Below, piece by piece: positions 1 through 64,000 of a DNA stretch of 64,000 nt (its first letter is position 1; each line of letters opens with the position of its first letter). The stretch comes from an uncultured Actinomycetes bacterium (GTDB taxonomy: Bacteria; Actinomycetota; Thermoleophilia; Gaiellales; JAICJC01). The DNA lies in assembly GCA_963703275.1 (NCBI GenBank), contig OY969804.1:3601259-3665258 (forward strand), read 5' to 3'. Below the pieces are notes generated by a model, which saw only the letters and a program-made list of their open reading frames with translations, was not told where the DNA came from and made no database searches. A program made the translations under genes and the position numbers.

Positions 1-2
1 GT

Positions 3-1256
3 CTGCCCGGCACGGGCAAGACACTGCTCGCCCGGGCGGTGGCCGGAGAGGCGGGCGTGCCGTTCTTCTCGATCTCGGCGTCGGAGTTCATCGAGGCCAT
101 CGTCGGCGTCGGCGCAAGCCGCGTCCGCGACCTGTTCGTCCAGGCCAAGCTCGCCGCCCCCGCCATCGTCTTCATCGACGAGCTCGATGCGATCGGGCGC
201 GCCCGGGGCGGGTCCTCGACCATCGGCGGCCACGACGAGCGCGAGCAGACCCTGAACCAGATCCTGACCGAGATGGACGGCTTCTCGGGCACCGAGGGCG
301 TGATCGTGATCGCCTCGACCAACCGGCCCGAGGTGCTCGACTCGGCGCTGCTGCGCCCGGGCCGGTTCGATCGCCGCGTGACGGTCAACCCGCCCGACCA
401 GACCGGTCGCCGCCAGATCCTCGAGGTGCACACCCGGGGCATGCCGCTCGGCCCCGACGTCGACCTCGACTCGATCGCCTCGTCCACGCCCGGCATGGTC
501 GGAGCCGATCTGCGCAACCTCGTCAACGAGTCCGCCCTGACGGCCGCCCGCCGCAACCACGACCACGTGATGCTGGCCGATTTCACCGACTCGCTCGAGC
601 GGATCGTGCTCGGCGCCGAGCGCCGGATCATCCTGTCGGCCGAGGAGCGCGAGCGCACCGCCTACCACGAGTCCGGCCACGCCCTGCTCGGCATGCTGCG
701 ACCCGGCGCCGACCCCGTGCGCAAGATCTCGATCATCCCCCGCGGGATGGCGCTGGGCGTGACCTTCCAGAGCCCGGCGACGGATCGCTACGGCTACACG
801 GTCGACTACCTGCTCGGCCGGCTGGTCGGTGCGCTCGGGGGCCGCGCGGCCGAGCAGCTGATCTACGGCGAGATCACCACGGGAGCGGAGTCCGACCTCG
901 AGCAGGCGACCCGGATCGCCCGGCAGATGGCCGGGCGATGGGGGATGTCCGAGCGCATCGGCCCCGTGTCCGTGTTGCCCGGGCCGAACGATCAGCCCAC
1001 GCTCTTCCCGGGCGCCGGCGACGCCTCCGAGCGCACCCGCGAGATGGTGGACGAGGAGGTGCGGCGGATCCTCGAGGAGTGCGAGCGCACCGCGATGTCC
1101 GAGCTCGAGGCCCACCGCGAGCAGCTCGAGGCGCTGACCCGGGCCCTGCTCGAGCACGAGACGCTGGACGAGGCCGACGCCTACCGCATCGCGGGCATCG
1201 AGCGCGAGCCGGCGCCCGCGCCCAAGGTGGCCCGGACGCCGGCACCGGCCCGCTAA
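3..1256 (+). CDS. ftsH: ATP-dependent zinc metalloprotease FtsH (5' end outside window)
   Basis: Walker A (LPGTGKT at window start), Walker [30 protein letters not shown] (HESGH) M41 protease motif. Confidence 0.95.
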
Positions 1257-2383
1257 CCGGCTCGCGACGCCCACTGGTGGGCGCCGCCCTGGTGGACGGC
1301 GGCGTAGATCTCGTCCCGGACGTGGTTGGCCTCGGCCGCGGTCAGCGTCCGGGTCGGGTGACGGAGCACCAGGCGCACGAGGACGTTCTTCTGGCCCGGC
1401 CGCAGGCCGATGCGGGCGATCGCGGCCGCCGGCAGCGCGCTCGCGGGCGTCTCGCTGATCACGGTCACCTCCTCGACGGCGTCGATCGTCTCTGCGCCGA
1501 CGCCCACACGGACGCGGTCGCCCAGCTCCTCGGCGGTCATCCCGGCGGCGACGGCGATCGAGATGTCCCGGATCGCTGGTGGCATCGAGCTCACCTCGCG
1601 GTAGGCGTCGAGGCTGAGCATCTGTGCGGCCACGCGGGGATCGGCGGAGCGCAGGAGGCGAATGTCGGTGATGCCCTTCCGCAGCATCACCGCCCGGTCG
1701 AGGCCGATGCCGAGTGCCAGGCCCGACCAGCGCGCGGGGTCGAGCCCGGCGGCGCGAAGCACGTGCCCGCCGGCGAGACCGCACTCGAGCAGCTCGACCC
1801 AGGCTCCCTCGATCAGCACCTCCACCTCGCGCCCCTCGCGGGTGTACGGATGCGATGCCGCGAGCGCCCGGTACGTCGCATCCGGCAGCACGGCCGAGAC
1901 GACCAGATCGACCATCTCCTCGAGGTCGGCGGCCGTCAGGGGCGCGTCGCGCCGCACCCGCCACAGGTCGAGCTGGTGCGGCTCGCCGACGTGCAGGCGG
2001 TCGACCACGTCGCGCCGGTAGACGAGCCCGGGACAGGCGACGACGAGATCGAGGCCGGCGTCCGCGCCCGTGACGTGCCGGAGCGCCCGCGGGATCATCG
2101 CCGAGGTGTGCGTGCGCAGCAGCCGGCCGTCGTCGAGGTAGCGGGTGTACCGCGACTCGCGCGCCGGTGCGTCGGCCGGATAGCCGAGCAGCTCGTAGTT
2201 CTCCGCGAGCGTGACGATCGGGCTTGAGCGGCGGGTGTGGACGCGGCAGCGCCACGCCGCTTCCAGCGCGGCCGCGATGCCGTCGAGCACGAGTTGCATC
2301 GCGTGCGGGCCCGCGGCTGGGTCAGACAGATCGCGCAGCTGCAGTGCGCGGGTGAGTTGGTCATGGGTGATGGTCGACGGCAT
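1253..2383 (-). CDS. PheS-related class II aminoacyl-tRNA-synthetase-like ligase with C-terminal ferredoxin-fold anticodon-binding domain (monomeric, mitochondrial-PheRS-like architecture)
   Basis: LLRTHTSA, motif 2 VYRRD, motif 3 [11 protein letters not shown]-terminal RDIS...RTLT FDX-ACB-like region; ATG 2383 preceded by GGAGGA SD (2391-2396). Confidence 0.85.
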
Positions 2384-2466
2384 CGCTGATTCCTCCGAAC
2401 GGACGGGCGTGGGCATGGGCGGAGACGCCCCGGCCGTCGCACGGGCTGGAGGGAGAGGCGATGCCG
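2378..2466 (-). promoter_or_regulatory. SD/start-codon-sequestering hairpin (translational attenuator candidate)
   Basis: Perfect 9-bp inverted repeat 2378-2386/2458-2466 covering the ATG, CCTCC/GGAGG pairing at 2392-2396/2448-2452, inner stem 2405-2410/2425-2430. Confidence 0.6.
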
Positions 2467-2468
2467 AG

Positions 2469-2546
2469 CTACGCGAGCCGAGCGAACGCCATGACCCCAG
2501 CCTGCGGCCGGGGCGGGGTAAAGCGGATGGCGTGCGTGGTCATCAT
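2469..2546 (-). CDS. Putative leaderless leader peptide MMTTHAIRFTPPRPQAGVMAFARLA (25 aa)
   Basis: -10 TACGAT (2558-2553) lies 6 nt before ATG 2546; stop is immediately followed by a sequence complementary to the start codon/SD of the downstream gene. Confidence 0.6.
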   Translation of the reverse strand: MMTTHAIRFTPPRPQAGVMAFARLA

Positions 2547-2560
2547 GTCCCCATCGTAGA

Positions 2561-3880
2561 TCAGCCCGGCGCCTGGCGCCGGGAGTCGTATCGCCAGAAC
2601 GTCGGCAGCGCGATCGCCGCGACCACGACCCCCGCGACGCACAGGACGCCGCCCGAGATGATCGAGAACCGCACGCCGGTGAGCGACGCAACCCCGCCCG
2701 ACTCGACGTTGCCGAGCAGCGGCCCGGTCGAGTAGCTGATCTGCTCGATCCCGGCCAGCCGTCCGCGCAGATGGTCGGGGATCGTCTGGTTCCAGATCGT
2801 GCCGCGGAACATGCCCGACACCATGTCGGCCCCGCCCGCCACAACCAGCCCGAGCAGCGCCACGGCCAGGCCCTGCGCCACGCCGAAGCCAATGATGCCG
2901 ACGCCCCACACGGCCGCCGCCACGCACACCGCGGCGCCGTGGCGGTGGATGTGGGCCGCCCAGCCGCTGGTCAGCGTCGCAAGGAGCGAGCCGACGGCCG
3001 GGGCGGCGTACAGGAGGCCGAGCACGCCCGCACCGCCCAGGTGGGTCGCCGCGGCCGGGAAGAGCGCCATGGGCATGCCGAAGAACATGGCCACGATGTC
3101 GACGATGTAGGTGCCCATCAGCTCGGGCCGGGAGCGGGCGTAGCGCAACCCCTCCTTGATCCGCGCAATGCTCGGCGGCTCGGCCTCGGCCGGCGGGGGC
3201 ACGGCCCGCATCATCCGCAGGGCAACCAGCGAGACCGTGAAGGTGGCGGTGTCGACGGCGTAGGTGGCGGGCAGGCCGACCGTTGCCAGAAGGATGCCGC
3301 CGAGCGCCGGCCCGGCGATCATCCCGATCGTCACCCGAAACGACGCGAGCGCCCCCGCCGCCACGATCTCGTCCCGCTCGACGAGGCGCGGCGTGAGCGC
3401 ATCGAGTGACGGACGCTGGAGTCCGTCCAGCGTCGCCAGAAGCGCCGACATCACGAACAGCACCCACACCCTCGGGTGGGCCAGAAGCGCGTTGGCCACG
3501 AGCACCGTCGACGCGGCGGCGAACGAAAGCTCGGTGATCTGCATCATGCGGCGGCGGTCGACGGCGTCGGCCAGGGCGCCGCCGACGAATGCAGCGACCA
3601 GGAGCGGCGCCAGCTCCGCCAGCCCGAGCAGCCCCACCACCAGCGAGGAGCCGGTCAGCCGGTAGGCCTGAAAAGGGAGGGCGACATACGTGATCATCGA
3701 GCCGAAGAACGACACTCCCTGGCCGATCCAGAGCAGGCGGAAGTCCCGCCGCCGCCGCAGCGGGCCGATGTCGATCGTCGCCATGCGCAGCCGCCGCCGC
3801 ACCCCGCCCGGGGAGACCGGCGGCCCGGGTCCGAGGCGCTCGGCCTCGGCCTCGAGGCTGTCGCGGTCCGGCTCGGTCAT
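2561..3880 (-). CDS. MFS transporter (EntS/DHA3-like)
   Basis: ~12 hydrophobic segments; motif A GALADAVDRRR; IPDHLRGR C-terminal motif. Confidence 0.9.
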   Translation of the reverse strand: MTEPDRDSLEAEAERLGPGPPVSPGGVRRRLRMATIDIGPLRRRRDFRLLWIGQGVSFFGSMITYVALPFQAYRLTGSSLVVGLLGLAELAPLLVAAFVGGALADAVDRRRMMQITELSFAAASTVLVANALLAHPRVWVLFVMSALLATLDGLQRPSLDALTPRLVERDEIVAAGALASFRVTIGMIAGPALGGILLATVGLPATYAVDTATFTVSLVALRMMRAVPPPAEAEPPSIARIKEGLRYARSRPELMGTYIVDIVAMFFGMPMALFPAAATHLGGAGVLGLLYAAPAVGSLLATLTSGWAAHIHRHGAAVCVAAAVWGVGIIGFGVAQGLAVALLGLVVAGGADMVSGMFRGTIWNQTIPDHLRGRLAGIEQISYSTGPLLGNVESGGVASLTGVRFSIISGGVLCVAGVVVAAIALPTFWRYDSRRQAPG

Positions 3881-4839
3881 CCGGCCGGTCGGCCGAGCAG
3901 CTCGCAGAAGCGGGCGACGCCCACGTTCCCGCCCGAGACGATCACGCCCACGCGCGCACCCTGGGCGGAGACGCGGCCTGCGAGCAGCGCGGCCAGCGCC
4001 GAGACGCCACTCGGCTCGGTCACGAGCTTCATGCGATCGAACGCGAACGCCATCGCCGCGACGATGTCGGCGTCCGAGACGAGCTCGACCGCGTCCACCA
4101 GGCGGCGGTTGACCTCGAATGTAAGCCGGCCTGGGATGTCTGCCTGCTGGCCGTCGGCGATCGTGCGCGGCGTCTCGATCCGAACCCGCTCTCCCGCGGC
4201 CAGCGATCGGCGGGTGTCATCGCCCGCCTCGGGCTCGACGCCCACGACGCGGATGTCGGGATGCAGCGCCTTGGCGGCGGTTGCGCAGCCGGCGATCAGC
4301 CCGCCGCCGCCGACCGGCACCAGCAGCAGGTCGAGGCCGGGCGCCTGGTCGAGCAGCTCGAGCGCGGCCGTGCCCTGGCCCGCCATGACGGCCGGGTGCT
4401 CGTACGGCGGCACGAGCGTCAGGCCGCGGTCGGCCGCAAGCGCTGCCCCGAGCGCCTCGCGATCCTCGCGGTAGCGGTCATACGTGACCACCTCGGCGCC
4501 GTAGCCGCGGGTGGCGTCGAGCTTCGCGGCAGGCGTGTCGGCCGGCATCAGGATCACGGCCGCCGAGTCGAGCATCCCGGCGGCGATCGCGACCGCCTGC
4601 GCATGGTTGCCGGACGAGTACGCCGCAACGCCGCGGTGCCGGGCCTCGGCCGGGAGTGCCGAGATCATGGTGTACGCGCCCCGGAACTTGAACGCTCCGC
4701 CGCGCTGAAGGCACTCGGCCTTCAGGAACACGCTCGCGCCGGTGCGGGCGTCGAGCGTCCGCGAGGTCAGCACCGGCGTGCGGTGGGCGATGCCGTCCAG
4801 GCGGGCGGCGGCGGCGCGGACGTCGTCGACCGAGATCAC
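3877..4839 (-). CDS. PLP-dependent threonine/serine dehydratase family (hydroxyaspartate ammonia-lyase-like)
   Basis: LKAECLQRGGAFKFRGA (PLP Lys), SSGNHAQ, VGGGGL, SGGN; GTG start overlaps upstream TGA (GTGA). Confidence 0.92.
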   Translation of the reverse strand: MISVDDVRAAAARLDGIAHRTPVLTSRTLDARTGASVFLKAECLQRGGAFKFRGAYTMISALPAEARHRGVAAYSSGNHAQAVAIAAGMLDSAAVILMPADTPAAKLDATRGYGAEVVTYDRYREDREALGAALAADRGLTLVPPYEHPAVMAGQGTAALELLDQAPGLDLLLVPVGGGGLIAGCATAAKALHPDIRVVGVEPEAGDDTRRSLAAGERVRIETPRTIADGQQADIPGRLTFEVNRRLVDAVELVSDADIVAAMAFAFDRMKLVTEPSGVSALAALLAGRVSAQGARVGVIVSGGNVGVARFCELLGRPAG

Positions 4840-5261
4840 GCGTAGTGCAGCCCCTCGGCAGCATCCTCGTCGACGACCTGGTCGCACGTCGGGCAGTACC
4901 AGCGCACCTCGAGCGGGGTGCCGCAGGCGGAATGGCGAGCCGGCTCCTCGCCGCCGCCGTGGCGCGCGCCCCACTCGCTCAGGAGGCGCACGGCGCCGGC
5001 CAGCGCCCGCCCCTCGGCGGTCAGCTCGTAGGTCGAGCGGGGTGGCCGGTGCGAATAGGGCCGGGCGACCACGAGTGCGTCGCGTTCCAGGCTCCGCAGC
5101 CGGTCGGTGAGAATATTGGGAGCGATCCCCGGCACCGCCTCGACCAGCTCGCCGAACCGGCGCGGGCCCTCGAGCAGCGCCTCGACCACCGGCAGCGACC
5201 AGCGGTCGCCCACCCGGGCCATCGCCTCGGCGAGGGGTGAGGGCTGGGAGCGCTCGTCCAC
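4836..5261 (-). CDS. HxlR-family winged-helix regulator with C-terminal H/C metal-binding motif
   Basis: VGDRWSL...RRFGEL...LTDRLRSLE...YELT; C-terminal HSACG...YCPTC; -10 TACGAT 6 nt before GTG 5261. Confidence 0.9.
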   Translation of the reverse strand: MDERSQPSPLAEAMARVGDRWSLPVVEALLEGPRRFGELVEAVPGIAPNILTDRLRSLERDALVVARPYSHRPPRSTYELTAEGRALAGAVRLLSEWGARHGGGEEPARHSACGTPLEVRWYCPTCDQVVDEDAAEGLHYA

Positions 5262-5300
5262 GCGCCCATCGTATCGGGCTTGCGAACGGTGGCTGCGAGG

Positions 5301-5321
5301 AGTAACTTGCAGATTGCTACT
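5301..5321. promoter_or_regulatory. Imperfect palindrome AGTAAC-N9-GCTACT, candidate HxlR operator
   Basis: AT-richer imperfect inverted repeat in the short divergent spacer between hxlR and the protease pair. Confidence 0.4.
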
Positions 5322-5352
5322 GACTATCAACGGATCGCGGATCGAGGTAACG

Positions 5353-6243
5353 ATGAGTGTTTTGGAAGAGCTTCAGCAGGCGACCGCCACCGCGGTCGCG
5401 CAGGCCGGGCCAACGGTGGTCGGGTTGCGGTTCGGGTGGCGGCCGGCGTCGGGCGTCGTGATCGCGACCGACCGCGTGCTCACCTGCGCCCACTCGGTGC
5501 GCGGCGACGCGGTGACGGCGGTGTTCGATGACGGGCGCCGCGTCCAGGGCCGGCCGGCGGCGGTCGATGCCGCCGGTGACCTGGCGGTGGTCGAGGTCGA
5601 GACGGGCACTGCGCCCGCGATCTCGTGGGAGCGGCCCGAACCGCAGCTCGGCACGCCGGTGTTCGCACTGGCCCGGCTCGGCGACGGCGGCCTGCGTGCG
5701 ACCGCGGGCGCGGTCTCGGCGCTTGACCGTTCGTTCCGGGGCCCGCGTGGCCGCCGCATCGCAGGCTCGGTCGAGCACACCGCGGCGGTCGCCCGCGGCT
5801 CCGCCGGCGGGCCGCTGGTGGATGCGAACGGCGGGCTGCTGGGCGTGAACACCATCCGCCTGGACGGCGGCCTGGTGCTCGCGCTCGCCGCCGACTCCGA
5901 CCTGCGCGCGCGCGCGGAGGCGCTGGCGCGGGGCGAGGCGCCCGTCCGCCGCAGCCTGGGAGTGGCCGTCGTTTCGAGCCGCGCCGCCCGCAGGATGCGC
6001 CGCGCAGTCGGTCTGGGGGAGCGCGATGGGTTGCTGGTGCGCGAGGTGCAGCCTTCCGGCCCGGCGGCGGGTGCCGGGGTCGAGCCGGGCGACCTGATCG
6101 TGGCCGCCGCCGGCCGGCCGGTGGCGTCCGTCGACGACCTCTACGCGGCGCTCGACGCGGTCGCCGACGGTGCCGGGCTGCCCCTCGCCCTCGTCCGCGG
6201 CGAGAGCGAGCGCGAGGTCGTCGTCACGCCGGTCGAGGCGTGA
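5353..6243 (+). CDS. S1C (HtrA-like) protease-fold protein with PDZ domain; catalytic Ser apparently replaced by Ala
   Basis: TCAH (His), GDLAV (Asp), RGSAGGPL where GNSGG is expected; PDZ GPAAGAGVEPGD; SD GAGG before ATG 5353. Confidence 0.85.
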   Translation: MSVLEELQQATATAVAQAGPTVVGLRFGWRPASGVVIATDRVLTCAHSVRGDAVTAVFDDGRRVQGRPAAVDAAGDLAVVEVETGTAPAISWERPEPQLGTPVFALARLGDGGLRATAGAVSALDRSFRGPRGRRIAGSVEHTAAVARGSAGGPLVDANGGLLGVNTIRLDGGLVLALAADSDLRARAEALARGEAPVRRSLGVAVVSSRAARRMRRAVGLGERDGLLVREVQPSGPAAGAGVEPGDLIVAAAGRPVASVDDLYAALDAVADGAGLPLALVRGESEREVVVTPVEA

Positions 6244-7226
6244 CCGTGGACCTCCTCGAGCCCCATCCCGCAGGCGCGCCACCCGATGACGACGAGGCGC
6301 TCGACACCTACTCGCGGATCGTCTCGACGGTGGCCGAGCGCCTGCTGCCCTCGGTCGCCAACCTGCGCGTGCGCCGCCGCGGCCGCAGGCGCGAGGCGGT
6401 CGGCGGCGGCAGCGCCGTCGTCCTGAGCGCGGACGGCTTCATGCTCACCTGCGCCCATGTCGTCGGCGCGGGCGACGTTCGCGGCCGGGCCGCCTTCACC
6501 GACGGCACTGAGCCCGCCTTCGAGGTCGTCGGACGCGACCCGCTCACCGATCTGGCGCTGATCCGGGCCGATGCGCCCGCACTCATGCCCGCCGAGCTCG
6601 GCGACGCCGGCAGGCTGCGCGTCGGGCAGCTGGTGGTCGCGATCGGAAACCCCCACGGCCTGGGTGGGACGGTCACCGCCGGCGTGGTCTCGGCGCTCGG
6701 GCGCTCGCTGCCCGCGCGCAGCGGCCGGGCGCTGCGGTCGATCCCCGACGTGATCCAGACCGATGCCGCGCTCAACCCGGGCAACTCCGGCGGAGCGCTG
6801 GCCGACAGCCACGGCCGCGTGATCGGCATCAACACCGCCCTGGCCGGGGTGGGACTCGGTCTGGCCGTGCCGATCAACACGTCCACCCGTCGCATCGTCG
6901 GCGAGCTCATGACCACCGGTCGCGTCCGGCGGGCGTTCGTCGGCATCGCCGGCGGCGACCGCCCGCTGCCTCCGGCGGCGCGCGCGGAGCTCGGCCGCGA
7001 CTCGGCGGTCGAGGTCATCAACGTCGAGCCGGAGGGCCCGGCCGCTGTGGCCGGAGTCCGGCCCGAGGACCTGATCGTCTCGGTCGGCGGCGAGCCGGTG
7101 TCGGGGATGGACGATCTGCTGCGGCTGGTGCCGGCCGACTCGGTCGGACTCCCCGTGCAGGTCGGCGTGATCCGCGCGGGCCGCCGCGTCGAGCTCGAGC
7201 TGGTGCCCGCCGAGCTGGCCGGGTAG
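6240..7226 (+). CDS. S1C (HtrA/DegP-like) serine protease with PDZ domain
   Basis: TCAHVV, TDLAL, IQTDAALNPGNSGG intact triad; PDZ; translationally coupled GTGA overlap. Confidence 0.93.
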   Translation: MTVDLLEPHPAGAPPDDDEALDTYSRIVSTVAERLLPSVANLRVRRRGRRREAVGGGSAVVLSADGFMLTCAHVVGAGDVRGRAAFTDGTEPAFEVVGRDPLTDLALIRADAPALMPAELGDAGRLRVGQLVVAIGNPHGLGGTVTAGVVSALGRSLPARSGRALRSIPDVIQTDAALNPGNSGGALADSHGRVIGINTALAGVGLGLAVPINTSTRRIVGELMTTGRVRRAFVGIAGGDRPLPPAARAELGRDSAVEVINVEPEGPAAVAGVRPEDLIVSVGGEPVSGMDDLLRLVPADSVGLPVQVGVIRAGRRVELELVPAELAG

Positions 7227-7255
7227 CGCGATGAGTCGATAGCATCCGCGACCGG

Positions 7256-8245
7256 ATGGACACGATCCGACTCGAGCCGGTCGACAGCATCCGGATCACG
7301 ATCCTGATGGACAACGTGACCGACCCTCTGCTCTTTCCGGCCGAGCACGTCGAGCGCACGACCTGGCTGCACCAGCTGGCACCCGGGGTGGCACGTGTCA
7401 CGTCGGCCGTCACAGAGGACGGCCTGCCCGACGCGCTCATCGCCCAGCCCGGCTTCTCGGCGCTCGTTCGCGTCACGACCGCGGGCCGCGCGCGGACGAT
7501 CCTGTTCGATGCGGGTGTCACCCCCAGGGGTGTGGTCGAGAACATGCGCCGGCTCGGGCTTTCGCTCCGGGACATCGAGACGATCGTGCTCAGCCACGGC
7601 CACTGGGACCACGTCGCCGGAATGGAGGGGATCGCGGGCGAGCTGGGGCGAGCCGGCCTGCCCGTGCTCATCCACCCCGCCTTCTGGCGCCGCCGCCGGA
7701 TCGCGTTCCCCGGCCTCGAGCCGGGCGAGCTGCCCAGCACGAGCCGCTCCGCGCTCGAGGGCGCCGGCTTCGAGATCGTGGAAGAGCGGGCGCCCTCGTT
7801 CCTGCTCGACGGATCGGTGCTCGTGACGGGCGAGGTCGATCGCACGTCGGAATTCGAGACCGGCTTCCGCGGCCACGAGGCGCACGTGCACGGGAGCTGG
7901 GAGCCCGACCCGCTGATCCTCGACGACCAGGCGCTCGTGATGCGGCTGGCGGGTCGCGGCCTGGTCGTGCTCACCGGCTGCGGGCACTCCGGCATCGTCA
8001 ACGTGGTGACGTATGCCCGGCGGCTCACGGGCGAGCCGCGAGTCGCCGCGGTGATCGGCGGATTCCACCTCAGCGGCCCGATGTTCGAGCCGGTCATCGA
8101 GCCCACGGTCGCCGCCTTCGACGACCTGGCCCCCGAGCTTCTGATGCCGGCCCACTGCACCGGGTGGAAAGCGGTGCACCGTCTGGCCGCCCGCTTCCCC
8201 GGCGCATTCGTCCAGAGCGCCGTGGGGACGACCATCGTGCTCTGA
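7256..8245 (+). CDS. MBL-fold metallo-hydrolase
   Basis: SHGHWDH, TGCGHSG, GGFHL, PAHCTG motifs. Confidence 0.9.
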   Translation: MDTIRLEPVDSIRITILMDNVTDPLLFPAEHVERTTWLHQLAPGVARVTSAVTEDGLPDALIAQPGFSALVRVTTAGRARTILFDAGVTPRGVVENMRRLGLSLRDIETIVLSHGHWDHVAGMEGIAGELGRAGLPVLIHPAFWRRRRIAFPGLEPGELPSTSRSALEGAGFEIVEERAPSFLLDGSVLVTGEVDRTSEFETGFRGHEAHVHGSWEPDPLILDDQALVMRLAGRGLVVLTGCGHSGIVNVVTYARRLTGEPRVAAVIGGFHLSGPMFEPVIEPTVAAFDDLAPELLMPAHCTGWKAVHRLAARFPGAFVQSAVGTTIVL

Positions 8246-8259
8246 GGGCGGGTTGCGAC

Positions 8260-8289
8260 TTGACAGGTGAAGTATGTGACTGCTAACTT
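8260..8289 (+). promoter_or_regulatory. Sigma70-type promoter of tetR (leaderless) with overlapping palindrome
   Basis: TTGACA 8260-8265, 18-nt spacer, TAACTT 8284-8289, ATG 7 nt later; GAAGT...ACTTC palindrome overlaps it (likely TetR operator). Confidence 0.7.
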
Positions 8290-8296
8290 CCCGCCC

Positions 8297-8872
8297 ATGA
8301 CGGTTGCGAAGGACCATCGCGAGGACGGCCGGTCGGCGCGGATGCCGGCGGCGGAGCGGCGCGAGCAGATCCTCGAGGCGGCCCGGATCGAGTTTGCCCG
8401 CGGCGGGCTGAACGGCACGGCGACCGAGGACATCGCCCGCCGGGCCGGGATCACGCAGCCCTACGTCTTTCGCCTGTTCGGCACGAAGAAGGCGCTCTAC
8501 CTCGAGACGGTCGAGCGCTGCTTTGACCGCGTGCAGCGCGAGTTCGACGTGGCGGTCAAGGCGGCCGCACCCGGCGAGGAGCTGGTGGCTATGGGCGCGG
8601 CCTACGGCCCGCTTCTGCGCGATCGCACCCTGTTGCTCGGCCAGATGCACAGCTACGCCGACTGCTCCGACCCCGACGTGCAGGCGGTCGTCCGCCGCCG
8701 CTACGGCCAGCTCTGGGACTGGGTCGAGCAGGTGTCGGGCGCCGGGCCGGTGGAGGTGCGCGAGTTCTTCTCGAAGGGCATGCTCCTGAACGTGATCGCG
8801 GCGATCGACCTCCGCGGTATCAGCGACCCGTGGGTTGCCGACTGCCTCGGCGAGATGGACCCGAACGGCTGA
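8297..8872 (+). CDS. TetR/AcrR-family regulator
   Basis: RREQILEAA...TEDIARRAGITQPYVFRLFGTKKAL HTH. Confidence 0.93.
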   Translation: MTVAKDHREDGRSARMPAAERREQILEAARIEFARGGLNGTATEDIARRAGITQPYVFRLFGTKKALYLETVERCFDRVQREFDVAVKAAAPGEELVAMGAAYGPLLRDRTLLLGQMHSYADCSDPDVQAVVRRRYGQLWDWVEQVSGAGPVEVREFFSKGMLLNVIAAIDLRGISDPWVADCLGEMDPNG

Positions 8873-8925
8873 GTTTTTTTTGTCCCCTGAACTTCGTAAG
8901 CACTAACTACTAAGGAAGGAGCACG

Positions 8926-10344
8926 ATGACACACAACGGTCACAGAACGATGTGGACGTTCGCGATCACGAGCATCGCGCTGTTCATGACGACCCTCGAC
9001 AACCTGGTCGTGACCATGGCGCTTCCGACCATCCAGCGCGACCTGCACGCGTCCATCTCGGGCCTCGAGTGGACGGTCAACGCGTACACGCTCACCTTCG
9101 CGGTGCTGCTCCTGATGGGCGCTGCCCTGGGCGACCGGTTCGGGCGCAAGCGCATGTTCCTGATCGGGATCGTCATCTTCACCGCCGGATCGGCGGCGGC
9201 CGCGCTGGCGCCGACGATCGGCTGGCTGATCGCCGCCCGCGCGGTGCAGGGCGTCGGTGGCGCGATCGTCACCCCGCTCACCCTGACGCTCCTGACGCAG
9301 GCCGTCCCGCCCGAGCGGCGCGGGCTCGCGCTGGGCGCATGGGGCGGTATCAGCGGCCTTGGCGTCGCCCTGGGCCCGCTCGTCGGCGGCGCCGTCGTGC
9401 AGGGCATCTCGTGGCAGTGGATCTTCTGGCTGAACGTCCCGCTGGGCCTGTTGGTGCTGCCCATGGGATTCGCCCGGCTGCGCGAGAGCCGCGGGCCGTC
9501 GCTGCGGCTCGATCTGCCCGGAGTGGCGATCGTCACCGCCGGCGCGTTCGGAATCGTGTGGGGGCTGGTGCGCGCGAACCAGCAGGGCTGGACGAGCCCC
9601 GAGATCGTCGCCTCGCTGGTCACGGGCGTGCTCCTGCTGGGGGCGTTCGTCGCCTGGGAGCTGCGCACCTCCGCTCCGATGCTGCCGATGCGGTTCTTCG
9701 AGAACCGCACCTTCGCGACGGCGAACGGTGCGTCGCTCCTGATGTTCTTCGGCATGTTCGGCTCGATCTTCCTGCTCAGCCAGTACCTGCAGACCGTGCA
9801 GGGCTACTCGCCGCTTCAGGCCGGCGTCCGCACGCTGCCGTGGACGGGGATGCCGATGATCGTGGCCCCGATCGCCGGGGCGCTGACCGATCGCATCGGC
9901 GGCAAGCCCTTCCTGGTGGCGGGGCTCGCCCTGCAGGCGATCGCGCTCGCGTGGATGGCGGCGGTGCTCTCGCCGACCGTCCCCTACATCGATCTGGTGG
10001 CGCCCTTCGCCATGGCCGGGATCGGGATGGGGCTCTTCTTCGCCCCCGTCGCAACCGTGATCATGGGCTCGGTGCGGCTGATCGAGGCGGGTCAGGCATC
10101 CGGTGCCAACAACGCGATCCGTGAGCTGGGCGGAGTGCTCGGCGTGGCCGTCCTGGCGTCGATCTTCGCGCATGCGGGCGGCTACGGCTCGGCCGCGCTG
10201 TTCACCGACGGCATCCTGCCGGCGCTGTGGGTCGGCTCGGCCGTCGTCGCTGTCGGCTTCCTGGTGGCGCTGGCGATGCCGGGCCGCACCGCCGCAGCGC
10301 CCGAGCGGGCTGAAGAGCGCGAGCTCGAGGCGATCGCGGCCTGA
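8926..10344 (+). CDS. DHA2 (EmrB/QacA) drug efflux MFS transporter
   Basis: LDNLVV, WTVNAY, GDRFGRKR, WQWIFWLNVPLG; ~14 TM segments; AAGGAG SD. Confidence 0.93.
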   Translation: MTHNGHRTMWTFAITSIALFMTTLDNLVVTMALPTIQRDLHASISGLEWTVNAYTLTFAVLLLMGAALGDRFGRKRMFLIGIVIFTAGSAAAALAPTIGWLIAARAVQGVGGAIVTPLTLTLLTQAVPPERRGLALGAWGGISGLGVALGPLVGGAVVQGISWQWIFWLNVPLGLLVLPMGFARLRESRGPSLRLDLPGVAIVTAGAFGIVWGLVRANQQGWTSPEIVASLVTGVLLLGAFVAWELRTSAPMLPMRFFENRTFATANGASLLMFFGMFGSIFLLSQYLQTVQGYSPLQAGVRTLPWTGMPMIVAPIAGALTDRIGGKPFLVAGLALQAIALAWMAAVLSPTVPYIDLVAPFAMAGIGMGLFFAPVATVIMGSVRLIEAGQASGANNAIRELGGVLGVAVLASIFAHAGGYGSAALFTDGILPALWVGSAVVAVGFLVALAMPGRTAAAPERAEERELEAIAA

Positions 10345-10356
10345 CCGACACGGCAT

Positions 10357-10391
10357 GAGGGGCCGGCGTCCACCGCGGACGCCGGCCCCTC
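10357..10391. terminator. GC-rich hairpin between convergent genes (bidirectional terminator candidate)
   Basis: 15-bp perfect stem GAGGGGCCGGCGTCC/GGACGCCGGCCCCTC, 5-nt loop. Confidence 0.75.
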
Positions 10392-10399
10392 TGCATGCT

Positions 10400-11176
10400 T
10401 CAGATCACCGGTTGAACGTGCGTGGTCAACCCGCCGTCGATACCGATGTGCACCGCGAATGCGGCCGGCTCGTCCACCACGGCGATGTCCATGCTCCCGG
10501 TCAGGTCGAGCCGGATCGCCAGGTCGGTGCTCGGGCACGTGAAGGCACCGCAGCCACCGATGCGCCCGACCATGGCCCGGTGCACGTGGCCGGCGACCAC
10601 GCGGCGGACGTTCGGTGCCTGGTCGAGCAGATCGGCGAGCGCCGAGCGGCCGGCCGCTTCGAGGCCGATCTCGTCCATCACCCGGATGCCGGTCAGAAAC
10701 GGCGGGTGGTGCATCGCGAGCACGGTCGGCGTGTCGCGGTCGGCGGCGAGCTCCGCCTCGATGAATGCCAGCCGCCGCTCGCACAGGCGGCCGCCGTCGC
10801 GGCCCGGCTCGATCGTGTCGCACACGACCAGGCGCAGGCCGCCGCTGCGGGCCGTGTACTGGACGAAGGGTGGGTCGCCGGCGGGCGCGGCGGGCCCGAG
10901 CGCCGCCCGCAGCGCATCGCGGTCGTCGTGATTGCCCGGGAGAACGTGCAGGGGCATCCGCAGCGGGGCGAGCAGCTGGCACACGCGCTCGTATTCCGCC
11001 GGAGCCCCGTGATGGGTGAGATCTCCGGTCACGAGCACCGATGCGGGCGCGGGTTCGAGCGCGGCCAGTGCCTCGACGACGGTCTCGAGCCGCCTGGCGG
11101 GAACGCGGTCGCCGGCTCCCACCTGGATGTGGAGGTCAGTGATCTGGGCGAGAAGGATGCGCTCGTCGCTGCTCAT
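10400..11176 (-). CDS. Icc/CpdA-like metallophosphoesterase (cyclic-nucleotide phosphodiesterase)
   Basis: TDLH, TGDL, PGNHD, MHHPP, GHVH motifs. Confidence 0.9.
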   Translation of the reverse strand: MSSDERILLAQITDLHIQVGAGDRVPARRLETVVEALAALEPAPASVLVTGDLTHHGAPAEYERVCQLLAPLRMPLHVLPGNHDDRDALRAALGPAAPAGDPPFVQYTARSGGLRLVVCDTIEPGRDGGRLCERRLAFIEAELAADRDTPTVLAMHHPPFLTGIRVMDEIGLEAAGRSALADLLDQAPNVRRVVAGHVHRAMVGRIGGCGAFTCPSTDLAIRLDLTGSMDIAVVDEPAAFAVHIGIDGGLTTHVQPVI

Positions 11177-11206
11177 GGCTCGGGCCCGGGGGCGGGCGCG
11201 GGCAGC

Positions 11207-11848
11207 CTACGCCCAAGTCTGCGCCAGTGCGCCGGGAAGCTCGGCCAGGGTGTCGACGCGCAGCGTGGCGCGTGCGGCGTCCGCCGACGCGGCCTGGAGA
11301 TGGCCCCACGGCCCGCGGCGCACGTGGACGGCCGCCATGCCGGAGCACAGCGCCGGCACGACGTCGTTGTCGACCCGGTCGCCGACGTAGGCGACCGCCG
11401 CCGGGTCGAGGCCGGCCAGCCCGGCGACGGCGCGGAAGAATGCGGGCGAGGGCTTCTCCGCGCCCAGTGTCGCCGACGACGCGACCACCGCCTCGCCGCA
11501 GTGTGCGCGCAGAAACGCCTCGGTGGCGGCGGCGGTGTTTCCGGCCACGCCGACCAGGTACCCGCGTTCGCGCAGCGCGTCCAGGCAGGGCAATGCGTCG
11601 GGGTAGAGATCCTCCGCGCGGAACTCGTCCGGCACCCCGGCCGCGACCCGGGCGCGGCGCTCGGCGTCGAGATCGAACCCCGGCCGCACGAGCTCGAACG
11701 CACGCAGGTGGTGCTCGCCGCGGGCGATGGTCGCACCCAGCAGGCCGAGCATCGTCCCCGCCGACACGCCGAGCCAGTCGGCCCACGCGATCCACGCCCT
11801 CGTCTCGTCGACCAGCGTCTCGCCAACGTCGAAGAAGACCGCCCTCAC
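11207..11848 (-). CDS. HAD-family hydrolase
   Basis: FFDVGETL motif I, EKPSP, YVGDRVDND motif IV. Confidence 0.9.
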   Translation of the reverse strand: MRAVFFDVGETLVDETRAWIAWADWLGVSAGTMLGLLGATIARGEHHLRAFELVRPGFDLDAERRARVAAGVPDEFRAEDLYPDALPCLDALRERGYLVGVAGNTAAATEAFLRAHCGEAVVASSATLGAEKPSPAFFRAVAGLAGLDPAAVAYVGDRVDNDVVPALCSGMAAVHVRRGPWGHLQAASADAARATLRVDTLAELPGALAQTWA

Positions 11849-11857
11849 CCGCGTAGG

Positions 11858-12676
11858 CTAGTTGGCGGCGGCCGCCTCCAGCGCTCGCCGGGTGAGGACG
11901 CGCGCCAGGTGCTTGCGGTACTCCGACGATGCGGATGTGTCCGCCGGCGGGTTCAGGCCCTCGGCTGCGTGCTCGGCGGCCTCGGCGGCGTTCGAGCCGG
12001 TGAATGCGCGCTCGGCGGCCCCGGCCCGCACGGGCTTGGTGCCCACCCCGGTGAGGGCGATCCGGGCAGTTGCGCCGTCGATCACGGCCGCGGCGCCGAC
12101 GATCGCCCAGTCCTGCGCCCGCCGGTTGAACTTGATGTACGCGCCGTGCGCGGCCTTGGGCACGCGCACGCCGGTCAGGATCTCGTCCGGATGCAGTGAC
12201 GTGGTGAGGTACTCGACGAACAGGTCGCCGGCCGCGATCGTGCGCGCTCCGTCCGGCCCCTCGACGGACACCTCGCCGTCGAGCGCCAGCAGAACCGTCG
12301 GCAGGTCCCCGTGCGGATCGGCCTGCGCGATCGAACCGCCGATGGTGCCGCGGTTTCGCACCTGCATGTCGCCGACGCCCGCAGCTGCATCGGCCAGGAT
12401 CGGGCAGGCCGAGCGGATCAGGTCTGATGCGGCCACGTCCACGTGTCGTGTGAGCGCGCCGATCACGATGTGCGAACCGGCGTCGGCGATGCCGCGCAGG
12501 CTCGAGATGCCGCCGATGTCGATCAGCGTTCCGGGGTTCGCGAACCGCAGCTTCATCATCGGCAGCAGCGAGTGGCCGCCCGCGAGCACCCGGGCCTCCT
12601 CGCCGTGCGTCCTCAGCAGCCCGACGGCGTCGGCGACGGTCTCGGGCCGCTCGTAGTCGAATGCCTGCGGGATCAT
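11858..12676 (-). CDS. Xanthine dehydrogenase family FAD subunit (CoxM/CutM-like)
   Basis: LAGGHSLLP, VRNRGTIGGS, ASSEYR. Confidence 0.93.
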   Translation of the reverse strand: MIPQAFDYERPETVADAVGLLRTHGEEARVLAGGHSLLPMMKLRFANPGTLIDIGGISSLRGIADAGSHIVIGALTRHVDVAASDLIRSACPILADAAAGVGDMQVRNRGTIGGSIAQADPHGDLPTVLLALDGEVSVEGPDGARTIAAGDLFVEYLTTSLHPDEILTGVRVPKAAHGAYIKFNRRAQDWAIVGAAAVIDGATARIALTGVGTKPVRAGAAERAFTGSNAAEAAEHAAEGLNPPADTSASSEYRKHLARVLTRRALEAAAAN

Positions 12677-15018
12677 GCGGCACCGCCCTTCTGCATTGCA
12701 TTCCAGACCGTCTCGGGCGTCATCGGCATGTCGAGGTCACGGACGCCGATGGCGTTGCAGACGGCGCTCACGACCGCCGGCGACGCGGCGATGGTGCCCG
12801 CTTCGCCGATGCCCTTCACCCCCAGGGGGTTGGTGGGCGACGGGGTGACCGTGCGCTCGGTGACGATGTGCGGCACCTCGACCGCCGACGGGATGACGTA
12901 GTTGACCATCGAGCCCGTCAGCAGCTGGCCCTCGGCGTCGTAGACGGCTTCCTCGTAGAGCGCCTGGCCGATGCCGTGGGCGACGCCGCCGTGCACCTGG
13001 CCCGCGACGATCGTCGGGTTGATGACGTTGCCGCAGTCGTCGACGGCGATGTAGCCGGTGATCTCGACCTTGCCCGTCTCCTCGTCCACCTCGACCTCGC
13101 AGCCGTGGGCGCCGAACGGGAAGGTGCAGTTGGGCGGGTCGAAGAACACGGTCTCGTCGAGCCCCGGTGTGACCCCCTCGGGCATGTCGAACGCCTGCCA
13201 CGCGCGGAAGGCGACCTCCTGGATCGTCACCCGCTGGTCGGGGCTGCCCTTCACCGAGAACGCACCGCCGCCGAAGTCGAGGTCGTCGACCGACGCTTCG
13301 AGCATCTGCGCCGCGACCTGCCGGGCCTTGTCGCGCACCTTGCTCGCCGCCAGGTGCACCGCGATGCCTCCGACCGCCACGCTGCGGCTGCCGTAGGTAC
13401 CCAGCCCGTAGGGCGCGAAGGCGGTGTCGCCGTGAATCACCTCGATGTCGTCGAACGGGACGCCCAGCTCGGTCTCGACGATCTGCGACCACGAGGTCGC
13501 ATGGCCCTGGCCGTGCGGGGAGGTACCGGTGATGACGGTCGCCTTTCCGGTGGGGTGCATCCGCACGGTCGAGCTCTCCCATCCTCCGGGCGTGAGCCCG
13601 ATCGCGTGCGCGACGTCCGATGGGGCGAATCCGCAGATCTCGACCCATGTCGAGAGGCCACGGCCGAGCAGCTTGCCGCGGGCGGCCGCCTCCGTGCGGC
13701 GCCGCTCGAACGTCTCCTGGTCGTCGCTCAGCTCGAGCAGTCTGTCGAGCGTCTTTTCGTAGTCGCCGGAGTCGTAGGCGAGCCCGATGACGCTCGTGAA
13801 CGGCCACTCGGTGGGGAAGTTGCGCCTGCGCACCTCGGTGCGGCTGATCCCGACCTCCTGAGCCAGAATGTCCATCATCCGCTCGATCGCATGCGTTGCC
13901 TCGGGTCGGCCGGCGCCGCGGAGGGCGTCGGTCGGCACGGTGTTCGTGTAGACGTTGGTCACCTTGACGTCGATCTCGGGGATGGCATACGCGCCGGGAG
14001 CCATCAGCATGGTCAGCTGCGAGATCAGCGGGGTCAGGAGCTGCAGGTAGGAGCCGTAGTCCTGGACGTAATGCGCCCGCATGCCGAGCACCTTCCCGGT
14101 GTTGTCGGCCGCCAGCTCGACGTGCGCATCCTGGGCACGGCCGTGACAGGTGGCGAGCATCGCCTCGGAGCGCTCCTCGATCCACTTCACCGGCGCGCCG
14201 ACCTTGCGGGATGCGGCCGCGGCGATGAACTCCTCGGCATAGGTGTTCAGCTTGGCGCCGAACCCGCCGCCGACGTCCGGTGCGATGGCACGCACCTTGG
14301 CCTCGCTCACTCCGCACACGATTGCGAGGAACGTGCGCAGGAAGTGGGGGATCTGGGTCGAGCTGTACACGACCAGGTCGTCCGAGGCCGGGTTCCAGTC
14401 GGCCACCACTCCGCGTGTCTCCATCGGGACGTGGATGAGGCGCTGGTTGTGGATGGTGTGCTTGACCACGACGTCCGCCTTCGCGAACGCCGCATCGATG
14501 CCGTCGGTCTTGGTCGTGAGCACGAGGCCCACGTTCGATTCGAGCTCATCGTGGATGCGCGGCGCGCCATCGGCCAGCGCCGCATCCACGCCGAGCACGG
14601 CCGGAAGCGGCGCGTAGTCGACCTCCACCTTGTCCGCCGCATCCCGCGCGGCGTAGCGGTCGGCCGCGATGACGACGGCGATCGGCTCGCCGACATGGCG
14701 CACCCTGCCCTTCGCCAGCGGCGGGCGGGCCGGTTGCACCATGTCGCCCGTGGGGTTGGACCCGCACGGCACACCGGCGGCGAACTCGAGGTCAGCGCCG
14801 GTCAGGACGGCGGTGACGCCGGGCATGCCCCGGGCGGCCGAGGTGTCGATGCCCTTGATGTCTGCGTGCGCGTACTGGCTGCGCACGACCGCCATGTGCA
14901 GCATCCCCGGGATCTTGACGTCGTCGACGTAGCGGCCGTGGCCGGTGAGGAATCTGTTGTCCTCCTTGCGCAGGACGGCGTCGCCGATGCCCTTGGAGTG
15001 TTCGGCTGTGGTCGCCAT
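12673..15018 (-). CDS. Xanthine dehydrogenase family molybdopterin subunit (form II CoxL-like)
   Basis: RKED...YVDD, DVGGGFGAK, active-site loop ALRGAGR, GTYGSRS, KGIGEAG. Confidence 0.92.
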   Translation of the reverse strand: MATTAEHSKGIGDAVLRKEDNRFLTGHGRYVDDVKIPGMLHMAVVRSQYAHADIKGIDTSAARGMPGVTAVLTGADLEFAAGVPCGSNPTGDMVQPARPPLAKGRVRHVGEPIAVVIAADRYAARDAADKVEVDYAPLPAVLGVDAALADGAPRIHDELESNVGLVLTTKTDGIDAAFAKADVVVKHTIHNQRLIHVPMETRGVVADWNPASDDLVVYSSTQIPHFLRTFLAIVCGVSEAKVRAIAPDVGGGFGAKLNTYAEEFIAAAASRKVGAPVKWIEERSEAMLATCHGRAQDAHVELAADNTGKVLGMRAHYVQDYGSYLQLLTPLISQLTMLMAPGAYAIPEIDVKVTNVYTNTVPTDALRGAGRPEATHAIERMMDILAQEVGISRTEVRRRNFPTEWPFTSVIGLAYDSGDYEKTLDRLLELSDDQETFERRRTEAAARGKLLGRGLSTWVEICGFAPSDVAHAIGLTPGGWESSTVRMHPTGKATVITGTSPHGQGHATSWSQIVETELGVPFDDIEVIHGDTAFAPYGLGTYGSRSVAVGGIAVHLAASKVRDKARQVAAQMLEASVDDLDFGGGAFSVKGSPDQRVTIQEVAFRAWQAFDMPEGVTPGLDETVFFDPPNCTFPFGAHGCEVEVDEETGKVEITGYIAVDDCGNVINPTIVAGQVHGGVAHGIGQALYEEAVYDAEGQLLTGSMVNYVIPSAVEVPHIVTERTVTPSPTNPLGVKGIGEAGTIAASPAVVSAVCNAIGVRDLDMPMTPETVWNAMQKGGAA

Positions 15019-15485
15019 TACGCCGCCACCCCGGCGGCCGAGCGGACGGCCGCGACGATGTTCTCGTAGCCCGTGCACCGGCACAGGTTGCCCTCGAGGC
15101 CGTGCCGGATCTCCGCGTCGGTGGGCGCGGGGTTGTGCTCGAGGAGCTTGATCGCCGCCATCACCATCCCCGGCGTGCAGTAGCCGCACTGCAGCCCGTG
15201 GTTTTGGTGGAACGCCTGCTGCATCGGGTGCAGCTCGCCGTCCTCGGCGATCCCCTCGATGGTCGTCACCTCATGTCCGTCTGCCTGCACGGCGAGCACG
15301 GTGCACGACTTCACAGCCTCGCCGTCCAGCCAGACGGTGCATGCTCCGCAGTTGGACGTATCGCAGCCAACGTGGGTGCCGGTCAGGTTCAGGTGCTCAC
15401 GCAGCAGGTGGACGAGCAGCGTTCGCGGCTCGACCTCGGCGGTGCGTGGGTCCCCGTTGACGGTCATGGTGACGGCGCTCTTCAT
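15018..15485 (-). CDS. (2Fe-2S) subunit (CoxS-like)
   Basis: [27 protein letters not shown]; AGGAG SD. Confidence 0.93.
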
Positions 15486-15711
15486 CGAGTCTCCTGTCCG
15501 AAGGTCGGGATCGCGTGGTGCACGGGAAGGTCTATCGCAGGCAGGGGGCCATGACAAGGGCGGTCACCGGCCGCTCGTAAGGGTTTCGTATGGAACTTGT
15601 CCCAATCGTTGACCGCCGGGTGGGCGCTCCCTATGTAGGGAGAGAAGGCGCGTCGCAGTTCGTGACGGGGGTCACCGGACAGCGACACCTAAACAGGAGG
15701 GTCGTGAACAG

Positions 15712-15888
15712 ATGATCGTCGAGCGCATCGAAACGGTGGAAAGGAACTCGGATGCTCGGGATGCTGCAAAGCACGCCGAGACCGCGTTCCGCCGGATGGG
15801 GCCGTCCGCTGCTTCGGGGGAGCGCCTGTCGAACCGCGACCTGCGGCGTATCGAGGTAATGCTCGTGCGCCGGATCGTGACCGGCTGA
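15712..15888 (+). CDS. Small hypothetical protein (58 aa), not in ORF track
   Basis: MIVERIETVERNSDARDAAKHAETAFRRMGPSAASGERLSNRDLRRIEVMLVRRIVTG; AGGAGG at 15695-15700; TTGACC-N17-TATGTA upstream (15609-15637). Confidence 0.5.
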   Translation: MIVERIETVERNSDARDAAKHAETAFRRMGPSAASGERLSNRDLRRIEVMLVRRIVTG

Positions 15889-15916
15889 GCACGGGGGAGC
15901 CGAGCGATCTCTTCGC

Positions 15917-16837
15917 CTACAGGTGGAATGCCTTGGGAAGGCCGCGTGCTGAGCGGGCCTTCCCAAGGTACCGCCTGATCCCCAGCAGCTGCTCGGACGC
16001 CCGCAGCAGCGAGAAGTGCGACAGCAGGCGGTGGCTGACCGTGTGCGGGTCGGTGTAGCGGCTGACCACCACGAGCGGCACCAGGTTGTTGCCGCTGCCC
16101 TCGTCGAACGTAATCAGGATTGCCGTGTGCCCGTGCCGGTAGGTTCGGCTGGCGACCATCATCGGAATCCACTTCCGCAGCCAGTTGTCCCCGGACGCCG
16201 TGGGGCAGCTGTGCATGTCGTCGCAGAGGTTGGGCGTGACGAACATGTAGGCGGGGGCGTGCCCGCTGTTGAGCGCCAGGTGCATGCGCCCCGTGCCGAG
16301 CCTTCCCAGCGATCGAACGTGCCGTCGGCAGTGCGGGCGCACCCGCAGGTAGTACACGGCCGGGACGTGGCGGGCGGCGTAGAGGCCCGCGGTGTTGGTG
16401 TCGCAGGGGATCGGCATCGACTCGGCGTAGGCCCGCCAGCGCAATCCGTGCCGCGAGAGCTGGGAGAAGATGTTCGGCCCCGCCTGCGAGCAGCTCCGGA
16501 CGCTGCAGTCGCTGTGGATGCCATGGGTCGAGCCGCTCGTCATCGCCAGGTAGTTGGGCAGGCTCGGGTGGCTTATGGCGTGGTAGTTCGTCGCCAGTCC
16601 GCACCGCTTGGCGAGGGCGGTGATGAACTTCGCATGTGGCACGATCTGCGACAGCGAGTGGTTCTCCATCACGATCACGATCACGTGGCGGATGACCGGC
16701 CGCGCCTCACGGGCCTGGCCGCACGCCGCCGGGGCCGAGACCGCGGGCCGCAGCGCGCCGGCAGCGGTGGCGGATGCGCCCGACCCGGCGATGACCGTCG
16801 CAGCCAGAACGGCCGCCAGCAGTGGTGCAGCTCTCAC
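15917..16837 (-). CDS. Secreted phosphoesterase (alkaline phosphatase superfamily, SapM-like acid phosphatase)
   Basis: Signal peptide; VIVMENHS, HPSLPNY, CDDMH, ITFDEG, HFSLLR. Confidence 0.88.
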   Translation of the reverse strand: MRAAPLLAAVLAATVIAGSGASATAAGALRPAVSAPAACGQAREARPVIRHVIVIVMENHSLSQIVPHAKFITALAKRCGLATNYHAISHPSLPNYLAMTSGSTHGIHSDCSVRSCSQAGPNIFSQLSRHGLRWRAYAESMPIPCDTNTAGLYAARHVPAVYYLRVRPHCRRHVRSLGRLGTGRMHLALNSGHAPAYMFVTPNLCDDMHSCPTASGDNWLRKWIPMMVASRTYRHGHTAILITFDEGSGNNLVPLVVVSRYTDPHTVSHRLLSHFSLLRASEQLLGIRRYLGKARSARGLPKAFHL

Positions 16838-16927
16838 GGGCGGTGAGGCTACTGGACGGCGGGCGCCGATTCCCGAGGCCTTACCAGATTCTTACGCGAC
16901 CCTGACCGCGTCTTCAGCGGTGGCCGG

Positions 16928-17346
16928 TCACGACGGCGCCGCGGCCGGGACGGCCGACGTGCACTGGGCGCAGCGGTGGGCGGCGATGGGGATCTCGCTC
17001 AGGCACTCCGGGCAAGCGCGCGTGGTGGGGGCGCCTGCGCCTCGCCGGCCGCGCGCCGGGCCGCCAGCACGTTCAGGGGCTTCACCACCAGGAAGAAGAT
17101 CGCGACCGCGACGACCAGGAAGGCGAGCACCGCGTTGATGAACGCGCCGTAGAGAAACGTGCTGTTGTTGATCTCGAAGCTCAGGTCGGCGAAGTTCTGC
17201 TTGCCGAAGATCGCCGCCACGAGCGGCGTGATCAGGTCGGTGACGAGCGCGGTCACGACCGCCCCGAAGGCGGCCCCGATGACGACCGCGACGGCCAGGT
17301 CGACGACGTTGCCGCGCAGCACGAACTGTCTGAACTCCCTCAGCAT
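16928..17346 (-). CDS. mscL: Large-conductance mechanosensitive channel MscL with C-terminal CxxC...CxxC zinc ribbon; frameshift at 17027-17031
   Basis: MLREFRQFVLRGNVVDLAVAVVIGAAF; a frame shift in the C5 run gives TTRACPECLSEIPIAAHRCAQCTSAVPAAAPS*. Confidence 0.9.
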
Positions 17347-17410
17347 TCCAAGCCCCCTCGCTCGAGAATTTTGAGGCGGCAGGTTAGCGCTCGGGCCTAT
17401 GATGGCCCGC

Positions 17411-18745
17411 ATGCCGAGCACCGGTGACCAGGTGGTGGTGATCGGCGGCGGGTCGACGGGCGAGGCGTTTGCCGGTGCGCTGCGCGGGTTCGAGCCGGAC
17501 ACCCGCATCACGCTGATCGAGCAAGGCCTCGTCGGCGGTGAGTGCTCCTATTACGCGTGCATGCCTTCCAAGGCGCTGCTGCGGCCGCCCGAGGCGCTGG
17601 CGGCGGCGCGGCTCGTGCCGGGTGCGGCCGAGGCGGTCACCGGGTCGATCGATCCCGAGCGGGCGTTCTGGCATCGCGACCAGGTCACGGGCGGCCTGGA
17701 CGATTCGAGCCAGGTGGACTGGCTCGCCGACCACCGGATCGAGCTCGTACGCGGCGAGGCGCGCGTAACCGGCCCCGGCACGATCGACGTCGGCGGGCGC
17801 ACAGTCGGGTACGGGCGGCTGCTGATCGCAACCGGGTCGGTGCCGTCGATCCCCCCGATCCAGGGGTTGGACGGGGTCGAGTTCTGGACCAACCGGGAGG
17901 CGACCTCGACGCATGAGGTGCCCGAGCGGCTGATCGTCGTCGGCGGCGGACCGGTCGGGTGCGAGCTGGCGCAGGTGTTCGCGCGGATGGGCTCGCGGGT
18001 GACCCTCGTCGACACCGCCGAGCGGCTGCTCTCTCGCGACCACCCGGACGCGGGGGCGCTGATCGCCGACGCGCTCACGGGTGACGGCGTCACCCTCCGG
18101 CTCGGACAGGTGGTCGAGCGAGTCGAGCCCGGAGTGCGGGCGTGGCTTACGGACGGTACGAGCGTCGAGGCCGGCAGGCTGCTGGTGGCGGCGGGTCGCA
18201 CGCCGAACGTCGCGGGACTCGGATTCGAGGCGCTTGGCGTCACCATCTCGGCGCGCGGGATCGAGGTCGACGAGCAGCTGCGAGCGGCCGAAGACGTGTG
18301 GGCGGCGGGCGACGTCACCGGCATCGCGATGTTCACCCATGTCGGCAAGTACCAGGCCCGCCTCGCGGCGGCCGCGATGGCGGGTCACGAGGTGCGGGCC
18401 GATTACCGGGCGGTGCCCGCGGTGACGTTCACCGACCCGCAGGTTGCGTCGGTCGGCGATACCTCGGGCGAGGGCACGGTGATGGGCGAGCGCGGATCGA
18501 CTGCGCGGCTCTCGACGTACGAGCGCCCCCGCCGGCCCGGGTTCTTGAAGGTGTTTGCCGACCCGCGCCGCAGGGTGCTGGTCGGTGCGGTGGCCGTCGG
18601 CCCCGAGGCGGGGGAGTGGCTCGGCCAGCTGACCCTGGCGATCCGGGCCGAGGTGCCGATCGACCTGCTGCTCGAGACCATCCAGCCCTACCCGACGTTC
18701 TCGGAGGCGATCCAGTTCGCGGTCCGCGACCTCGCCCTCGGGTGA
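17411..18745 (+). CDS. Pyridine nucleotide-disulfide oxidoreductase (dihydrolipoamide dehydrogenase family)
   Basis: GGGSTG FAD motif, GGECSYYACMPSK, GGGPVG, AAGDV, C-terminal YPTFSE; -10 TATGAT 7 nt before ATG. Confidence 0.9.
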   Translation: MPSTGDQVVVIGGGSTGEAFAGALRGFEPDTRITLIEQGLVGGECSYYACMPSKALLRPPEALAAARLVPGAAEAVTGSIDPERAFWHRDQVTGGLDDSSQVDWLADHRIELVRGEARVTGPGTIDVGGRTVGYGRLLIATGSVPSIPPIQGLDGVEFWTNREATSTHEVPERLIVVGGGPVGCELAQVFARMGSRVTLVDTAERLLSRDHPDAGALIADALTGDGVTLRLGQVVERVEPGVRAWLTDGTSVEAGRLLVAAGRTPNVAGLGFEALGVTISARGIEVDEQLRAAEDVWAAGDVTGIAMFTHVGKYQARLAAAAMAGHEVRADYRAVPAVTFTDPQVASVGDTSGEGTVMGERGSTARLSTYERPRRPGFLKVFADPRRRVLVGAVAVGPEAGEWLGQLTLAIRAEVPIDLLLETIQPYPTFSEAIQFAVRDLALG

Positions 18746-18924
18746 AACGCGGGTGTTCTTACCGTTCCCGCCCTCGGGGCTTTGTGGCCTCTCCCAGCTG
18801 GCGGCTGGCGTGGGGACACCGCTCTGGCCCCCGAAAGAACCGTCGGGGGGCGAGCAATGTCCCCGTCCTGCGGTCTTGTCTACCTTCGCTGCTCACGGCC
18901 TGCGGCCATACTGGCCCCAGTTAT
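18746..18924. other. Structured intergenic element (nested hairpins; ncRNA or MITE/REP-like)
   Basis: Long inner stem GGGGACACCGCTC..GGCCCCCGA/TCGGGGGGC..GAGCAATGTCCCC, outer stem GGGGC..GTGGCC/GGCCAT..GCCCC, between convergent genes. Confidence 0.45.
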
Positions 18925-19788
18925 TCAGGCGACGGTGATGCGGAACGCGGCCGTGTAGATCTCGCCCGGGCGCACCCAGGTCAGCCCGTCGCCCGTGGCC
19001 AGGGCGTTGGTGGGGGCGGTCATCGGCTCGAAGCACACGATGTCGCGCTCGGCCGGGGCGTACACCTGCGCGTAGGGGTACCCCTCGAGGAATTCGACCG
19101 CGAGCGTGCGCCCGCCGGCCTCGGCGGTGAACCGCGGCTGCGGGCCGAGGTCGGTGTAGGCGTCGTCGAAGCTGCGCTCTGCGAGCGGCGCCCGCGAGAC
19201 GCGCACGGCGTCGCGGATCCCGGTGGGGAGCTGACGCTCGTCGAGGTGCAGGTGCGTGCGGGCGGGGTTTTCGATCATCCACTCCGCCCGCGGCACGCCC
19301 GGCAGGTGCAGGTAGGGGTGGTAGCCGAACGAGACCGGGAGCGGTCGCCGCCCCTGTGCGAGCAGCGTCGTTCGGATCTCGACCCCGTCGGCCAGGAGCG
19401 TGGCCTCGACCGTGAGCGAGTGCGGATGCCGGTACACGTCGAGCACGGCCGGGTGGTCGTGCGTGTCGAACTTCGCCTCGAGCCGGGAGGACGTGGCGTC
19501 GATGACCGTGAACGGGAGCACCCGCGGCAGGACGCCGTGGATCGGGAGGCCGTTTCCGTCGCGCGGCAGGAGGTCGGATGCCGGCAGCGGCCGCGCGAGC
19601 CGGTTCGCCCATGGATGCAGCAGCGGGATTCCCATCGTCGCGCCCCGGTCACCGTAGGCATCGAGGCCGTCACCGAGATCCAGGAACTCCGTCCCGTCGT
19701 GCTCGAACGAGCAGCCGACCATCGCCAGGCCGGGCACGAACGCCACCCGCAGGCCGGGGCCCTGCAGGGTGTGCGGCTCCGCCGTCAC
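18925..19788 (-). CDS. Aldose 1-epimerase (galactose mutarotase-like) family
   Basis: PWANRL, PIHG, GYHPY, CFEPMTAP. Confidence 0.88.
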   Translation of the reverse strand: MTAEPHTLQGPGLRVAFVPGLAMVGCSFEHDGTEFLDLGDGLDAYGDRGATMGIPLLHPWANRLARPLPASDLLPRDGNGLPIHGVLPRVLPFTVIDATSSRLEAKFDTHDHPAVLDVYRHPHSLTVEATLLADGVEIRTTLLAQGRRPLPVSFGYHPYLHLPGVPRAEWMIENPARTHLHLDERQLPTGIRDAVRVSRAPLAERSFDDAYTDLGPQPRFTAEAGGRTLAVEFLEGYPYAQVYAPAERDIVCFEPMTAPTNALATGDGLTWVRPGEIYTAAFRITVA

Positions 19789-20221
19789 CGCTGCGGGGCC
19801 TGCACGAGTTCGACGGTGGCGCCGTCGGGGTCGGTCATCCACACCACCACGCACCCGTCCCAGTGGCGGCCGGCCTCGGGGCCGAGCACGATCGGCTCCG
19901 AGCGGGCGACCGCTCCGGCCTCGACCAGGTGCCGGTACACCGCCCACGTGTCGTCCACCTGAAGCGCGATATGGCCGCCCGCATGGTCTTGGGCGCGTCG
20001 TGGTCGCGATCCTCGATCAGCTCGAGGATGCGCCCGTCGCCGAGATCGAGGTCGGCGATCCGCACCCTGCGAGTGGACTCGCCCGAGACCGCCGTCACCG
20101 TGGCGGCGGCCGTCTCGACCTGCTCTCGGACGCTGACGCCGAGCAGGTCGCGGTAGAACCCGAGCGACCGGTCGAGGTCGACCACCGTCAGGCTGGCGTG
20201 ATGGAGGCCGGTGACCGTCAC
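19785..20221 (-). CDS. VOC/glyoxalase family protein; apparent frameshift near 19991-19993
   Basis: LHHASLTVVDLDRSLGFYRDLLG...LELIE, continuing in the shifted frame HIALQVDD...TDPDGATVELVQ; GTGA overlaps at both ends. Confidence 0.82.
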
Positions 20222-21579
20222 CTCAGGCGCTCGGGGATCGTGTCGCGGGCGAAGACGTCGGCGACAGTCTCGGCCCGCTTGACCACCTCGGCATCGCCGC
20301 CGTGCACGAGCACCGTGGCGGGGCGGGGGAGGCCGTTGAAGTTGGACGCACAGGCGTCCTGGTAGGCGCCGGTATCGAGGAAGGCCAGCACATCGCCGGG
20401 CTCGACCGCGGGCAGCTGCTGCTGGGGCGCCAGCACGTCGAACCCGCAGGACATGCCGACCACGTCGGCCCGCAGCTCGGAAGGCTCGTCGGCATGGCCG
20501 GCCGCGACGACGCCGAAGCGGGCGTGCTCGATCAGCAGGTCGGCCATGAACATCTCGGTGGTATCGGTCTCGACCCAGGCCCATGCCACCGGTGTCGACT
20601 GGTGCTTGATGTTGCGCACCGTTGCCAGGTGGATGCCGGTGTCGGCGTAGAGCGCGCGGCCCGGCTCGGCCTCGAGGCGGATGCCCTGCGTGTTGATCCC
20701 GGCGGCCGCGAGCCCGGCCCGCAGCGCGCCCGTGATCCGCTCGGCGATCAGCTCGATCGACGGCGCTTCGGCTCCGCTGCCGGTGGGATCGCGTGGCGCC
20801 GGGTAGCCGCCGCCGACATCAATCTCCCCCGGCGTCCAGCCGCCCAGCTCGCGATGCAGCACGGCGATCGCTGCCGCGAAACTTGCGCCCATTCCCGCCC
20901 ACACGTCCGGGTCGGTGCTGTGGCGGCCGAGGTGGGCCATCACGCCAACCAGCTCGACGCCGTCGGTTGCGAGGGCGCGCCGGGCCACCGCTGCCGCGGC
21001 GTCGGTAGGGATGCCCGGCTTGTAGCGGAGGGCGGCGTCGCGCACCGACCGGCCCGGGTCGAGCTCGGAGGGCTGGTCGAGCCCGTCGTAGTCCGGGCGC
21101 AGGCGCAGACGCACCCGGGCGGTCCGGCCCGTGGCCGCGGCGGCCGCGGCCACCAGGTCGAGCTCGCCCGGGCTGTCCAGCGTCACCCGGGCTCCGGCCG
21201 CGACCGCCTGATGCACGAGCGCCGCGTCCTTGACCGAGCCGTTGACCGAGATCAGCCCGGGCGTTGTGCCGGCCACGAGCGCGGCGTGCAGCTCGCCGGG
21301 CCCGAACGTGTCGCAGCCGAGGCCCTCGCTGTTCAGGATCGCCCGCAGCGCCAGGCCGAGGTTGGCCTTGAGCGAGGGCAGAAGCGCCGTCTCGCCGTCG
21401 GGCCAGCCGGCCGCGAACGCCGCCCCGATGCGGCGGGCGTTGCGGCGCAGCTGGTCCTCGGAAACGGCGTAGAGGGGCGTGCCGAACCGGCGGGCCAGCT
21501 CGACCGTGTCGCACTCCTCCATCCACAGGCACCCGGAGCGAATCGACAGGCAATCGTCCAGGCGCACGCCGGTACTCAT
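20218..21579 (-). CDS. Diaminopimelate decarboxylase-like PLP-dependent decarboxylase (fold type III)
   Basis: FGTPLY, SLKAN (PLP Lys), HLGRH, DVGGG, EPGR, GMSC, TGAYQ...NFN. Confidence 0.85.
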   Translation of the reverse strand: MSTGVRLDDCLSIRSGCLWMEECDTVELARRFGTPLYAVSEDQLRRNARRIGAAFAAGWPDGETALLPSLKANLGLALRAILNSEGLGCDTFGPGELHAALVAGTTPGLISVNGSVKDAALVHQAVAAGARVTLDSPGELDLVAAAAAATGRTARVRLRLRPDYDGLDQPSELDPGRSVRDAALRYKPGIPTDAAAAVARRALATDGVELVGVMAHLGRHSTDPDVWAGMGASFAAAIAVLHRELGGWTPGEIDVGGGYPAPRDPTGSGAEAPSIELIAERITGALRAGLAAAGINTQGIRLEAEPGRALYADTGIHLATVRNIKHQSTPVAWAWVETDTTEMFMADLLIEHARFGVVAAGHADEPSELRADVVGMSCGFDVLAPQQQLPAVEPGDVLAFLDTGAYQDACASNFNGLPRPATVLVHGGDAEVVKRAETVADVFARDTIPERLR

Positions 21580-21700
21580 GTCGTCGTTGGTGTTCGAAGT
21601 GTCGTTGGTTCCCACCTTCACGATGTTCTGGCCGTTCGGGAGCGTATCGACAAAGTCCTCGCCCTCGGGTGGTCCAGGTCGAAGTGGTTGAACCGCCTTG

Positions 21701-21719
21701 ACCGGGGACTGTCCCCGGT
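21701..21719. repeat. REP-like palindrome ACCGGGGACTGTCCCCGGT
   Basis: Perfect odd-centred palindrome; same core at 24139-24153. Confidence 0.7.
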
Positions 21720-21745
21720 TGGGGGCTGGATAGTGTTCGCCGTCC

Positions 21746-22918
21746 ATGCGGCGGCCGTTCGTGCTCTTCTACGCGCTCGTGTTCCTGGACGAGGTGGCGC
21801 TCTTCGCCCTCGTGCCGCTCCTGCCCTCGTACACCCGGGTCTACCACCTCTCCGACGTACGCGCAGGGGCGCTGCTCTCGGCCGCGAGCTTTGCGATCGT
21901 CATCGCCTCGCTTCCCGCCGGCCGGCTGAGCGACCGGTTCGGCGCCCGCCGCGTTACGCTCGTGGCGGGCGGCCTTGTCGCCGTGTCGATGCTGGGCGAG
22001 GCGCTGGCGCCGGGGTTCGCGGCCCTGCTGGCCGCGCGGCTGGTCTTCGGCGTCGGGTCGGGCACCATCTGGTCGGCCGGGCTCTCGTGGCTGGGCGACT
22101 CCGCACCGGTCGAGGTGCGGGCGCGCGCATTGGCCGCGGTGATCACGGTCGCCGGGGCGGGCGGCATGGTGGGGCCCGTGTTCGCCGGTGTCCTGGCCGA
22201 TCGCGTCGGCCGCGGCGCCGCGTTCGCCGTGATCGGTGTGGCCTCGGCGGTGGTGGTGGCGGGACTGGCCGTGGGCGATCCCGGCCGGCGGGTGCGCCAC
22301 GGCCACCAGCCGCTGCGAGGGGTCGCGGCCGGGATGCGCGCCGAGCCGCTGCTCGCCGGCGCGATCGCGATCATGCTGCTGGGCGGCGTCGGCGATGGGG
22401 TCGTCAACCTGGTCGCGCCGCTGCAACTCGGCCACCACGGGCTGTCGGCCGGGACGATCGGCGCCTGGCTCTCGGTCTCGGCGGCGATCTTCATCGTCGC
22501 GAGTGCGGTGGTCGCACACGTGGGCCGGCGAGCGGTGTCGCTGCGCTTCGCCGGCGTCATGGCGGCGCTCCAGGCTGCGGCGCTCATCCCCGTGCTGCTG
22601 GGCGGCGGCTCGGCGGCGGTGGTGGCGACCGTGCTCTGCCGGTCCGCGTTCGTTGCGGGCCCGTACACGATCGCGTTTCCGCTGGCGGCGGTCGGCGCGG
22701 GCCGGCTGGGCTTCGGCACGGGCACGGTGAACGGCTTCATGGGGCTCGTCTGGGGAGGCGCCAACTTCGCCGGCCCGCTGATCGCGGGTGCGGTGGTCGC
22801 GGAATCGGGCGCCCGGGCCGCCTATGCGCTTCTGGGCGCGTTCTCGCTGGTGCTCGGGGTGACGCTCGTGCGGGCCGGCCGGCGCGAGACGCGCGGGCAG
22901 GCAGCGGCGGCGTCGTGA
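21746..22918 (+). CDS. MFS transporter
   Basis: Motif A GRLSDRFGARR; ~12 TM segments. Confidence 0.88.
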   Translation: MRRPFVLFYALVFLDEVALFALVPLLPSYTRVYHLSDVRAGALLSAASFAIVIASLPAGRLSDRFGARRVTLVAGGLVAVSMLGEALAPGFAALLAARLVFGVGSGTIWSAGLSWLGDSAPVEVRARALAAVITVAGAGGMVGPVFAGVLADRVGRGAAFAVIGVASAVVVAGLAVGDPGRRVRHGHQPLRGVAAGMRAEPLLAGAIAIMLLGGVGDGVVNLVAPLQLGHHGLSAGTIGAWLSVSAAIFIVASAVVAHVGRRAVSLRFAGVMAALQAAALIPVLLGGGSAAVVATVLCRSAFVAGPYTIAFPLAAVGAGRLGFGTGTVNGFMGLVWGGANFAGPLIAGAVVAESGARAAYALLGAFSLVLGVTLVRAGRRETRGQAAAAS

Positions 22919-22944
22919 ACGCGAATCCGTAATAGTCCCCGGCC

Positions 22945-24129
22945 ATGGACTTCGCCCTCACGGCCGCCCAGCGCGACCTCCGCGACCGCGCCGCCCGCTT
23001 CGTCGACGGCGAGCTGATCCCGCTCGAGGAGCAGGCGGAGCTCGCCGGCGGCCGCCTCCCCGCTGCCGCGGTCGCACAGGTCAAGCGGGCCGCCCGCGAC
23101 GCGGGCCTCGTGGGCGGGAACCACGCGCAGAGGTACGGCGGCCAGGGCTGGTCGGCGTTCGAGCAGGTGCTCGTGCAGGAGGAGCTCGGCCGGAACACCA
23201 ACGGCGTCTGGTGGAACATGGGCGGCGGCTACAACGTCCTTGCCCGCGGCACCGATGAGCAGATCCGGCGCTATCTCGAGCCCACGCTGCGCGGTGAGCG
23301 GGCCGATGCCTACGCCGTCACCGAGGCCGGCGCCGGGTCGGATCCGGCGGGCATCGCCGCGACCGCAGAGCGCACCGCCTCGGGCTGGCGGATCCGGGCC
23401 GAGAAGTGGTTCGTGACCTCGGGTGACGTGGCCGATTTCGACATCGTGATGGTGAACGTGGTCGATGGCGACGCCCGCCTGCCGACGCTCTTTCTGGTCG
23501 ACCGCGACCGGCCCGGCATCGAGGTGATCGACGATCCGCCCTTCACGCACTCGTTCCCCCACGGCCATCCCACCGTCCGGTACGACTGCGAGGTGGACGC
23601 CGATGCGGTGCTCGGGGGCGAGAGCATGATCGGCCGCGGCGGCGAGCTGCAGAACGAGTGGTTCGTCGAGGAGCGCATCCACATCGCCGCCCGTTGCGTC
23701 GGCGCCATGCGGCGGCTCCTCGACGACGCCGTCGCGTGGGCGATCGGCCGCGAGCAGTTCGGCGAGCGCATCTACGACTTCCAGGGCATCAGCTTCCCGC
23801 TGGCCGACTCCGCGGCCGACTGCGCCGCCGCCCGCCTCCTGACCTACCAGGTCGCCGACATGGTGGACATCGGCGCCGACCCCAAGCTCGTCCACGGCCG
23901 GGCGGCGATGGCCAAGCTGTTCGCGTCGGAGGCGGCGTGGCGCTGTGCCGACCGGTGCGTGCAGGTGCTCGGCGGGCGTGGGTACATGCGCACGTTCGCC
24001 GCCGAGCGGTTCCTGCGCGAGTTGCGCGTCGACCGCATCTGGGAGGGCACGAGCGAGATCCAGCGGTTGATCATCGCCCGCGGCCTCGAGAAGCGCGGCG
24101 TCGAGCGCCTGCTCTCCATCGAGCCTTAG
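22945..24129 (+). CDS. Acyl-CoA dehydrogenase family
   Basis: AVTEAGAGSD, KWFVT, REQFG, QVLGGRGY, RIWEGTSEIQR. Confidence 0.93.
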   Translation: MDFALTAAQRDLRDRAARFVDGELIPLEEQAELAGGRLPAAAVAQVKRAARDAGLVGGNHAQRYGGQGWSAFEQVLVQEELGRNTNGVWWNMGGGYNVLARGTDEQIRRYLEPTLRGERADAYAVTEAGAGSDPAGIAATAERTASGWRIRAEKWFVTSGDVADFDIVMVNVVDGDARLPTLFLVDRDRPGIEVIDDPPFTHSFPHGHPTVRYDCEVDADAVLGGESMIGRGGELQNEWFVEERIHIAARCVGAMRRLLDDAVAWAIGREQFGERIYDFQGISFPLADSAADCAAARLLTYQVADMVDIGADPKLVHGRAAMAKLFASEAAWRCADRCVQVLGGRGYMRTFAAERFLRELRVDRIWEGTSEIQRLIIARGLEKRGVERLLSIEP

Positions 24130-24138
24130 CCACAAACA

Positions 24139-24153
24139 CGGGGACTGTCCCCG
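24139..24153. repeat. REP-like palindrome CGGGGACTGTCCCCG
   Basis: Second copy of the GGGGACTGTCCCC core. Confidence 0.7.
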
Positions 24154-24156
24154 GTC

Positions 24157-24192
24157 TTGACCAGCGGCCGCGCGGTTGCGTAATGTATCCAA
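24157..24192 (+). promoter_or_regulatory. Promoter TTGACC-N18-TAATGT with overlapping TGTATCCAA (GntR-type site)
   Basis: Same arrangement recurs at 29899-29933. Confidence 0.6.
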
Positions 24193-24213
24193 AACCCTGA
24201 CCAGGGAGGGGAC

Positions 24214-25698
24214 ATGGCAACGCCGGCAGGTGCGCAACCTCATCTCGGCAAGAAGCAGCTCACCACCCTGCACGCGATCGGCCAGTCGCTCGCACTCGGG
24301 CCGATCTTCTCCGCGGCGCTCTTCATCGGCCTGATCTCGGCGTCGGCCGGGTTCCACACCCCGGCGGCGATCATCCTCGGCGGCATCGGCATGATCGCCC
24401 TCGCGTACGTCATCGCCCTGTACGCGCGCCGCTTCGCCGGCGCCGGCTCGATGTACGAGTACATCGCCCGCGGCGTCAACCCGTGGATCGGGATCCTGAC
24501 GGCGGGGATCTACTTCATGGGCATGCTGTTCCTGGGTGCCGGCGGCGTCTACGTCGGCCTCGGCTTCCTGATCAAGGGGTTCTTCCAGGCGCACATCTCG
24601 AGCATCGATCCGCCCTTCTTCCTCTGCGGGCTCGTGGCGCTCTCGATCGTGATCGCGGCCAACCACTTCGGCGCGCGGTTGGCCGTCCGGGCCGTGCTCG
24701 CGCTGGCCGTGTTCTCGCTCATCCCGCTCTTCATCCTCGCCATCGCCGTCATCGCCAAGGGCGGCGACGGCGGCAACACGCTGAGCGCCCTCAGCTTCTC
24801 GGGCGCCGGCTGGAATGGGCCCATCTTCAAGGGCATCCTGGTCGCCGTCACGCTCTTCATCGGCTTCGAGGCGGCGGCGGCGATCGCCGAGGAGACGCCC
24901 AACCCGCACCGGTCGATCCCGATCGCCGTCATCGGGACGGTCGCGATCGCCACCGTCTTCTACGTCCTGATGGGCTACGTGGTCATGATCGGCTTCGGCC
25001 AGGTCGCCATCGACAAGGGCGTCGCGGCCGCCGACCCCAACCCGCTCGGGACGCTCGCGCAGCACTACGTCGGCTCGTGGCTCTCGACCTGGGTCGACCT
25101 GGTGGTGATCACCGACGCGCTGTCGCTCTCGGTCGCGTTCACCGTGTCGGCAACGCGGGGCGTCTTCGCGCTTGCCCGCGACGGCCTCCTGCCCCGCTTC
25201 CTGGCGACCACGTCGAGTCACGACACACCGCTCGGCGGCAACATCGTGTCGTTCGTGGTCTCGATCGGATTCCTGATCTGGGCTTCGACGGTGCACTACG
25301 GAGGCGCGTTCGGACTGCCCGACACGCTGGCGGCGTTCCAGATCCTGTCGCTGGCCGGGTCGTATCTGATCGAGTTCGTCTACCTGCTGCTCGCCCTCGG
25401 TGCGTTCCTGCTCGTGGTGCGCAGCGAGCCGCGCTCGAAGTGGTGGTGGCAGATGCCCGTGCTGGTGGTCGCGGCGATCACCACGCCGCTTGCCTACAAG
25501 GGATCGCTGTGGCCCTGGCCGCCGCCGTACCCGCTCAACCGCGGGATCTACTTCGCCATCGGCGCGGCGATCATCGCCCTGGTCTGGGCGATCGCGCTGC
25601 AGCTGCTGAAGCCCGGCGCCGTGCGCGGTGCCGCGGCATACGCCACCCGAATCGAGGACGTGGCTCCCGCCGGGGCGCCCGTCGACCTGGGTCTGTGA
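24214..25698 (+). CDS. APC-family amino acid/amine permease
   Basis: AGSMYEY, FIGFEAAAAIAEE..NPHRSIP, RGVFALARDGLLP; GGGAGG SD. Confidence 0.9.
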   Translation: MATPAGAQPHLGKKQLTTLHAIGQSLALGPIFSAALFIGLISASAGFHTPAAIILGGIGMIALAYVIALYARRFAGAGSMYEYIARGVNPWIGILTAGIYFMGMLFLGAGGVYVGLGFLIKGFFQAHISSIDPPFFLCGLVALSIVIAANHFGARLAVRAVLALAVFSLIPLFILAIAVIAKGGDGGNTLSALSFSGAGWNGPIFKGILVAVTLFIGFEAAAAIAEETPNPHRSIPIAVIGTVAIATVFYVLMGYVVMIGFGQVAIDKGVAAADPNPLGTLAQHYVGSWLSTWVDLVVITDALSLSVAFTVSATRGVFALARDGLLPRFLATTSSHDTPLGGNIVSFVVSIGFLIWASTVHYGGAFGLPDTLAAFQILSLAGSYLIEFVYLLLALGAFLLVVRSEPRSKWWWQMPVLVVAAITTPLAYKGSLWPWPPPYPLNRGIYFAIGAAIIALVWAIALQLLKPGAVRGAAAYATRIEDVAPAGAPVDLGL

Positions 25699-25703
25699 CA
25701 GCG

Positions 25704-26453
25704 ATGGACGCGATGACCGGATCCGGCCGGATCGAGGTGCGAAGCGTCGTCGACCAGGTCTATGCAGCCGTGCGCGCCCGGATCCTGGCCGGCGATCTGC
25801 CCCCCGGCGGCCGGCTGCGGCAGGAGGAGCTCGCGGCCGACCTCGGGGTCAGCCGCACGCCCCTGCGCGAGGCGCTGCGCAGGCTCGCCAGCGAGGGTCT
25901 GGTCGAGTTCCACCCCAACCGGGGTGCGACCGTCGCGGGCGACGACGACACGACCCTGTGGCACGCCTGGTCGGCCCGGGTCGCGATCGAGCCCGGCGCC
26001 GCGCGCCTGGCCGCACAGGTGTGCGATCCCGACGCGATCGAGCGGCTGCGCTCCCTCGTCGCCGACCAGCGGGCGCGCGTCCGCGACGGCCGCGACACCT
26101 ACGACGCCAACCGCGACTTCCACCTGGGGCTGGTGGCGGCGTCGGGCAACCCGCACCTGCTCCGGTTCGCCGAGACCCTGTGGGTGGCCCGGATCGCACG
26201 CCGGATCTACGCCGCCCAGGCGGTCGACCCCCGGCGCGTGCTCTACTGGGCGGACGACCACGACCGCATCGTCGACGCGGTCGCGGCGGGCGACGGCAAC
26301 CTGGCCGCGCTGCTCACCCGCGAGCACATCGCGGCCTCGCCCCCGCCGAGCACGGACGTCGTCGATGCGTCAGGTCAGCTCGGCCGGGAGCTCAAAGCTG
26401 ACGACGGTGCCACACCCGGGGGCCGACCGGACCTCGACGCTGCCGCCGGCTAG
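25704..26453 (+). CDS. GntR (FadR/FCD) family regulator; 3' end overlaps the convergent gene
   Basis: LRQEELAADLGVSRTPLREAL HTH; FCD NRDFH...H..I...H; start may instead be GTG 25695. Confidence 0.9.
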   Translation: MDAMTGSGRIEVRSVVDQVYAAVRARILAGDLPPGGRLRQEELAADLGVSRTPLREALRRLASEGLVEFHPNRGATVAGDDDTTLWHAWSARVAIEPGAARLAAQVCDPDAIERLRSLVADQRARVRDGRDTYDANRDFHLGLVAASGNPHLLRFAETLWVARIARRIYAAQAVDPRRVLYWADDHDRIVDAVAAGDGNLAALLTREHIAASPPPSTDVVDASGQLGRELKADDGATPGGRPDLDAAAG

Positions 26454-28469
26454 GCGCAGCCGCTCGCGCATCGCGTCCAAGCCCATGCGCCGCTGGCGGC
26501 GGCTGCGCTCGAGCGCGTCGGCGACCTCGAACCCGCGGCCATCGTCGGCCACACGTCCGCGCAGGAGCCCGTCGCTCAGCGTGATCTCGACCTCGAGCGC
26601 GGTCGCGCGGGCGTGCTTGCGGACGTTCACGATCGCCTCGCGCACCGTGCGGTAGGCGATCTCCTCGACCACGTACGGGTGCCGCTGGTCGGCCACCGTC
26701 ACCGAGACCGAGAGCGCGGCCTCCTCGCCGGCCTGGTCGGCCAGGTCGCGCAGCGCACCCGCGAGCCCCTCCTGATGCAGGCTGGTGGGGCGGAGTTCGA
26801 ACATCAGCCGGCGGGTGCGATCGGTCGCTGCGGCCAGCGTGCCGCGGGTGGCGGTGACGACCGACGCGATCCGGTCGCGCCCCGCCGTCTCGACCGTCTG
26901 CTCCAGGCGGTCGAGGGCGACCAGGCACGCGGTCAGAACCTGCACCGTGTCGTCGTGGAGCTCGGCGGCCAGCCGCCGCCGCTCCTGCTCCTCGGCGCGC
27001 AGCAGCCGCTCCATCGCGTGGCGGCGCTCGAGCTCGCTCTGGCGGATGTCGCGCTCGAGCTGCAGGCACCGCTCCTCGAGGCGCGCCAACTCGCCGTCGA
27101 GTGGCGGCGGGACCACGCCCGACGTTTCGTCAATGCGACCTGCCACAGGTCCTGACGATGGTTCGGCCACACCCCTGTCGACCGCGCCGAGTCCGCTCCA
27201 GAGCGCGTCGAGTGCCGCCGGGAGGTTCCCCGCGCGCTGCTCGACGAGCGCCAGCACCTGGTTCGCCTCGGCGACATAGTGGGGTGCGGCGGTGTGCTCG
27301 AGCAGGTCGATTGCACTCCGGCACAGGAAGCGCGCCTCGTCCAGATCGCCGTCATGGAGCGCGGCCCGGGCGAGCACCAGCGTTGCGCTGCCGGCCACGC
27401 CCGGCTCGGTTGCGCCGGTCTCGGCCAGCGCCCGACGGGCGGCCTCGCGCGCGCCCTCGACGTCGCCGGCCAGAAGCGCTGCCCGGCCGCGGTCGGCACT
27501 GAGCGTGGCCAGCTCGGGCGTCGCGCCCGCGGCCTGCATCAGCTCACCCGCAAGCTCCAGATGCTGCTCGGCCTCGCCCGGCCGGCGCTGGTCGACCATG
27601 ATCCCGCCGAGCACGGCGTGGGCGCGGCCCAGAAGCAGCGTGTGCTCGGCCTGTTCGAGCTGCGCCACGACCTCTCCCATGTAGCGCTCCGCCAGCCGCA
27701 GCCGGCCCTGCTCGGCGTAGGTTCGCGCCATCGCCCACAGCACGCGAGTCCGCGCGACCGGGTCGGTGATGGCGGCCTCGACGTCGAGCACGTCTGCCAG
27801 CACCGCCTCGGCGTCGGCGAATCTGCCCTGGTCGGTGTAGGCGCTCGCGAGGTACACGCCGAACCGGATGACCCCGCGCACGTCAACCGGCGGCCGGCGC
27901 GTTTCTTCCAGCGCAGCGCGGAGCACCGAGATCGCGCGGCTGAGGTCGCCGATGCCGGCGTACGCGCGCCCGAGCGACTCGTAGAGCCCCGGGCGCAGTC
28001 GCGCGGTCGCAGACGGCTCGAGCGCGCGGGCCTCCTCGAGCAGTGCGACGGCGTGTTCGTCGTCGCGGGCCTCGATCGCGAGCTGGCCGAGCCCCTCGAC
28101 GGCCCGGCTGTGTGCGTGCAGGTCGCCGCACGTCCGGGCCTCGTCGGCCAGCGCGAGCAGTGTCTCGGCCGCGTCCTCTGCGCCCATCCGCACGGCCATC
28201 TCGGCCAGACCGATCCTGGCGGGGGCGATCGCGCCCCCATCGGCTCGGCCCGCCAGCTCGGCGACTGTGACCCCGAGCCGGCGGGCGAGCTCCGCCAGTA
28301 TGCGCGGCGATGGCACGCGCTCCCCGGCCTCGATGCGGCAGACGTATGCCGCCGAGCATCCGGGGAAAGCGAGCTGGATCATCGACAGCCCGCGCTCGGC
28401 TCGCACCGTACGCAGCCTCCGGCCCAGGGAAGCGGGATCGTCGACGTGCGTCGGTGCAGGGCGGCCCAC
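26370..28469 (-). CDS. XRE-HTH + TPR-repeat + HisKA_3/HATPase histidine kinase fusion protein
   Basis: N-terminal LGRRLRTVRAERGLS..L...SAAYVCRIEAGERVPS; ~370 aa Ala/Leu-rich helical repeats; C-terminal RRRLAAELHD, EAIVNVRKHA, DDGRGF, MGLDAMRER. Confidence 0.85.
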   Translation of the reverse strand: MGRPAPTHVDDPASLGRRLRTVRAERGLSMIQLAFPGCSAAYVCRIEAGERVPSPRILAELARRLGVTVAELAGRADGGAIAPARIGLAEMAVRMGAEDAAETLLALADEARTCGDLHAHSRAVEGLGQLAIEARDDEHAVALLEEARALEPSATARLRPGLYESLGRAYAGIGDLSRAISVLRAALEETRRPPVDVRGVIRFGVYLASAYTDQGRFADAEAVLADVLDVEAAITDPVARTRVLWAMARTYAEQGRLRLAERYMGEVVAQLEQAEHTLLLGRAHAVLGGIMVDQRRPGEAEQHLELAGELMQAAGATPELATLSADRGRAALLAGDVEGAREAARRALAETGATEPGVAGSATLVLARAALHDGDLDEARFLCRSAIDLLEHTAAPHYVAEANQVLALVEQRAGNLPAALDALWSGLGAVDRGVAEPSSGPVAGRIDETSGVVPPPLDGELARLEERCLQLERDIRQSELERRHAMERLLRAEEQERRRLAAELHDDTVQVLTACLVALDRLEQTVETAGRDRIASVVTATRGTLAAATDRTRRLMFELRPTSLHQEGLAGALRDLADQAGEEAALSVSVTVADQRHPYVVEEIAYRTVREAIVNVRKHARATALEVEITLSDGLLRGRVADDGRGFEVADALERSRRQRRMGLDAMRERLRLAGGSVEVRSAPGCGTVVSFELPAELT

Positions 28470-28476
28470 GGCGGAG

Positions 28477-28541
28477 AGCTTACCCTGTTACACGCGTTTT
28501 GTCGATGTCAATTGACGGAATGCCCCGTAGTTCTGTACCGT
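28477..28541. promoter_or_regulatory. Back-to-back promoters with central palindrome GTCAATTGAC
   Basis: Minus strand: TCGACA(28505-28500)-N17-TAAGCT(28482-28477), 7 nt to GTG. Plus strand: TTGACG(28512-28517)-N18-TACCGT(28536-28541). Palindrome at 28507-28516. Confidence 0.65.
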
Positions 28542-28586
28542 GTACCGCTCCCCGTCCGAAGGTCCACGCGAACAAGGAGCGCCAAG

Positions 28587-28613
28587 ATGTACGCCGGCAG
28601 GCTCTGGCCGTAA
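28587..28613 (+). CDS. Putative 8-aa micropeptide MYAGRLWP
   Basis: AAGGAG SD (28574-28579) 7 nt before ATG; own promoter upstream; hairpin downstream. Confidence 0.55.
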   Translation: MYAGRLWP

Positions 28614-28669
28614 TCAAGCAGTGACGTCCGGCGCCGCGGTCGCGTGACCAGCAGGCGCGGCGAGACCTG

Positions 28670-28695
28670 GAGCCGCGGCGGGCAGGCCGCGGCTC
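28670..28695. terminator. Hairpin between micropeptide ORF and convergent FAH gene
   Basis: 10-bp perfect stem GAGCCGCGGC/GCCGCGGCTC, 6-nt loop. Confidence 0.6.
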
Positions 28696-29524
28696 AGGGC
28701 TCGAACGCGACCGGGTTTCGGAGCGTGCCGACGCCCTCGACCCACACCTCGCACACGTCGCCGTCGCGCAGGTACCGCGGTGGCGTGCGGGAGTCGCCAA
28801 CGCCGCCCGGGGTGCCGGTGGCGATCACGTCGCCGGGCTCGAGCGTCATTCCCGCCGAGCAGTAGACGATCAGCTCGACGATCGAGAAGATCAGGTTTGC
28901 GGTCGTCGAGTCCTGCAGCACCTCGCCCGAGACGGTCGTCCGCAGGCCGATCGAGTCGAGGTCGACGCCGTCGGCCGCCCCGACGCATGGCCCCATCGGC
29001 GAGAAGGTGTCGAAGCTCTTGCCCAGCGTGAACTGGCGTAGCGGCGTGTCGAACTGGGCCCGGCGGCCCGAGACATCGTTCACCGCGGTCAGGCCTCCGA
29101 CCGCCGCCCGCGCGGCTGCGGCGTCGGCGCGGTAGGTGCGGCGGCCGATCACCACGCCGACCTCGCCCTCGTAGTCGGGCCGCGTCTCCTCGCGCGGAAC
29201 GACGATCGTCGCGCCGGGGCTGGTGACCGCCGAGCCGAACTTGGCGAACACCACGGGGACCTCGGGGATCGCGAGCTGGGACTCCGCCGCGTGGTCGCGG
29301 TAGTTGAGGCCGATGCCTATCAGCTTGCGCGGGACGACGGGATGCTGCAGCGAGACGGCGGCGAGTGCGACGGACGCCCCCGAGGCGTTCGCGATCTGGG
29401 CCCAGGCCTCCGGCGAGGCATCGAAGCCGGTGGCACCGGCGGGGCCGGCGTCTACCACGTGGTCGTCCTCGAGCCGGCCAATCCGGGCGTCTCCGCCGTC
29501 CTTGGTGTAGCGGACGGCCCTCAT
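28694..29524 (-). CDS. Fumarylacetoacetate hydrolase family protein
   Basis: IGLNYRDH, DYEGE, NDVS, GKSFDTF, GDVIATGTP. Confidence 0.93.
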   Translation of the reverse strand: MRAVRYTKDGGDARIGRLEDDHVVDAGPAGATGFDASPEAWAQIANASGASVALAAVSLQHPVVPRKLIGIGLNYRDHAAESQLAIPEVPVVFAKFGSAVTSPGATIVVPREETRPDYEGEVGVVIGRRTYRADAAAARAAVGGLTAVNDVSGRRAQFDTPLRQFTLGKSFDTFSPMGPCVGAADGVDLDSIGLRTTVSGEVLQDSTTANLIFSIVELIVYCSAGMTLEPGDVIATGTPGGVGDSRTPPRYLRDGDVCEVWVEGVGTLRNPVAFEP

Positions 29525-29889
29525 CGGCCCTGCTCCGTTCGCAGCACCTTGAGCGCGTTGATCGCCCGCGGAATTCCGGTGTAGGGGGCAGTCTGCAAGA
29601 TGGTCTCCTCGATGTCGGAGTCGGGAACGTCAAGCGTGCGGAGCGCCTCGATGTGCGCGGCCACCTGCGGGTCGGAGCTGCCGAGGCCCGTCAGGAGGGC
29701 GAGGATGATCAGCTCGCGCTCGCGGGCCGAGAGGCCGCCGCGGGAGTGGACATCACCGAACACCCAGTCGACGAGCCAGGTCGCCATAGGCTCGCCCATC
29801 CGCTCGAGGAACGCGTCTCCGCCGGGGTGGTCTCCCAACTCGGCCAGCCGCTCCAGGCCGCGCCGGTGCCGTTCGTCCTCCTCGGTCAT
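29521..29889 (-). CDS. Carboxymuconolactone decarboxylase family protein
   Basis: FGDVHSRGGLSARERELI...H...Q.APYTG.P; AGGAGG SD before ATG 29889. Confidence 0.88.
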   Translation of the reverse strand: MTEEDERHRRGLERLAELGDHPGGDAFLERMGEPMATWLVDWVFGDVHSRGGLSARERELIILALLTGLGSSDPQVAAHIEALRTLDVPDSDIEETILQTAPYTGIPRAINALKVLRTEQGR

Positions 29890-29898
29890 CGCCCCTCC

Positions 29899-29933
29899 TT
29901 GACCCGGTTGCGGGCGACGGATACTGTATCCAA
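29899..29933 (+). promoter_or_regulatory. Promoter TTGACC-N17-TACTGT overlapped by palindrome GGATACTGTATCC
   Basis: Palindrome 29919-29931 covers the -10; shares TGTATCCAA with the APC promoter. Confidence 0.65.
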
Positions 29934-29935
29934 TC

Positions 29936-30796
29936 GTGCCCGACCGCCGTGTGCGTGTGGACGTTACCGGATCTCCGCAATGGGGAATCCCGCGTGGAGA
30001 CCGCATCCTGCTCGACGACGGCCGTGAGTTGCCCGCGGCGGGGGTGCGCTACCTGGCGCCGGCCGAGCCGACCAAGATCATTGCCACCCATCTCACCTAT
30101 CGCAGCCGGCTTGTCGAGTACGGCGCCCGGGTGCCCGCCGAGCCGTCGTACTTCATGAAGCCGCCGTCGTCGCTGAACGGGCACGGCGGCGTGGTGCGGC
30201 GTCCCCGGGGGACACGGTTTTTGAACTACGAGGGCGAGGTGGCCGCGGTGATCGGGCGCGCGATGCACGGCGTGCCCGAGTCGGATGCCCTTCAGTACGT
30301 GGCCGGATACGCCCCGGCCAACGACGTCGGTCTGCACGACTTCCGCCACGCCGACCGGGGCTCGATGCTGCGGGTGAAGGGCCAGGACGGGTTCTGCCCG
30401 ATGGGGCCGGAGCTCACGCCGGCGAGCGACTTCGACCCGACCGACTTCCGCCTGCGCACGTTCCTGAACGGGGCCGTCGTCCAGGAGGGTGGCAGCGACG
30501 ACCTGATCTGGCCGATCGCCTACCTGCTGGCCGACCTGTGCCGGCTGATCACCCTCGAGCCCGGCGACGTTATCCTCACCGGCACGCCGGCCAACTCCCG
30601 CCCGATGGAGCCCGGAGACACGGTGGCGGTGGAGGTGTCCGGCCTCGGCCGGCTCGAGAACACCGTGGTCGATTGGGATGTCGACCTGCGCGGGCCGGGC
30701 GAGCAGCCGCAGGTATCGGCGCAGACGCTGCATGTCGCCCTGGCCGTGCCCGAGGACGAGGCCGAGCGGACGGTGGCCGCCGGGGAGCCGGCGTGA
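29936..30796 (+). CDS. Fumarylacetoacetate hydrolase family (HpaG-like)
   Basis: FMKPPSS, NYEGE, NDV, KGQDGFCP, GDVILTGTP. Confidence 0.9.
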   Translation: MPDRRVRVDVTGSPQWGIPRGDRILLDDGRELPAAGVRYLAPAEPTKIIATHLTYRSRLVEYGARVPAEPSYFMKPPSSLNGHGGVVRRPRGTRFLNYEGEVAAVIGRAMHGVPESDALQYVAGYAPANDVGLHDFRHADRGSMLRVKGQDGFCPMGPELTPASDFDPTDFRLRTFLNGAVVQEGGSDDLIWPIAYLLADLCRLITLEPGDVILTGTPANSRPMEPGDTVAVEVSGLGRLENTVVDWDVDLRGPGEQPQVSAQTLHVALAVPEDEAERTVAAGEPA

Positions 30797-32235
30797 CGGT
30801 CGCGGCCCGCACCGGTCAGCAGTATCTGGACGGCCTGCGCGGTGACGGCCGCGAGCTGTGGCTGAACGGCGAGAAGATCACGCATCCGCTCGACCACGAC
30901 GAGCTGCGGGGCGCCGCGATGTCGCTTGCGCGGGTGTACGACCTGCAGCACGAGCACGCCGCCGAGATGCTCGCGCCCTCACCCGACGACGGCCGGCTCG
31001 TGAACGTCACCCACCTCATCCCGCGGTCGCAGGCCGACCTCGAGCGGCGGCGGCGCGCGATCGAGCTCGTCGCGGCGCTCTCGGGCGGCACGATGGGGCG
31101 CACGCCGGACTACCTGAACGTCACGTTCGCCTGTTTCGCCGGTCGCGCGGACGTCTGGGCCCGGCGCGGCAACGAGCAGGGCGCGGCCAACCTCGTCGCC
31201 TACCAGCGGCTGATGCGCGACCGCGACCTGGCGACGACCCACTCGATCATGAACCCTCAGGTCGACCGCACCAAGCCCGAGGCCGAGCAGGCCGCCGGCG
31301 AGGTCGCGCTGCACAAGGTGGGCGAGACCGAGAGCCACATCACCGTCCGGGGGGCGCGCATGCTGGCCACGCTGGCGCCGTTTGCCGACGAGCTCACGAT
31401 CTATCCGGGGTCGGACATCCGGCCCCAGGACGGGCGCTACGCGCTGTCGTTCGCGATCCCGATGGGCACGCCGGGGCTGCGCTTCATCTGCCGCGACTCG
31501 TACTCGAAGCAGCGCTCGGCCTTCGACAGTCCGCTGTCGTCGCGCTTCGACGAGGTCGACGCGGTGGCGATCTTCGACGATGTCGAGGTGCCCAGGGAGC
31601 GGGTGTTCCTGGACGGCGACACGGTCGGCTACTCCGAGGTGATCACCGACACCGGCTGGCGCGGCCACATCATGCACCAGGCGTTCACGCGCGCCTACGT
31701 CAAGCTGTCGTTCGCCTTCGGCCTCGGGCACATGATCGCCAACACGACCGGGGTGGCCCGCTTCGACCACATTCAGGAGAAGCTCGGCCAGATCTGGAAC
31801 ATGTGCGAGCTCACCCGCTCGGCACTGGTGGCCGCCGAGGCCGGATCGGGCCTGGACGAGGGCGGCGTCTGGTATCCCGACGACCGCCCGTTCCTGGCGC
31901 TGCGCGGCGAGATGCCCAAGTGGCTGCCCTACTGCAACGAGATCCTGCAGCTGATCGGCGGCGGCGGATTCATGTGCACGCCGTCGGAGGCCGACGTCCA
32001 CGGGCCGCTGGCCGATGCGATCGCCACCTACTACCAGGCGGCGGGCGCCGACGCCGAGCGCCGCATCCGCCTGTTCCGGCTGGCCTGGGACTACATCGGC
32101 TCGGATCTGGGCGGGCGCGGCGAGCTGTACGAGCGCTTCTATCTCTCGGACTCGTGGCGGATGACCGCGCTGGCCTACAAGATCGCCGACAAGAGCTTCG
32201 CCGAGTCCCTGGTGGAGCAGTTCCTCCACGACTAG
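30793..32235 (+). CDS. hpaB: 4-hydroxyphenylacetate 3-monooxygenase family oxygenase subunit
   Basis: RTGQQYLDGLR, MGRTPDY, NPQVDR, VRGARMLAT, LSSRFDE, RGELYERFY. Confidence 0.85.
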   Translation: MTVAARTGQQYLDGLRGDGRELWLNGEKITHPLDHDELRGAAMSLARVYDLQHEHAAEMLAPSPDDGRLVNVTHLIPRSQADLERRRRAIELVAALSGGTMGRTPDYLNVTFACFAGRADVWARRGNEQGAANLVAYQRLMRDRDLATTHSIMNPQVDRTKPEAEQAAGEVALHKVGETESHITVRGARMLATLAPFADELTIYPGSDIRPQDGRYALSFAIPMGTPGLRFICRDSYSKQRSAFDSPLSSRFDEVDAVAIFDDVEVPRERVFLDGDTVGYSEVITDTGWRGHIMHQAFTRAYVKLSFAFGLGHMIANTTGVARFDHIQEKLGQIWNMCELTRSALVAAEAGSGLDEGGVWYPDDRPFLALRGEMPKWLPYCNEILQLIGGGGFMCTPSEADVHGPLADAIATYYQAAGADAERRIRLFRLAWDYIGSDLGGRGELYERFYLSDSWRMTALAYKIADKSFAESLVEQFLHD

Positions 32236-32248
32236 ATTTGGGGTCGAG

Positions 32249-33027
32249 GTGAACTCGTCCGGATACTCGCTGCCGCTCTCCCCCCACGGCACGGCTTCGC
32301 TCGTGCCCGCGCCGCCGTGGCACTACGTGGGCGACTTCTTCGTGATCGAGTACTGGGCCGATCCGGCCGCGGTCGCGGCGGTGCTGCCCGAGGGGCTCGA
32401 GCCACACCCCGACCCGGGCAGGGCCGCGGCACTGTTCGTCGACTGGCAGTCCTGCGCGGAGGGCGGGGAGGAGCTGCTCGAGCCGGCCCGCGGGCAGTAC
32501 AAGGAGTTCTTCATCGTCGTGAACGCGCTCCTTGACGGCGAGCCGGTGACCACCTGCCCCTACATCTGGGTCGACAAGGACTTCGCGCTCGTGCGCGGGT
32601 GGATCCAGGGGTTCCCCAAGAAGCTCGGGCAGATCGACATGACCCGCTCGTTCGGGCTCGACTGCCGCGCCGAGGGCCGCACCTTCGCCGGCACCGTGTC
32701 GGCCAACGGCCATCGCCTCGCGAAGGGCACCGTCACGCCGGAGCGCGAGTCGCAGGCCGGGCCGACCCACAACGACCCGCCGCTCATCAACCGGCGCCAC
32801 TTCCCCCGGCTCGCGGCCGGGCGTCACGCCGACCCCGCCGTGCACGAGCTCGTCCGCGCCCGCAGCCGTGACCGCGCGATCTCGGCGATCCACGAGGGCC
32901 CCGCGACGCTCGAGCTGCTTCCGGCGCCGGGCGAGGAGCACGACACGCTCGCGCCCGTGCGGATGGGCAAGGGCTTCCGGTTCACGTTCGCCTACACGGT
33001 GGACGACCTCGAGACCGTCCGCGAGCT

Positions 33028-33031
<4 letters not shown>
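32249..33031 (+). CDS. Acetoacetate decarboxylase family protein
   Basis: PPWHY, YKEF, PYIWVD..ALVRGWIQGFPKK (Schiff-base Lys). Confidence 0.88.
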
Positions 33032-34472
<1,441 letters not shown>

Positions 34473-34476
<4 letters not shown>

Positions 34477-35717
34477 CCGCCGCTCCGGTCACGGTCGACT
34501 TCGAGAACGACGTCTTCGCCGGCGGGATCCCCCACGACATGTTCCGCTGGCTGCGCGAGAACGACCCCGTGCGCTGGTACGACTGGCCGTACGGCCGCGG
34601 CTACTGGGCGGTCACGCGGCACGACGACCTGGTGGCGGTGCACCGGGACACGGCCACGTTCTCGTCCGAGGTCGGGGCGACCGCCCTCGAGGATCTCGAG
34701 CAGGACGCGATCGATGCGCGCAAGTCGATGCTCGACACCGATCCGCCCCGCCACACCCGTCTGCGGGCGTTGGTGAACCGTGGCTTCACCCCGAGGGCGG
34801 TGGCCGCCTACGAGACCCTTCTGCGTGAGCTGACGACCACCATCCTCGACCGGGCGCTGCAGATGGGCGAGTTCGACTTCGTCGAGGACGTGGCCGCGGT
34901 GCTGCCGATCCAGGTGCTCTGCGAGATCCTGGGCGTGCCCCACGCCGACAACGCCAAGCTGATCGAGTGGGGCGACGCCATGATCGGCTCGACCGACCCT
35001 GACCTGTCCACGATCTCCTACGAGGATCCCGCGAGCGACGAGTACCGGCTGCTGCCGTTCCGCAGCCCGGTCGCGCTCGAGGTCTACCGCTACGGCCACG
35101 CCCTCGCGGCCGAGCGCCGAGCGCAGCCCGGCGACGACATCGTCACCAAGCTCGTCGAGGCCGAGATCGAGGGCAGCCGGCTGACCGAGCAGGAGTTCGA
35201 CGCGATGTTCCTGCTGCTCGTCGTGGCCGGCAACGAGACCACCCGGCAGGCCATCGCCCACGGGATGCAGGCGCTGATGGACTTCCCGGACGAGCTCGAG
35301 CGGCTGCGGGCAGATTCGGCGCTGATGCCGACCGCGGTCGAGGAGATCCTGCGCTGGTCGACGCCGGTGCTGCACTTTCGCCGGACCGCCGCCACCGACA
35401 CCGAGCTGCGGGGCGTGCCCATCAAGGCGGGCGACAAGGTGGTCACGTGGTACGCCTCGGCCAACTTCGACGAGCGCGTGTTCGACCAGCCGCTGCACTT
35501 CGACGTCGGCCGCCGCCCAAACGACCACGTCAGCTTCGGCCGCGGCGGGCCGCACTTCTGCCTGGGCGCACACCTGGCCAAGCTCGAGGTGCGGATCATG
35601 TTCGAGGAACTGCTTCCCCGGCTCGAGTCGATCGAGCCCGCGGGGCCGGTGCGGCGGATCCGCACCAATTTCACCAACGCCCTCAAGCGCATGCCCGTGC
35701 GCGCCGTCGCCGCATGA
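34473..35717 (+). CDS. Cytochrome P450 (CYP124/125/142-like)
   Basis: DPPRHTRLR, AGNETT I-helix, EEILR, FGRGGPHFCLG heme Cys; ATGA overlap. Confidence 0.93.
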
Positions 35718-35729
35718 AAGGATTCGCGC

Positions 35730-37059
35730 GTGGCCGATAGCACCCTGAAAGACCTCGAGCAGCGCGGGGTCCGCACCGTCCGCGTCACCTACCCCGATCT
35801 GCACGGCATCTCCCGCGGCAAGGACTATCCGATCTCCCATTTCCCGCATGTGATCGCCGATGGCGGCGCCTACTGCGAGGCGATCATGACCGTCGACCTG
35901 CGTCACAACGTGGTGGCCGGGCCCGAGCACGGCTTCCAGGACATCCTCGCCCGCCCCGACCTCGACACGCTCGTCCCGGTGCCGTGGGAGCAGGACACGG
36001 CCTGGTGCCTGGCCGACCTGGTGCGCATGGACGGCTCGCCCTACGGCGTCGATCCGCGGGCGACCGTGCGCCGCGCGGTCGCAGCCTACGCCGAGCTCGG
36101 CCTGACGCCCATCGTCGGCCCGGAGCTCGAGTTCTACCTGTGCGCGCCCGATCCGGCCGAGACGGTTGGCTACCGCCGCTACGTGGACAACCCCAGCCAT
36201 GTGTACACCGTCGGCCAGGTCGCCGATCCGCGCGGCCTCCTGACCGCGATGCTGCACGCATGCGTCGACATGGGCCTCGGCGCGATCGCCGCCAACCACG
36301 AGTACGGCCGCAGCCAGTTCGAGATCAACCTCACCCACGGCCCCGCCCTTCAGGCGGCCGACCGCGCCTTCCGGTTCAAGTCGGTGGTCAAGGACATGGC
36401 CGCGCGCGAGGGCCTGCTGGCGACCTTCATCGGCAAGCCCTGGAACGACGACGAGGGGTCGGGGTTCCACCTGCACCTGTCCCTCAACGACGGCGACGGC
36501 AAAAACGCCCTGAACGGCCCGGGCGATGACGGCCTCTCGCCGCTTGCCCGGCACATGATCGGAGGGCTGCTCGAGCACGGGCCGGCGCTGATGGCGTTCT
36601 TCAACCCCACCACCAACGCGTACCGCCGCCTGCATCCGGAGGCGCTCGTGCCGACGCTCGTGAGCTGGGGCCACGACAACCGGCTGACGCTGGCGCGCGT
36701 TCCCCGCGAGCGGGGCGGCGCGACCAGGATCGAGTTCCGGGTCGGCGACGGCGCGGCGAACCCGTACCTCGCCATCGCAGCGGCGCTGTTTGCGGGCCTT
36801 GACGGCATCCGCCGCGAGCTCGAGCCGCCGCCTCCGAGCGAGGGGCTGATCTACGAGCTTCCCGAGGCCGAGACGATGACCCCGCTCCCGACCACCTTCG
36901 AGGCGGCGCTCGAGGCGCTGTCAGCCGACGAGGTGCTCGTCGACGCGATGGGGCCCGAGCTGGTGCAGGTCTTCCGGGTGATCAAGGACGCCGAGCTCGA
37001 GCGCGCCCGCCGCTACGTCACCGACTGGGAGTTCGCAGGAGTACACCCACCATTTGTAG
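35730..37059 (+). CDS. Glutamine synthetase family protein (gamma-glutamyl-amine ligase-like); apparent +1 insertion near 37035
   Basis: DLHGISRGK, GPELEFYL, HEYGRSQFEI, GSGFHLH, WGHDNR, RIEFR; the typical end TDWEF..EYTHHL* appears in the shifted frame (TAG 37057-37059). Confidence 0.88.
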
Positions 37060-37070
37060 ACCGGGGAGGG

Positions 37071-37598
37071 CTACCAGCCCGAGCCGGCGATGCCGATGAC
37101 GCGGCCGCTGGGGACGAGCGCGTCCTCGTCCAGGCCGCCGAACGCGCCCCGGTGGAAGATGAGGGGCTCGCCGCCCGAGCCCTCGAAATCGACGACCTCG
37201 CCGACGACGAGCTCGTGGTCGCCGGCGGCGTGGATGCCCACGACCTCGCAGCGCAGGATCGCGAGCGCGTGCATGACCGCCACGTAGCCGGCCGGGTCGA
37301 CGATGGTGTGGCCGGGCGGGAAGGGCGCGCCGCGCTGAGCGAAGGCGAGGGCGACGTCGCGCTGGCGGCGGTGAAGCACGTTCACGGCGAAGCGCTGGCT
37401 GCGGGTGATCATCTCGAGCGTGCGCGTGCCGTGTGCGAGCGAGACCAGCACCAGGAGCGGCTCGAGCGACACCGAGGTGAACGAGTTGAGCGTCATCCCG
37501 GCGTGTGAGTCCCCGACGCGGCTCGTGACCACCGTCACCCCGGTCGCGAACGCACCGACGACCTCGCGAAAATCGAGGCGGGCCTGGTCGTGGGACAT
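37071..37598 (-). CDS. Flavin reductase (HpaC-like)
   Basis: FATGVTVVT, GMTLNSFTSVSLEP, AGDH, PLIF; -10 TATGGT 7 nt before ATG. Confidence 0.92.
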   Translation of the reverse strand: MSHDQARLDFREVVGAFATGVTVVTSRVGDSHAGMTLNSFTSVSLEPLLVLVSLAHGTRTLEMITRSQRFAVNVLHRRQRDVALAFAQRGAPFPPGHTIVDPAGYVAVMHALAILRCEVVGIHAAGDHELVVGEVVDFEGSGGEPLIFHRGAFGGLDEDALVPSGRVIGIAGSGW

Positions 37599-37648
37599 CG
37601 CCGCGACCATACGCGAGCCCCACCCGCCACGCAAACGCGGGTCTCTAG

Positions 37649-37824
37649 CCCGGTATTCACGCTGCGCGTGCATACCGGGCTGTGTGTCGTGGTGGTTTGG
37701 TGGCTCGCGGCCTTCGACCGCGGCTCGGTGTCAGGCACCGAATATTCACGCTGCCGCGTGAAGATATTCATCGCCTGACACCACAGTGGGCGTGAATAAC
37801 CGGTGCCAGGCACTCAATATTCAC
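37649..37824. repeat. Cluster of REP-like palindromes (GGTGYCAGGCACC core with GTGAATA/TATTCAC arms)
   Basis: Hairpins at ~37650-37680, 37727-37782 and 37792-37824; the last matches 52137-52169 in reverse complement with 2 differences. Confidence 0.7.
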
Positions 37825-37836
37825 CGTTGCATGGGT

Positions 37837-37853
37837 ATTGCCCGTTGGGCAAT
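37837..37853. promoter_or_regulatory. Palindrome ATTGCCCGTTGGGCAAT, candidate IclR operator
   Basis: Sits in the iclR promoter; TTGCC-N5-GGCAA recurs at 38648-38662. Confidence 0.6.
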
Positions 37854-37862
37854 GATGCGGGG

Positions 37863-38645
37863 ATGCCTCCCACCGGACGACCCGCCGAGCGGCGGCTGGC
37901 CGCGGTCGAGCGCGCCATGCGCATCCTGGACGCGTTTCTGCGCGTGCGCGGCGATGCCGGCACCACCGAGCTGGCGCGGCTCACCGCCATCAACGCCAGC
38001 ACCGTCTCGCGCACACTCTCGACCCTGGTGGATGCCGGCTACGTCGAGCATGTGGCTGAAACAGGGCGCTACCGCCTCGGCACGCACCTGCTCGCCCTGG
38101 CAAACCACGTCGTCGCCCGGCTCGACCTGCGTGTCCTCGGACGCCCATACCTGGAGCAGCTCGAGGGCGAACTGGGCGAGACGGCGACGCTCTCGCTCCC
38201 GTCCGAGCCCGACCCGGTCACGGTCGACTTCGTCGCCAGCCACTCGAGCGTGTCATCGGTGGCGCGGATCGGCCGCGCGAGCGTCGCCCATGCGACCGCC
38301 ACCGGCAAGGTGATGCTGGCGTTCGGCCCCTCACTTCCGCCCGCCGGCCCGCTGGAGCGGTTCACCGAGCGCACCATCGTCGGGCGGGAGGCGCTCCAGC
38401 GTGAGATCGAGGCGGTGCGCGCCCAGGGCTGGGCGCGGGCCGCTGGGGAGCGCGAGCCGCACCTGAACGCGATCGCCGCCCCCGTGTTCGGCGCCGGCGG
38501 CGAGCTGGCGGCAATCCTCGGCGTCCAGGGCCCGGATACCCGCTTTGACGCCGCCGCCCAGGAGGCGGCCGCGCCGGCGGTGCGCGCGCAGGCACTGGCG
38601 CTCTCGCGGTCGCTTGGGTATGATGAGCCCGAGATTTGGAAATAG
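37863..38645 (+). CDS. IclR-family regulator
   Basis: AVERAMRIL, STVSRTLSTL, YRLG, LGETATL, HATATGKV, AIAAPV. Confidence 0.93.
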   Translation: MPPTGRPAERRLAAVERAMRILDAFLRVRGDAGTTELARLTAINASTVSRTLSTLVDAGYVEHVAETGRYRLGTHLLALANHVVARLDLRVLGRPYLEQLEGELGETATLSLPSEPDPVTVDFVASHSSVSSVARIGRASVAHATATGKVMLAFGPSLPPAGPLERFTERTIVGREALQREIEAVRAQGWARAAGEREPHLNAIAAPVFGAGGELAAILGVQGPDTRFDAAAQEAAAPAVRAQALALSRSLGYDEPEIWK

Positions 38646-38647
38646 CT

Positions 38648-38662
38648 TTGCCCCAGTGGCAA
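38648..38662. promoter_or_regulatory. Second TTGCC-N5-GGCAA site upstream of the FAD oxidoreductase
   Basis: TTGCCCCAGTGGCAA directly before the AAGGAGG SD. Confidence 0.55.
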
Positions 38663-38678
38663 TAAGGAGGGTTTCGGA

Positions 38679-39986
38679 ATGGCTGATCTTCCCCGCAGCG
38701 TCAAATACCTGGTGATCGGCGCCGGCGTGCACGGCCTCTCGACGGCCTGGCACCTGGCCAAGGAGCAGCGCGCGCGGGGCGAGGCGCCGGACGTGCTGAT
38801 CGTCGACAAGACCGGCGTCGGCGCCGGCGCTTCGGGCATCGCCTGCGGAGTCGTTCGCAACAACTACTACCAGCCCGCCATGTCCGAGCTGATGGCCGCG
38901 AACGTCGAGGTATGGGAGCAGGATCCCGAGGCGTTCAACTACCACGCGGTCGGCTACATGGCCCTCGGCAGCAGCGGTCAGGTCTCGGATCTGACCGAGG
39001 TGCACGAGCGCCAGCAGCGGATCGGCTACCCATCCGATCTGATCGTCGGCGCCGAGAACGTCCGCGCGCACATGCGCACGATGTTCCCGGACTGGCGCGC
39101 CCAGGGCGTCGAGGTGTGCCTGCACGAGCACAAGGGCGGCTACGCCAACAACATGGCGTCGATGCGCGGCCTCGCCGGTAAGGCGCTCGAGGCCGGCGCG
39201 CGGCTGGTCGACGGCGTCCGCGTCACCGGCTTCGAGATGGACGATTCGGGCGCGGTACGGACGGTGCACACCGACCAGGGCGACATCGCGGTCGAGCAGG
39301 TCGTGGTCGGCGTCGGCCCGTGGGTCGCCTCGATCTGGGAGATGCTCGGCCTGCCGGATCACCTCGACGTGCGCACCCCCGAGGGCGACGTGCACCGCGA
39401 TCAGCACATGTGGACGTACTGGTACCTGCAGGAGGGCGAGATCTCGGTCGACCCGAAGCTGCTCTCGCTACCCGATGGCTCGATGCCGCCGGTGCTCCAC
39501 GTCGACTCCGACGCTCCCCTGTACGACGACGACGGCCGCCTGATCACCGACGAGCTCTGGGGCAATTACTTCAAGCAGGACCTGCACGGCGTCCAGGGCG
39601 GGGCGGCGCCGCTGATCGTCGGGCACGACTTCGAGGTCGATCCCTACCCGACGGCCAGCGTCGATTCGAGCTTCGCCGACATGTGGTGCGCATCGCTCTC
39701 ACACTGCATGGAGCGGTTCGAGGGCAAGCGCGGCACCTACGCCAATGTCCGCTCCGGCGGAGTCGGCTGCTTCACCGCCGACAGCTTCCCCGTGTTCGAC
39801 TACATGCGCCCGAACGTGTACGTGATCGCCGACTCCAACCACGGCTACAAGATGATCGGGGTGGGACGCGAGGTGGCGCAGGTGATGACCGGTGGGCACT
39901 CGAGCGTGCTCTCCCCGTTCCGGTACCAGCGGTTCGCCACCGGCGACCTGCACCCGGTCTCGAACAGCCCCTATCCCTGGAGCTGA
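38679..39986 (+). CDS. FAD-dependent amine oxidoreductase (DAO / sarcosine-oxidase-beta / MgdA-like)
   Basis: VIGAGVHGLSTA, GAGASG, FTADSFP, SNHGYK. Confidence 0.85.
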   Translation: MADLPRSVKYLVIGAGVHGLSTAWHLAKEQRARGEAPDVLIVDKTGVGAGASGIACGVVRNNYYQPAMSELMAANVEVWEQDPEAFNYHAVGYMALGSSGQVSDLTEVHERQQRIGYPSDLIVGAENVRAHMRTMFPDWRAQGVEVCLHEHKGGYANNMASMRGLAGKALEAGARLVDGVRVTGFEMDDSGAVRTVHTDQGDIAVEQVVVGVGPWVASIWEMLGLPDHLDVRTPEGDVHRDQHMWTYWYLQEGEISVDPKLLSLPDGSMPPVLHVDSDAPLYDDDGRLITDELWGNYFKQDLHGVQGGAAPLIVGHDFEVDPYPTASVDSSFADMWCASLSHCMERFEGKRGTYANVRSGGVGCFTADSFPVFDYMRPNVYVIADSNHGYKMIGVGREVAQVMTGGHSSVLSPFRYQRFATGDLHPVSNSPYPWS

Positions 39987-40735
39987 TTGTCACGAAAAAG
40001 CCGCTGATCGGGGTCTCGGCCGGGTTCCATGGCTACGGCGACTACGCCGGCGTCGGCTACCAGCGATCGCTCGTGCTGGCCGGCGCCGTCGCGATGAACT
40101 TCTCGCGGGTCGACGGCACCCTCGACGACCAGCTCGACCGCGTGGGCGGCGTGATGCTGGCCGCGGGCCATGACATCGACCCCGGCCGTTACGGGCGTCA
40201 GCCGCACCCGCTGCTCGGGACGGTCGACGCAGCCCGCGACCGGTTCGAGCTCGAGCTCGTCGAGCGGGCGCTCGATCGCGGACTGCCCCTGCTCGGCACC
40301 TGCCGCGGAATGCAGATGCTGAATGTCGCCCTGGGCGGCACGATGGTGCAGGATCTGAGCCTGGTCGAGGCCTGGCGGCTGCATCCGTCCGACCCGACAG
40401 GGCGGCTGTGGCGCCGCTTCCAGGACGCGACGATGGCCGACCTGCCCGTGCCCGATCATCCCCGGCATCCGGTGACGCTCACCGCCGGCTCGCGGCTGCA
40501 CGAGCTGCTCGGCGACGAGATCACGGTGGACAGCTTCCACCACCAGGCCGTCGACGCGCTCGGCCCGGGCCTGGTGGCGTCGGCCCGGGCATCGGATGGG
40601 GTCATCGAGGGGATCGAGATGCCGGGCCGGTTTGTTGTCGGGATGCAGTGCGAGCTGCACGAGGAGTGGCGGATCGAGCCGCGGCTGCAGGGTGTCGTGG
40701 AGGCGTTCGTGGCCGCCGCGCGCGACGGCTCCTAG
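39987..40735 (+). CDS. Gamma-glutamyl-gamma-aminobutyrate hydrolase family (peptidase C26); probable TTG start with frameshift in the A5 run 39995-39999
   Basis: KPLIG, GHDIDP..YG, RDRFE, LGTCRGMQ (Cys nucleophile), SFHHQAV, DGVIEGIE. Confidence 0.85.
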
Positions 40736-41286
40736 CTGGTCTTCGGCGGCCGCCGGCCATGGGCCGCCACGATCAGCGCGGCGGCCAGTCCCGCGGCCAG
40801 CGCCGTACGCCACTCGCCCAGCGCCGCGGCTGCGACCGGCGCGGCGACCGCTCCGGCCATCCCCGACGCGGTGAGCGCGCGGGTGACCGCCGCCGAAACG
40901 GCGGCCACGGCGATGGCGACCGCGGCCACCCGCCAGTCCAGGACGAGCAGTCCTCCCAGGCCGGGACCGAGTCCACGGCCGCCCCGGAACCCGAGCTGCA
41001 CGGGCGCGACGTGCCCGAGTACGACGGCGACCAGCGCCGCGGCGGCCGCCCCGCCCCCCGCCACCGTCCCGGCAATCGCCACGGCCAGCGCGCCCTTGCC
41101 CACGTCGGCCGCGAAGGTCGCCGCCGCGGCCGCGATCCCGAGTCTGCGGGCGACGTTGCGGGCACCGCTCGATCCGGTCGCATGCGCGCGCACGTCCTCG
41201 CCCGTCATCGCCCGGACGACGTAGTAGCCGGTGGCCACGCACCCGAGCGCGTAGGCGGCGACGGTCGTGAGGACGGCGGCGGTCAC
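40732..41286 (-). CDS. plsY: Glycerol-3-phosphate acyltransferase PlsY family
   Basis: AYALG, GSSGARNV.R, DVGKG, LGH..P...FRGGRG. Confidence 0.8.
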   Translation of the reverse strand: MTAAVLTTVAAYALGCVATGYYVVRAMTGEDVRAHATGSSGARNVARRLGIAAAAATFAADVGKGALAVAIAGTVAGGGAAAAALVAVVLGHVAPVQLGFRGGRGLGPGLGGLLVLDWRVAAVAIAVAAVSAAVTRALTASGMAGAVAAPVAAAALGEWRTALAAGLAAALIVAAHGRRPPKTS

Positions 41287-42107
41287 GCGAAGGCCAGCGC
41301 CGCCACTCCGGCCGCGACGAGAACCGCGCCCAGGGCGCGTGTGCGCGAGACGTGCTCGTGCAGGAAGGCCGCGGCGAGTGCCGTCGCGATCACCACGCTC
41401 GTCTCGCGCACGGCGGCCACCGATGCCGCCGGCGCCAGGCGCAGCGCCTCCAGCACGAGGCCGTAGGCGACGAACATGCCGATGCCCGCGGCCATCGACC
41501 ACCGCGAGAAGCCTTTCACGATCACCTCGGGCCCCCGGGCGAACGAGAGCACAACGGCGTAGACGACCCCCTGGGTCGCCAGCACGACTTCGAAGTACGG
41601 GATCGTCGCGGCGTGGTGCAGCCCGCTCTTGTCGATCACCGTGTAGAAGGCGATGGTGGCGGCGATCCCGACCGCCATCACCGTCGCCTGGACGTCGCCG
41701 CGCCTGACCGCCCCCCGCACCAGCAGCACCCCAGCGGCAACCGCCAGCACTCCCACGACCTCGAGCGACGAGGGCCGGGCGGCCGTTGCGATCGCGGCTC
41801 CGATCAGGACGAGCACCGGCGCCAGGCCGCGGGCGATCGGGTACACCAGTGACATCTCGGAGCGCCGGTACGCGGCCGCCAGGAGCGCGAAGTAGACCAG
41901 CTCTGCGGCTGCCGACGCCGCCATGTAGGGCACCGCCGACCGGCTCACCTGCCAGGTCAGCACCGCCACAGGCGCGAACACGAGAACGCCCGTCAGCACG
42001 GCGGCCGCGCCGGCCCCCTCGGGGTCGCCCGCACGTGCGATCAGCACATTCCAGCCCGCGTGCACCGCAGCTGCGGCCAGTGTCAGCGCGAGCGCGTCGA
42101 GGGGCAC
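41283..42107 (-). CDS. EamA/DMT-family transporter
   Basis: HAGWN, AYRRSEMSLVYPIARG, AAVRETSVV. Confidence 0.88.
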   Translation of the reverse strand: MPLDALALTLAAAAVHAGWNVLIARAGDPEGAGAAAVLTGVLVFAPVAVLTWQVSRSAVPYMAASAAAELVYFALLAAAYRRSEMSLVYPIARGLAPVLVLIGAAIATAARPSSLEVVGVLAVAAGVLLVRGAVRRGDVQATVMAVGIAATIAFYTVIDKSGLHHAATIPYFEVVLATQGVVYAVVLSFARGPEVIVKGFSRWSMAAGIGMFVAYGLVLEALRLAPAASVAAVRETSVVIATALAAAFLHEHVSRTRALGAVLVAAGVAALAFA

Positions 42108-42117
42108 GGTGGGATGG

Positions 42118-42825
42118 CTACCGCGACCGGGCCAGGGCGAGGATGGCGGACACGTGGCGGGTGACCGCCGCCCGCGACATCGGGCCGGCCGGCAGCTCCA
42201 CCGCGAACGATGCGGTGTTGGGGAAGTGCGCGTTCTGCCATCGCGACGCGGTGCCGCCCGGGTTGGGGCTCAGGAACAGCGGCAGGCCGACGATTGCGGC
42301 GTAACGGCGGGCGGCGGCCGTCGCCTGGCCCCATGCCCACACGAGCCGCAGGTGCTGGTGGTACCACACCGAGAGCGTCGGGCGGACGCGCTCGATCAGC
42401 CGCCGGGCGGCGCGCGTCTCGGGCTCCGAGAACGGCCGCGGCCCGGAGTAGTAGGTGCTCCACGGGGTGCCGTGCAGCGACCACCCGGCCGAGAAGTTGC
42501 GGTTCAGGTCGACACCGTCCCCGTTCTGCCGCGTGTCGGCGGCGTGGCCGTCGGGGTTGAGCGTGGGGACGAGCCAGAGGTCGATCAGCTGCGGTGTCGG
42601 CAGCCGCCGCAGCCTGCGCACGACGGCCATCCCCGCGCACTCGTTGCCGTGAATGCAGCCCACCACCAGAACGCGGCTCGGCGACTGCGGCGCGCCCGAC
42701 TCGGTGGCCATGATCGGGCGGCCGTCGGCGGAGTGCCCGATCTGCTCGGTGACGTGCACCGTCGGGCCGAACGGCCCCACCCCGATCAGGGGCAGGACGG
42801 CCAACATCGCGACCAGGTTGGGCAT
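42118..42825 (-). CDS. M14 zinc carboxypeptidase (murein peptide amidase MpaA-like)
   Basis: IHGNE, NPDG, GVDLNRNF, SEPET, YHQ, VEL. Confidence 0.88.
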   Translation of the reverse strand: MPNLVAMLAVLPLIGVGPFGPTVHVTEQIGHSADGRPIMATESGAPQSPSRVLVVGCIHGNECAGMAVVRRLRRLPTPQLIDLWLVPTLNPDGHAADTRQNGDGVDLNRNFSAGWSLHGTPWSTYYSGPRPFSEPETRAARRLIERVRPTLSVWYHQHLRLVWAWGQATAAARRYAAIVGLPLFLSPNPGGTASRWQNAHFPNTASFAVELPAGPMSRAAVTRHVSAILALARSR

Positions 42826-42860
42826 TGGCCCATCGTACTTCCCGCCGCCGCCACTGCTGA

Positions 42861-43532
42861 TCAGCCGAGCGTCGCGAACGCGCGCACCGGGAAGGTGCCC
42901 ATCCCGGAGATCGGCGGCGGCACCGCGTAGAACCGGGTGCCCTCAGCAGGCATCGCCGCGAGCCCCGTCATGTGCTCGACGATGGGGATGCCGGCGCCGA
43001 GCAGCACCGTGTGCACCGGCCGCTCCATGTCGTGCATCGCGTCGATGTTGAGCGCGTCGATCCCGACCACGGCGGCCCCGGCGTCGCGCAGAAACTCGGC
43101 GGCAGCGCGGGTCAGGAACGGGTGGCCGCCCGCCAGGTAGGTGTCGCTGCCCCAGTGCCGGTCCCAGCCGGTCTGCACGAGCACCGCGCGGTCGCGCACA
43201 TCCAGTCCGGCGAACGCCTCAGGCCCGATCGGCGCACCGTCCGCGGGGCCGGGCCGTACCACCAGCGCCGGGCGGCCGGCCAGCGGCCGCAGCGGCTGTC
43301 GGGCGAGATCGTCGCCGTCGGCGTAGCGGTGAAACGGCGTGTCCACGTACGTGCCCGTGTTCGAGACGAGCTCGATGCGGCCGATCTGGAACTCGGTGCC
43401 CGGCGCGTAGCGCTCGCGGCTTGCCTCGCGGGAGAGGAAGTCGCAGATGACCGGGCCGGGCAGCCCGGGGTAGGTGGTCATGCCGTCGCGCACGGCATGC
43501 GCCAGCTCGAAGATGTCCCCGGGGGCCGTCAG
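42861..43532 (-). CDS. Cyclase family (kynurenine formamidase-like); start uncertain, possibly CTG in a CTGA overlap
   Basis: NTGTYVDTPFH, VGID, RPVH..LL, IVEH, FPVRA. Confidence 0.85.
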   Translation of the reverse strand: MTAPGDIFELAHAVRDGMTTYPGLPGPVICDFLSREASRERYAPGTEFQIGRIELVSNTGTYVDTPFHRYADGDDLARQPLRPLAGRPALVVRPGPADGAPIGPEAFAGLDVRDRAVLVQTGWDRHWGSDTYLAGGHPFLTRAAAEFLRDAGAAVVGIDALNIDAMHDMERPVHTVLLGAGIPIVEHMTGLAAMPAEGTRFYAVPPPISGMGTFPVRAFATLG

Positions 43533-43951
43533 TGCAGGGGGGCCTCCCAGCCCTCGAGCACGGGTGCGTGGTAGTCGCCGCCGACGATCTCGGAGTCCGG
43601 CACCCACGAGCCGAGCTCCGGCTGCCGGAACTTGCAGTGCTTGGCCTTCAGCTGGATGCCGTAGGAGTTGCCCGAGGTCAGGTGCTTGATCAGCACCTTG
43701 CGAGCAATCTCGTTCTCGCGTCCCGCGGGGATGGGGAAGTAGATGCGCAGGAACGAGTTCGAGTACCGGTCGAACACGGCCGGCACGCCCTCCTCCCCGA
43801 GGAGCTCGATGTCCTCGAGCCAGTTGATGTCCTCGCCGGGGGTGGCGGCCAGCAGGTCGACATCCTCGATCAGCGAGATGTCCTCCTGATAGGGGAAGCG
43901 GCGGCCGGCGAGCGTCTCGGCGTCGATCTGAACGTGGCGTTCTTCGGTCAT
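43529..43951 (-). CDS. Hypothetical acidic protein (140 aa) directly after the MgsC-like gene
   Basis: MTEERHVQIDAETLAGRRFPYQED...EGWEAPLH; AGGAG SD; strong GC3 bias. Confidence 0.8.
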   Translation of the reverse strand: MTEERHVQIDAETLAGRRFPYQEDISLIEDVDLLAATPGEDINWLEDIELLGEEGVPAVFDRYSNSFLRIYFPIPAGRENEIARKVLIKHLTSGNSYGIQLKAKHCKFRQPELGSWVPDSEIVGGDYHAPVLEGWEAPLH

Positions 43952-43959
43952 GGTTGCTC

Positions 43960-45396
43960 CTACTCCCCCGCCGCCTCGAGCGGCCGGCCGACGTGGGTGA
44001 CGGACTCCTCCTCGTGCTTCTTCTCGAGCAGGCGCCGGATCTCGGACAGCGTCTCGCGCTCGGTCACGCCCGGGATGTAGTCGGTGCCGGCCAGCGGCAC
44101 CTTGGCCATCGCGGCCGCCTCGACCGTGAGGGCGCACAGATCCTCGGGCTCGAGGCTGTGGATGTTGGTCTTGCCGCACGCCCGCGCCAGCATCTGCACC
44201 TCGAGTGTGAGCGTGTGCAGGAAGTTGTAGACGCGCTCGGCGGCCTCGTCGACGATCAGGCGCTTGCGCAGCTCGACGTCCTGCGTGGTGATGCCGACCG
44301 GGCAGCGGCCGGTGTGGCAGTGGTAGCACTCGCCGGCAGGCACGCCGATCGTGCCCTCGTAGTCGGTGACGCCCGGGATCTCCTTGTTGCAATTGAGCGC
44401 CATCAGGGCGGAGTGCCCGATCGCGACCGCCTTCGCGCCGAGCGCGATGCACTTGGCGATGTCGCCGCCGTTTCGGATACCGCCCGCGACCACGAGGTCG
44501 ATCTCGTCGGCCAGGCCCACGTCTTCGAGCGCGCGCCGGGCCTCGGGGATGGCCGCCATCAGCGGGATGCCGGTCTCCTCGGACGCGATGTGCGGCCCTG
44601 CGCCGGTGCCGCCCTCGGCCCCGTCCAGGTAGATGATGTCGGGCCCGCACTTGGCCGCCATGCGCACGTCGTCATAGACGCGCGCTGCCCCCAGCTTGAG
44701 CTGGATCGGGATCTGGTAGTCGGTGGCCTCGCGCACCTCCTGCACCTTCAGCGAGAGGTCGTCGGGGCCGAGCCAGTCGGGATGGCGGGCCGGCGAGCGC
44801 TGGTCGATGCCGGCCGGGAGCGAGCGCATCTCGGCCACCTGCTCGGTCACCTTCTGGCCCATCAGGTGGCCGCCGAGGCCCACCTTGCAGCCCTGGCCGA
44901 TGAAGAACTCGCAGGCGTCGGCGAGCATGAGGTGGTGCGGGTTGAACCCGTACCGGCTCTGGATGCACTGGTAGTACCACTTGGTCGAGAGGTCGCGCTC
45001 GGGCGGGATCATGCCGCCCTCGCCGGAGCAGGTGGCGGTGCCGGCCATCGACGCGCCCTTGGCGAGCGCCATCTTGGCCTCCAGCGACAGCGCGCCGAAG
45101 CTCATGCCGGTGATGTAGACCGGGATGTCGAGCGTGATCGGGTTCTTGGCAAAGCGCGCGCCCAGCACCGTCTTCGTGTCGCACTTCTCGCGGTAGCCCT
45201 CGATCACGAACCGGGTCAGCGTGCCCGGCATGAACATCAGCTCGTCCCAGTGCGGGATCGGCTTGAACATGGAGAAGCCGCGCATGCGGTAGCGGCCGAG
45301 CTCCGACTTGATGTGGATGTCGTTCATCACCTCGGGCGTGAAGATCGAACTGCGCCCGAGGACGTTGCGCTTTGAGGATGTCTTGTCCTGGGGCAT
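43960..45396 (-). CDS. FMN-binding glutamate synthase family (N-methylglutamate synthase MgsC/GlxD-like)
   Basis: GMSFGALS, SGEGG, GQGCK.G.GGHL, RSPARH, GGIRNG, CYHCHTGRCPVG (3Fe-4S). Confidence 0.9.
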   Translation of the reverse strand: MPQDKTSSKRNVLGRSSIFTPEVMNDIHIKSELGRYRMRGFSMFKPIPHWDELMFMPGTLTRFVIEGYREKCDTKTVLGARFAKNPITLDIPVYITGMSFGALSLEAKMALAKGASMAGTATCSGEGGMIPPERDLSTKWYYQCIQSRYGFNPHHLMLADACEFFIGQGCKVGLGGHLMGQKVTEQVAEMRSLPAGIDQRSPARHPDWLGPDDLSLKVQEVREATDYQIPIQLKLGAARVYDDVRMAAKCGPDIIYLDGAEGGTGAGPHIASEETGIPLMAAIPEARRALEDVGLADEIDLVVAGGIRNGGDIAKCIALGAKAVAIGHSALMALNCNKEIPGVTDYEGTIGVPAGECYHCHTGRCPVGITTQDVELRKRLIVDEAAERVYNFLHTLTLEVQMLARACGKTNIHSLEPEDLCALTVEAAAMAKVPLAGTDYIPGVTERETLSEIRRLLEKKHEEESVTHVGRPLEAAGE

Positions 45397-45465
45397 CAGT
45401 GTCCCTCCTCGTGATGTTGATCTGGAGATGGCGAGCGAAAACCAAGCGATGCAAGGACGCAGGGA

Positions 45466-45492
45466 GCGTCAATACCGGTGTCGTATTGACGC
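45466..45492. repeat. Palindrome GCGTCAATAC-N7-GTATTGACGC within a 164-bp intra-operon insert (MITE/REP-like)
   Basis: Perfect 10-bp stem in an unusually long spacer between the mgsB-like and mgsC-like genes. Confidence 0.55.
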
Positions 45493-45560
45493 GACCGAGG
45501 ACGCCGCAGCGCGCCGGTTTGCAGCCGCCAGAACGGGTCGGACATTGCGAGGAGGGGCAC

Positions 45561-46349
45561 TTAGAGCACCAGCTTCCGTTCGGACGGCTCGAGGTTGTCG
45601 TAGTTGTAGAGCTTCTTCCCGCACACGAACTTCTGGAACTCGGGTGGCGAGCCGAGGTTGTAGATGCGGAACTTGCGATCGATGAACTCCGTGTCGGCGT
45701 CGGTCCATTCGCCTGGCACGCAGTCGATGCCGAGCGCCTTCACCTTGCCGGCGACGTAGATCGTGCCGTCGTACATTGAGTCGCCCAGGCCCGGGCCGGC
45801 ATCGCCGCAGATCACCTGGCGGCCGCGCTGCATCATGAACCCGGTCATCGAGCCCGCGCTGCCCAGGGTGAGGATCGTGCCGCCCTTCTGGTCGATGCCG
45901 CTGCGGGCGCCGACGCGGCCCTTCACCACCAGATCGCCGCCGCGCAGGGCGGCGCCGGTGAGCGACCCGGCGTTGCCCTCGATCAGGACGACGCCCGACA
46001 TCATGTTCTCGCACGCAGACCAGCCCACCCGGCCGGTGATGTGCACCTCAGGCCCGTCGATCAGGCCGCAGCCGAAGTAGCCGAGGCTGCCCTCGAAGGT
46101 GATCTTGCAGCGGGTGAGGATGCCGACGCCGAGCGAGTGCTTCGAGCCGGGGTTGCGCACGGTCACGTCGGTGATGCCCTGCTCGTACAGGAGCCAGCGC
46201 AGCTCGAGGTTGATCTGCCGCGTGGTCAGGTCCTTGGCGTCGAACGTCGCCCTCTGGCCGTCCACCTCGGACACCTTGGGGACGTCTGCATCCGGCTCCG
46301 ACAGCCCGCGGGCGTCGTAGGAGATCTGGCGCTCGCCTACCGCGTCCAT
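45561..46349 (-). CDS. GXGXG-repeat glutamate synthase domain protein (MgsB/GlxC-like)
   Basis: Beta-helix G-x-x-G repeats: GSLGYF, GRVGWS, GNAGS, GSAGSMTGFM. Confidence 0.88.
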   Translation of the reverse strand: MDAVGERQISYDARGLSEPDADVPKVSEVDGQRATFDAKDLTTRQINLELRWLLYEQGITDVTVRNPGSKHSLGVGILTRCKITFEGSLGYFGCGLIDGPEVHITGRVGWSACENMMSGVVLIEGNAGSLTGAALRGGDLVVKGRVGARSGIDQKGGTILTLGSAGSMTGFMMQRGRQVICGDAGPGLGDSMYDGTIYVAGKVKALGIDCVPGEWTDADTEFIDRKFRIYNLGSPPEFQKFVCGKKLYNYDNLEPSERKLVL

Positions 46350-47266
46350 ACCAGCACCTCACCCTCGTAGGGGTCGTATGTGTCGATCTCGTGGTCGATG
46401 ATCGCGCGGATCGCAATCTCCTCCGACGCGAGCGCGACCAGATCCTCGCCCTCGTACAGCACGAGCGGCTTGGCGGCCATCTCGTCCTTGGCAACACCCA
46501 GCGCGTCCTTGGTGACGCAGATGTAGGTGAACACGCCGTCGAGCTCCTCCATGCTGGCCCGCATGGACTCCTCGAGCGACATGCCGTCGCCCATCTTCTG
46601 GGCCAGGTACACCGCGATGATCTCGGAGTCGCACTCCGACTGGAACCGGTGCCCCGAGCGCTCGAGCCGCCGCCGCCACTGGAAGTAGTTCGTGAGCTGG
46701 CCGTTGTGGACGACCGCGACGTCGGCGAACGGGTACGCCCAGTAGGGGTGGGCGCCGGAGATGTCCACATCCGACTCGGTCGCCATGCGCACGTGGCCGA
46801 TGGCGTGGGTGCCGGTGAAGTCGCCCAGGTCGTACTGCTTGCACACCGTCTCGGCGTCGCCCAGGTCCTTGACGATCTCGAGCGAATGCCCGAGCGAGAG
46901 GATCTCGCAGCCGGGGACGTCCTCGAGGTAGTCGGCCAGCGCCTTCAGGTCGCCGTGGTAGTGCAGCACGGCCCGGAAGGCGTAGTCGGTCTCGTCCTCG
47001 ACCGACTCGATGGTCGCTCCCAGCTCGCGCATGCGCGCCTCGACCTCGCCCCGGTGGCGCTGCAGCTTGTCGGCGAACTCGAAGTCGCGCGGGTCGTTGG
47101 CGTCGGCCAGCTTGTAGCGGACGACGACGGGGTGCGCGGCGGGGCCGTACAGGGCGTACCCGGTCGAGTCCGGCCCGCGGTGCTTCATCGACTGGAGCAT
47201 GCGGGTCATGTCCCGGCCGATCTCGTTGGCCCCGTCTCGGTAGATGATTCCTGCAATTCCGCACAT
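46337..47266 (-). CDS. Class II glutamine amidotransferase (MgsA/GlxB-like)
   Basis: N-terminal MCGIAG, HRGPDSTG, GHVRMATES, HNGQLTN, CDSE. Confidence 0.9.
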   Translation of the reverse strand: MCGIAGIIYRDGANEIGRDMTRMLQSMKHRGPDSTGYALYGPAAHPVVVRYKLADANDPRDFEFADKLQRHRGEVEARMRELGATIESVEDETDYAFRAVLHYHGDLKALADYLEDVPGCEILSLGHSLEIVKDLGDAETVCKQYDLGDFTGTHAIGHVRMATESDVDISGAHPYWAYPFADVAVVHNGQLTNYFQWRRRLERSGHRFQSECDSEIIAVYLAQKMGDGMSLEESMRASMEELDGVFTYICVTKDALGVAKDEMAAKPLVLYEGEDLVALASEEIAIRAIIDHEIDTYDPYEGEVLVWTR

Positions 47267-47352
47267 ATACGAGCCTTTCGGGCTGACAGCGACGATTCCG
47301 CTTGGTGAGCGAGGTTGCGCCGGAAATGCTACCCGTGGCAGCTACCCCTCTC

Positions 47353-48582
47353 CTATGTCGATTCGGACATATCTGGCCGGTGGAAGGCGGTCGCCCCGTG
47401 CCAGGCCCGGACGAAGCGGCCGTCGATGAGTGTGTCAAATCGCACGCGCTCGGGGCTCCATCCGGCGGGGCCGAGCCGGAAGCCGCCGCCGGCCAGGGGC
47501 TCGAGCGGCGATGCCTCGCCCCAGTGGAGCGCGACCAACTCCCCGTCTCGGGTGCCGATTCGAAGCGTCGTCGACCAGGGGTTGTGCGACCGGTAGAGGC
47601 CGCACATCGGTCGCCACTGCGGCGCCGGCTCGGCATCGAGCACGACGGTCGCGGCCGGGTCGCTCAGATCGTCCAGGCCGGGCTCGGGGACATCGTCGCC
47701 GGCGGCCAGGCGCAGCGCGTACCGCGCGAGCGTCGTCGCGCCCGCCGGGCCGTTGACGAGCGCCGCGGCCACGAGGCCGGCGTCGAGATCGCAAAACACC
47801 TGGGCGTGGTACCCGACGGTCGCGCCACCGTGGCTGATCCAGCGCCGGCCGGCGACCGAGCGCAGGTTCAGGCCGTATCCGTACCAGGTGCCCTCGTCGG
47901 GATCCTCGGCCACCGGCGTCGTCATCCGCTCGAACCCCTCGCCCGAGAGCACGCCGGCGCCGCCGTTCACAAGCATGCGCCCGTAGCCGGCGAGATCGGC
48001 CGCGGTGGCGCACACGCTGCCGTCGGCTCCGCGGTACTCGAGCCAGGTGGCCGGCGCGAGCGGGTCACCGAGCGCCCACGGCCGCGAGTCGTCGCTCACC
48101 TCGTGGCCGACCGCCAGACGGCTGCGGAGAGCGTTCGTGATCATCGGCTCCGTGTGCTCGAGCCCGAGCGGGCGGATGATCTCGCGCAGGTAGGTGTCGG
48201 CATACGGCTCGCCGGTCAGCCGCTCGAGCACGTAGCCGAGCGCCTGGTACCCGACGTTCGAGTACCAGAAGCGCTCGCCGGCGGGAGCCCGGGCCGACTC
48301 GGCCAGCATCAGCACCTCATATCCGGGGCTGGGCGGATCGCCGAGGCTGCAGGGGAGGCCGCCGGTGTGGCTCAGCAGGTGGTGCACTGTGACGCCTGCG
48401 AGCGGGAACCACGGCAGCAGGCTCGCGACCTCGGCGTCCAGGTCGAGCTCGCCCCGCTCCCACCGTCGCAGCAGGCAGATGGCGGTGAACGACTTCGAGA
48501 TCGAGCCGATCTGAAACAGCGTGTGCTCGGTCACCGGGAGGCCGGCGGCCGGGTCAGCGTGGCCGTACGCGTGCGTCCACAC
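47353..48582 (-). CDS. Serine hydrolase (beta-lactamase family); frame stays open ~95 nt upstream, true start uncertain
   Basis: GSISK (SxxK), LLSHTGG, YSNVGY, HGG. Confidence 0.88.
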   Translation of the reverse strand: MWTHAYGHADPAAGLPVTEHTLFQIGSISKSFTAICLLRRWERGELDLDAEVASLLPWFPLAGVTVHHLLSHTGGLPCSLGDPPSPGYEVLMLAESARAPAGERFWYSNVGYQALGYVLERLTGEPYADTYLREIIRPLGLEHTEPMITNALRSRLAVGHEVSDDSRPWALGDPLAPATWLEYRGADGSVCATAADLAGYGRMLVNGGAGVLSGEGFERMTTPVAEDPDEGTWYGYGLNLRSVAGRRWISHGGATVGYHAQVFCDLDAGLVAAALVNGPAGATTLARYALRLAAGDDVPEPGLDDLSDPAATVVLDAEPAPQWRPMCGLYRSHNPWSTTLRIGTRDGELVALHWGEASPLEPLAGGGFRLGPAGWSPERVRFDTLIDGRFVRAWHGATAFHRPDMSEST

Positions 48583-48676
48583 CAGTCCGTCGCGGTCGCT
48601 CAGGGCAACGGCCGCCCCGGGCGTCGCCCCCGCCGCGATCAGCTTCGCGGCGAGGGCGTCGACCCGTTCGACGGCG

Positions 48677-50071
48677 CTACGGGAGGACGTCCAGGTACTC
48701 CTTGACGTCCCAGTCGCTGACCTCCGCGCAGTACCGCTCCCACTCGTCGTTCTTGTAGTGGGTGAACACGCGGTGCATCTCGCCGGGCAGCGCCGACTTC
48801 ACCAGCTCGTCCTGGTCGAGGGCCTGCAGGGCCTCGCCCAGCGTCATCGGCACCTTCTCCACCTTCTTACCGGCCTCGATCGCCTCGTAGATGTTGCCCT
48901 CCTCGGGAGCGCCGGGGTCGAGCGAGCGGGTGATGCCGTCCTCCATCGCCACGGTCAGCGCACCGAGCGCCAGGTACGGGTTGACCGCGGAGTCGACCGA
49001 CCGGTACTCGAACCGGTCGGGAGACGAGACGCGCAGCGCGGTGGTGCGGTTCTGGTAACCCCAGTCGGCGAACACCGGCGCCCAGAAGCCCTGCTCCCAG
49101 AAGCGCCGGTACGAGTTGACGGTCGGCGCCGTGATGCACGTCAGGGCGCGCAGGTGCTCGAGGATGCCGCCGATCGCGTTCAGGCCGAGCTGCGACGGCA
49201 TGCGCGGGTTGTCCCCCTCGGGCAGGAAGAGGTTCGTATCGCCCTTCCACAGCGACAGGTTGGTGTGGCAGCCGTTGGCCGAGACGCCCATGAACGGCTT
49301 GGGCATGAAGCAGGGGAAGGCGTCCATCTCGCGCCCGACGGCCTTGCACACCTGGCGGAAGGTGCTCAGGTTGTCGGCGGTCAGCTCGGCGCGGTCGAAG
49401 CCGAAGTTGAGCTCGATCTGGCCGGGGGCGTCCTCGTGGTCGCCCTGGATCATGTCGAGCCCGAGCTTGCCGCAGTACTCGACCACCTTGTGGATGATCG
49501 GCTGGAGCTCGGAGAACTGGTCGATGTGGTAGCAGTAGGGCTTGGTCTTGCCCTCGACCGACGGCGTGCCGTCCGGGTTCAGCTTGAGCCACATCATCTC
49601 GGGCTCCATGCCGGCGCGCAGGTGCATCCCGGTGCGTGCCTCGAGGTCGGCCTGGATCCGGCGCAGGTTGCCGCGGCAGTCCGAGGTGAGCACCGCGCCG
49701 GGGCCTTCGAGATCCTCGCGGTTGCGGAAACAGGTGCACCACACGCGCGCGACCTTCGCGTCCCACGGCAGGGGTGCGAACGTCTCGGGCTCGGGAATTC
49801 CCACGAGCTCCCAGGCCTCGGGGCCGTAGCCGATGTAGTCGCCATGGCGGTCGACGAACAGGTTGGCCGTCGAGCCGTAGACGAGCTGGAACCCCTTCTG
49901 CGCGATCGTCTCCCAGTGCTTCGCCGGCACGCCCTTGCCCATGATCCGGCCCGTGACCGAGATGAACTGGTAGTAGATGTAGGTGATGCCCTCGGCGTCG
50001 ATGCGGCGGCGAACGTCGGCCACCTGCTCCGCCCTTCCCGGGGCCTCGACGAACTGGTCGAGGTCGCTCAC
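48677..50071 (-). CDS. Glutamine synthetase family protein (gamma-glutamyl-amide synthetase, GmaS-like role)
   Basis: GMEPE, DHEDAPGQIE, FMPKP, NGCH, WGYQNRT, RFEYR; GGGAGG SD; upstream of the mgsABC-like genes. Confidence 0.88.
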   Translation of the reverse strand: MSDLDQFVEAPGRAEQVADVRRRIDAEGITYIYYQFISVTGRIMGKGVPAKHWETIAQKGFQLVYGSTANLFVDRHGDYIGYGPEAWELVGIPEPETFAPLPWDAKVARVWCTCFRNREDLEGPGAVLTSDCRGNLRRIQADLEARTGMHLRAGMEPEMMWLKLNPDGTPSVEGKTKPYCYHIDQFSELQPIIHKVVEYCGKLGLDMIQGDHEDAPGQIELNFGFDRAELTADNLSTFRQVCKAVGREMDAFPCFMPKPFMGVSANGCHTNLSLWKGDTNLFLPEGDNPRMPSQLGLNAIGGILEHLRALTCITAPTVNSYRRFWEQGFWAPVFADWGYQNRTTALRVSSPDRFEYRSVDSAVNPYLALGALTVAMEDGITRSLDPGAPEEGNIYEAIEAGKKVEKVPMTLGEALQALDQDELVKSALPGEMHRVFTHYKNDEWERYCAEVSDWDVKEYLDVLP

Positions 50072-50168
50072 GGATCCCTCCCTTGGTCGTTCTTGCCAGT
50101 GCGCAGGCTACGTGGCGGGCGGGCCCGGTACAAGTGGCAGGTTGCGACACTCGCGGGTGGCGCGGGTG

Positions 50169-51014
50169 TTAATTCTCGATCGGGGTGTCGTCGCGGCCGC
50201 CCCACTCGTTCCACGAGCCGTCGTAGACGGCCGCCGCGGGGCCGCCCGCGAGCGCGAGCGCGTTTGCGACCGCGGTCGCCGAGACGCCGCCGTTGCAGTA
50301 GACGACCACCGGCCGGTCGACCCGCTCGACGTCGACACCCGCATCGGCGAAGGCCTGGCGCAGCTCCGCCGGCGGCAGGAACGGGCCGTCGCCGGCGAGC
50401 AGGCCGCGGTAGGGCACATTGACCGCGCCCGGGATGTGCCCGTGGCGGCGGGCGTGGCTTTCGATCCCCGCGTACTCGTCGTGCGGGCGGGCGTCGAGGA
50501 TCAGCACGTCCCGATCGAGCGCGGCCCGCATCTCGTCCAGACCCCACATCTGCGGACCCCGCTCGCCCGGCTCGTAGGGCGGATCGGCGGGCGCCGCGGC
50601 CTCGTCGCCCTCGCGCAACGCGTGGCCCGCTGCCACCCAGGCGCCGAGGCCGCCGTCGAGGATGTGTGCGCGGCGATGGCCGTAGGTGCGCAGGGCCCAG
50701 ACGATCCGGCCGGCGAGGATGTTGCGGTAGTCGTCGTAGGCAACCACGACGGAGTCGTTGCGGATGCCGAGCCGGGTCGCGTCGGCGGCGAAGACGGCGG
50801 GCGGCGCGAGCTGCACGGGCACCGGGTCGTCGCGATCGGCGAAGTCGCGGCGCCAGTCGACGAAGACGGCGCCGGGGATGTGGCCGGCGCGGTACGCCTC
50901 GGGCTCGGCCCGGTAGCGCGGCTCCTGCGGCATGACCCGCCCGCGCACGTCCAAGAGCCGGACGGTGTCGCCCTGCTCGTCCAGGAAGGCCGGCGTGACG
51001 AGGACGTCGTCCAC
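50169..51014 (-). CDS. Tandem-domain sulfurtransferase (rhodanese/SseA)
   Basis: GHIPGA twice, YCNGGVSA active-site Cys, YDGSWNEW. Confidence 0.93.
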   Translation of the reverse strand: MDDVLVTPAFLDEQGDTVRLLDVRGRVMPQEPRYRAEPEAYRAGHIPGAVFVDWRRDFADRDDPVPVQLAPPAVFAADATRLGIRNDSVVVAYDDYRNILAGRIVWALRTYGHRRAHILDGGLGAWVAAGHALREGDEAAAPADPPYEPGERGPQMWGLDEMRAALDRDVLILDARPHDEYAGIESHARRHGHIPGAVNVPYRGLLAGDGPFLPPAELRQAFADAGVDVERVDRPVVVYCNGGVSATAVANALALAGGPAAAVYDGSWNEWGGRDDTPIEN

Positions 51015-51029
51015 GCCCGGATGGTACGC

Positions 51030-51060
51030 GCGCCAAAAGGGGTCTGACCCCGTTTGGCGC
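51030..51060. repeat. REP-like palindrome GCGCCAAA-A-GGGGTCTGACCCC-G-TTTGGCGC
   Basis: Near-perfect 31-bp palindrome between two divergent -10 boxes. Confidence 0.7.
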
Positions 51061-51076
51061 GGGTAGGGTGGCGGGC

Positions 51077-52132
51077 GTGGGGATTGAGGATCGCTTCTGG
51101 GAGCCGATCTCGGATGCCGAGGTGCGCGGCGTGGTGGGCGAGGACGCCGAGGCGGTCGCCCGGCACCGGCGGTGGCTCTTCGCCGTCGCCCGCTGTCGCA
51201 CCCCCGCGGGCGACGTCTACCTCAAGCGCCAGCCGCCGATGGGCCGCGACATCGAGCAGGTCCGGCGCCAGCACCGGCTGACGAACCACCTGGCCGACCG
51301 GGGCGTGCCGGCGGCACGGGCGGTGGGCCTGGTCGAGGCCGCCGGTCTCTGGTACGAGCTGCACGAGCCGGCTGCGGGCGAGGACGTCTACTCGGGGACC
51401 GATACCTGGGACCCGTTCGACCGTGACGCCCATGTCGTCTCGGCCGGTCGGATGCTGGCCCGTCTGCACGCGGCCGGGGCCGACTTCCCCGACCGCACGC
51501 CCCAGCAGCAGGCCGGCTTCGTCGTCCAGGTCGGGATGGTCGCGCTCGATCCGGTTGCCGCCGTCGAGCGGCTGGCGGCGCTGCGCCCGGCGGTCGCCGA
51601 TTACCTCGCCACCCGTACCTGGCGCCCCCCGGTCGCCGAGGCGTACACCGCGCTCTTCGATCGCCTTCGGCCCTACCTGTCCGGGCTGCCGGAGCGGCCG
51701 CTGCACGGCGACTGGCAGACCAACAACCTGTTCTTCGCGGGCGATGAGTGCGCAGGGATCATCGACTTCCACCAGGCCGACCACGCCCCCCGCCTGCTCG
51801 ACCTCGCCACCGCGGTCGAGCGCAACTGCTTCTTCTGGAACCGGATCTCGGACGGCGATGACACGGCCTTCGATCTGCGCCAGGCCGAGCTCCTCGTGCG
51901 TGCCTACGACGCCGAGACGCCGCTCGAGCCGATCGAGCGGGTCGTGCTGGCCGACATGCTCGCCGTCTGCCAGTTCGAGTACGGGATCTCGTTCCTGGAC
52001 TACTACGCGGGCGTCGAGCGCGACCGCGCCAAGGCCGACTGGGCCTGGTCGGACTTCGTGCTCGGACATGCCCGCTGGTGGGGCTCGCCCGTGGGCCTCA
52101 CGGCGGCGGACGCGATCAGGGCATGGTGGTGA
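51077..52132 (+). CDS. Phosphotransferase (APH/type II homoserine kinase-like)
   Basis: YLKR, LARLH, LHGDWQTNN, IIDF; -10 TAGGGT 7 nt before GTG 51077. Confidence 0.85.
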   Translation: MGIEDRFWEPISDAEVRGVVGEDAEAVARHRRWLFAVARCRTPAGDVYLKRQPPMGRDIEQVRRQHRLTNHLADRGVPAARAVGLVEAAGLWYELHEPAAGEDVYSGTDTWDPFDRDAHVVSAGRMLARLHAAGADFPDRTPQQQAGFVVQVGMVALDPVAAVERLAALRPAVADYLATRTWRPPVAEAYTALFDRLRPYLSGLPERPLHGDWQTNNLFFAGDECAGIIDFHQADHAPRLLDLATAVERNCFFWNRISDGDDTAFDLRQAELLVRAYDAETPLEPIERVVLADMLAVCQFEYGISFLDYYAGVERDRAKADWAWSDFVLGHARWWGSPVGLTAADAIRAWW

Positions 52133-52136
52133 GCGC

Positions 52137-52169
52137 GTGAATATTTGGTGCCTGGCACCGGTTATTCAC
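52137..52169. repeat. 33-bp REP-like palindrome GTGAATATTTGGTGCCTGGCACCGGTTATTCAC
   Basis: Between convergent genes; supplies the TAA stop of the PabB-like gene; near-identical to 37792-37824. Confidence 0.75.
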
Positions 52170-53202
52170 CGGGGCGCAGGAGGGTCATAAGGGGGCGGGC
52201 CTTCACCAGCGACTCCTCGACCTCGGCGGCCGGGTCGGAGTCCCAGACGATGCCGCCGCCGACCCACAGGTGCAGCCCGCCGTCGGCCACCGCCACCGTG
52301 CGGATCGTGAGGCCGAGATCGAGGTCGCCGTTTGGGTGGACGATGCCCAGCGCGCCCATCGAGGCGCCGCGGCCGACCGGCTCCAGGCGGGCGATGTGGT
52401 TGATCGCCGCCACCTTGGGCGCGCCGGTGACCGAGCCGCCCGGGAACGTCGCGCGCAGCAGTTCCGCCAGGCCGACGCCGGGGCGCAGAAAGCCCTCGAC
52501 GGTCGAGACCATGTGGCGGACGCCCGCCATCGGCCGTTCGGCCAGGTACTCGGCCACGCGGACGCTGCCCGGCCGGCAGACGCGGCCGAGATCGTTGCGC
52601 TCGAGGTCGACGATCATCACGTGCTCGGCGCGGTCCTTGGCGCTCTCGGCGATCGGCTCGCCGGCGTCCGCCGGCCGCGTGCCCTTGATCGGCATCGTCC
52701 GCGCGCGGTCACCGCGGGTCTGCAGGAAGAGCTCCGGAGTGGCCGACACGATCGACCAGCCGTCTCCGTGCAGGGCGTGCGCCCACGGCGCATCGAGGGC
52801 TGCGAGCGCGGGCTCGAGCGCTGCCGGCGAGCCCTGAAACGGCGCGTACATGTGCTGCACCAGGTTGACCTGGTAGACGTCTCCGCGGGCGATCGCCGCG
52901 CGCACCTGGTCGACGGCCGCCGCATGCTCGGCGGCCGTCCACGTGGGCACGAACTCCCCGATCCGGAACGTCCCGGGCGAGGCGGGGCGCGGGTCGGCCG
53001 GACGCACCCGGCAGGCGGCCAGCGGCAGCTGGGCGCACGGCTCAGGTGGCCGCGGCTCGTACACGCCGGGCATGGTCGCGGCCAGCCGGTAGCCGAGATA
53101 GAGGTCGGCCACCATCCCCACCGGGGGGTCCGCGCTGCCGAAACCGTGGCCGGCCAGGAAGCGCTCGATCTGGTCCAGGGGATCACCGGCCGGGGACTCC
53201 AA
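52162..53202 (-). CDS. Chorismate-binding protein (PabB / anthranilate synthase component I family); start uncertain
   Basis: GDVYQVNL, ATPELF, PIKGTR, EHVMIVDLERNDL, FPGGSVTGAPK, GGGIV. Confidence 0.9.
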   Translation of the reverse strand: MESPAGDPLDQIERFLAGHGFGSADPPVGMVADLYLGYRLAATMPGVYEPRPPEPCAQLPLAACRVRPADPRPASPGTFRIGEFVPTWTAAEHAAAVDQVRAAIARGDVYQVNLVQHMYAPFQGSPAALEPALAALDAPWAHALHGDGWSIVSATPELFLQTRGDRARTMPIKGTRPADAGEPIAESAKDRAEHVMIVDLERNDLGRVCRPGSVRVAEYLAERPMAGVRHMVSTVEGFLRPGVGLAELLRATFPGGSVTGAPKVAAINHIARLEPVGRGASMGALGIVHPNGDLDLGLTIRTVAVADGGLHLWVGGGIVWDSDPAAEVEESLVKARPLMTLLRPGE

Positions 53203-53267
53203 AACCAGCCAGCGGTCGCTTGCGCGCGGGGTGAGCGTGCCGGCGGCGATGCACGTATGGTAGGCGC

Positions 53268-54197
53268 GTGGACGCGCTCGAGGTCTCGAATCCCCCGACG
53301 GCCGACGACCTGGAGAAGATCGCCGAGCGAGTCCCCGACCTGCGCGGCTACCCGCTGCGGGCGGAGCCGCTGCCGGGTGGGCTCACGAATCTCAACTACC
53401 GCGTCCACGGCGCGCCCCGGGAGTACGTCCTGCGCGTGACCGGCGAGGCCGAGATGCTGGGGGCCGACCGCGAGGCCGAATACGCCGCAACGGTGATCGC
53501 CGGGGGGCTCGGCATCGGGCCCCAGGTGCTGGCATACCTGCGGCCCGAGAAGATCCTGATCACCCGGTTCGTCGACGGGGTCGGCGTGCCGCCCGAGCAG
53601 CTGCGCACGACCGCGATGATCGGCCAGGTGGCGGCGACGCTCCGGCGCCTGCACCAGGGCCCGCCGGTGCCGGCCTCGTTCTCGGCCTTCGGCATCGTCG
53701 AGACCTATCGCGACAACGCGCGCTGGCTGGGGGTGGAGCTGCCGGACGCGTTCGCGTGGTCGTGGGAGCGGGCCGAGGAGATGCGCGCTGCGCTCGCCGC
53801 CGCGCCGCCGGAGCCGTGTCTGTGCCACAACGATCTCCTGAACGCGAACTTCCTGCTCGAGGACGGGCGCCTGCTGATCGTCGACTGGGAGTACGCGGGC
53901 ATGGGCGACCCGTTCTTCGACCTGGCCAACTTCTCGGCCAATCACGACCTGTCCGAGGATGACGACCGGGTGCTCCTGCGGGCCTACCTGGGCCGGGTGC
54001 TCGAGCGCGACATCGCCCGGCTGCGGCTGATGCGGATCATGTCGGACTTCCGGGAGGCGATGTGGGGCGTCGTCCAACAGGGGCTTCGCACCACCGACGC
54101 CGACTACGTCGCCTACGCCGGCCAGTTCTTCGGCCGCCTGCGCGAGCGGGCCTCCGACGAGCGCTACCCGAAGTGGATCGCGCTCCTTGCCGGTTGA
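53268..54197 (+). CDS. Choline/ethanolamine kinase family
   Basis: GGLTNLNY, CHNDLLNANF, VDWEYAG.GD. Confidence 0.88.
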   Translation: MDALEVSNPPTADDLEKIAERVPDLRGYPLRAEPLPGGLTNLNYRVHGAPREYVLRVTGEAEMLGADREAEYAATVIAGGLGIGPQVLAYLRPEKILITRFVDGVGVPPEQLRTTAMIGQVAATLRRLHQGPPVPASFSAFGIVETYRDNARWLGVELPDAFAWSWERAEEMRAALAAAPPEPCLCHNDLLNANFLLEDGRLLIVDWEYAGMGDPFFDLANFSANHDLSEDDDRVLLRAYLGRVLERDIARLRLMRIMSDFREAMWGVVQQGLRTTDADYVAYAGQFFGRLRERASDERYPKWIALLAG

Positions 54198-54230
54198 CCG
54201 GTCTAGACCGGTTGTGGGAGGCTTGCGGGC

Positions 54231-56657
54231 GTGAGGGACGAGGCGCAGGCGGTCGTCATCGGCGGCGGGGTGGGCGGCTGCAGCATCCTCTACCACCTGG
54301 CCAAGCTCGGCTGGCGCGACGTCGTCCTGGTCGAGCAGTACGGCCTCACGCACGGCTCGACCTGGCATTCGGCCGGCCTGGTCGGCCAGCTGCGCTCGAC
54401 GGTCAGCCTGACCAAGATGATGCAGTACTCGGTCGGCCTCTACGCCGACCTTGCCCGCGAGACCGGCAAGGATCCCGGCTGGCACCAGCTTGGCGGCCTG
54501 CGCCTGGCGTCGTCGCGCGAGCGCTACGAGGAGATCCAGCGCCAGGCCGGCTGGGCCAAGAGCTTTGGCCTCGAGATGGAGCTCGTGTCGCCCGCCGAGG
54601 CGCAGGCGATGTTCCCGCCAATGTCCACCGACGGCGTGGTCGCGGCCGCCTTCATCCCGCTCGACGGCTATCTCGATCCCAGCCAGCTCACCTTCGCGCT
54701 GGCCGACGGCGCCCGCCTGCTCGGGGCCGACATCGAGCAGCGCACACGCGTCACCGGGATCACCCTCCGCAACGGGCGGGTGCACGAGGTGGTCACCGAC
54801 AAGGGCACGATCCGCACCGACGTCGTCGTGAACGCGGGCGGCATGTACGCCCCCCAGATCGGGCGGATGGTGGGCGTGCAGGTGCCGATCATCACCTATG
54901 GGCACGAGTTCCTGGTCACCGAGGCGTTCGACCCGGCGCTCGAGCCGCTGCCGACGCTGCGGGATCCCGACCGGCTCGTGTACTTCCGCACCGAGGTGGG
55001 CGGCCTGATCATGGGCGGCTACGAGCGCAATCCCGCGCCGTGGGCGCTCGACGGCGTGCCGGACGGGTTCGAGGCGCAGCTTCTGCCCGAGGACTGGCCC
55101 CGGTTCGAGCCGCTGCTCGAAAACGCCGTCGAGCGGGTGCCGGCGATGGAATCGGCCGAGGTGCGCAAGCTCTACAACGGGCCCGAGGCGTTCACTCCCG
55201 ACGGCGAGTTCATCCTGGGCGAGTCCGACGTGCCCGGCTTCTGGGTGGCCGCCGGTTTCTGCGCCCACGGCCTGGCCGGCGCGGGCGGGATGGGCTGGCA
55301 GGTGGCCGAGTGGGTCGTCCACGGCGAGCCCAGCCTCGACCTGTGGCACATGGACAGCCGCCGCTTCGGCCGCCAGTACCGCAGCCGTGACTACACGCTG
55401 GCGCGGGCCACCGAGGTGTACTCGACCTACTACGACATCAAGTACCCCAACCACGAGCGCACCGCCGGCCGGCCGCTGCGGCTCTCGCCCGCCTACGCGC
55501 GGCTGACCGACCTGGGCGCGAGCTTTGGCGAGAAGTCCGGGTGGGAGCGGGCGAACTGGTTCGAGCCGAACGCCGCCCTCGGCGACGAGAGCCTGCGGCC
55601 GCGCGGGTGGGCGGGCCAGAACTGGTCGCCGGCCATCCATGCCGAGGCGATCGCCACCCGCGAGCGTGCCGGCCTCTTCGACGAGACGTCGTTCGCGAAG
55701 ATCGAGGTCACCGGGCCCGGCGCGGCCGCCTACCTGCAGCGGCTGTGCGCGAACGATGTCGACCGGGCGCCCGGGTCGGTCACCTACACCCAGATGCTGA
55801 ACAGCCGCGGCGGCATCGAATGCGACTTCACCGTGACGCGGCTCGGCGAGCACCGCTTCCGCATCGTCACCGGCACCGCTTTCGGAAACCACGACCTGGG
55901 CTGGATCCGGGGGCACATGCCCACCGACGGCTCGGTCGAGGTGGCCGACGTGACCTCGGCGTACGCCTGTCTCGGCCTGTGGGGCCCGCGGGCGCGCGAC
56001 ATCCTGCAGCCGCTCACCACGTCCGACCTGTCCAATGCGGGCCTGCCGTACATGCGTGCTGCCGAGATCGCGGTCGTGCACGTGCCCTGCCTGGCGGTGC
56101 GGGTCACCTACGTCGGCGAGCTCGGCTGGGAGCTCTACTGCCCGACCGAGTACGGCGCGGCGCTGTGGGACGCGATCTGGGAGTCGGGACGCGGCCATGG
56201 CATGCTCGCCGCCGGCTACCGCGCCATCGACGCGCTCCGGGTCGAGAAGGGCTACCGCGTGTGGGGCGCCGACATCACCCCCGAGGACACGCCCGACGAG
56301 GCCGGCCTCGGCTTTGCGGTGAAGCCCGAGAAGGGCATCGAGTTCATCGGCCGCGACGCCCTGCTGCGCGCCCGCGAGCAGGAGCCCGGCCGGCGGCTGT
56401 GCTGCCTGGCGCTGCACGATCCCGCGGCAGTCACGCTGGGCTCCGAGCCGGTCCGGGCCGGCGGCGAACTGGCCGGGCGGGTGACCAGCGGCGGCTACGG
56501 CTTTGCGGTCGGGCGCTCGCTCGCCTACGCCTATCTGCCCGCCGCCGTCGCCGCGGTGGGAACGGCCGTCGAGGTCGAGGTGTTCTCGGACTGGGTGGCC
56601 GCGGAGGTCGTCGCGGAGCCCGCCTGGGACCCCCGGGGCGAACGCATACGCCAGTAG
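54231..56657 (+). CDS. GcvT-family FAD oxidoreductase (dimethylglycine/sarcosine dehydrogenase-like)
   Basis: IGGGVGG, GSTWHSAG, FTPDG, GWERANW, YVGELGWE, LRVEKGY. Confidence 0.92.
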   Translation: MRDEAQAVVIGGGVGGCSILYHLAKLGWRDVVLVEQYGLTHGSTWHSAGLVGQLRSTVSLTKMMQYSVGLYADLARETGKDPGWHQLGGLRLASSRERYEEIQRQAGWAKSFGLEMELVSPAEAQAMFPPMSTDGVVAAAFIPLDGYLDPSQLTFALADGARLLGADIEQRTRVTGITLRNGRVHEVVTDKGTIRTDVVVNAGGMYAPQIGRMVGVQVPIITYGHEFLVTEAFDPALEPLPTLRDPDRLVYFRTEVGGLIMGGYERNPAPWALDGVPDGFEAQLLPEDWPRFEPLLENAVERVPAMESAEVRKLYNGPEAFTPDGEFILGESDVPGFWVAAGFCAHGLAGAGGMGWQVAEWVVHGEPSLDLWHMDSRRFGRQYRSRDYTLARATEVYSTYYDIKYPNHERTAGRPLRLSPAYARLTDLGASFGEKSGWERANWFEPNAALGDESLRPRGWAGQNWSPAIHAEAIATRERAGLFDETSFAKIEVTGPGAAAYLQRLCANDVDRAPGSVTYTQMLNSRGGIECDFTVTRLGEHRFRIVTGTAFGNHDLGWIRGHMPTDGSVEVADVTSAYACLGLWGPRARDILQPLTTSDLSNAGLPYMRAAEIAVVHVPCLAVRVTYVGELGWELYCPTEYGAALWDAIWESGRGHGMLAAGYRAIDALRVEKGYRVWGADITPEDTPDEAGLGFAVKPEKGIEFIGRDALLRAREQEPGRRLCCLALHDPAAVTLGSEPVRAGGELAGRVTSGGYGFAVGRSLAYAYLPAAVAAVGTAVEVEVFSDWVAAEVVAEPAWDPRGERIRQ

Positions 56658-56674
56658 AGCGGTACGCTTGCCCG

Positions 56675-59600
56675 ATGCGCTGCCAGGCGTGCGGTACGGA
56701 GAACGAGGAGGGGCGCAAGTTTTGCGGTGAGTGCGGGGCGCCGCTGACGGTCCGCTGCGCGGCCTGTGCGACCGAGAACGCACCCGGGGCGAAGTTCTGC
56801 GGCGAGTGCGGGACGCCCCTCGCGGCCCCCGCCGCGCCGGTCGCGGTCGCGGCCGAACCGGTCGCCGAGCGGCGGCTGGTCTCGGTGCTATTCGCCGACC
56901 TGGTCGGGTTCACCAGCATGTCCGAGTCGCGCGACGCCGAGGACGTGCGCGAGCTCCTGTCCCGCTACTTCGACGCCTGCCGGACGCTGATCGCCCGCTA
57001 CGGCGGCACGGTCGAGAAGTTCATCGGCGACGCCGTGATGGCGGTGTGGGGGGCGCCGGTCGCGATGGAGGACGACGCCGAGCGGGCCGTGCGCGCCGCC
57101 ATCGACCTGGCCGCCGCGGTGGCGGCGCTCGGCCAGGAGGTGGGGTCGCCGGACCTGCGGGCGCGGGTGGGCGTGATCACGGGTGAGGCGGCCGTCACGA
57201 TCGGCGCGACCAGCGAGGGGATGGTCGCGGGCGACCTCGTCAATACGGCGTCGCGGATCCAGTCGGTGGCCGAGCCGGGTGCGGTGCTGGTCGGCGACTC
57301 GACCAAGCACGCCACCGAGGAGGCGGTCGTGTACGAGGACGCCGGCGCCCGCGCGCTCAAGGGCAAGGCCGAGCCGGTGCAGCTGTGGCGGGCCGTGCGC
57401 GTGATCAGCGGGATCGGCGGGGCGCAGCGGTCGGCCGGCCTCGAGGCGCCCTTCGTCGGCCGCGACCGCGAGCTGCGGATGATCAAGGAGCTCTTCCATG
57501 CATCGGCCGGCGAGTCCAAGGCGCAGCTCGCGTCGGTGATGGGCGTGGCCGGGACGGGCAAGTCGCGCCTGACCTGGGAGTTCTTCAAGTACATCGACGG
57601 CCTTGCCGACAGCGTCCGCTGGCACCGCGGCCGCTGCCTGCCGTACGGCGAGGGCGTGAGCTACTGGGCGCTGGCGGAGATGGTGCGCACGCGCGCATCG
57701 ATCGCCGAGGGCGAGGACCCCGAGTCGCAGCGCGAGAAGCTGCACATCGCGGTCGAGCAGTCGATCCCCGACCCCGACGAGCGCCGGTTCGTCGAGCCGC
57801 GGCTCGCGCACCTGCTCGGCCTCGAGGAACACGCGCCTTGGGAGCGCGAGAACCTGTTCAGCGCCTGGCGGCTCTTCTACGAGCGCCTCGCCGAGGAGAT
57901 GCCGACGGTGATGGTGTTCGAGGACATGGAGTGGGCCGACGCGGCGCTGCTCGACTTCATCGAGCACCTGGTCGACTGGTCGCGGAACCACCCGCTGTTC
58001 GTGCTGGTGCTCGCCCGGCCGGAGCTGGCCGAGCGGCGGCCGACCTGGGGCGCGGCCCGGCGCAACTTCAGCTCGCTCTATCTCGAGCCGCTGTCGACGG
58101 CCGAGATGGAGACGCTGCTCGCCGGCCTCGTGCCGGGCCTGCCCGACGAGCTGCGCGTCCGGATTCGCGAGCGGGCCGAGGGCGTGCCGCTATACGCGGT
58201 CGAGACGGTGCGGATGCTGCTCGACCGCGACCTGCTGGTGCGGCGCGGGAGCTCGTACGTGCCCGCCGGCCCGATCGACATCCTGGATGTCCCCGAGACG
58301 CTGCACGCCCTGATCGCGGCCCGGCTCGACGGCCTCGCGGCCGACGAGCGGCGGCTGCTGCAGAGCGCGTCCGTGCTCGGGAAGACGTTCACGATCGAGG
58401 CGCTCGCGACGCTCACCGGCCGGTCGGTGGCCGAGCTCGAGCCGGTGCTGAACGGCCTTGCGCGCAAGGAGGTGCTGTCGCTGCAGGCCGACCCGCTCTC
58501 GCCGGAGCGCGGCCAGTACGGGTTCCTGCAGGAGCTGGTGCGGCGGGTGGCCTACGAGATGCTGTCCAAGCACGACCGCCGCACCCGGCACCTGGAGGCG
58601 GCGGCGATGGACGAGGGCGAGGACGAGCTGGCCGAGATCGTCGCGGGCCACTACCTGGCGGCGCACCGGGCCGACCCGGATGCGGCTGACGCCGACGAGA
58701 TCGCGCGCCGGGCCGTGGCCGCGCTGACACGGGCCGGCGAGCGGGCGTCCGCGCTCGCGGCGAGCCGCGAGGCGCAGCGGTACTTCGAGCAGGCGGCCGC
58801 CCTCGTGGGCGATCCGCTCGAACAGGCCGCCCTGCTCGAGCGCGCGGGAACGATGGCGCGGGTGGCCGGCGTGTCGAACGACGCGCGCGTGCATTTCGAG
58901 GCGGCGGTGGAGCTGTTCGAAGCGCACGGGGCGACCCATCCCGCCGCCCGCGTCTCGGCCCGGCTGGGCGAGGTGATGTGGGATACGGGGCGCCTGCTCG
59001 AGGCGCTCGAGCGGATGGACACGGCCCTGGCCCTGCTCGCCGGCGAGGAGGCGGACGCCGACGTGGCGGCGCTGGCGGCGGAGGTGGCCCGGTTCCGGTT
59101 CTTCGCGGGCGAGCCGGCCGTCGCCCTCGAGCGCGCCGAGATCGCGCTCGAGCTGGCCGAGCTGCTCGGGCTCCCCGAGGTGCTGTCCCAGGCGGTCAAC
59201 ACGAAGGGCATGATCCTGAGCGTGCGCGGCCGCACGGGCGAGGCGTCAGCCCTCGTGCGCTACGCGCTCGAGGTCGCGCTCGAGCACGACATCCCCTCGG
59301 CGGCGTTCCGCGCGTACAACAACGTCGCCGATATGGAGGCACGTTCGGATCGGTTCGAGGCGGCGGCCACGGGCTATCGCGACGGCCTCGCGCTCGCCCG
59401 GCGGGTGGGTCATCGCCAGCAGGAGTGGCAGTACCTCGGCCAGACGTATCCGCACCTCATGCTCGGCCGGTGGGACGAGGCTCTGGCGCAGGCGGCCGAG
59501 ATCCCCGACGACGTGTTCGCCCAAACACGTTTCCCGTTCGTCAGCTATCTCGGCAACAGCGTCGCCATCCTCGCTCACCGGGGAGAGTGGGAGGCCGCCG

Positions 59601-60184
59601 AGCAGCTCTGCCGACGGTTCGACGGACTGCGGGAGTCGGCCGATGTCAGCGAGGTGGCGGCGTATGCGTGGGCGCGCTCGACCCTGCTCCTGGCACACGG
59701 CCGCGCGGCGGAGGCACTGACGGCCGCCGAGGAGGCGTGGCAGCTGCGCGGTGCGGCCGGCATCGCCTCGGAGACGATGAAGGAGGTCTTCCCGGTGGCC
59801 GTGGCCGCGGCGCTCGAGATCGGGGACATGGACGCCGTCGAGCGGTTGCTCGAGACGGTCGAAGACCCGCGCCCGGGACGCGTGCCTCAGCTGATCCGGG
59901 CGCAGGCGCTGCGGTTCCGGGCCCGGGTCGCCGCGATCGAGGGGGACGGCGAACAGGCCGAGCGGCTCTTCCGCGGCGCTGCCGGCCTCTTCCGCGAGCT
60001 GGCGACGCCGTTCCCGATGGCGGTCACGCTGCTCGAACAGGCGGAGTGGCTCGTCTCGCAGGGGCGCGCCGGCGAGGCCGAGGCGCCGCTCTCAGAGGCG
60101 CGTGCCGTCTTCGCCGGGCTGCGGGCGGTGCCCTGGCTGGAGCGGCTCGAGCGGGTGCGAACGGGCGACGCCGTCGCCCGCTGA
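56675..60184 (+). CDS. Double zinc ribbon + class III adenylate cyclase + AAA (STAND) + TPR protein
   Basis: CxxC/FCGECG x2, LFADLVG, VEKFIGDAV, VNTASR, GVAGTGKS, VFED; -10 TACGCT 6 nt before ATG. Confidence 0.92.
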   Translation: MRCQACGTENEEGRKFCGECGAPLTVRCAACATENAPGAKFCGECGTPLAAPAAPVAVAAEPVAERRLVSVLFADLVGFTSMSESRDAEDVRELLSRYFDACRTLIARYGGTVEKFIGDAVMAVWGAPVAMEDDAERAVRAAIDLAAAVAALGQEVGSPDLRARVGVITGEAAVTIGATSEGMVAGDLVNTASRIQSVAEPGAVLVGDSTKHATEEAVVYEDAGARALKGKAEPVQLWRAVRVISGIGGAQRSAGLEAPFVGRDRELRMIKELFHASAGESKAQLASVMGVAGTGKSRLTWEFFKYIDGLADSVRWHRGRCLPYGEGVSYWALAEMVRTRASIAEGEDPESQREKLHIAVEQSIPDPDERRFVEPRLAHLLGLEEHAPWERENLFSAWRLFYERLAEEMPTVMVFEDMEWADAALLDFIEHLVDWSRNHPLFVLVLARPELAERRPTWGAARRNFSSLYLEPLSTAEMETLLAGLVPGLPDELRVRIRERAEGVPLYAVETVRMLLDRDLLVRRGSSYVPAGPIDILDVPETLHALIAARLDGLAADERRLLQSASVLGKTFTIEALATLTGRSVAELEPVLNGLARKEVLSLQADPLSPERGQYGFLQELVRRVAYEMLSKHDRRTRHLEAAAMDEGEDELAEIVAGHYLAAHRADPDAADADEIARRAVAALTRAGERASALAASREAQRYFEQAAALVGDPLEQAALLERAGTMARVAGVSNDARVHFEAAVELFEAHGATHPAARVSARLGEVMWDTGRLLEALERMDTALALLAGEEADADVAALAAEVARFRFFAGEPAVALERAEIALELAELLGLPEVLSQAVNTKGMILSVRGRTGEASALVRYALEVALEHDIPSAAFRAYNNVADMEARSDRFEAAATGYRDGLALARRVGHRQQEWQYLGQTYPHLMLGRWDEALAQAAEIPDDVFAQTRFPFVSYLGNSVAILAHRGEWEAAEQLCRRFDGLRESADVSEVAAYAWARSTLLLAHGRAAEALTAAEEAWQLRGAAGIASETMKEVFPVAVAAALEIGDMDAVERLLETVEDPRPGRVPQLIRAQALRFRARVAAIEGDGEQAERLFRGAAGLFRELATPFPMAVTLLEQAEWLVSQGRAGEAEAPLSEARAVFAGLRAVPWLERLERVRTGDAVAR

Positions 60185-60193
60185 CCCTGCCGC

Positions 60194-60297
60194 CGCGGTC
60201 GGGACGGGGCGGCGCCCGGGCGGGCCGGCCAACCGGCCGTGAGGCGGTGGCGCTTCCGCACCGGGCGAGCCGCTTCCGTCCCTGTCTGCGACCGCGT
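60194..60297 (-). ncRNA. Candidate ~100-nt rod-like hairpin sRNA
   Basis: Stacked stems (CGCGGTCG/CGACCGCG etc.) beginning ~6 nt after -10 TAGGCT (60308-60303); upstream GTTAC-N6-GTTAC repeat. Confidence 0.45.
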
Positions 60298-60340
60298 GGA
60301 GCAGCCTACGCCTCGGGCGTTAAGGTGATGGGGCAGAAAC

Positions 60341-60356
60341 GTAACGGTGTCGTAAC
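60341..60356 (-). promoter_or_regulatory. Direct repeat GTTAC-N6-GTTAC (OmpR-type, GlnR/MtrA-like box)
   Basis: CGTAACGG occurs twice with 11-bp period, upstream of a -10 box that lacks a good -35. Confidence 0.5.
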
Positions 60357-60366
60357 GGCTGCGCCG

Positions 60367-61662
<1,296 letters not shown>

Positions 61663-61682
61663 CGTCGATAGCCTCGCGCGTT

Positions 61683-63029
61683 CTAGGCCCCGGGACGGGC
61701 CAGGTTGTCGAATCGGGTGTAGCGGCCCACGTAGGACAGCTTGACGGTGTCGAGGGGGCCATTGCGGTGCTTGGCCATGATCAGCTCGGCCGTGCCCTTG
61801 TCCTCGCTCTGGTCGTTGTAGTAATCGTCACGGTAGACGAACATGACGAGGTCGGCGTCCTGCTCGATCGAGCCCGACTCGCGCAGGTCGCTCAGCACCG
61901 GCCGCTTGTCGCTGCGGGCCTCGACGGCGCGCGAGAGCTGCGAGATGGCGAGCACGGGCACGTCGAGATCGCGCGCGATCAGCTTCAGCGAGCGGGAGAT
62001 CTGGGAAATCTCCTGGACGCGGTTCTCGACCCGGGCCGTGCCCCCCATCAGCTGCAGGTAGTCGACGATCACGAGGCCGAGCTCGCCCTTCAGCCGCGAC
62101 TTCAGCCGCCGGCTCTTGGCCTTGATCTCGATCGGGGTGACGCCGGCCGTGTCGTCGACGTAGATGGGCGCGTCGTAGAGCTTCGTCGAGGCGTTGGTGA
62201 GCTTCTCCCAGTCGACCTGGTCGAGCGCTCCGCGGCGGAGGCGCTTGGAGTCGACCTTGCCCTCGGCGCACATGAGCCGGGTGGTCACCTCCTCGCGCGA
62301 CATCTCGAGCGAGAAGATCGCGACGGGTGTGCGCTCGCGGATGCCGACGTGGGCGGCGATGTTCAGGGCGAGCGACGTCTTGCCCATGCCCGGCCGGGCG
62401 GCCAGCACGACCAGGTTGGATTTCTGGAAGCCGGCCGTGAGCTCGTCGAGCTGGCGGAAGCCGCTGCCCGTGCCGGTCAGGTCGCCGCCCTCGGCGCTCA
62501 GCTGGGTGAGGCGGTCGAACGACTCCTTGAGGAGCGTCTCCATGTGCTCGAAGTCGCCGGTGATGCGCTGGTCGGCGATTCCGAACACGATCTGCTCGGC
62601 CCGGTCGACGAGCTCGGGCGGCTCACCGATGCGCTCGTAGCCGAGCGTGGCGATCTCGGTGCCGGCGCGGATGAGGCCGCGGTAGGTGGCGGTGTCGCGG
62701 ACGATCTGGGCGTAGTGGCGCGCATTGGCCACCGCCGGCACGGTCGCCGCCAGCGTGTGCACAACCGCCTTGCCTCCGACCTCGTCGAGCAGGCCCCGGT
62801 TGGAGAGGGCGTTCGTGAGGGTGATCGAGTCGACGTTCTCGCCCCGGCCGTACATGTCCAGGATCGTCTGGTAGATGGTCGCGTGGGAGCGGCGGTAGAA
62901 GTCGTCCGGCTGGAGGAGCTCGGAGACGATCGCGACCGCGTTCCCGGACACGAGCATCGCGCCCAGCACCGACTCCTCGGCGTCGAGGTCCTGGGGTGGA
63001 ACCGTTGGTTCTTGCGAGGTGACGGCCAT
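61683..63029 (-). CDS. dnaB: Replicative DNA helicase (no intein)
   Basis: PPQDLDAEESVLG, AARPGMGKT, FSLEM, VDYLQL, SDLRESGSIEQDAD, KHRNG. Confidence 0.98.
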   Translation of the reverse strand: MAVTSQEPTVPPQDLDAEESVLGAMLVSGNAVAIVSELLQPDDFYRRSHATIYQTILDMYGRGENVDSITLTNALSNRGLLDEVGGKAVVHTLAATVPAVANARHYAQIVRDTATYRGLIRAGTEIATLGYERIGEPPELVDRAEQIVFGIADQRITGDFEHMETLLKESFDRLTQLSAEGGDLTGTGSGFRQLDELTAGFQKSNLVVLAARPGMGKTSLALNIAAHVGIRERTPVAIFSLEMSREEVTTRLMCAEGKVDSKRLRRGALDQVDWEKLTNASTKLYDAPIYVDDTAGVTPIEIKAKSRRLKSRLKGELGLVIVDYLQLMGGTARVENRVQEISQISRSLKLIARDLDVPVLAISQLSRAVEARSDKRPVLSDLRESGSIEQDADLVMFVYRDDYYNDQSEDKGTAELIMAKHRNGPLDTVKLSYVGRYTRFDNLARPGA

Positions 63030-63043
63030 GCGCCCGGCCGCGG

Positions 63044-63571
63044 CTAGTAGTCGGTCTCGAGGTCGGAGGGCTCGGCTTCGAATGCCTCCACGCCGCCCTC
63101 CTCCTCGGCGCCGCCCGGCACGACCATCACCTTCAGCACCGCGCGGACGTCCCCCCACACGCTCATCTTCACGAGGTGGCTGCCGAGCGTCTTGATCGGC
63201 TCGTCGAGCTCGACCTTGCGCCGGTCGATGCGGATCTTGCGCGCCTTCCAGATGGCGTCCGAGATATCGGTCGAGGTGACCGATCCGTAGAGCCGGTCCT
63301 CGATCCCCGCCCGTCGCTTGATGGTCAAGACGGTGCGGTTGAGGATGTGCGCCATGTCGCGGGCCTGCTCCTCGCCCTGCGCCTCGTGACGGGCGCGGTT
63401 GTCGGCCTGGCGCTGCACCTCGGCCACGCGCGCGTCGGTGGCCGGCTCGGCCATCTGCCGCGGCGCGAGGTAGTTGCGCAGGTGGCCGGCGGCGACGTGG
63501 ACGACGTCGCCCTTGCGGCCGAGCTTCTCCACATCCTGGAGCAGGATCGCTTGTTGTGCCTTTCGTGCCAT
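63044..63571 (-). CDS. rplI: 50S ribosomal protein L9
   Basis: ILLQDVEKLGRKGDVV.V..G..RNYL, LYGSVT, PIKTLG. Confidence 0.95.
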   Translation of the reverse strand: MARKAQQAILLQDVEKLGRKGDVVHVAAGHLRNYLAPRQMAEPATDARVAEVQRQADNRARHEAQGEEQARDMAHILNRTVLTIKRRAGIEDRLYGSVTSTDISDAIWKARKIRIDRRKVELDEPIKTLGSHLVKMSVWGDVRAVLKVMVVPGGAEEEGGVEAFEAEPSDLETDY

Positions 63572-63681
63572 GTCTTCCCCTAGCCTCGGACGGCCTCGGC
63601 CGCCGTCGGATGGTCGCATTCCTTCTGTCCCGTTTCCAGCCCGCCGGCGCTCAAACGACCGCTACGAGCGTGGAAACCGGT

Positions 63682-63951
63682 TCAGTTGACCGCGTACGGC
63701 AAGAGCGCCATCTCGCGCGCCCGCTTGATCGCCACGGCCACCTGGCGCTGGTGGCGCCGGCAGGCTCCGGAGATCCGCCGCGACCGGATCTTGCCCTTCT
63801 CGGACATGTACCGCCGCAGCTGGTTGTAGTTCTTGTAGTCGATCTCCTCGACCTTTTCCTTGCAGAAGTAGCAGGGCTTGCGCCGAGTGGACGCGCCTGC
63901 CGCCTGCCCGCGCTTGGGTGCGCGGGTCTTTGACTTGGGCTTGGATGCCAT
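63682..63951 (-). CDS. rpsR: 30S ribosomal protein S18 (Zn-binding form)
   Basis: [30 protein letters not shown]. Confidence 0.97.
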
Positions 63952-63965
63952 TGAGCTCTACCTCG

Positions 63966-64000
63966 CTAGAAGGGGATGTCGTCGTCGGATGCCGCGGCGC
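63966..64000 (-). CDS. ssb: Single-stranded DNA-binding protein, 3' end only
   Basis: AAASDDDIPF* acidic tail directly upstream of rpsR. Confidence 0.9.
   Translation of the reverse strand, partial: AAASDDDIPF

Follow-up and report, generated by a model that had tools for sequence, protein, structure and literature searches.

Background

The pheST attenuator of E. coli uses the PheM leader peptide, and in B. subtilis the second synthetase genes thrZ and tyrZ are induced by uncharged tRNA through T-boxes. Classical attenuators have been described before trpS and leuS in Streptomyces, in a survey that reported the phenylalanine operons of Actinobacteria to lack a conserved RNA element in front of them (Seliverstov et al. 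2005, PMC1262725). In mycobacteria, attenuators built on polycysteine leaderless short open reading frames (sORFs) were demonstrated by mutation and proteomics (Canestrari et al., bioRxiv 10.1101/834739).

The window studied here, i.e. the whole stretch of 64,000 nt that was analysed, comes from an uncultured bacterium of the Gaiellales and carries srmL, which encodes a single-chain relative of phenylalanyl-tRNA synthetase (PheRS) and is preceded by a leader containing an sORF. Like pheST/PheM and the Streptomyces trpS and leuS genes, srmL has a short ORF with cognate codons before a synthetase-type gene, and mutually exclusive helices that are predicted to be read by the position of the leading ribosome. 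It differs from them in that the leader has one invariant Phe codon and no codon run, its start is leaderless, and the output helix in the window is predicted to hide the Shine-Dalgarno (SD) sequence and start codon, with no transcription termination; unlike pheST, the controlled gene is an extra Phe-free paralogue and not a housekeeping synthetase. The proposed logic resembles that of thrZ and tyrZ, in which a spare synthetase-type gene is induced when tRNA charging falls, except that the sensor would be the ribosome translating a codon and not a tRNA-binding RNA, no T-box being found. Compared with the mycobacterial attenuators of 10.1101/834739, the srmL sORF is likewise leaderless and the first cistron, but it has a single Phe codon and no Cys in place of a Cys tract, is known by prediction only where the former rest on mutation and proteomics, and belongs to a family that also occurs outside Actinomycetota, some members of which carry terminators. 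We propose that the srmL leader is a ribosome-dependent leader-peptide attenuator sensing Phe-tRNA shortage, a reading that we hold to be probably, though by no means certainly, correct.

Results and discussion

Organization of the srmL locus

The elements of the locus, all on the minus strand, are the following.

2558-2553, minus strand: -10-like hexamer TACGAT, followed by a 6-nt spacer and the sORF start; predicted leaderless-type promoter
2469..2546, minus strand: leader sORF, ATG at 2546, 25 codons plus TAG (2471-2469), reading MMTTHAIRFTPPRPQAGVMAFARLA
2520..2522, minus strand: invariant Phe codon TTT (Phe9), the proposed sensor codon
2505..2514, minus strand: region 1, GCCCCGGCCG, 5' arm of the hairpin beginning right after the Phe codon (single-sequence fold and RNAalifold)
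2495..2502, minus strand: region 2, GGCTGGGG, partner of region 1 (local hairpin) or of region 3 (anti-anti-SD)
2466-2458, minus strand: 5' arm CGGCATCGC (RNA: CGGCAUCGC), 2 nt past the sORF stop, partner of the srmL start-codon region GCG-AUG-CCG
2452-2448, minus strand: anti-SD CCTCC, 5 nt past the 5' arm, can pair with GGAGG
2451-2444, minus strand: region 3, CTCCAGCC, overlapping the anti-SD (joint span 2444..2452)
2427..2436, minus strand: region 4', CGGCCGGGGC, perfect complement of region 1 (RNAalifold consensus)
2396-2392, minus strand: srmL SD sequence GGAGG, 5 nt before the 3' arm
2386-2378, minus strand: 3' arm GCGATGCCG, containing the srmL start ATG (2383-2381)
1253..2383, minus strand: srmL, 376 aa, PheS-like catalytic core and FDX-ACB-like C-terminal domain

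The hexamer 6 nt before a 25-codon ORF, and the arm plus CCUCC that begin 2 nt past its stop and pair with GGAGG and the start codon, were recovered on the minus strand exactly where a first-pass annotation made from the letters alone had placed them. That annotation had also taken the ligase gene to start at 2383, and this start, not 2416 as given by the ORF lister, agrees with homologues of 371-378 aa and with the conserved SD sequence.

A scan of the locus for consensus signals returned no sigma-70-type promoter and no terminator. A search of positions 2200-2800 against Rfam at E-values up to 10 gave no T-box, no Phe_leader and nothing else relevant; three weak, unrelated matches (IRES_n-myc, F6 and CRISPR-DR20) were taken as chance. 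When the genome was searched for the leader core with up to six substitutions allowed, the sole copy was the one before srmL. In two RNA-labelled public runs (X19 and X20), contig pieces fell on coding parts only, at under 90-95% likeness, and left 2376-2579 uncovered; these runs are silent on expression either way.

SrmL is a PheS relative nearly devoid of phenylalanine

The PheS-like ligase named in the first-pass annotation belongs to NCBIfam NF051887, 'PheS-related mystery ligase SrmL' (497.4 bits against a cut-off of 300, model positions 1-349 of 349), and matches Pfam PF01409 at 3.7e-33; the match to PF03147 (28.2 bits) lies below its cut-off of 31.1. The product scored under the cut-offs of the models for canonical PheRS alpha (TIGR00468, 102.5 bits against 237) and for mitochondrial PheRS (TIGR00469, 126.5 bits against 258). 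In its pocket, HPY(T) stands for FPF and G(L)A(L)G (GLALG) for GFAFG, the H, Y and T being invariant in 38 members, and the motifs of this genome's canonical PheS are FFPFTEPS and GFAFG. Phe-containing homologues from cyanobacteria and phages keep HPY as well. The substrate of SrmL may therefore not be Phe, given a pocket unlike that of PheRS and an HPY motif retained in Phe-containing homologues.

The SrmL of the window has no Phe residue in 376 aa. Among 111 SrmL proteins encoded behind the leader there are 26 Phe in 41,723 residues (0.06%), 91 of the 111 having none; for 120 database homologues the count is 11 Phe in 45,103 residues. By comparison, Phe averages 2.9% over the proteome, and the 367-codon open frame of the genome's canonical PheS contains 15. 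Homologues at loci that lack the leader sORF are richer in Phe, with two to three in the cyanobacterial proteins and six and 11 in the phage proteins. The near-total lack of Phe in SrmL fits a Phe-shortage signal.

Conservation of the leader sORF

An sORF with an invariant Phe was found upstream of srmL in 40 of 44 genome loci, the four without it being cyanobacterial, and an sORF precedes srmL in all 72 metagenome loci with at least 150 nt upstream of the gene (64 by rule, seven in a TTC clade, and locus L133). The hosts span Actinomycetota, Myxococcota and other phyla, and include Gaiellales, nine actinomycete groups, Acidimicrobiia, five myxobacterial groups and Longimicrobiales, among others. 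Among leaders of the same genus the sORF, the leaderless-type -10 and the SD/start stem persist though the upstream genes differ, and across changing neighbourhoods the sORF is the sole element retained beside srmL.

The leader shows the marks of a translated sequence. An in-frame ATG, GTG or TTG, most commonly ATG, lies within 16 codons before the Phe in 111 of 112 leaders, and the one leader without it (L092) is clipped by a contig end. A TANNNT hexamer stands 5-8 nt before an in-frame start (the scan window; printed rows have 6-8 nt) in 39 of 69 non-redundant leaders versus about 3% by chance, and at the same position in 16 of 17 genus leaders as judged by eye from the alignment. Gaps within the sORF in the genus alignment are all multiples of three, and past the sORF they measure 1, 2 or 4 nt, among other lengths. 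The leader peptides are 14 to 34 aa long with a variable C-terminus, the stop lying 6 to 24 codons past the Phe, and none of 15 peptides compared with NCBIfam gave a match. A short leader ORF of the kind found in leader-peptide attenuators is thus present, and its translation is predicted.

The predicted sequestering stem and alternative helices

The minimum free energy (MFE) fold of 2546-2370 includes exactly the two-part stem, in which the anti-SD pairs with the SD and the anti-start arm with the start. In the window sequence alone this stem is not beyond chance and is weak evidence: the fold z-score is -1.75, with 10 of 200 shuffles folding equally well, and the duplex between SD/start and leader (-27.2 kcal/mol) was matched in 106 of 2000 dinucleotide shuffles. 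It is conservation in the aligned leaders that raises the feature above chance. The sORF and the stem, on whose conservation the first-pass annotation had staked its idea of an attenuator, are both kept in 17 of 17 aligned same-genus leaders (stem -18.5 to -31.5 kcal/mol), and the sORF is kept in other phyla as well, which supports that idea. The anti-SD shifts together with the SD across genus subgroups, GUUCCUCUC occurring with GAGAGGAAC and GCUCCUC with GAGGAGC, and in the start helix 74.9% of the cells of alignment A1 pair versus 25-44% with the partner slid. In the formal count for the start helix, two pairs (five cells) changed on both sides, which is not above shuffles.

Counting from the first base of the Phe codon, a local hairpin begins after 3-8 nt in 111 of 112 leaders. 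Its arms pair better with each other than across lineages (-21.7 versus -16.9 kcal/mol), the 24 nt after the Phe pair better with their own downstream leader than with those of other lineages (-35.1 versus -27.4 kcal/mol), and the complementarity of SD/start to its own leader likewise exceeds that across lineages, each difference being reached in 0 of 20000 permutations. These duplex tests were used in place of RNAalifold on 66 Phe-anchored leaders, which gave no consensus because of unequal loop lengths and 3' arms that do not line up. For the 17 genus leaders the RNAalifold consensus contains the 1:4' and 2:3 pairings, and the single-sequence MFE fold contains the 1:2 hairpin plus the sequestering stem. 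A segment further downstream (regions 3 and 4') is complementary in sequence to regions 1 and 2 and may pair with them as well; candidate mutually exclusive helices, as in known attenuators, are present in this way, one of them overlapping the sORF. The predicted effector helix of an attenuator, either a terminator or an SD sequestor, is present too. In some relatives a plain intrinsic terminator replaces the anti-SD stem; a crude scan flagged hairpin-plus-U-run terminators in 15 of 112 leaders, about ten of them convincing (e.g. L036, L054, L064, L119 and L127).

We propose the following mechanism. With ample Phe-tRNA(Phe), the leading ribosome would pass the UUU codon to the stop, the sequestering stem or the terminator would form, and srmL would be off. 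When it is scarce, the ribosome would wait at UUU on the foot of hairpin 1:2, so that region 2 could pair with region 3 and take up the anti-SD. With the anti-SD occupied, the SD and AUG would remain open; in effect, we infer that the stalled ribosome melts the anti-SD stem. SrmL, having no Phe codons, could still be made during the shortage.

Direction of the proposed switch

Folding models in which a ribosome masks part of the leader were applied at equilibrium, and they ignore the order of transcription. In the window leader the accessibility of SD/start was 0.34 at every ribosome position, and with the A site at or near the Phe it rose in about four (L006 and L008-L010) of 17 genus leaders. 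In Archangium leaders SD accessibility went from 0.66 to about 0.19 with the ribosome at Phe+2. The long-range alternative fold was 0-23 kcal/mol less stable than the closed form in the 11 genus leaders scored, with the SD not clearly freed. That the masked window fold displays no switch, and that the alternative fold is less stable than the closed form, count against an attenuator. In terminator leaders masked from the Phe codon onward the predicted terminator probability approached 1 in five to six of ten; in this model 1:4 pairing gives antitermination when region 1 is free, and the terminator forms when a ribosome sits on Phe to +10. At face value, the masked terminator result would mean that a stall turns the gene off. 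A classical trp leader would probably act likewise in such a mask model, judging from its helix energies. Taken together, the folding models point to no single polarity of the switch.

The same sORF and helices could be read with the opposite polarity, in which ribosomes finishing at the UAG, 2 nt before the 5' arm, would unwind the stem and turn srmL on, and a stall at the Phe, or Rho acting on naked C-rich RNA behind the stalled ribosome, would turn it off. In 16 of 17 genus leaders the sORF stop is followed at 2-8 nt by the 5' arm, part of which would thus lie under a terminating ribosome; the terminator and Archangium results of the mask models are also of this sign. Those models, however, are the ones that ignore transcription order, the stop lies anywhere from 6 to 24 codons past the Phe, and outside this genus the anti-SD is at no fixed distance from the stop. 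Moreover, a protein made only when Phe-tRNA is plentiful needs no avoidance of Phe, yet SrmL contains 0.06% Phe. We consider this reading unlikely.

The Phe codon and its context

The only invariant residue is Phe, retained in 112 of 112 leaders. Its codon is TTT in 105 of them, although TTT makes up 7.4% of the Phe codons of this genome. The preceding codon is CGA in 66 of 112, and CGA accounts for 4.4% of Arg codons in the genome; conservation of CGAUUU in its nucleotides, counted in the same 66 leaders, is seen outside this genus. The peptide has a single Phe in 83 of 112 leaders, with no codon run, and that of the window has no Cys and hence no polycysteine tract. In this genus the leader is, as predicted from sequence, a leaderless sORF with one invariant, rare UUU Phe codon, and the regulatory codon for the amino acid linked to the controlled gene, typical of attenuators, appears here as one Phe and not a run. 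Known attenuators use runs of codons, next to which a lone Phe codon makes a weak sensor, and this speaks against an attenuator.

Three signals had been suggested in the first-pass annotation, namely Phe-tRNA shortage (at Phe9 and Phe21), the PPRP motif and an antibiotic. Phe-tRNA shortage sensed at Phe9 is upheld by the conservation of this residue and of its TTT codon, and a Phe-poor enzyme fits it. Phe21 is mostly Leu or Arg among genus relatives, and the PPRP motif is not conserved as polyproline, only the Pro at +3 being retained; Phe21 and polyproline/EF-P were rejected as signals since neither is conserved.

That conserved Pro at +3, found in 108 of 112 leaders including low-GC ones (loci of about 50% G+C, locus-wide), could point to a motif at the peptide level, which weighs against Phe-tRNA as the signal. 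The leader might then encode an arrest peptide (R-R-F-x-x-P...) that stalls on a drug, a metabolite or lack of EF-P, independently of the level of Phe-tRNA. Phe and Pro are kept as amino acids even at the loci of about 50% G+C, Arg occurs at -1 in 76 and at -2 in 65 of 112 leaders, and Thr, Ser or Ala at +1 in 70. Other positions are looser: +4 is Arg in 60 and Pro in 30 of 112, and +2 is Pro in 21. Within one genus the residue at -1 is free to vary (R, S, L or C), which is unusual for tunnel-sensing peptides, and consecutive prolines occur in at most 51 of 112 leaders, i.e. under half, which means that dependence on EF-P is not a conserved trait. The prolines and glycines fall where the hairpin has its C-rich and G-rich arms, selection for rare TTT and CGA points to decoding speed over peptide identity, and the Phe-free enzyme would be left unexplained. 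An arrest peptide seems about as improbable as the reversed switch.

The conservation of CGAUUU as nucleotides outside the genus, and helices that vary together by lineage, could also suggest a non-coding structured RNA, either a riboswitch or a tRNA-binding leader, in which the ORF is incidental. UUU is complementary to the anticodon of tRNA-Phe and could serve as the specifier. Against this, no relevant Rfam family, T-box included, was found up to an E-value of 10, starts that are in frame and preceded by a -10 at the leaderless distance are far above chance, gaps are only in multiples of three with stop codons in frame, and the leaders have no conserved unpaired core apart from UUU; we regard a non-coding RNA as very unlikely. 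Least credible of all is a RiPP-like pair in which the ligase would have the small peptide as substrate or partner, with no regulatory role for the peptide, for although the sORF alone stays next to srmL as neighbourhoods change and aaRS paralogues such as EpmA, which acts on EF-P, can modify proteins, the peptide has no NCBIfam family match, only two conserved positions, a length of 14 to 34 aa and a variable C-terminus, its overlap with terminators and SD-sequestering helices suits a regulator and not a precursor, and phage and cyanobacterial srmL genes lack the sORF.

Possible role of SrmL

If the leader is an attenuator responding to Phe-tRNA shortage, SrmL would be expected to act on that shortage, most simply as an emergency PheRS. 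A more detailed scenario, which we offer tentatively and which may well prove wrong, is that SrmL serves tRNA-Phe as an emergency enzyme proof against starvation: a single-chain PheRS from which Phe has been removed even in the pocket, made only when ribosomes stall at one hungry UUU in the leader, and able to restore the charging of tRNA-Phe when Phe is very low, when the housekeeping enzyme is inhibited, or by using a substitute amino acid. In this scenario the leader and the Phe-free gene would move between phyla as a self-contained unit.

A literature search, with supplements outside its scope, found no report of SrmL or its leader. SrmL is a widespread family with a database name but no known function, and the leader gives it a first testable role. 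The invariant Phe codon of the leader, the choice of a rare codon and the near-absence of Phe in the enzyme would tie SrmL to a failure in Phe decoding, and turn the 'mystery ligase' into a precise and cheap question, namely whether it charges tRNA-Phe and is induced by Phe-tRNA shortage. The leader family is broad, occurring in at least three phyla with a single sensor codon; some hosts have terminators, and others combine SD sequestration with a leaderless start. The srmL leaders may serve as a natural series for the rewiring of attenuators between transcriptional and translational output.

Four homologous loci were found on viral contigs, none with the leader and none with a tRNA-Phe gene within 2.5 kb. 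One srmL locus on a viral contig carries three tRNA-Leu genes.

The srmL gene and its Phe-free product

The srmL gene (1253-2383, minus strand) encodes a class II PheS-type core with a weak C-terminal FDX-ACB match. Against NCBIfam NF051887, "PheS-related mystery ligase SrmL", the protein reaches 497 bits (cut-off 300), and it falls under the cut-offs of the true pheS models; canonical pheS and pheT are also found elsewhere in the same genome. The names on srmL homologues point to Gaiellales for the host, and a literature search found no paper on SrmL.

The window SrmL contains no Phe in 376 residues (a chance of about 1.6e-5 if Phe occurred at its proteome mean, 2.9%), and the canonical PheS of the same genome carries 15 in a 367-codon open frame. 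Among 111 SrmL proteins encoded behind the leader, 91 are without any Phe and the total is 26 in 41,723 residues; 120 database homologues contain 11 in 45,103 residues. The pocket motifs are FFPFTEPS and GFAFG in canonical PheS versus HPYT and GLALG in SrmL, where PHQ also stands for FHQ/FTQ and HPYT for FPFT. These replacements could reflect Phe avoidance rather than a changed substrate. Homologues that lack the leader sORF are richer in Phe, with 2-3 residues in the cyanobacterial and 6 and 11 in the phage proteins, although these are small numbers. The loci without the sORF are L039, L046, L048 and L061 (cyanobacteria) and L150 and L151 (viral contigs); the HPY motif is still present in the four cyanobacterial proteins and in viral L150, and no tRNA-Phe was seen next to srmL at four viral loci.

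Layout of the leader in the window

Features of the srmL leader (all on the minus strand)
2561-3880: MFS_3 transporter gene, ending at 2561, 3 nt before the -10-like hexamer
2558-2553: -10-like hexamer TACGAT, followed by a 6 nt spacer to the sORF
2546-2469: leader sORF of 25 codons, MMTTHAIRFTPPRPQAGVMAFARLA, with TAG stop
Starting 2 nt past the sORF TAG: 5' arm CGGCAUCGC, then 5 nt, then CCUCC
About 50 nt beyond CCUCC: GGAGG, 5 nt, and GCGAUGCCG with the srmL start codon at 2383-2381

The -10 element, 25-codon ORF and anti-SD/anti-start arms described in the first-pass annotation were thus all located, and the two-part stem, exactly as described, is part of the minimum-free-energy fold together with a hairpin within the sORF. 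The fold z-score of this leader is -1.75, and an equally good SD/start duplex arose in 106 of 2000 dinucleotide shuffles of it; taken alone, the window stem is not beyond chance in 71% G+C DNA. A mechanical ORF call placed the srmL start at ATG 2416, which is 11 codons too early, the conserved start being ATG 2383; the surplus codons (2384-2416, minus strand) fall within the leader stem-loop. On the opposite strand, Rfam weakly matches the n-myc IRES (2426-2474, plus strand; 15.4 bits, E 0.0063, gathering score 40), which was taken as chance in G+C-rich sequence.

Conservation within the genus

In a tally of 24 other genomes of the genus that includes the unpublished G015, srmL was present at E 1e-139 or better in 16, and G023 gave fragmentary matches only. 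All other results were obtained without G015, and its leader (L005) was left out of the 17-leader genus alignment. The leader is retained though the genes upstream of it vary (MFS_3 in the window; an ABC permease, a sensor kinase and others in relatives), which argues that leader and srmL travel as one unit. Gaps within the sORF are all multiples of three, and those past it vary in length, with 1, 2 and 4 nt among the values; one rival explanation treats the leader as a non-coding RNA. By eye, TANNNT occupies the TACGAT position in 16 of 17 leaders.

An alignment of homologs, proposed in the first-pass annotation as a check, upheld the uORF and the anti-SD plus anti-start stem, which is predicted in 17/17 leaders at -18.5 to -31.5 kcal/mol. 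Paired subgroup changes are seen in the start arm (...CGGCAU facing AUGCCG versus ...ACGCAU facing AUGCGU) and in the SD arm (GUUCCUCUC facing GAGAGGAAC; GCUCCUC facing GAGGAGC). In a formal count of the start helix, 74.9% of cells pair versus 25-44% with the partner slid; both-sided change occurs at two pairs only (5 cells), no better than shuffles. RNAalifold favours another, long-range fold, which joins region 1 (GCCCCGGCCG, within the sORF) to region 4' (CGGCCGGGGC) and region 2 (GGCUGGGG) to region 3 (CUCCAGCC, which overlaps the anti-SD). Within the genus no pair of this fold has compensatory both-sided change, and most of the pairs are invariant.

Conservation beyond the genus

The hosts of srmL are patchily distributed among actinomycetes, Acidimicrobiia, myxobacteria, Longimicrobiales, cyanobacteria and a MAG labelled Melainabacteria. 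An sORF with an F-x-x-P core lies upstream of srmL at 40 of 44 non-duplicate genome loci, the other four being cyanobacterial. The metagenome set numbers 80 loci, and each of the 72 with 150 nt or more of upstream sequence carries the sORF (64 found by rule, seven from a single TTC-using clade, and one, L133, without Pro). Both the start codons and the starts of the main genes were set by a rule and then inspected by eye; the resulting 112 leaders are not independent and include close relatives.

Phe is invariant over the 112 leaders. Counting from Phe as position 0, 108 leaders have Pro at +3, 76 have Arg at -1, 65 have Arg at -2 and 68 have Gly at +8; the peptides are 14-34 aa long, and 83 contain just one Phe. 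Two further rivals assign the role to the peptide itself, either in peptide arrest or as a substrate. The Phe codon is TTT in 105/112 leaders and the preceding codon is CGA in 66/112; in this genome TTT makes up 7.4% of Phe codons and CGA 4.4% of Arg codons. Outside the genus CGAUUU is close to fixed as a nucleotide sequence, and it could be a slow-decoding codon pair. One metagenome clade (L090, L100, L108, L110, L117, L120, L138) uses CGA-TTC for Arg-Phe, so TTT is strongly preferred, not obligatory. TANNNT occurs 5-8 nt before an in-frame start in 39 of 69 non-redundant leaders versus about 3% expected by chance.

RNA architecture

In 111/112 leaders a hairpin begins 3-8 nt past the Phe codon's first base. 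Pairing within a lineage was compared by permutation with pairing to other lineages in three tests, each giving 0/20000: the hairpin arms (own -21.7 versus -16.9 kcal/mol), the 24 nt after Phe against a more downstream segment of their own leader (-35.1 versus -27.4, the own partner ranking first for 11 of 20 lineage representatives), and the SD/start region against the leader (-21.2 versus -18.4). In about ten leaders (e.g. L036, L054, L064, L119, L127, L133) regions 1 and 2 recur as the arms of a textbook terminator. L036, which is low in GC, has the form of a clean attenuator of four regions, and its sORF stops directly past region 2.

Proposed mechanism and direction of the switch

The evidence, comparative or computed throughout, shows the individual elements and how they are conserved, complementarity specific to each lineage, a codon bias and a product free of Phe. 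We propose that the sORF is translated, that Phe-tRNA shortage would stall the ribosome at UUU, and that region 2 would then capture region 3 with the anti-SD, leaving the SD and AUG open; SrmL itself may act on tRNA-Phe. Given its strict Phe avoidance, SrmL would be expected to appear under conditions in which Phe codons are unreadable, which makes stall at UUU = ON the biologically sensible polarity. The opposite polarity is a fourth rival. Ribosome-footprint folding is an equilibrium calculation and does not settle the direction: no ribosome position opens the SD in the window, about four relatives (L006, L008-L010) show it open once the A site is at Phe or close by, and in the Archangium group it closes. 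The trp leader antiterminator is a kinetic structure, and judging by helix energies the same type of model would probably misread it too. For the terminator leaders, a ribosome placed before Phe leaves region 1 paired with region 4 and the predicted terminator near 0; in 5-6 of 10 leaders the value is near 1 when the ribosome lies between Phe and about +10. This sharp flip puts the Phe codon right at the base of the switchable hairpin.

The nearest known systems are the pheST/PheM attenuator and, in mycobacteria, leaderless polycysteine sORFs, at which stalled ribosomes are reported to block RBS-sequestering structures (bioRxiv 10.1101/834739). A 2005 survey of Actinobacteria reports classical attenuators before trpS and leuS and no RNA element for phenylalanine genes (PMC1262725).

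The leaders form one family with two outputs: some hosts use terminators, and this genus sequesters the SD/start. At the leader 3' end of two metagenome loci (L103, L119), the G-run of the terminator 3' arm seems also to be a Shine-Dalgarno sequence, with the assigned GTG start 6 nt beyond the U-run; there a single hairpin could stop transcription and also mask the ribosome-binding site.

What the first reader, a model, noticed from the sequence alone, without database searches (positions are those of the whole stretch)
26370..28695. Candidate peptide-signalling module: XRE-TPR-kinase regulator back-to-back with an 8-aa gene MYAGRLWP
Seen: a complete mini transcription unit on + that is too short for the ORF track: TTGACG-N18-TACCGT promoter, AAGGAG SD spaced 7 nt from ATG, TAC GCC GGC AGG CTC TGG CCG TAA (28587-28613), then a 10-bp hairpin (28670-28695). 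No other gene on + uses that promoter, because the next gene is convergent. Divergent from it is an HTH-XRE + TPR protein. Established: HTH-TPR regulators next to tiny peptide genes define RRNPP systems of Bacillota (Rgg/SHP, PlcR/PapR, ComR/ComS), where the TPR domain binds a short, often aromatic peptide. Inference: this is an analogous peptide-sensing circuit in an actinobacterial-type genome. The peptide has no export leader, so it would be intracellular or use an unknown export route.
Basis: partly seen in the sequence, partly recalled or inferred. Interest (0 to 1): 0.85.

Follow-up and report, generated by a model that had tools for sequence, protein, structure and literature searches.

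The report
Eight-residue peptide gene beside its receptor
A conserved eight-codon gene sits back-to-back with a peptide-receptor-like regulator in a soil actinobacterium, and looks like a leaderless version of a peptide-signalling system so far described only in Firmicutes.

Summary
ATG 28587..TAA 28613 (+) encodes MYAGRLWP behind AAGGAG and a TTGACG-N18-TACCGT promoter, and it diverges from a receptor gene with HTH_XRE and TPR domains. The tiny ORF is real. It is kept in 29 of 31 genomes of one Gaiellales genus, with the same start, stop and length in 31 of 31 distinct sequences. It shows synonymous changes and no indels, while its flanks are full of indels.

Paralogous receptors in three genera of the same family carry, in the same divergent position, 29-31-aa genes. 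These have a signal-peptide-like N-terminus and the same C-terminal motif...AGKGWGP against AGRLWP or GGKAWP. Distant homologues across Actinomycetota do the same with tails such as ...AGAANWPKH. That holds for 11 of 21 loci, then 9 of 11 new loci under a criterion fixed beforehand, against 2 of 4000 random windows.

The modelled receptor resembles Rap and NprR.

The kinase fusion is unique to this assembly and comes from a 1-nt insertion. Relatives have two genes.

Best reading: an RRNPP-like peptide-receptor pair whose peptide gene has lost its export leader. Peptide binding, export and output are untested.

The parts
28587..28613 (+). 8-codon gene, MYAGRLWP plus TAA: the proposed leaderless signalling peptide
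   Evidence: sequence; start, stop and length are kept in 31 of 31 distinct sequences. The peptide variants are MYAGRLWP 14, MYGGRIWP 3, MYAGKLWP 2, MPGGKAWP 2 and MDGGKAWP 10. Synonymous variants are GCC/GCA, CCG/CCC/CCT, GGC/GGA, AAG/AAA and TAA/TAG; no gap inside the ORF in 29 of 29 aligned rows.
28574..28579 (+). Shine-Dalgarno AAGGAG, 7 nt before the ATG
   Evidence: A (A)AGGAG or GGAG box 5-8 nt before the ATG is kept in both clades.
28512..28541 (+). Putative promoter of the peptide gene: TTGACG, N18, TACCGT
   Evidence: TTGAC[GA] and TAC[CG]GT are conserved columns in 29 aligned relatives. The generic scan does not call it. The transcription start is inferred, not shown.
28546..28581 (+). 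Imperfect inverted repeat in the 5' UTR (CGCTCC...GGAGCG) that could mask the SD
   Evidence: arms 28546-28558 and 28569-28581, 77% complementary. Conservation is only partly seen by eye. Weak.
28626..28664 (+). First 3' stem-loop region after the peptide ORF (approximate limits)
   Evidence: Consensus folds of both clades place a hairpin here although the sequences differ. Few compensatory pairs: 2 of 45 and 6 of 46.
28670..28695 (.). 10-bp GC hairpin, probably a terminator shared with the convergent FAH gene
   Evidence: It is invariant in clade A. Its last bases overlap the FAH stop codon at 28694-28696.
28477..28505 (-). Putative receptor promoter: TCGACA (28500-28505), N17, TAAGCT (28477-28482), 7 nt before the GTG start, so probably a leaderless mRNA
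   Evidence: sequence. The TA[AT]GCT box and the TGTC[GC]A box are conserved. The function is inferred.
27156..28469 (-). XRE-TPR receptor proper (residues 1-438): HTH_3 at 28254-28415, TPR superhelix at about 27165-28223
   Evidence: Pfam. Homology starts at residue 1. AF2 model with mean pLDDT 92.7. VIA-align gives Rap Z 27.0-28.4 and NprR Z 25.1.
27153..27155 (-). Junction codon TCA. The extra base at 27154 destroys the TAG stop found in relatives and fuses the receptor to the kinase
   Evidence: No fused form appears among the 120 best of 328 hits to residues 380-699 in proteins of 384-1224 aa.
26370..27146 (-). Sensor-less HisKA_3 / HATPase_c histidine kinase, a separate gene in relatives (ancestral start = GTG 27144-27146)
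   Evidence: Pfam HisKA_3 496-564 and HATPase_c 604-697. H-box ELHDD at residue 505. Separate, adjacent kinase genes in relatives.

Best explanation
The 27-nt ORF is a real, translated gene. Its product, M-x-[AG]-G-[KR]-[LIA]-W-P, is the cognate ligand of the divergently encoded cytoplasmic XRE-TPR receptor. The pair belongs to a family of receptor-plus-peptide modules spread through Actinomycetota that work like the RRNPP quorum-sensing systems of Firmicutes.

In the usual form of the family, the small gene encodes about 30 residues: a basic and hydrophobic export leader, then a short tail holding W and P. By inference, that tail is released outside the cell and re-imported to bind the TPR groove.

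In this genus one receptor paralogue kept only the tail as an 8-codon gene with its own promoter and SD. That is the same layout as the leaderless communication peptides of RopB. The same paralogue became operonic with a histidine kinase that has no sensor domain.

Proposed working: the peptide is made in the cytoplasm and either acts there or leaves by an unknown route. It binds the TPR superhelix. That switches the HTH's hold on the shared divergent promoter region and/or the activity of the partner kinase, which passes the signal to an unidentified NarL-type regulator.

Shown: the gene is conserved at the peptide level, it is linked to the receptor, it has leader-bearing homologues, and the receptor fold resembles Rap and NprR. 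Inferred: translation, binding, export, and the link to the kinase.
For: 1. Peptide-level conservation.
- 29 of 31 genus genomes hold the ORF next to the receptor. The two without it are 79% and 59% complete.
- 31 of 31 distinct sequences keep the ATG, 8 codons and the stop.
- Synonymous changes occur at codons 3, 4, 5, 8 and the stop. Replacements are conservative (A/G, R/K, L/I/A) except at the free position 2. G4, W7 and P8 are invariant.
- There are no indels in the ORF, but many in both flanks.

2. Specificity. The pattern occurs nowhere else in 596 Gb and only once in this genome.

3. Homologous longer genes.
- A pattern for G-K-x-W-G-P-stop hit 7 places in 61 family genomes. Seven of 7 lie divergent from, and about 100-200 bp away from, a receptor paralogue of 47-50% identity, in 3 genera.
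- All 6 aligned propeptides share M1, a basic residue, a hydrophobic core and an invariant G-K-x-W-G-P.
- The one hit in 401 class genomes has no stop and no receptor beside it.

4. Phylum level.
- 20 of 300 sampled Actinomycetota genomes hold a full-length homologue.
- 11 of 21 loci have a divergent, SD-preceded, signal-peptide-like small ORF with a W- or P-containing tail. The same DNA read on the other strand gives 0 of 21, and random windows give 2 of 4000.
- With the criterion then fixed, 9 of 11 new loci of another family pass, against 0 of 11 on the other strand. Their tails read ...AG[AT]ANWPxx.

5. Receptor.
- HTH_3 plus TPRs.
- AF2 pLDDT 92.7.
- The highest Foldseek TM-scores are to pheromone-bound Rap (TMq 0.59-0.61).
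- VIA-align gives Rap Z 27.0-28.4 over 335-352 residues, NprR Z 25.1, and AimR about 22.
- A profile search hits PlcR across HTH and TPR at E 4.4e-11, and NprR at 5.7e-10.

6. Co-fold of a paralogous receptor with its 31-aa propeptide. The verdict is 'weak support'. The score is 0.56 (runs 0.60, 0.56, 0.51) and the best of 3 controls is 0.02. The mark was reached by 58 of 80 solved complexes and 2 of 110 mismatched pairs. At 0.60 or below, only 7 of those 80 solved complexes and both mismatches that passed reached it. The runs agree in at least 37% of contacts, and the partner pLDDT is at least 34.

7. Tree. Receptors beside leaderless genes form one clade (SH-aLRT 84). It is sister to the clade of receptors beside leader-bearing genes (92) within a 100%-supported family clade, with leader-bearing homologues outside it (quick tree, midpoint root).

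8. Precedent. RopB-type systems use a 24-bp ORF that encodes the mature 8-aa signal and is transcribed divergently from the receptor (PMC10518010; passages read).
Against: - There is no transcript, ribosome or peptide evidence. No RNA run was listed.
- The organisms are uncultured MAGs.
- The peptide is not hydrophobic, unlike published leaderless peptides, so export is doubtful.
- Generic TPR proteins match the receptor about as well as RRNPP members do. LGN and APC subunits score Z about 25, APPBP2 scores Z 28.7, and consensus TPRs give the best E-values. Homology to RRNPP receptors is therefore not established.
- The co-fold support is weak. It was obtained on a paralogous pair, not on the window's pair, and the hydrophobic leader could contribute to the score.
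- No clear palindromic operator was found in the window's spacer. Its symmetry is explained by two back-to-back -35 boxes.
- No co-directional target gene follows the peptide gene, no peptide transporter is adjacent, and no response regulator was identified.
- Within the genus, synteny with the convergent FAH gene is also conserved, so genus-level linkage alone does not single out the receptor.
- Some receptor paralogues have no recognisable small ORF: 10 of 21 phylum loci under the strict criterion, several genus paralogues, and G000's own paralogue.
- The propeptide criterion was written after seeing the data. Only one search is a clean replicate.
Confidence: 0.6

Rival explanations
1. The mini-ORF is a cis-acting regulatory ORF. 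It could be a ribosome-arrest or attenuation leader ending in W-P-stop, read by the ribosome as TnaC is. Alternatively, the roughly 150-nt transcript is a small RNA, and the ORF is incidental to its function.
For: - A C-terminal Pro before a stop codon terminates slowly. This is recalled knowledge and comes from no call.
- Two stem-loops follow the ORF in both clades.
- An imperfect SD-masking repeat lies in the 5' UTR.
- The transcript would run antisense into the 3' end of the FAH gene.
Against: - No co-directional gene lies downstream to be regulated.
- No Rfam family matches: the 4 matches have E of 4.6 or more and all fall far below gathering scores.
- The fold z-score is only -2.3, with few compensatory pairs.
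- The same C-terminal peptide motif closes 29-31-aa genes with export-type leaders beside paralogous receptors. An arrest peptide or an sRNA does not explain that.
- Between the two clades the RNA flanks diverge beyond easy alignment, while the peptide is kept.
Confidence: 0.12
2. The peptide is real, but its target is not the TPR domain. It could act on the sensor-less histidine kinase, in the way small proteins modulate cytoplasmic HisKA_3 kinases, or on another cellular partner. On this reading the receptor only controls its transcription.
For: - The leaderless form co-occurs with the kinase in both clades. The six leader-bearing paralogous loci examined have no kinase homologue within 6 kb.
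- The kinase has no sensor domain, whereas its nearest long relatives mostly carry PAS or GAF domains.
Against: - The conserved tail motif is shared with paralogous and distant systems that lack the kinase. The receptor is the constant partner.
- The receptor fold is that of peptide-binding Rap and NprR proteins.
- The co-fold of a paralogous pair passed weakly: 0.56 against 0.02.
Confidence: 0.12
3. The conserved 27 nt are not expressed as a peptide. They would be a protein-binding DNA element, or a decaying remnant of a propeptide gene, kept by linkage in a young genus.
For: - All 29 genomes belong to one genus, and many sequences are close relatives.
- G000's other receptor paralogue shows a decayed small ORF, so decay does happen.
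Against: - The two clades differ at 8 of 27 ORF bases, yet both keep the ATG, the frame, the stop, the SD and the spacing.
- The changes cluster at third positions or are conservative.
- The flanks carry many indels and the ORF carries none.
- A remnant would not keep its own SD and promoter boxes.
Confidence: 0.06

Closest known systems
RopB with its leaderless communication peptide (LCP, also called SIP) in Streptococcus and other Firmicutes (PMC10518010; abstract and passages read)
   Same: - A 24-27-bp ORF encodes the mature 8-residue peptide with no leader and no processing site.
- It has its own promoter and RBS.
- It is transcribed divergently from an HTH_XRE + TPR cytoplasmic receptor.
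   Different: - The receptor here is about 438 aa and NprR-sized, not an Rgg/RopB-clan protein of about 280 aa.
- The peptide is basic or glycine-rich with a W-P end, not aliphatic and hydrophobic.
- No downstream target operon follows the peptide gene.
- The receptor is operonic with a histidine kinase.
- The phylum is Actinomycetota. The paper reports LCPs only in Firmicutes.
NprR-NprX, PlcR-PapR and Rap-Phr (the RRNPP family of Bacillota)
   Same: - The receptor has an HTH_XRE followed by a TPR superhelix of about 350 residues (NprR length class). Best structural matches are Rap (Z 27.0-28.4) and NprR (Z 25.1).
- Paralogues and distant homologues have an adjacent small gene with an export-type N-terminus and an active-looking C-terminal tail, as PapR and NprX do.
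- There is a link to two-component signalling, as with Rap and NprR. That last point is recalled and comes from no call.
   Different: - Sequence homology is not established beyond generic TPR and HTH similarity.
- The peptide gene is divergent and upstream, rather than downstream and co-directional.
- The window's own peptide has no leader.
- The link to phosphorelay would run through a co-transcribed kinase, not through binding of Spo0F or ComA.
TnaC-type arrest leader peptides (recalled; no call)
   Same: A very short ORF with conserved W and a terminal P directly before the stop codon.
   Different: There is no regulated gene downstream. In addition, the motif is shared with the tails of exported propeptides.
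APPBP2 bound to its RxxGP C-terminal degron (PDB 8jal, top VIA-align row)
   Same: A TPR superhelix holds a C-terminal peptide ending in ...GP (Z 28.7, rmsd 3.4 A over 359 residues). The paralogous peptides here end in K-x-W-G-P.
   Different: It is a eukaryotic ubiquitin-ligase adaptor. This is a structural analogy only, and no relationship is claimed.

Membership tests
RRNPP(A) peptide quorum-sensing systems | Cytoplasmic receptor with a TPR-type peptide-binding superhelix | tested here: met
   - Pfam TPR_12, TPR_2 and TPR_MalT.
- AF2 model of paired helices 83-435, mean pLDDT 92.7.
- No signal or TM segment was noticed in the sequence (not computed).
RRNPP(A) peptide quorum-sensing systems | N-terminal XRE-type HTH output domain (all members except Rap) | tested here: met
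   PF01381 HTH_3, residues 19-72, E 3.2e-7, above the cut-off.
RRNPP(A) peptide quorum-sensing systems | Adjacent small gene encoding the cognate peptide | tested here: met
   - Conserved 8-codon ORF 117 bp from the receptor start, in 29 of 31 genus genomes.
- 29-31-aa genes beside paralogues.
RRNPP(A) peptide quorum-sensing systems | Peptide made as a propeptide with a secretion signal and then processed | tested here: not met
   The window's ORF is 8 codons with no leader. Paralogous and distant loci do show basic-plus-hydrophobic N-termini. SignalP was not available.
RRNPP(A) peptide quorum-sensing systems | Receptor homologous to Rap, Rgg, NprR, PlcR, PrgX or AimR | tested here: inconclusive
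   - Profile search: PlcR E 4.4e-11 over HTH and TPR, NprR 5.7e-10, but consensus TPR and LGN score better.
- VIA-align: Rap Z 27.0-28.4 and NprR 25.1, against unrelated TPRs at Z 25-28.7.
- One homologue carries a JGI label 'NprR'.
RRNPP(A) peptide quorum-sensing systems | The peptide binds the TPR groove and changes receptor activity, and is re-imported by an Opp system | not testable with these tools
   The only evidence is a co-fold of a paralogous pair, with the verdict 'weak support': 0.56 against a best control of 0.02. G000 encodes 15 SBP_bac_5 proteins above the cut-off, none of them adjacent.
Leaderless communication peptide (LCP) - RopB systems | Ultrasmall ORF encoding the mature 8-10-aa peptide, with its own RBS, divergent from the receptor | tested here: met
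   The definition is taken from PMC10518010.
Leaderless communication peptide (LCP) - RopB systems | Receptor belongs to the RopB/Rgg clan | tested here: inconclusive
   - No Rgg-specific family is among the Pfam or NCBIfam hits.
- The protein is 438 aa. Rgg-type receptors are about 280 aa (recalled).
- PDB hits to ComR cover only the HTH.
- A distant relationship is not excluded, because an absent listing is not an exclusion.
Leaderless communication peptide (LCP) - RopB systems | Highly hydrophobic peptide made of aliphatic and aromatic residues | tested here: not met
   MYAGRLWP and MDGGKAWP contain R or K, D and G. The paper describes LCPs as highly hydrophobic.
HisKA_3 two-component sensor kinases | DHp domain with a phospho-accepting His, plus an HATPase_c catalytic domain | tested here: met
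   - PF07730 E 3.8e-8 and PF02518 E 7.7e-12.
- ELHDD box at residue 505.
- No NCBIfam equivalog reaches its cut-off.
HisKA_3 two-component sensor kinases | Cognate NarL/LuxR-type response regulator encoded nearby | tested here: not met
   None of the ORFs scanned between 18.9 and 34.5 kb is a response regulator. Not every ORF was scanned, and the rest of the genome was not searched for a partner.
Nascent-peptide arrest / attenuation leaders | A regulated gene lies downstream on the same strand | tested here: not met
   The next gene is convergent in the window and in the relatives examined.

The most novel reading that the evidence does not exclude
Actinomycetota possess a widespread, undescribed family of RRNPP-like peptide communication systems. 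Each pairs an NprR-sized XRE-TPR receptor with a divergent gene for an exported propeptide whose tail carries a W-P motif. In one Gaiellales genus, a duplicate of this system lost its export leader and gained a sensor-less histidine kinase. That would turn a cell-to-cell signal into a genetically encoded intracellular 8-residue ligand that drives a two-component pathway.
Probability: 0.4. Interest if true: 0.9.

Novelty: new variant of a known kind. Interest (0 to 1): 0.82.

Why it matters
Receptor-plus-propeptide quorum sensing of the RRNPP type is treated in the literature I could read as a trait of Firmicutes and their mobile elements. The large survey scanned only Firmicutes and viruses, and it states that signals in Actinomycetota are typically small molecules (PMC10075063; passages read). 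A 2026 review mentions only gamma-butyrolactones for Streptomyces (PMC13220807; passages read).

If the reading here holds:
- A second phylum, rich in antibiotic producers and in abundant uncultured soil lineages, uses genetically encoded peptide signals that can be read straight from genomes.
- That gives a handle for switching on silent pathways with synthetic peptides.
- The window's variant would be only the second kind of leaderless 8-residue signal known. It would also be the first tied to a histidine kinase, which makes the question of how a TPR receptor talks to a kinase directly testable.
- It shows that gene callers and RRNPP detectors with a 10-aa lower limit miss such genes.

Tried and rejected
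- Rfam over 28300-28800: 4 matches, all with E of 4.6 or more and far below gathering scores.
- Generic promoter scan: 0 sigma-70-like sites. It found one trivial terminator-like site on the minus strand.
- RNA evidence: no RNA holder was listed for 26370-29524. Neither expression nor the 1-nt insertion could be checked against reads.
- Operator search: the only inverted repeat of 10 nt or more in the window's spacer is the 5'-UTR pair. The apparent symmetry around 28500-28517 is explained by two back-to-back -35 boxes. I did not pursue the TGCCA-N-TGGCA-type palindromes that I saw by eye in the paralogous spacers.
- G000's own receptor paralogue at 2528246 has no intact small ORF of this kind.
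- Class-wide pattern search for the longer tail motif: 1 of 401 genomes, and that hit has no stop and no receptor. The sample held only 3 genomes of the genus, counting G000.
- Propeptides against Pfam and NCBIfam: nothing below E 0.04.
- Search for other fused receptor-kinase proteins: none among the 120 best of 328 hits in proteins of 384-1224 aa.
- RNA structure as the conserved object: z -2.3, and 2 of 45 and 6 of 46 pairs with compensatory change. Judged insufficient.
- Literature: six searches found no paper describing an RRNPP-like or TPR-receptor peptide system in Actinomycetota. Subscription journals are not covered. The supplementary tables of PMC10075063 and PMC10518010, which I could not open, may list candidates I did not see.
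- A co-fold of the window's own 8-residue peptide was not attempted, because the tool asks for chains of 30 residues or more.

Full report
WHAT IS THERE.
- -35 TTGACG at 28512-28517, an 18-nt spacer, and TACCGT at 28536-28541.
- AAGGAG at 28574-28579, followed by 7 nt.
- ATG TAC GCC GGC AGG CTC TGG CCG TAA at 28587-28613.
- A 10-bp hairpin at 28670-28695.

The neighbours are these:
- The gene to the right is a convergent FAA_hydrolase at 28694..29524 (-). Its stop codon overlaps the last hairpin bases.
- The gene to the left is 26370..28469 (-), 699 aa, with HTH_3, TPRs, HisKA_3 and HATPase_c.
- A long plus-strand ORF, 27279..28613, shares the micro-ORF's frame. It is antisense to the receptor gene, and no in-frame start codon lies between the inferred transcription start and the ATG (read).
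- The surroundings are ordinary metabolism: a GntR/FCD regulator, an amino-acid permease, an acyl-CoA dehydrogenase, an MFS transporter, a CMD-family protein, a second FAH, an acetoacetate decarboxylase and an aldehyde dehydrogenase. No peptide transporter or response regulator was found among the ORFs scanned.

The genome is a single 3.79-Mb contig with 70.7% G+C. Public records that carry the same locus are titled as Gaiellales, Thermoleophilia, Actinomycetota or 'uncultured Actinomycetes' MAGs.

THE MICRO-ORF IS A CONSERVED GENE. I searched the receptor in 60 related genomes and read the spacers.
- 29 of 30 fetched loci, from 29 of the 31 genomes of the genus, carry an 8-codon ORF in the same place. 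The two genus genomes without the locus are 79% and 59% complete.
- After adding the whole-collection scan there are 31 distinct sequences. Their peptides are MYAGRLWP (14), MYGGRIWP (3), MYAGKLWP (2), MPGGKAWP (2) and MDGGKAWP (10).
- Start, stop and length never change.
- Synonymous variants occur for Ala3 (GCC/GCA), Gly4 (GGC/GGA), Lys5 (AAG/AAA), Pro8 (CCG/CCC/CCT) and the stop (TAA/TAG).
- Replacements are A/G, R/K and L/I/A, plus a free position 2. G4, W7 and P8 are invariant.
- In an alignment of 29 full-length rows the ORF has no gap, while the 5' UTR and the 3' flank are full of indels that are not multiples of three. Between the two clades the flanks are barely alignable.
- The SD, both promoter hexamers, and a second promoter for the receptor are conserved blocks. 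The receptor promoter reads TCGACA-N17-TAAGCT and ends 7 nt before the GTG start, which suggests a leaderless mRNA.
- The ORF pattern with its SD occurs in 28 stretches of the 185,579-species collection, all of them these MAGs. It occurs once in the window's own genome.

This is the signature of selection on a peptide, not on DNA or RNA.

THE 'KINASE FUSION' IS LOCAL.
- All 27 relatives that reach the junction have a stop codon after receptor residue 436-444. A separate kinase gene of about 260 aa follows, beginning a few bases later.
- The 98%-identical relative reads ...CCA TCG TAG, then five bases, then ATG GCA GGT CGC. The window has one extra C (plus-strand G at 27154). That turns TCG-TAG into TCG-TCA and joins the frames.
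- No fused protein appeared among the 120 best of 328 hits to residues 380-699 in proteins of 384-1224 aa. Those hits are HisKA_3 kinases, most carrying PAS or GAF domains, at 54% identity or less.

The usual arrangement is therefore receptor (438 aa) plus a co-transcribed kinase that has no sensor domain. The window's fusion is either a very recent event or an assembly error, and I could not check it against reads.

THE SAME PEPTIDE TAIL CLOSES LONGER, EXPORT-TYPE GENES BESIDE PARALOGOUS RECEPTORS. Genomes of the genus carry further receptor paralogues at about 50% identity. Reading 20 of their upstream regions showed divergent small ORFs that end in ...AGKGWGP or ...AGKDWGP.

I then worked from the pattern outward. 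A search for G-K-x-W-G-P-stop in 61 genomes of the family gave 7 hits in 3 genera. All 7 lie divergent from a receptor paralogue of 47-50% identity. The products are 29-31 aa, for example:
- MLRLRTISPSLLFAAAILISAWVGAGKGWGP
- MRRIARSSLALLLLAAASAWLSAGKGWGP
- MYRYIRPSVVLAIATLASAWVAAGKEWGP
- MHRVMRPALLAAVTTVAAALVGSGKVWGP

Each has a basic start, a hydrophobic core and small residues, followed by an invariant G-K-x-W-G-P. I read the shape as a Sec-type signal peptide with an A-x-A-like cleavage site. That is an inference from the -3/-1 rule, because no predictor was available.

Aligned by eye, the window's M-Y-A-G-R-L-W-P corresponds to the last residues, A-G-K-G-W-G-P. The micro-ORF encodes essentially the tail alone.

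Other points on these paralogous loci:
- The single hit in 401 genomes of the class has no stop and no receptor.
- These loci have no kinase homologue within 6 kb.
- Two of them are followed by an MFS_3-type transporter. In one, the receptor is followed by an SBP_bac_5 peptide-binding protein.
- The propeptides match no Pfam or NCBIfam family.

THE PAIRING EXTENDS ACROSS THE PHYLUM.
- A profile of the receptor family (alignment A1) finds full-length homologues at E of 1e-40 or better in 20 of 300 sampled Actinomycetota genomes, spread over at least six families.
- In 11 of 21 such loci, the 450 bp upstream holds a divergent, SD-preceded ORF of 20-60 codons with three features: a basic residue near the start, an uncharged 12-residue hydrophobic window, and a tail of 3-16 residues containing W or P. 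Example tails are ...AGAANWPKH...AGAANWPHH...ASFPWNLPLP and ...DFPWPWPGS.
- The same DNA read on the receptor strand gives 0 of 21. Random 480-nt windows of G000 give 2 of 4000.
- That criterion was written after seeing the data, so I fixed it and fetched 11 new loci from another family. Nine of 11 pass, against 0 of 11 on the other strand. Their tails are a clear family...AG[AT]ANWP followed by one to three residues, with synonymous DNA differences.
- Five loci of the first set come from unpublished genomes. Without them the count is 9 of 16.
- Several loci that fail the strict test still show plausible candidates with longer tails or weaker hydrophobic cores. Others show nothing.

THE RECEPTOR LOOKS LIKE A PEPTIDE RECEPTOR.
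- The AF2 model of residues 1-438 is confident, with mean pLDDT 92.7 and pTM 0.79. It shows an HTH followed by paired helices from 83 to 435.
- Foldseek's best E-values go to consensus TPRs and LGN. Its best TM-scores go to pheromone-bound Rap of phage phi3T, at TMq 0.59-0.61.
- VIA-align ranks APPBP2 with its RxxGP C-degron at Z 28.7, Rap proteins at Z 27.0-28.4 over 335-352 residues, NprR at Z 25.1, and AimR at about 22. LGN and APC subunits also score about 25.
- A family profile hits PlcR collinearly over HTH and TPR at E 4.4e-11, and NprR at 5.7e-10. The single sequence gives only marginal hits.
- One homologue is labelled NprR by JGI.

So the architecture and overall superhelix match the RRNPP receptors. 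Descent from them is not shown.

A co-fold of one paralogous receptor with its 31-aa propeptide, using my own alignments A2 and A3, was judged 'weak support':
- The score is 0.56 (runs 0.60, 0.56, 0.51), and the best of 3 controls is 0.02.
- The mark was reached by 58 of 80 solved complexes and 2 of 110 mismatched pairs.
- At 0.60 or below, only 7 of those 80 solved complexes and both passing mismatches reached it.
- The runs agree in at least 37% of contacts. The partner pLDDT is at least 34.
- Because Rap-peptide and NprR-peptide complexes are solved, part of the score may be memory of those structures.

EVOLUTIONARY READING. A quick maximum-likelihood tree of 41 receptors was built. It uses SH-aLRT support and a midpoint root, because the careful search did not finish.
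- It places all receptors of the Gaiellales family in one clade (support 100).
- That clade splits into receptors beside leader-bearing genes (92; 3 genera) and receptors beside the 8-codon gene (84; two subclades at 99 and 100).
- Outside it sit the phylum-level homologues, most of which also have leader-bearing genes.

The simplest reading is that the leader was lost once, on the branch that also acquired the kinase. This is an inference and I did not test it against alternative roots.

HOW IT MOST LIKELY WORKS. The steps, from best supported to least:
1. The 8-codon gene is translated. This is strongly suggested by its conservation pattern.
2. Its product is the ligand of the neighbouring TPR receptor. 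This is supported by constant pairing across paralogues and across the phylum, by the receptor's fold, and by the weak co-fold pass.
3. In the family at large, the peptide is exported by its leader, trimmed and re-imported, as in RRNPP systems. This is an analogy. G000 has 15 SBP_bac_5 proteins, none of them adjacent.
4. In this genus, the leaderless peptide either acts inside the producing cell or leaves by an unknown route, as the RopB peptides do (PMC10518010; passages read). Its polar character argues for the first option.
5. The liganded receptor changes transcription from the compact divergent promoter region and/or controls the partner kinase. This is speculative. The only hints are the kinase's lack of any sensor domain and its strict co-occurrence with the leaderless form.

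WHAT IS KNOWN.
- The closest described system is the LCP/SIP-RopB pair: a 24-bp ORF for a mature 8-aa peptide, divergent from an XRE-TPR receptor, reported only from Firmicutes.
- The RRNPP survey tool looks for propeptides of 10-100 aa and was run only on Firmicutes and viruses. Its introduction says actinobacterial signals are typically small molecules.
- The RRNPPA evolution paper frames the family as one of Firmicutes (abstract and three passages read).
- Six literature searches found nothing on such systems in Actinomycetota. I could not see supplements or subscription journals.

VERDICT. The kinase fusion is a local peculiarity. The functional steps still need bench work.

Noticed in passing
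window 27153-27155 (-): A single extra base fuses the receptor and kinase ORFs. This happens in this genome only, out of the 28 whose sequence reaches the junction. It is either a natural Rosetta-stone fusion or an indel error in the assembly.
   Followed up: partly
window 27117-27146 (-), and the promoter region of relatives (e.g. L004, L012): The 10-11-mer (A)TTGACGAAAC occurs at the -35 of the peptide-gene promoter in most clade-A relatives. It occurs again, on the receptor strand, just inside the 5' end of the kinase gene. It could be a shared binding site, an internal promoter, or chance.
   Followed up: no
G000:C1 about 2527900-2528245 (L059, L114): The window genome's second receptor paralogue (50% identity) has only a degenerate small ORF where its closest relatives (L089, L090) encode an intact 29-aa propeptide. 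In this genome only the leaderless system looks intact.
   Followed up: partly
L087 4441-5679 (-), L088 5211-5900 (-), L087 7299-8999 (+): In one paralogue subgroup the propeptide gene is followed by an MFS_3 'transmembrane secretion effector' transporter. In G003 the receptor is followed by an SBP_bac_5 oligopeptide-binding protein. These are candidate export and import partners.
   Followed up: no
L087 about 5900-6000, L089 about 7300-7400, L092 about 5870-5960: The spacers of leader-bearing paralogues hold strong palindromes of the type TTGCCA-N2-4-TGGCAA, often two per spacer. I saw these by eye, and one 10-nt pair was called. They are candidate operators, and the window's spacer has nothing as clear.
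   Followed up: partly
model md226315d03fe against PDB 8jal_B: The top structural match is APPBP2 bound to an RxxGP C-terminal degron. The paralogous peptides here end in K-x-W-G-P. This is an intriguing parallel in C-terminal peptide capture by a TPR superhelix, and probably convergent.
   Followed up: no
G022 C11:23911-25218 and C2:1049985-1051292 (L021, L046): One genome carries two copies of the whole clade-B locus: micro-ORF, receptor and kinase.
   Followed up: no
L022 (G011), 153-632 nt downstream of the micro-ORF: An extra 160-aa ORF lies between the micro-ORF's terminator and the FAH gene in this genome (not scanned against Pfam). The micro-ORF therefore stays with the receptor when the FAH side is disturbed.
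   Followed up: no
L111 (G552), 87 nt upstream of the receptor: A 16-codon, SD-preceded divergent ORF without a hydrophobic leader ends in ...GYPWG. It may be a second, independent leaderless case. Its conservation was not checked.
   Followed up: no
genus paralogues L070, L071, L076, L078: Another receptor paralogue type follows directly after the stop of an upstream gene on the same strand (function not scanned). In other genomes a paralogue of similar identity is followed by a kinase-like part (matches reaching query residue 566-574). This type has no divergent spacer, and so no peptide gene of the kind described here.
   Followed up: no
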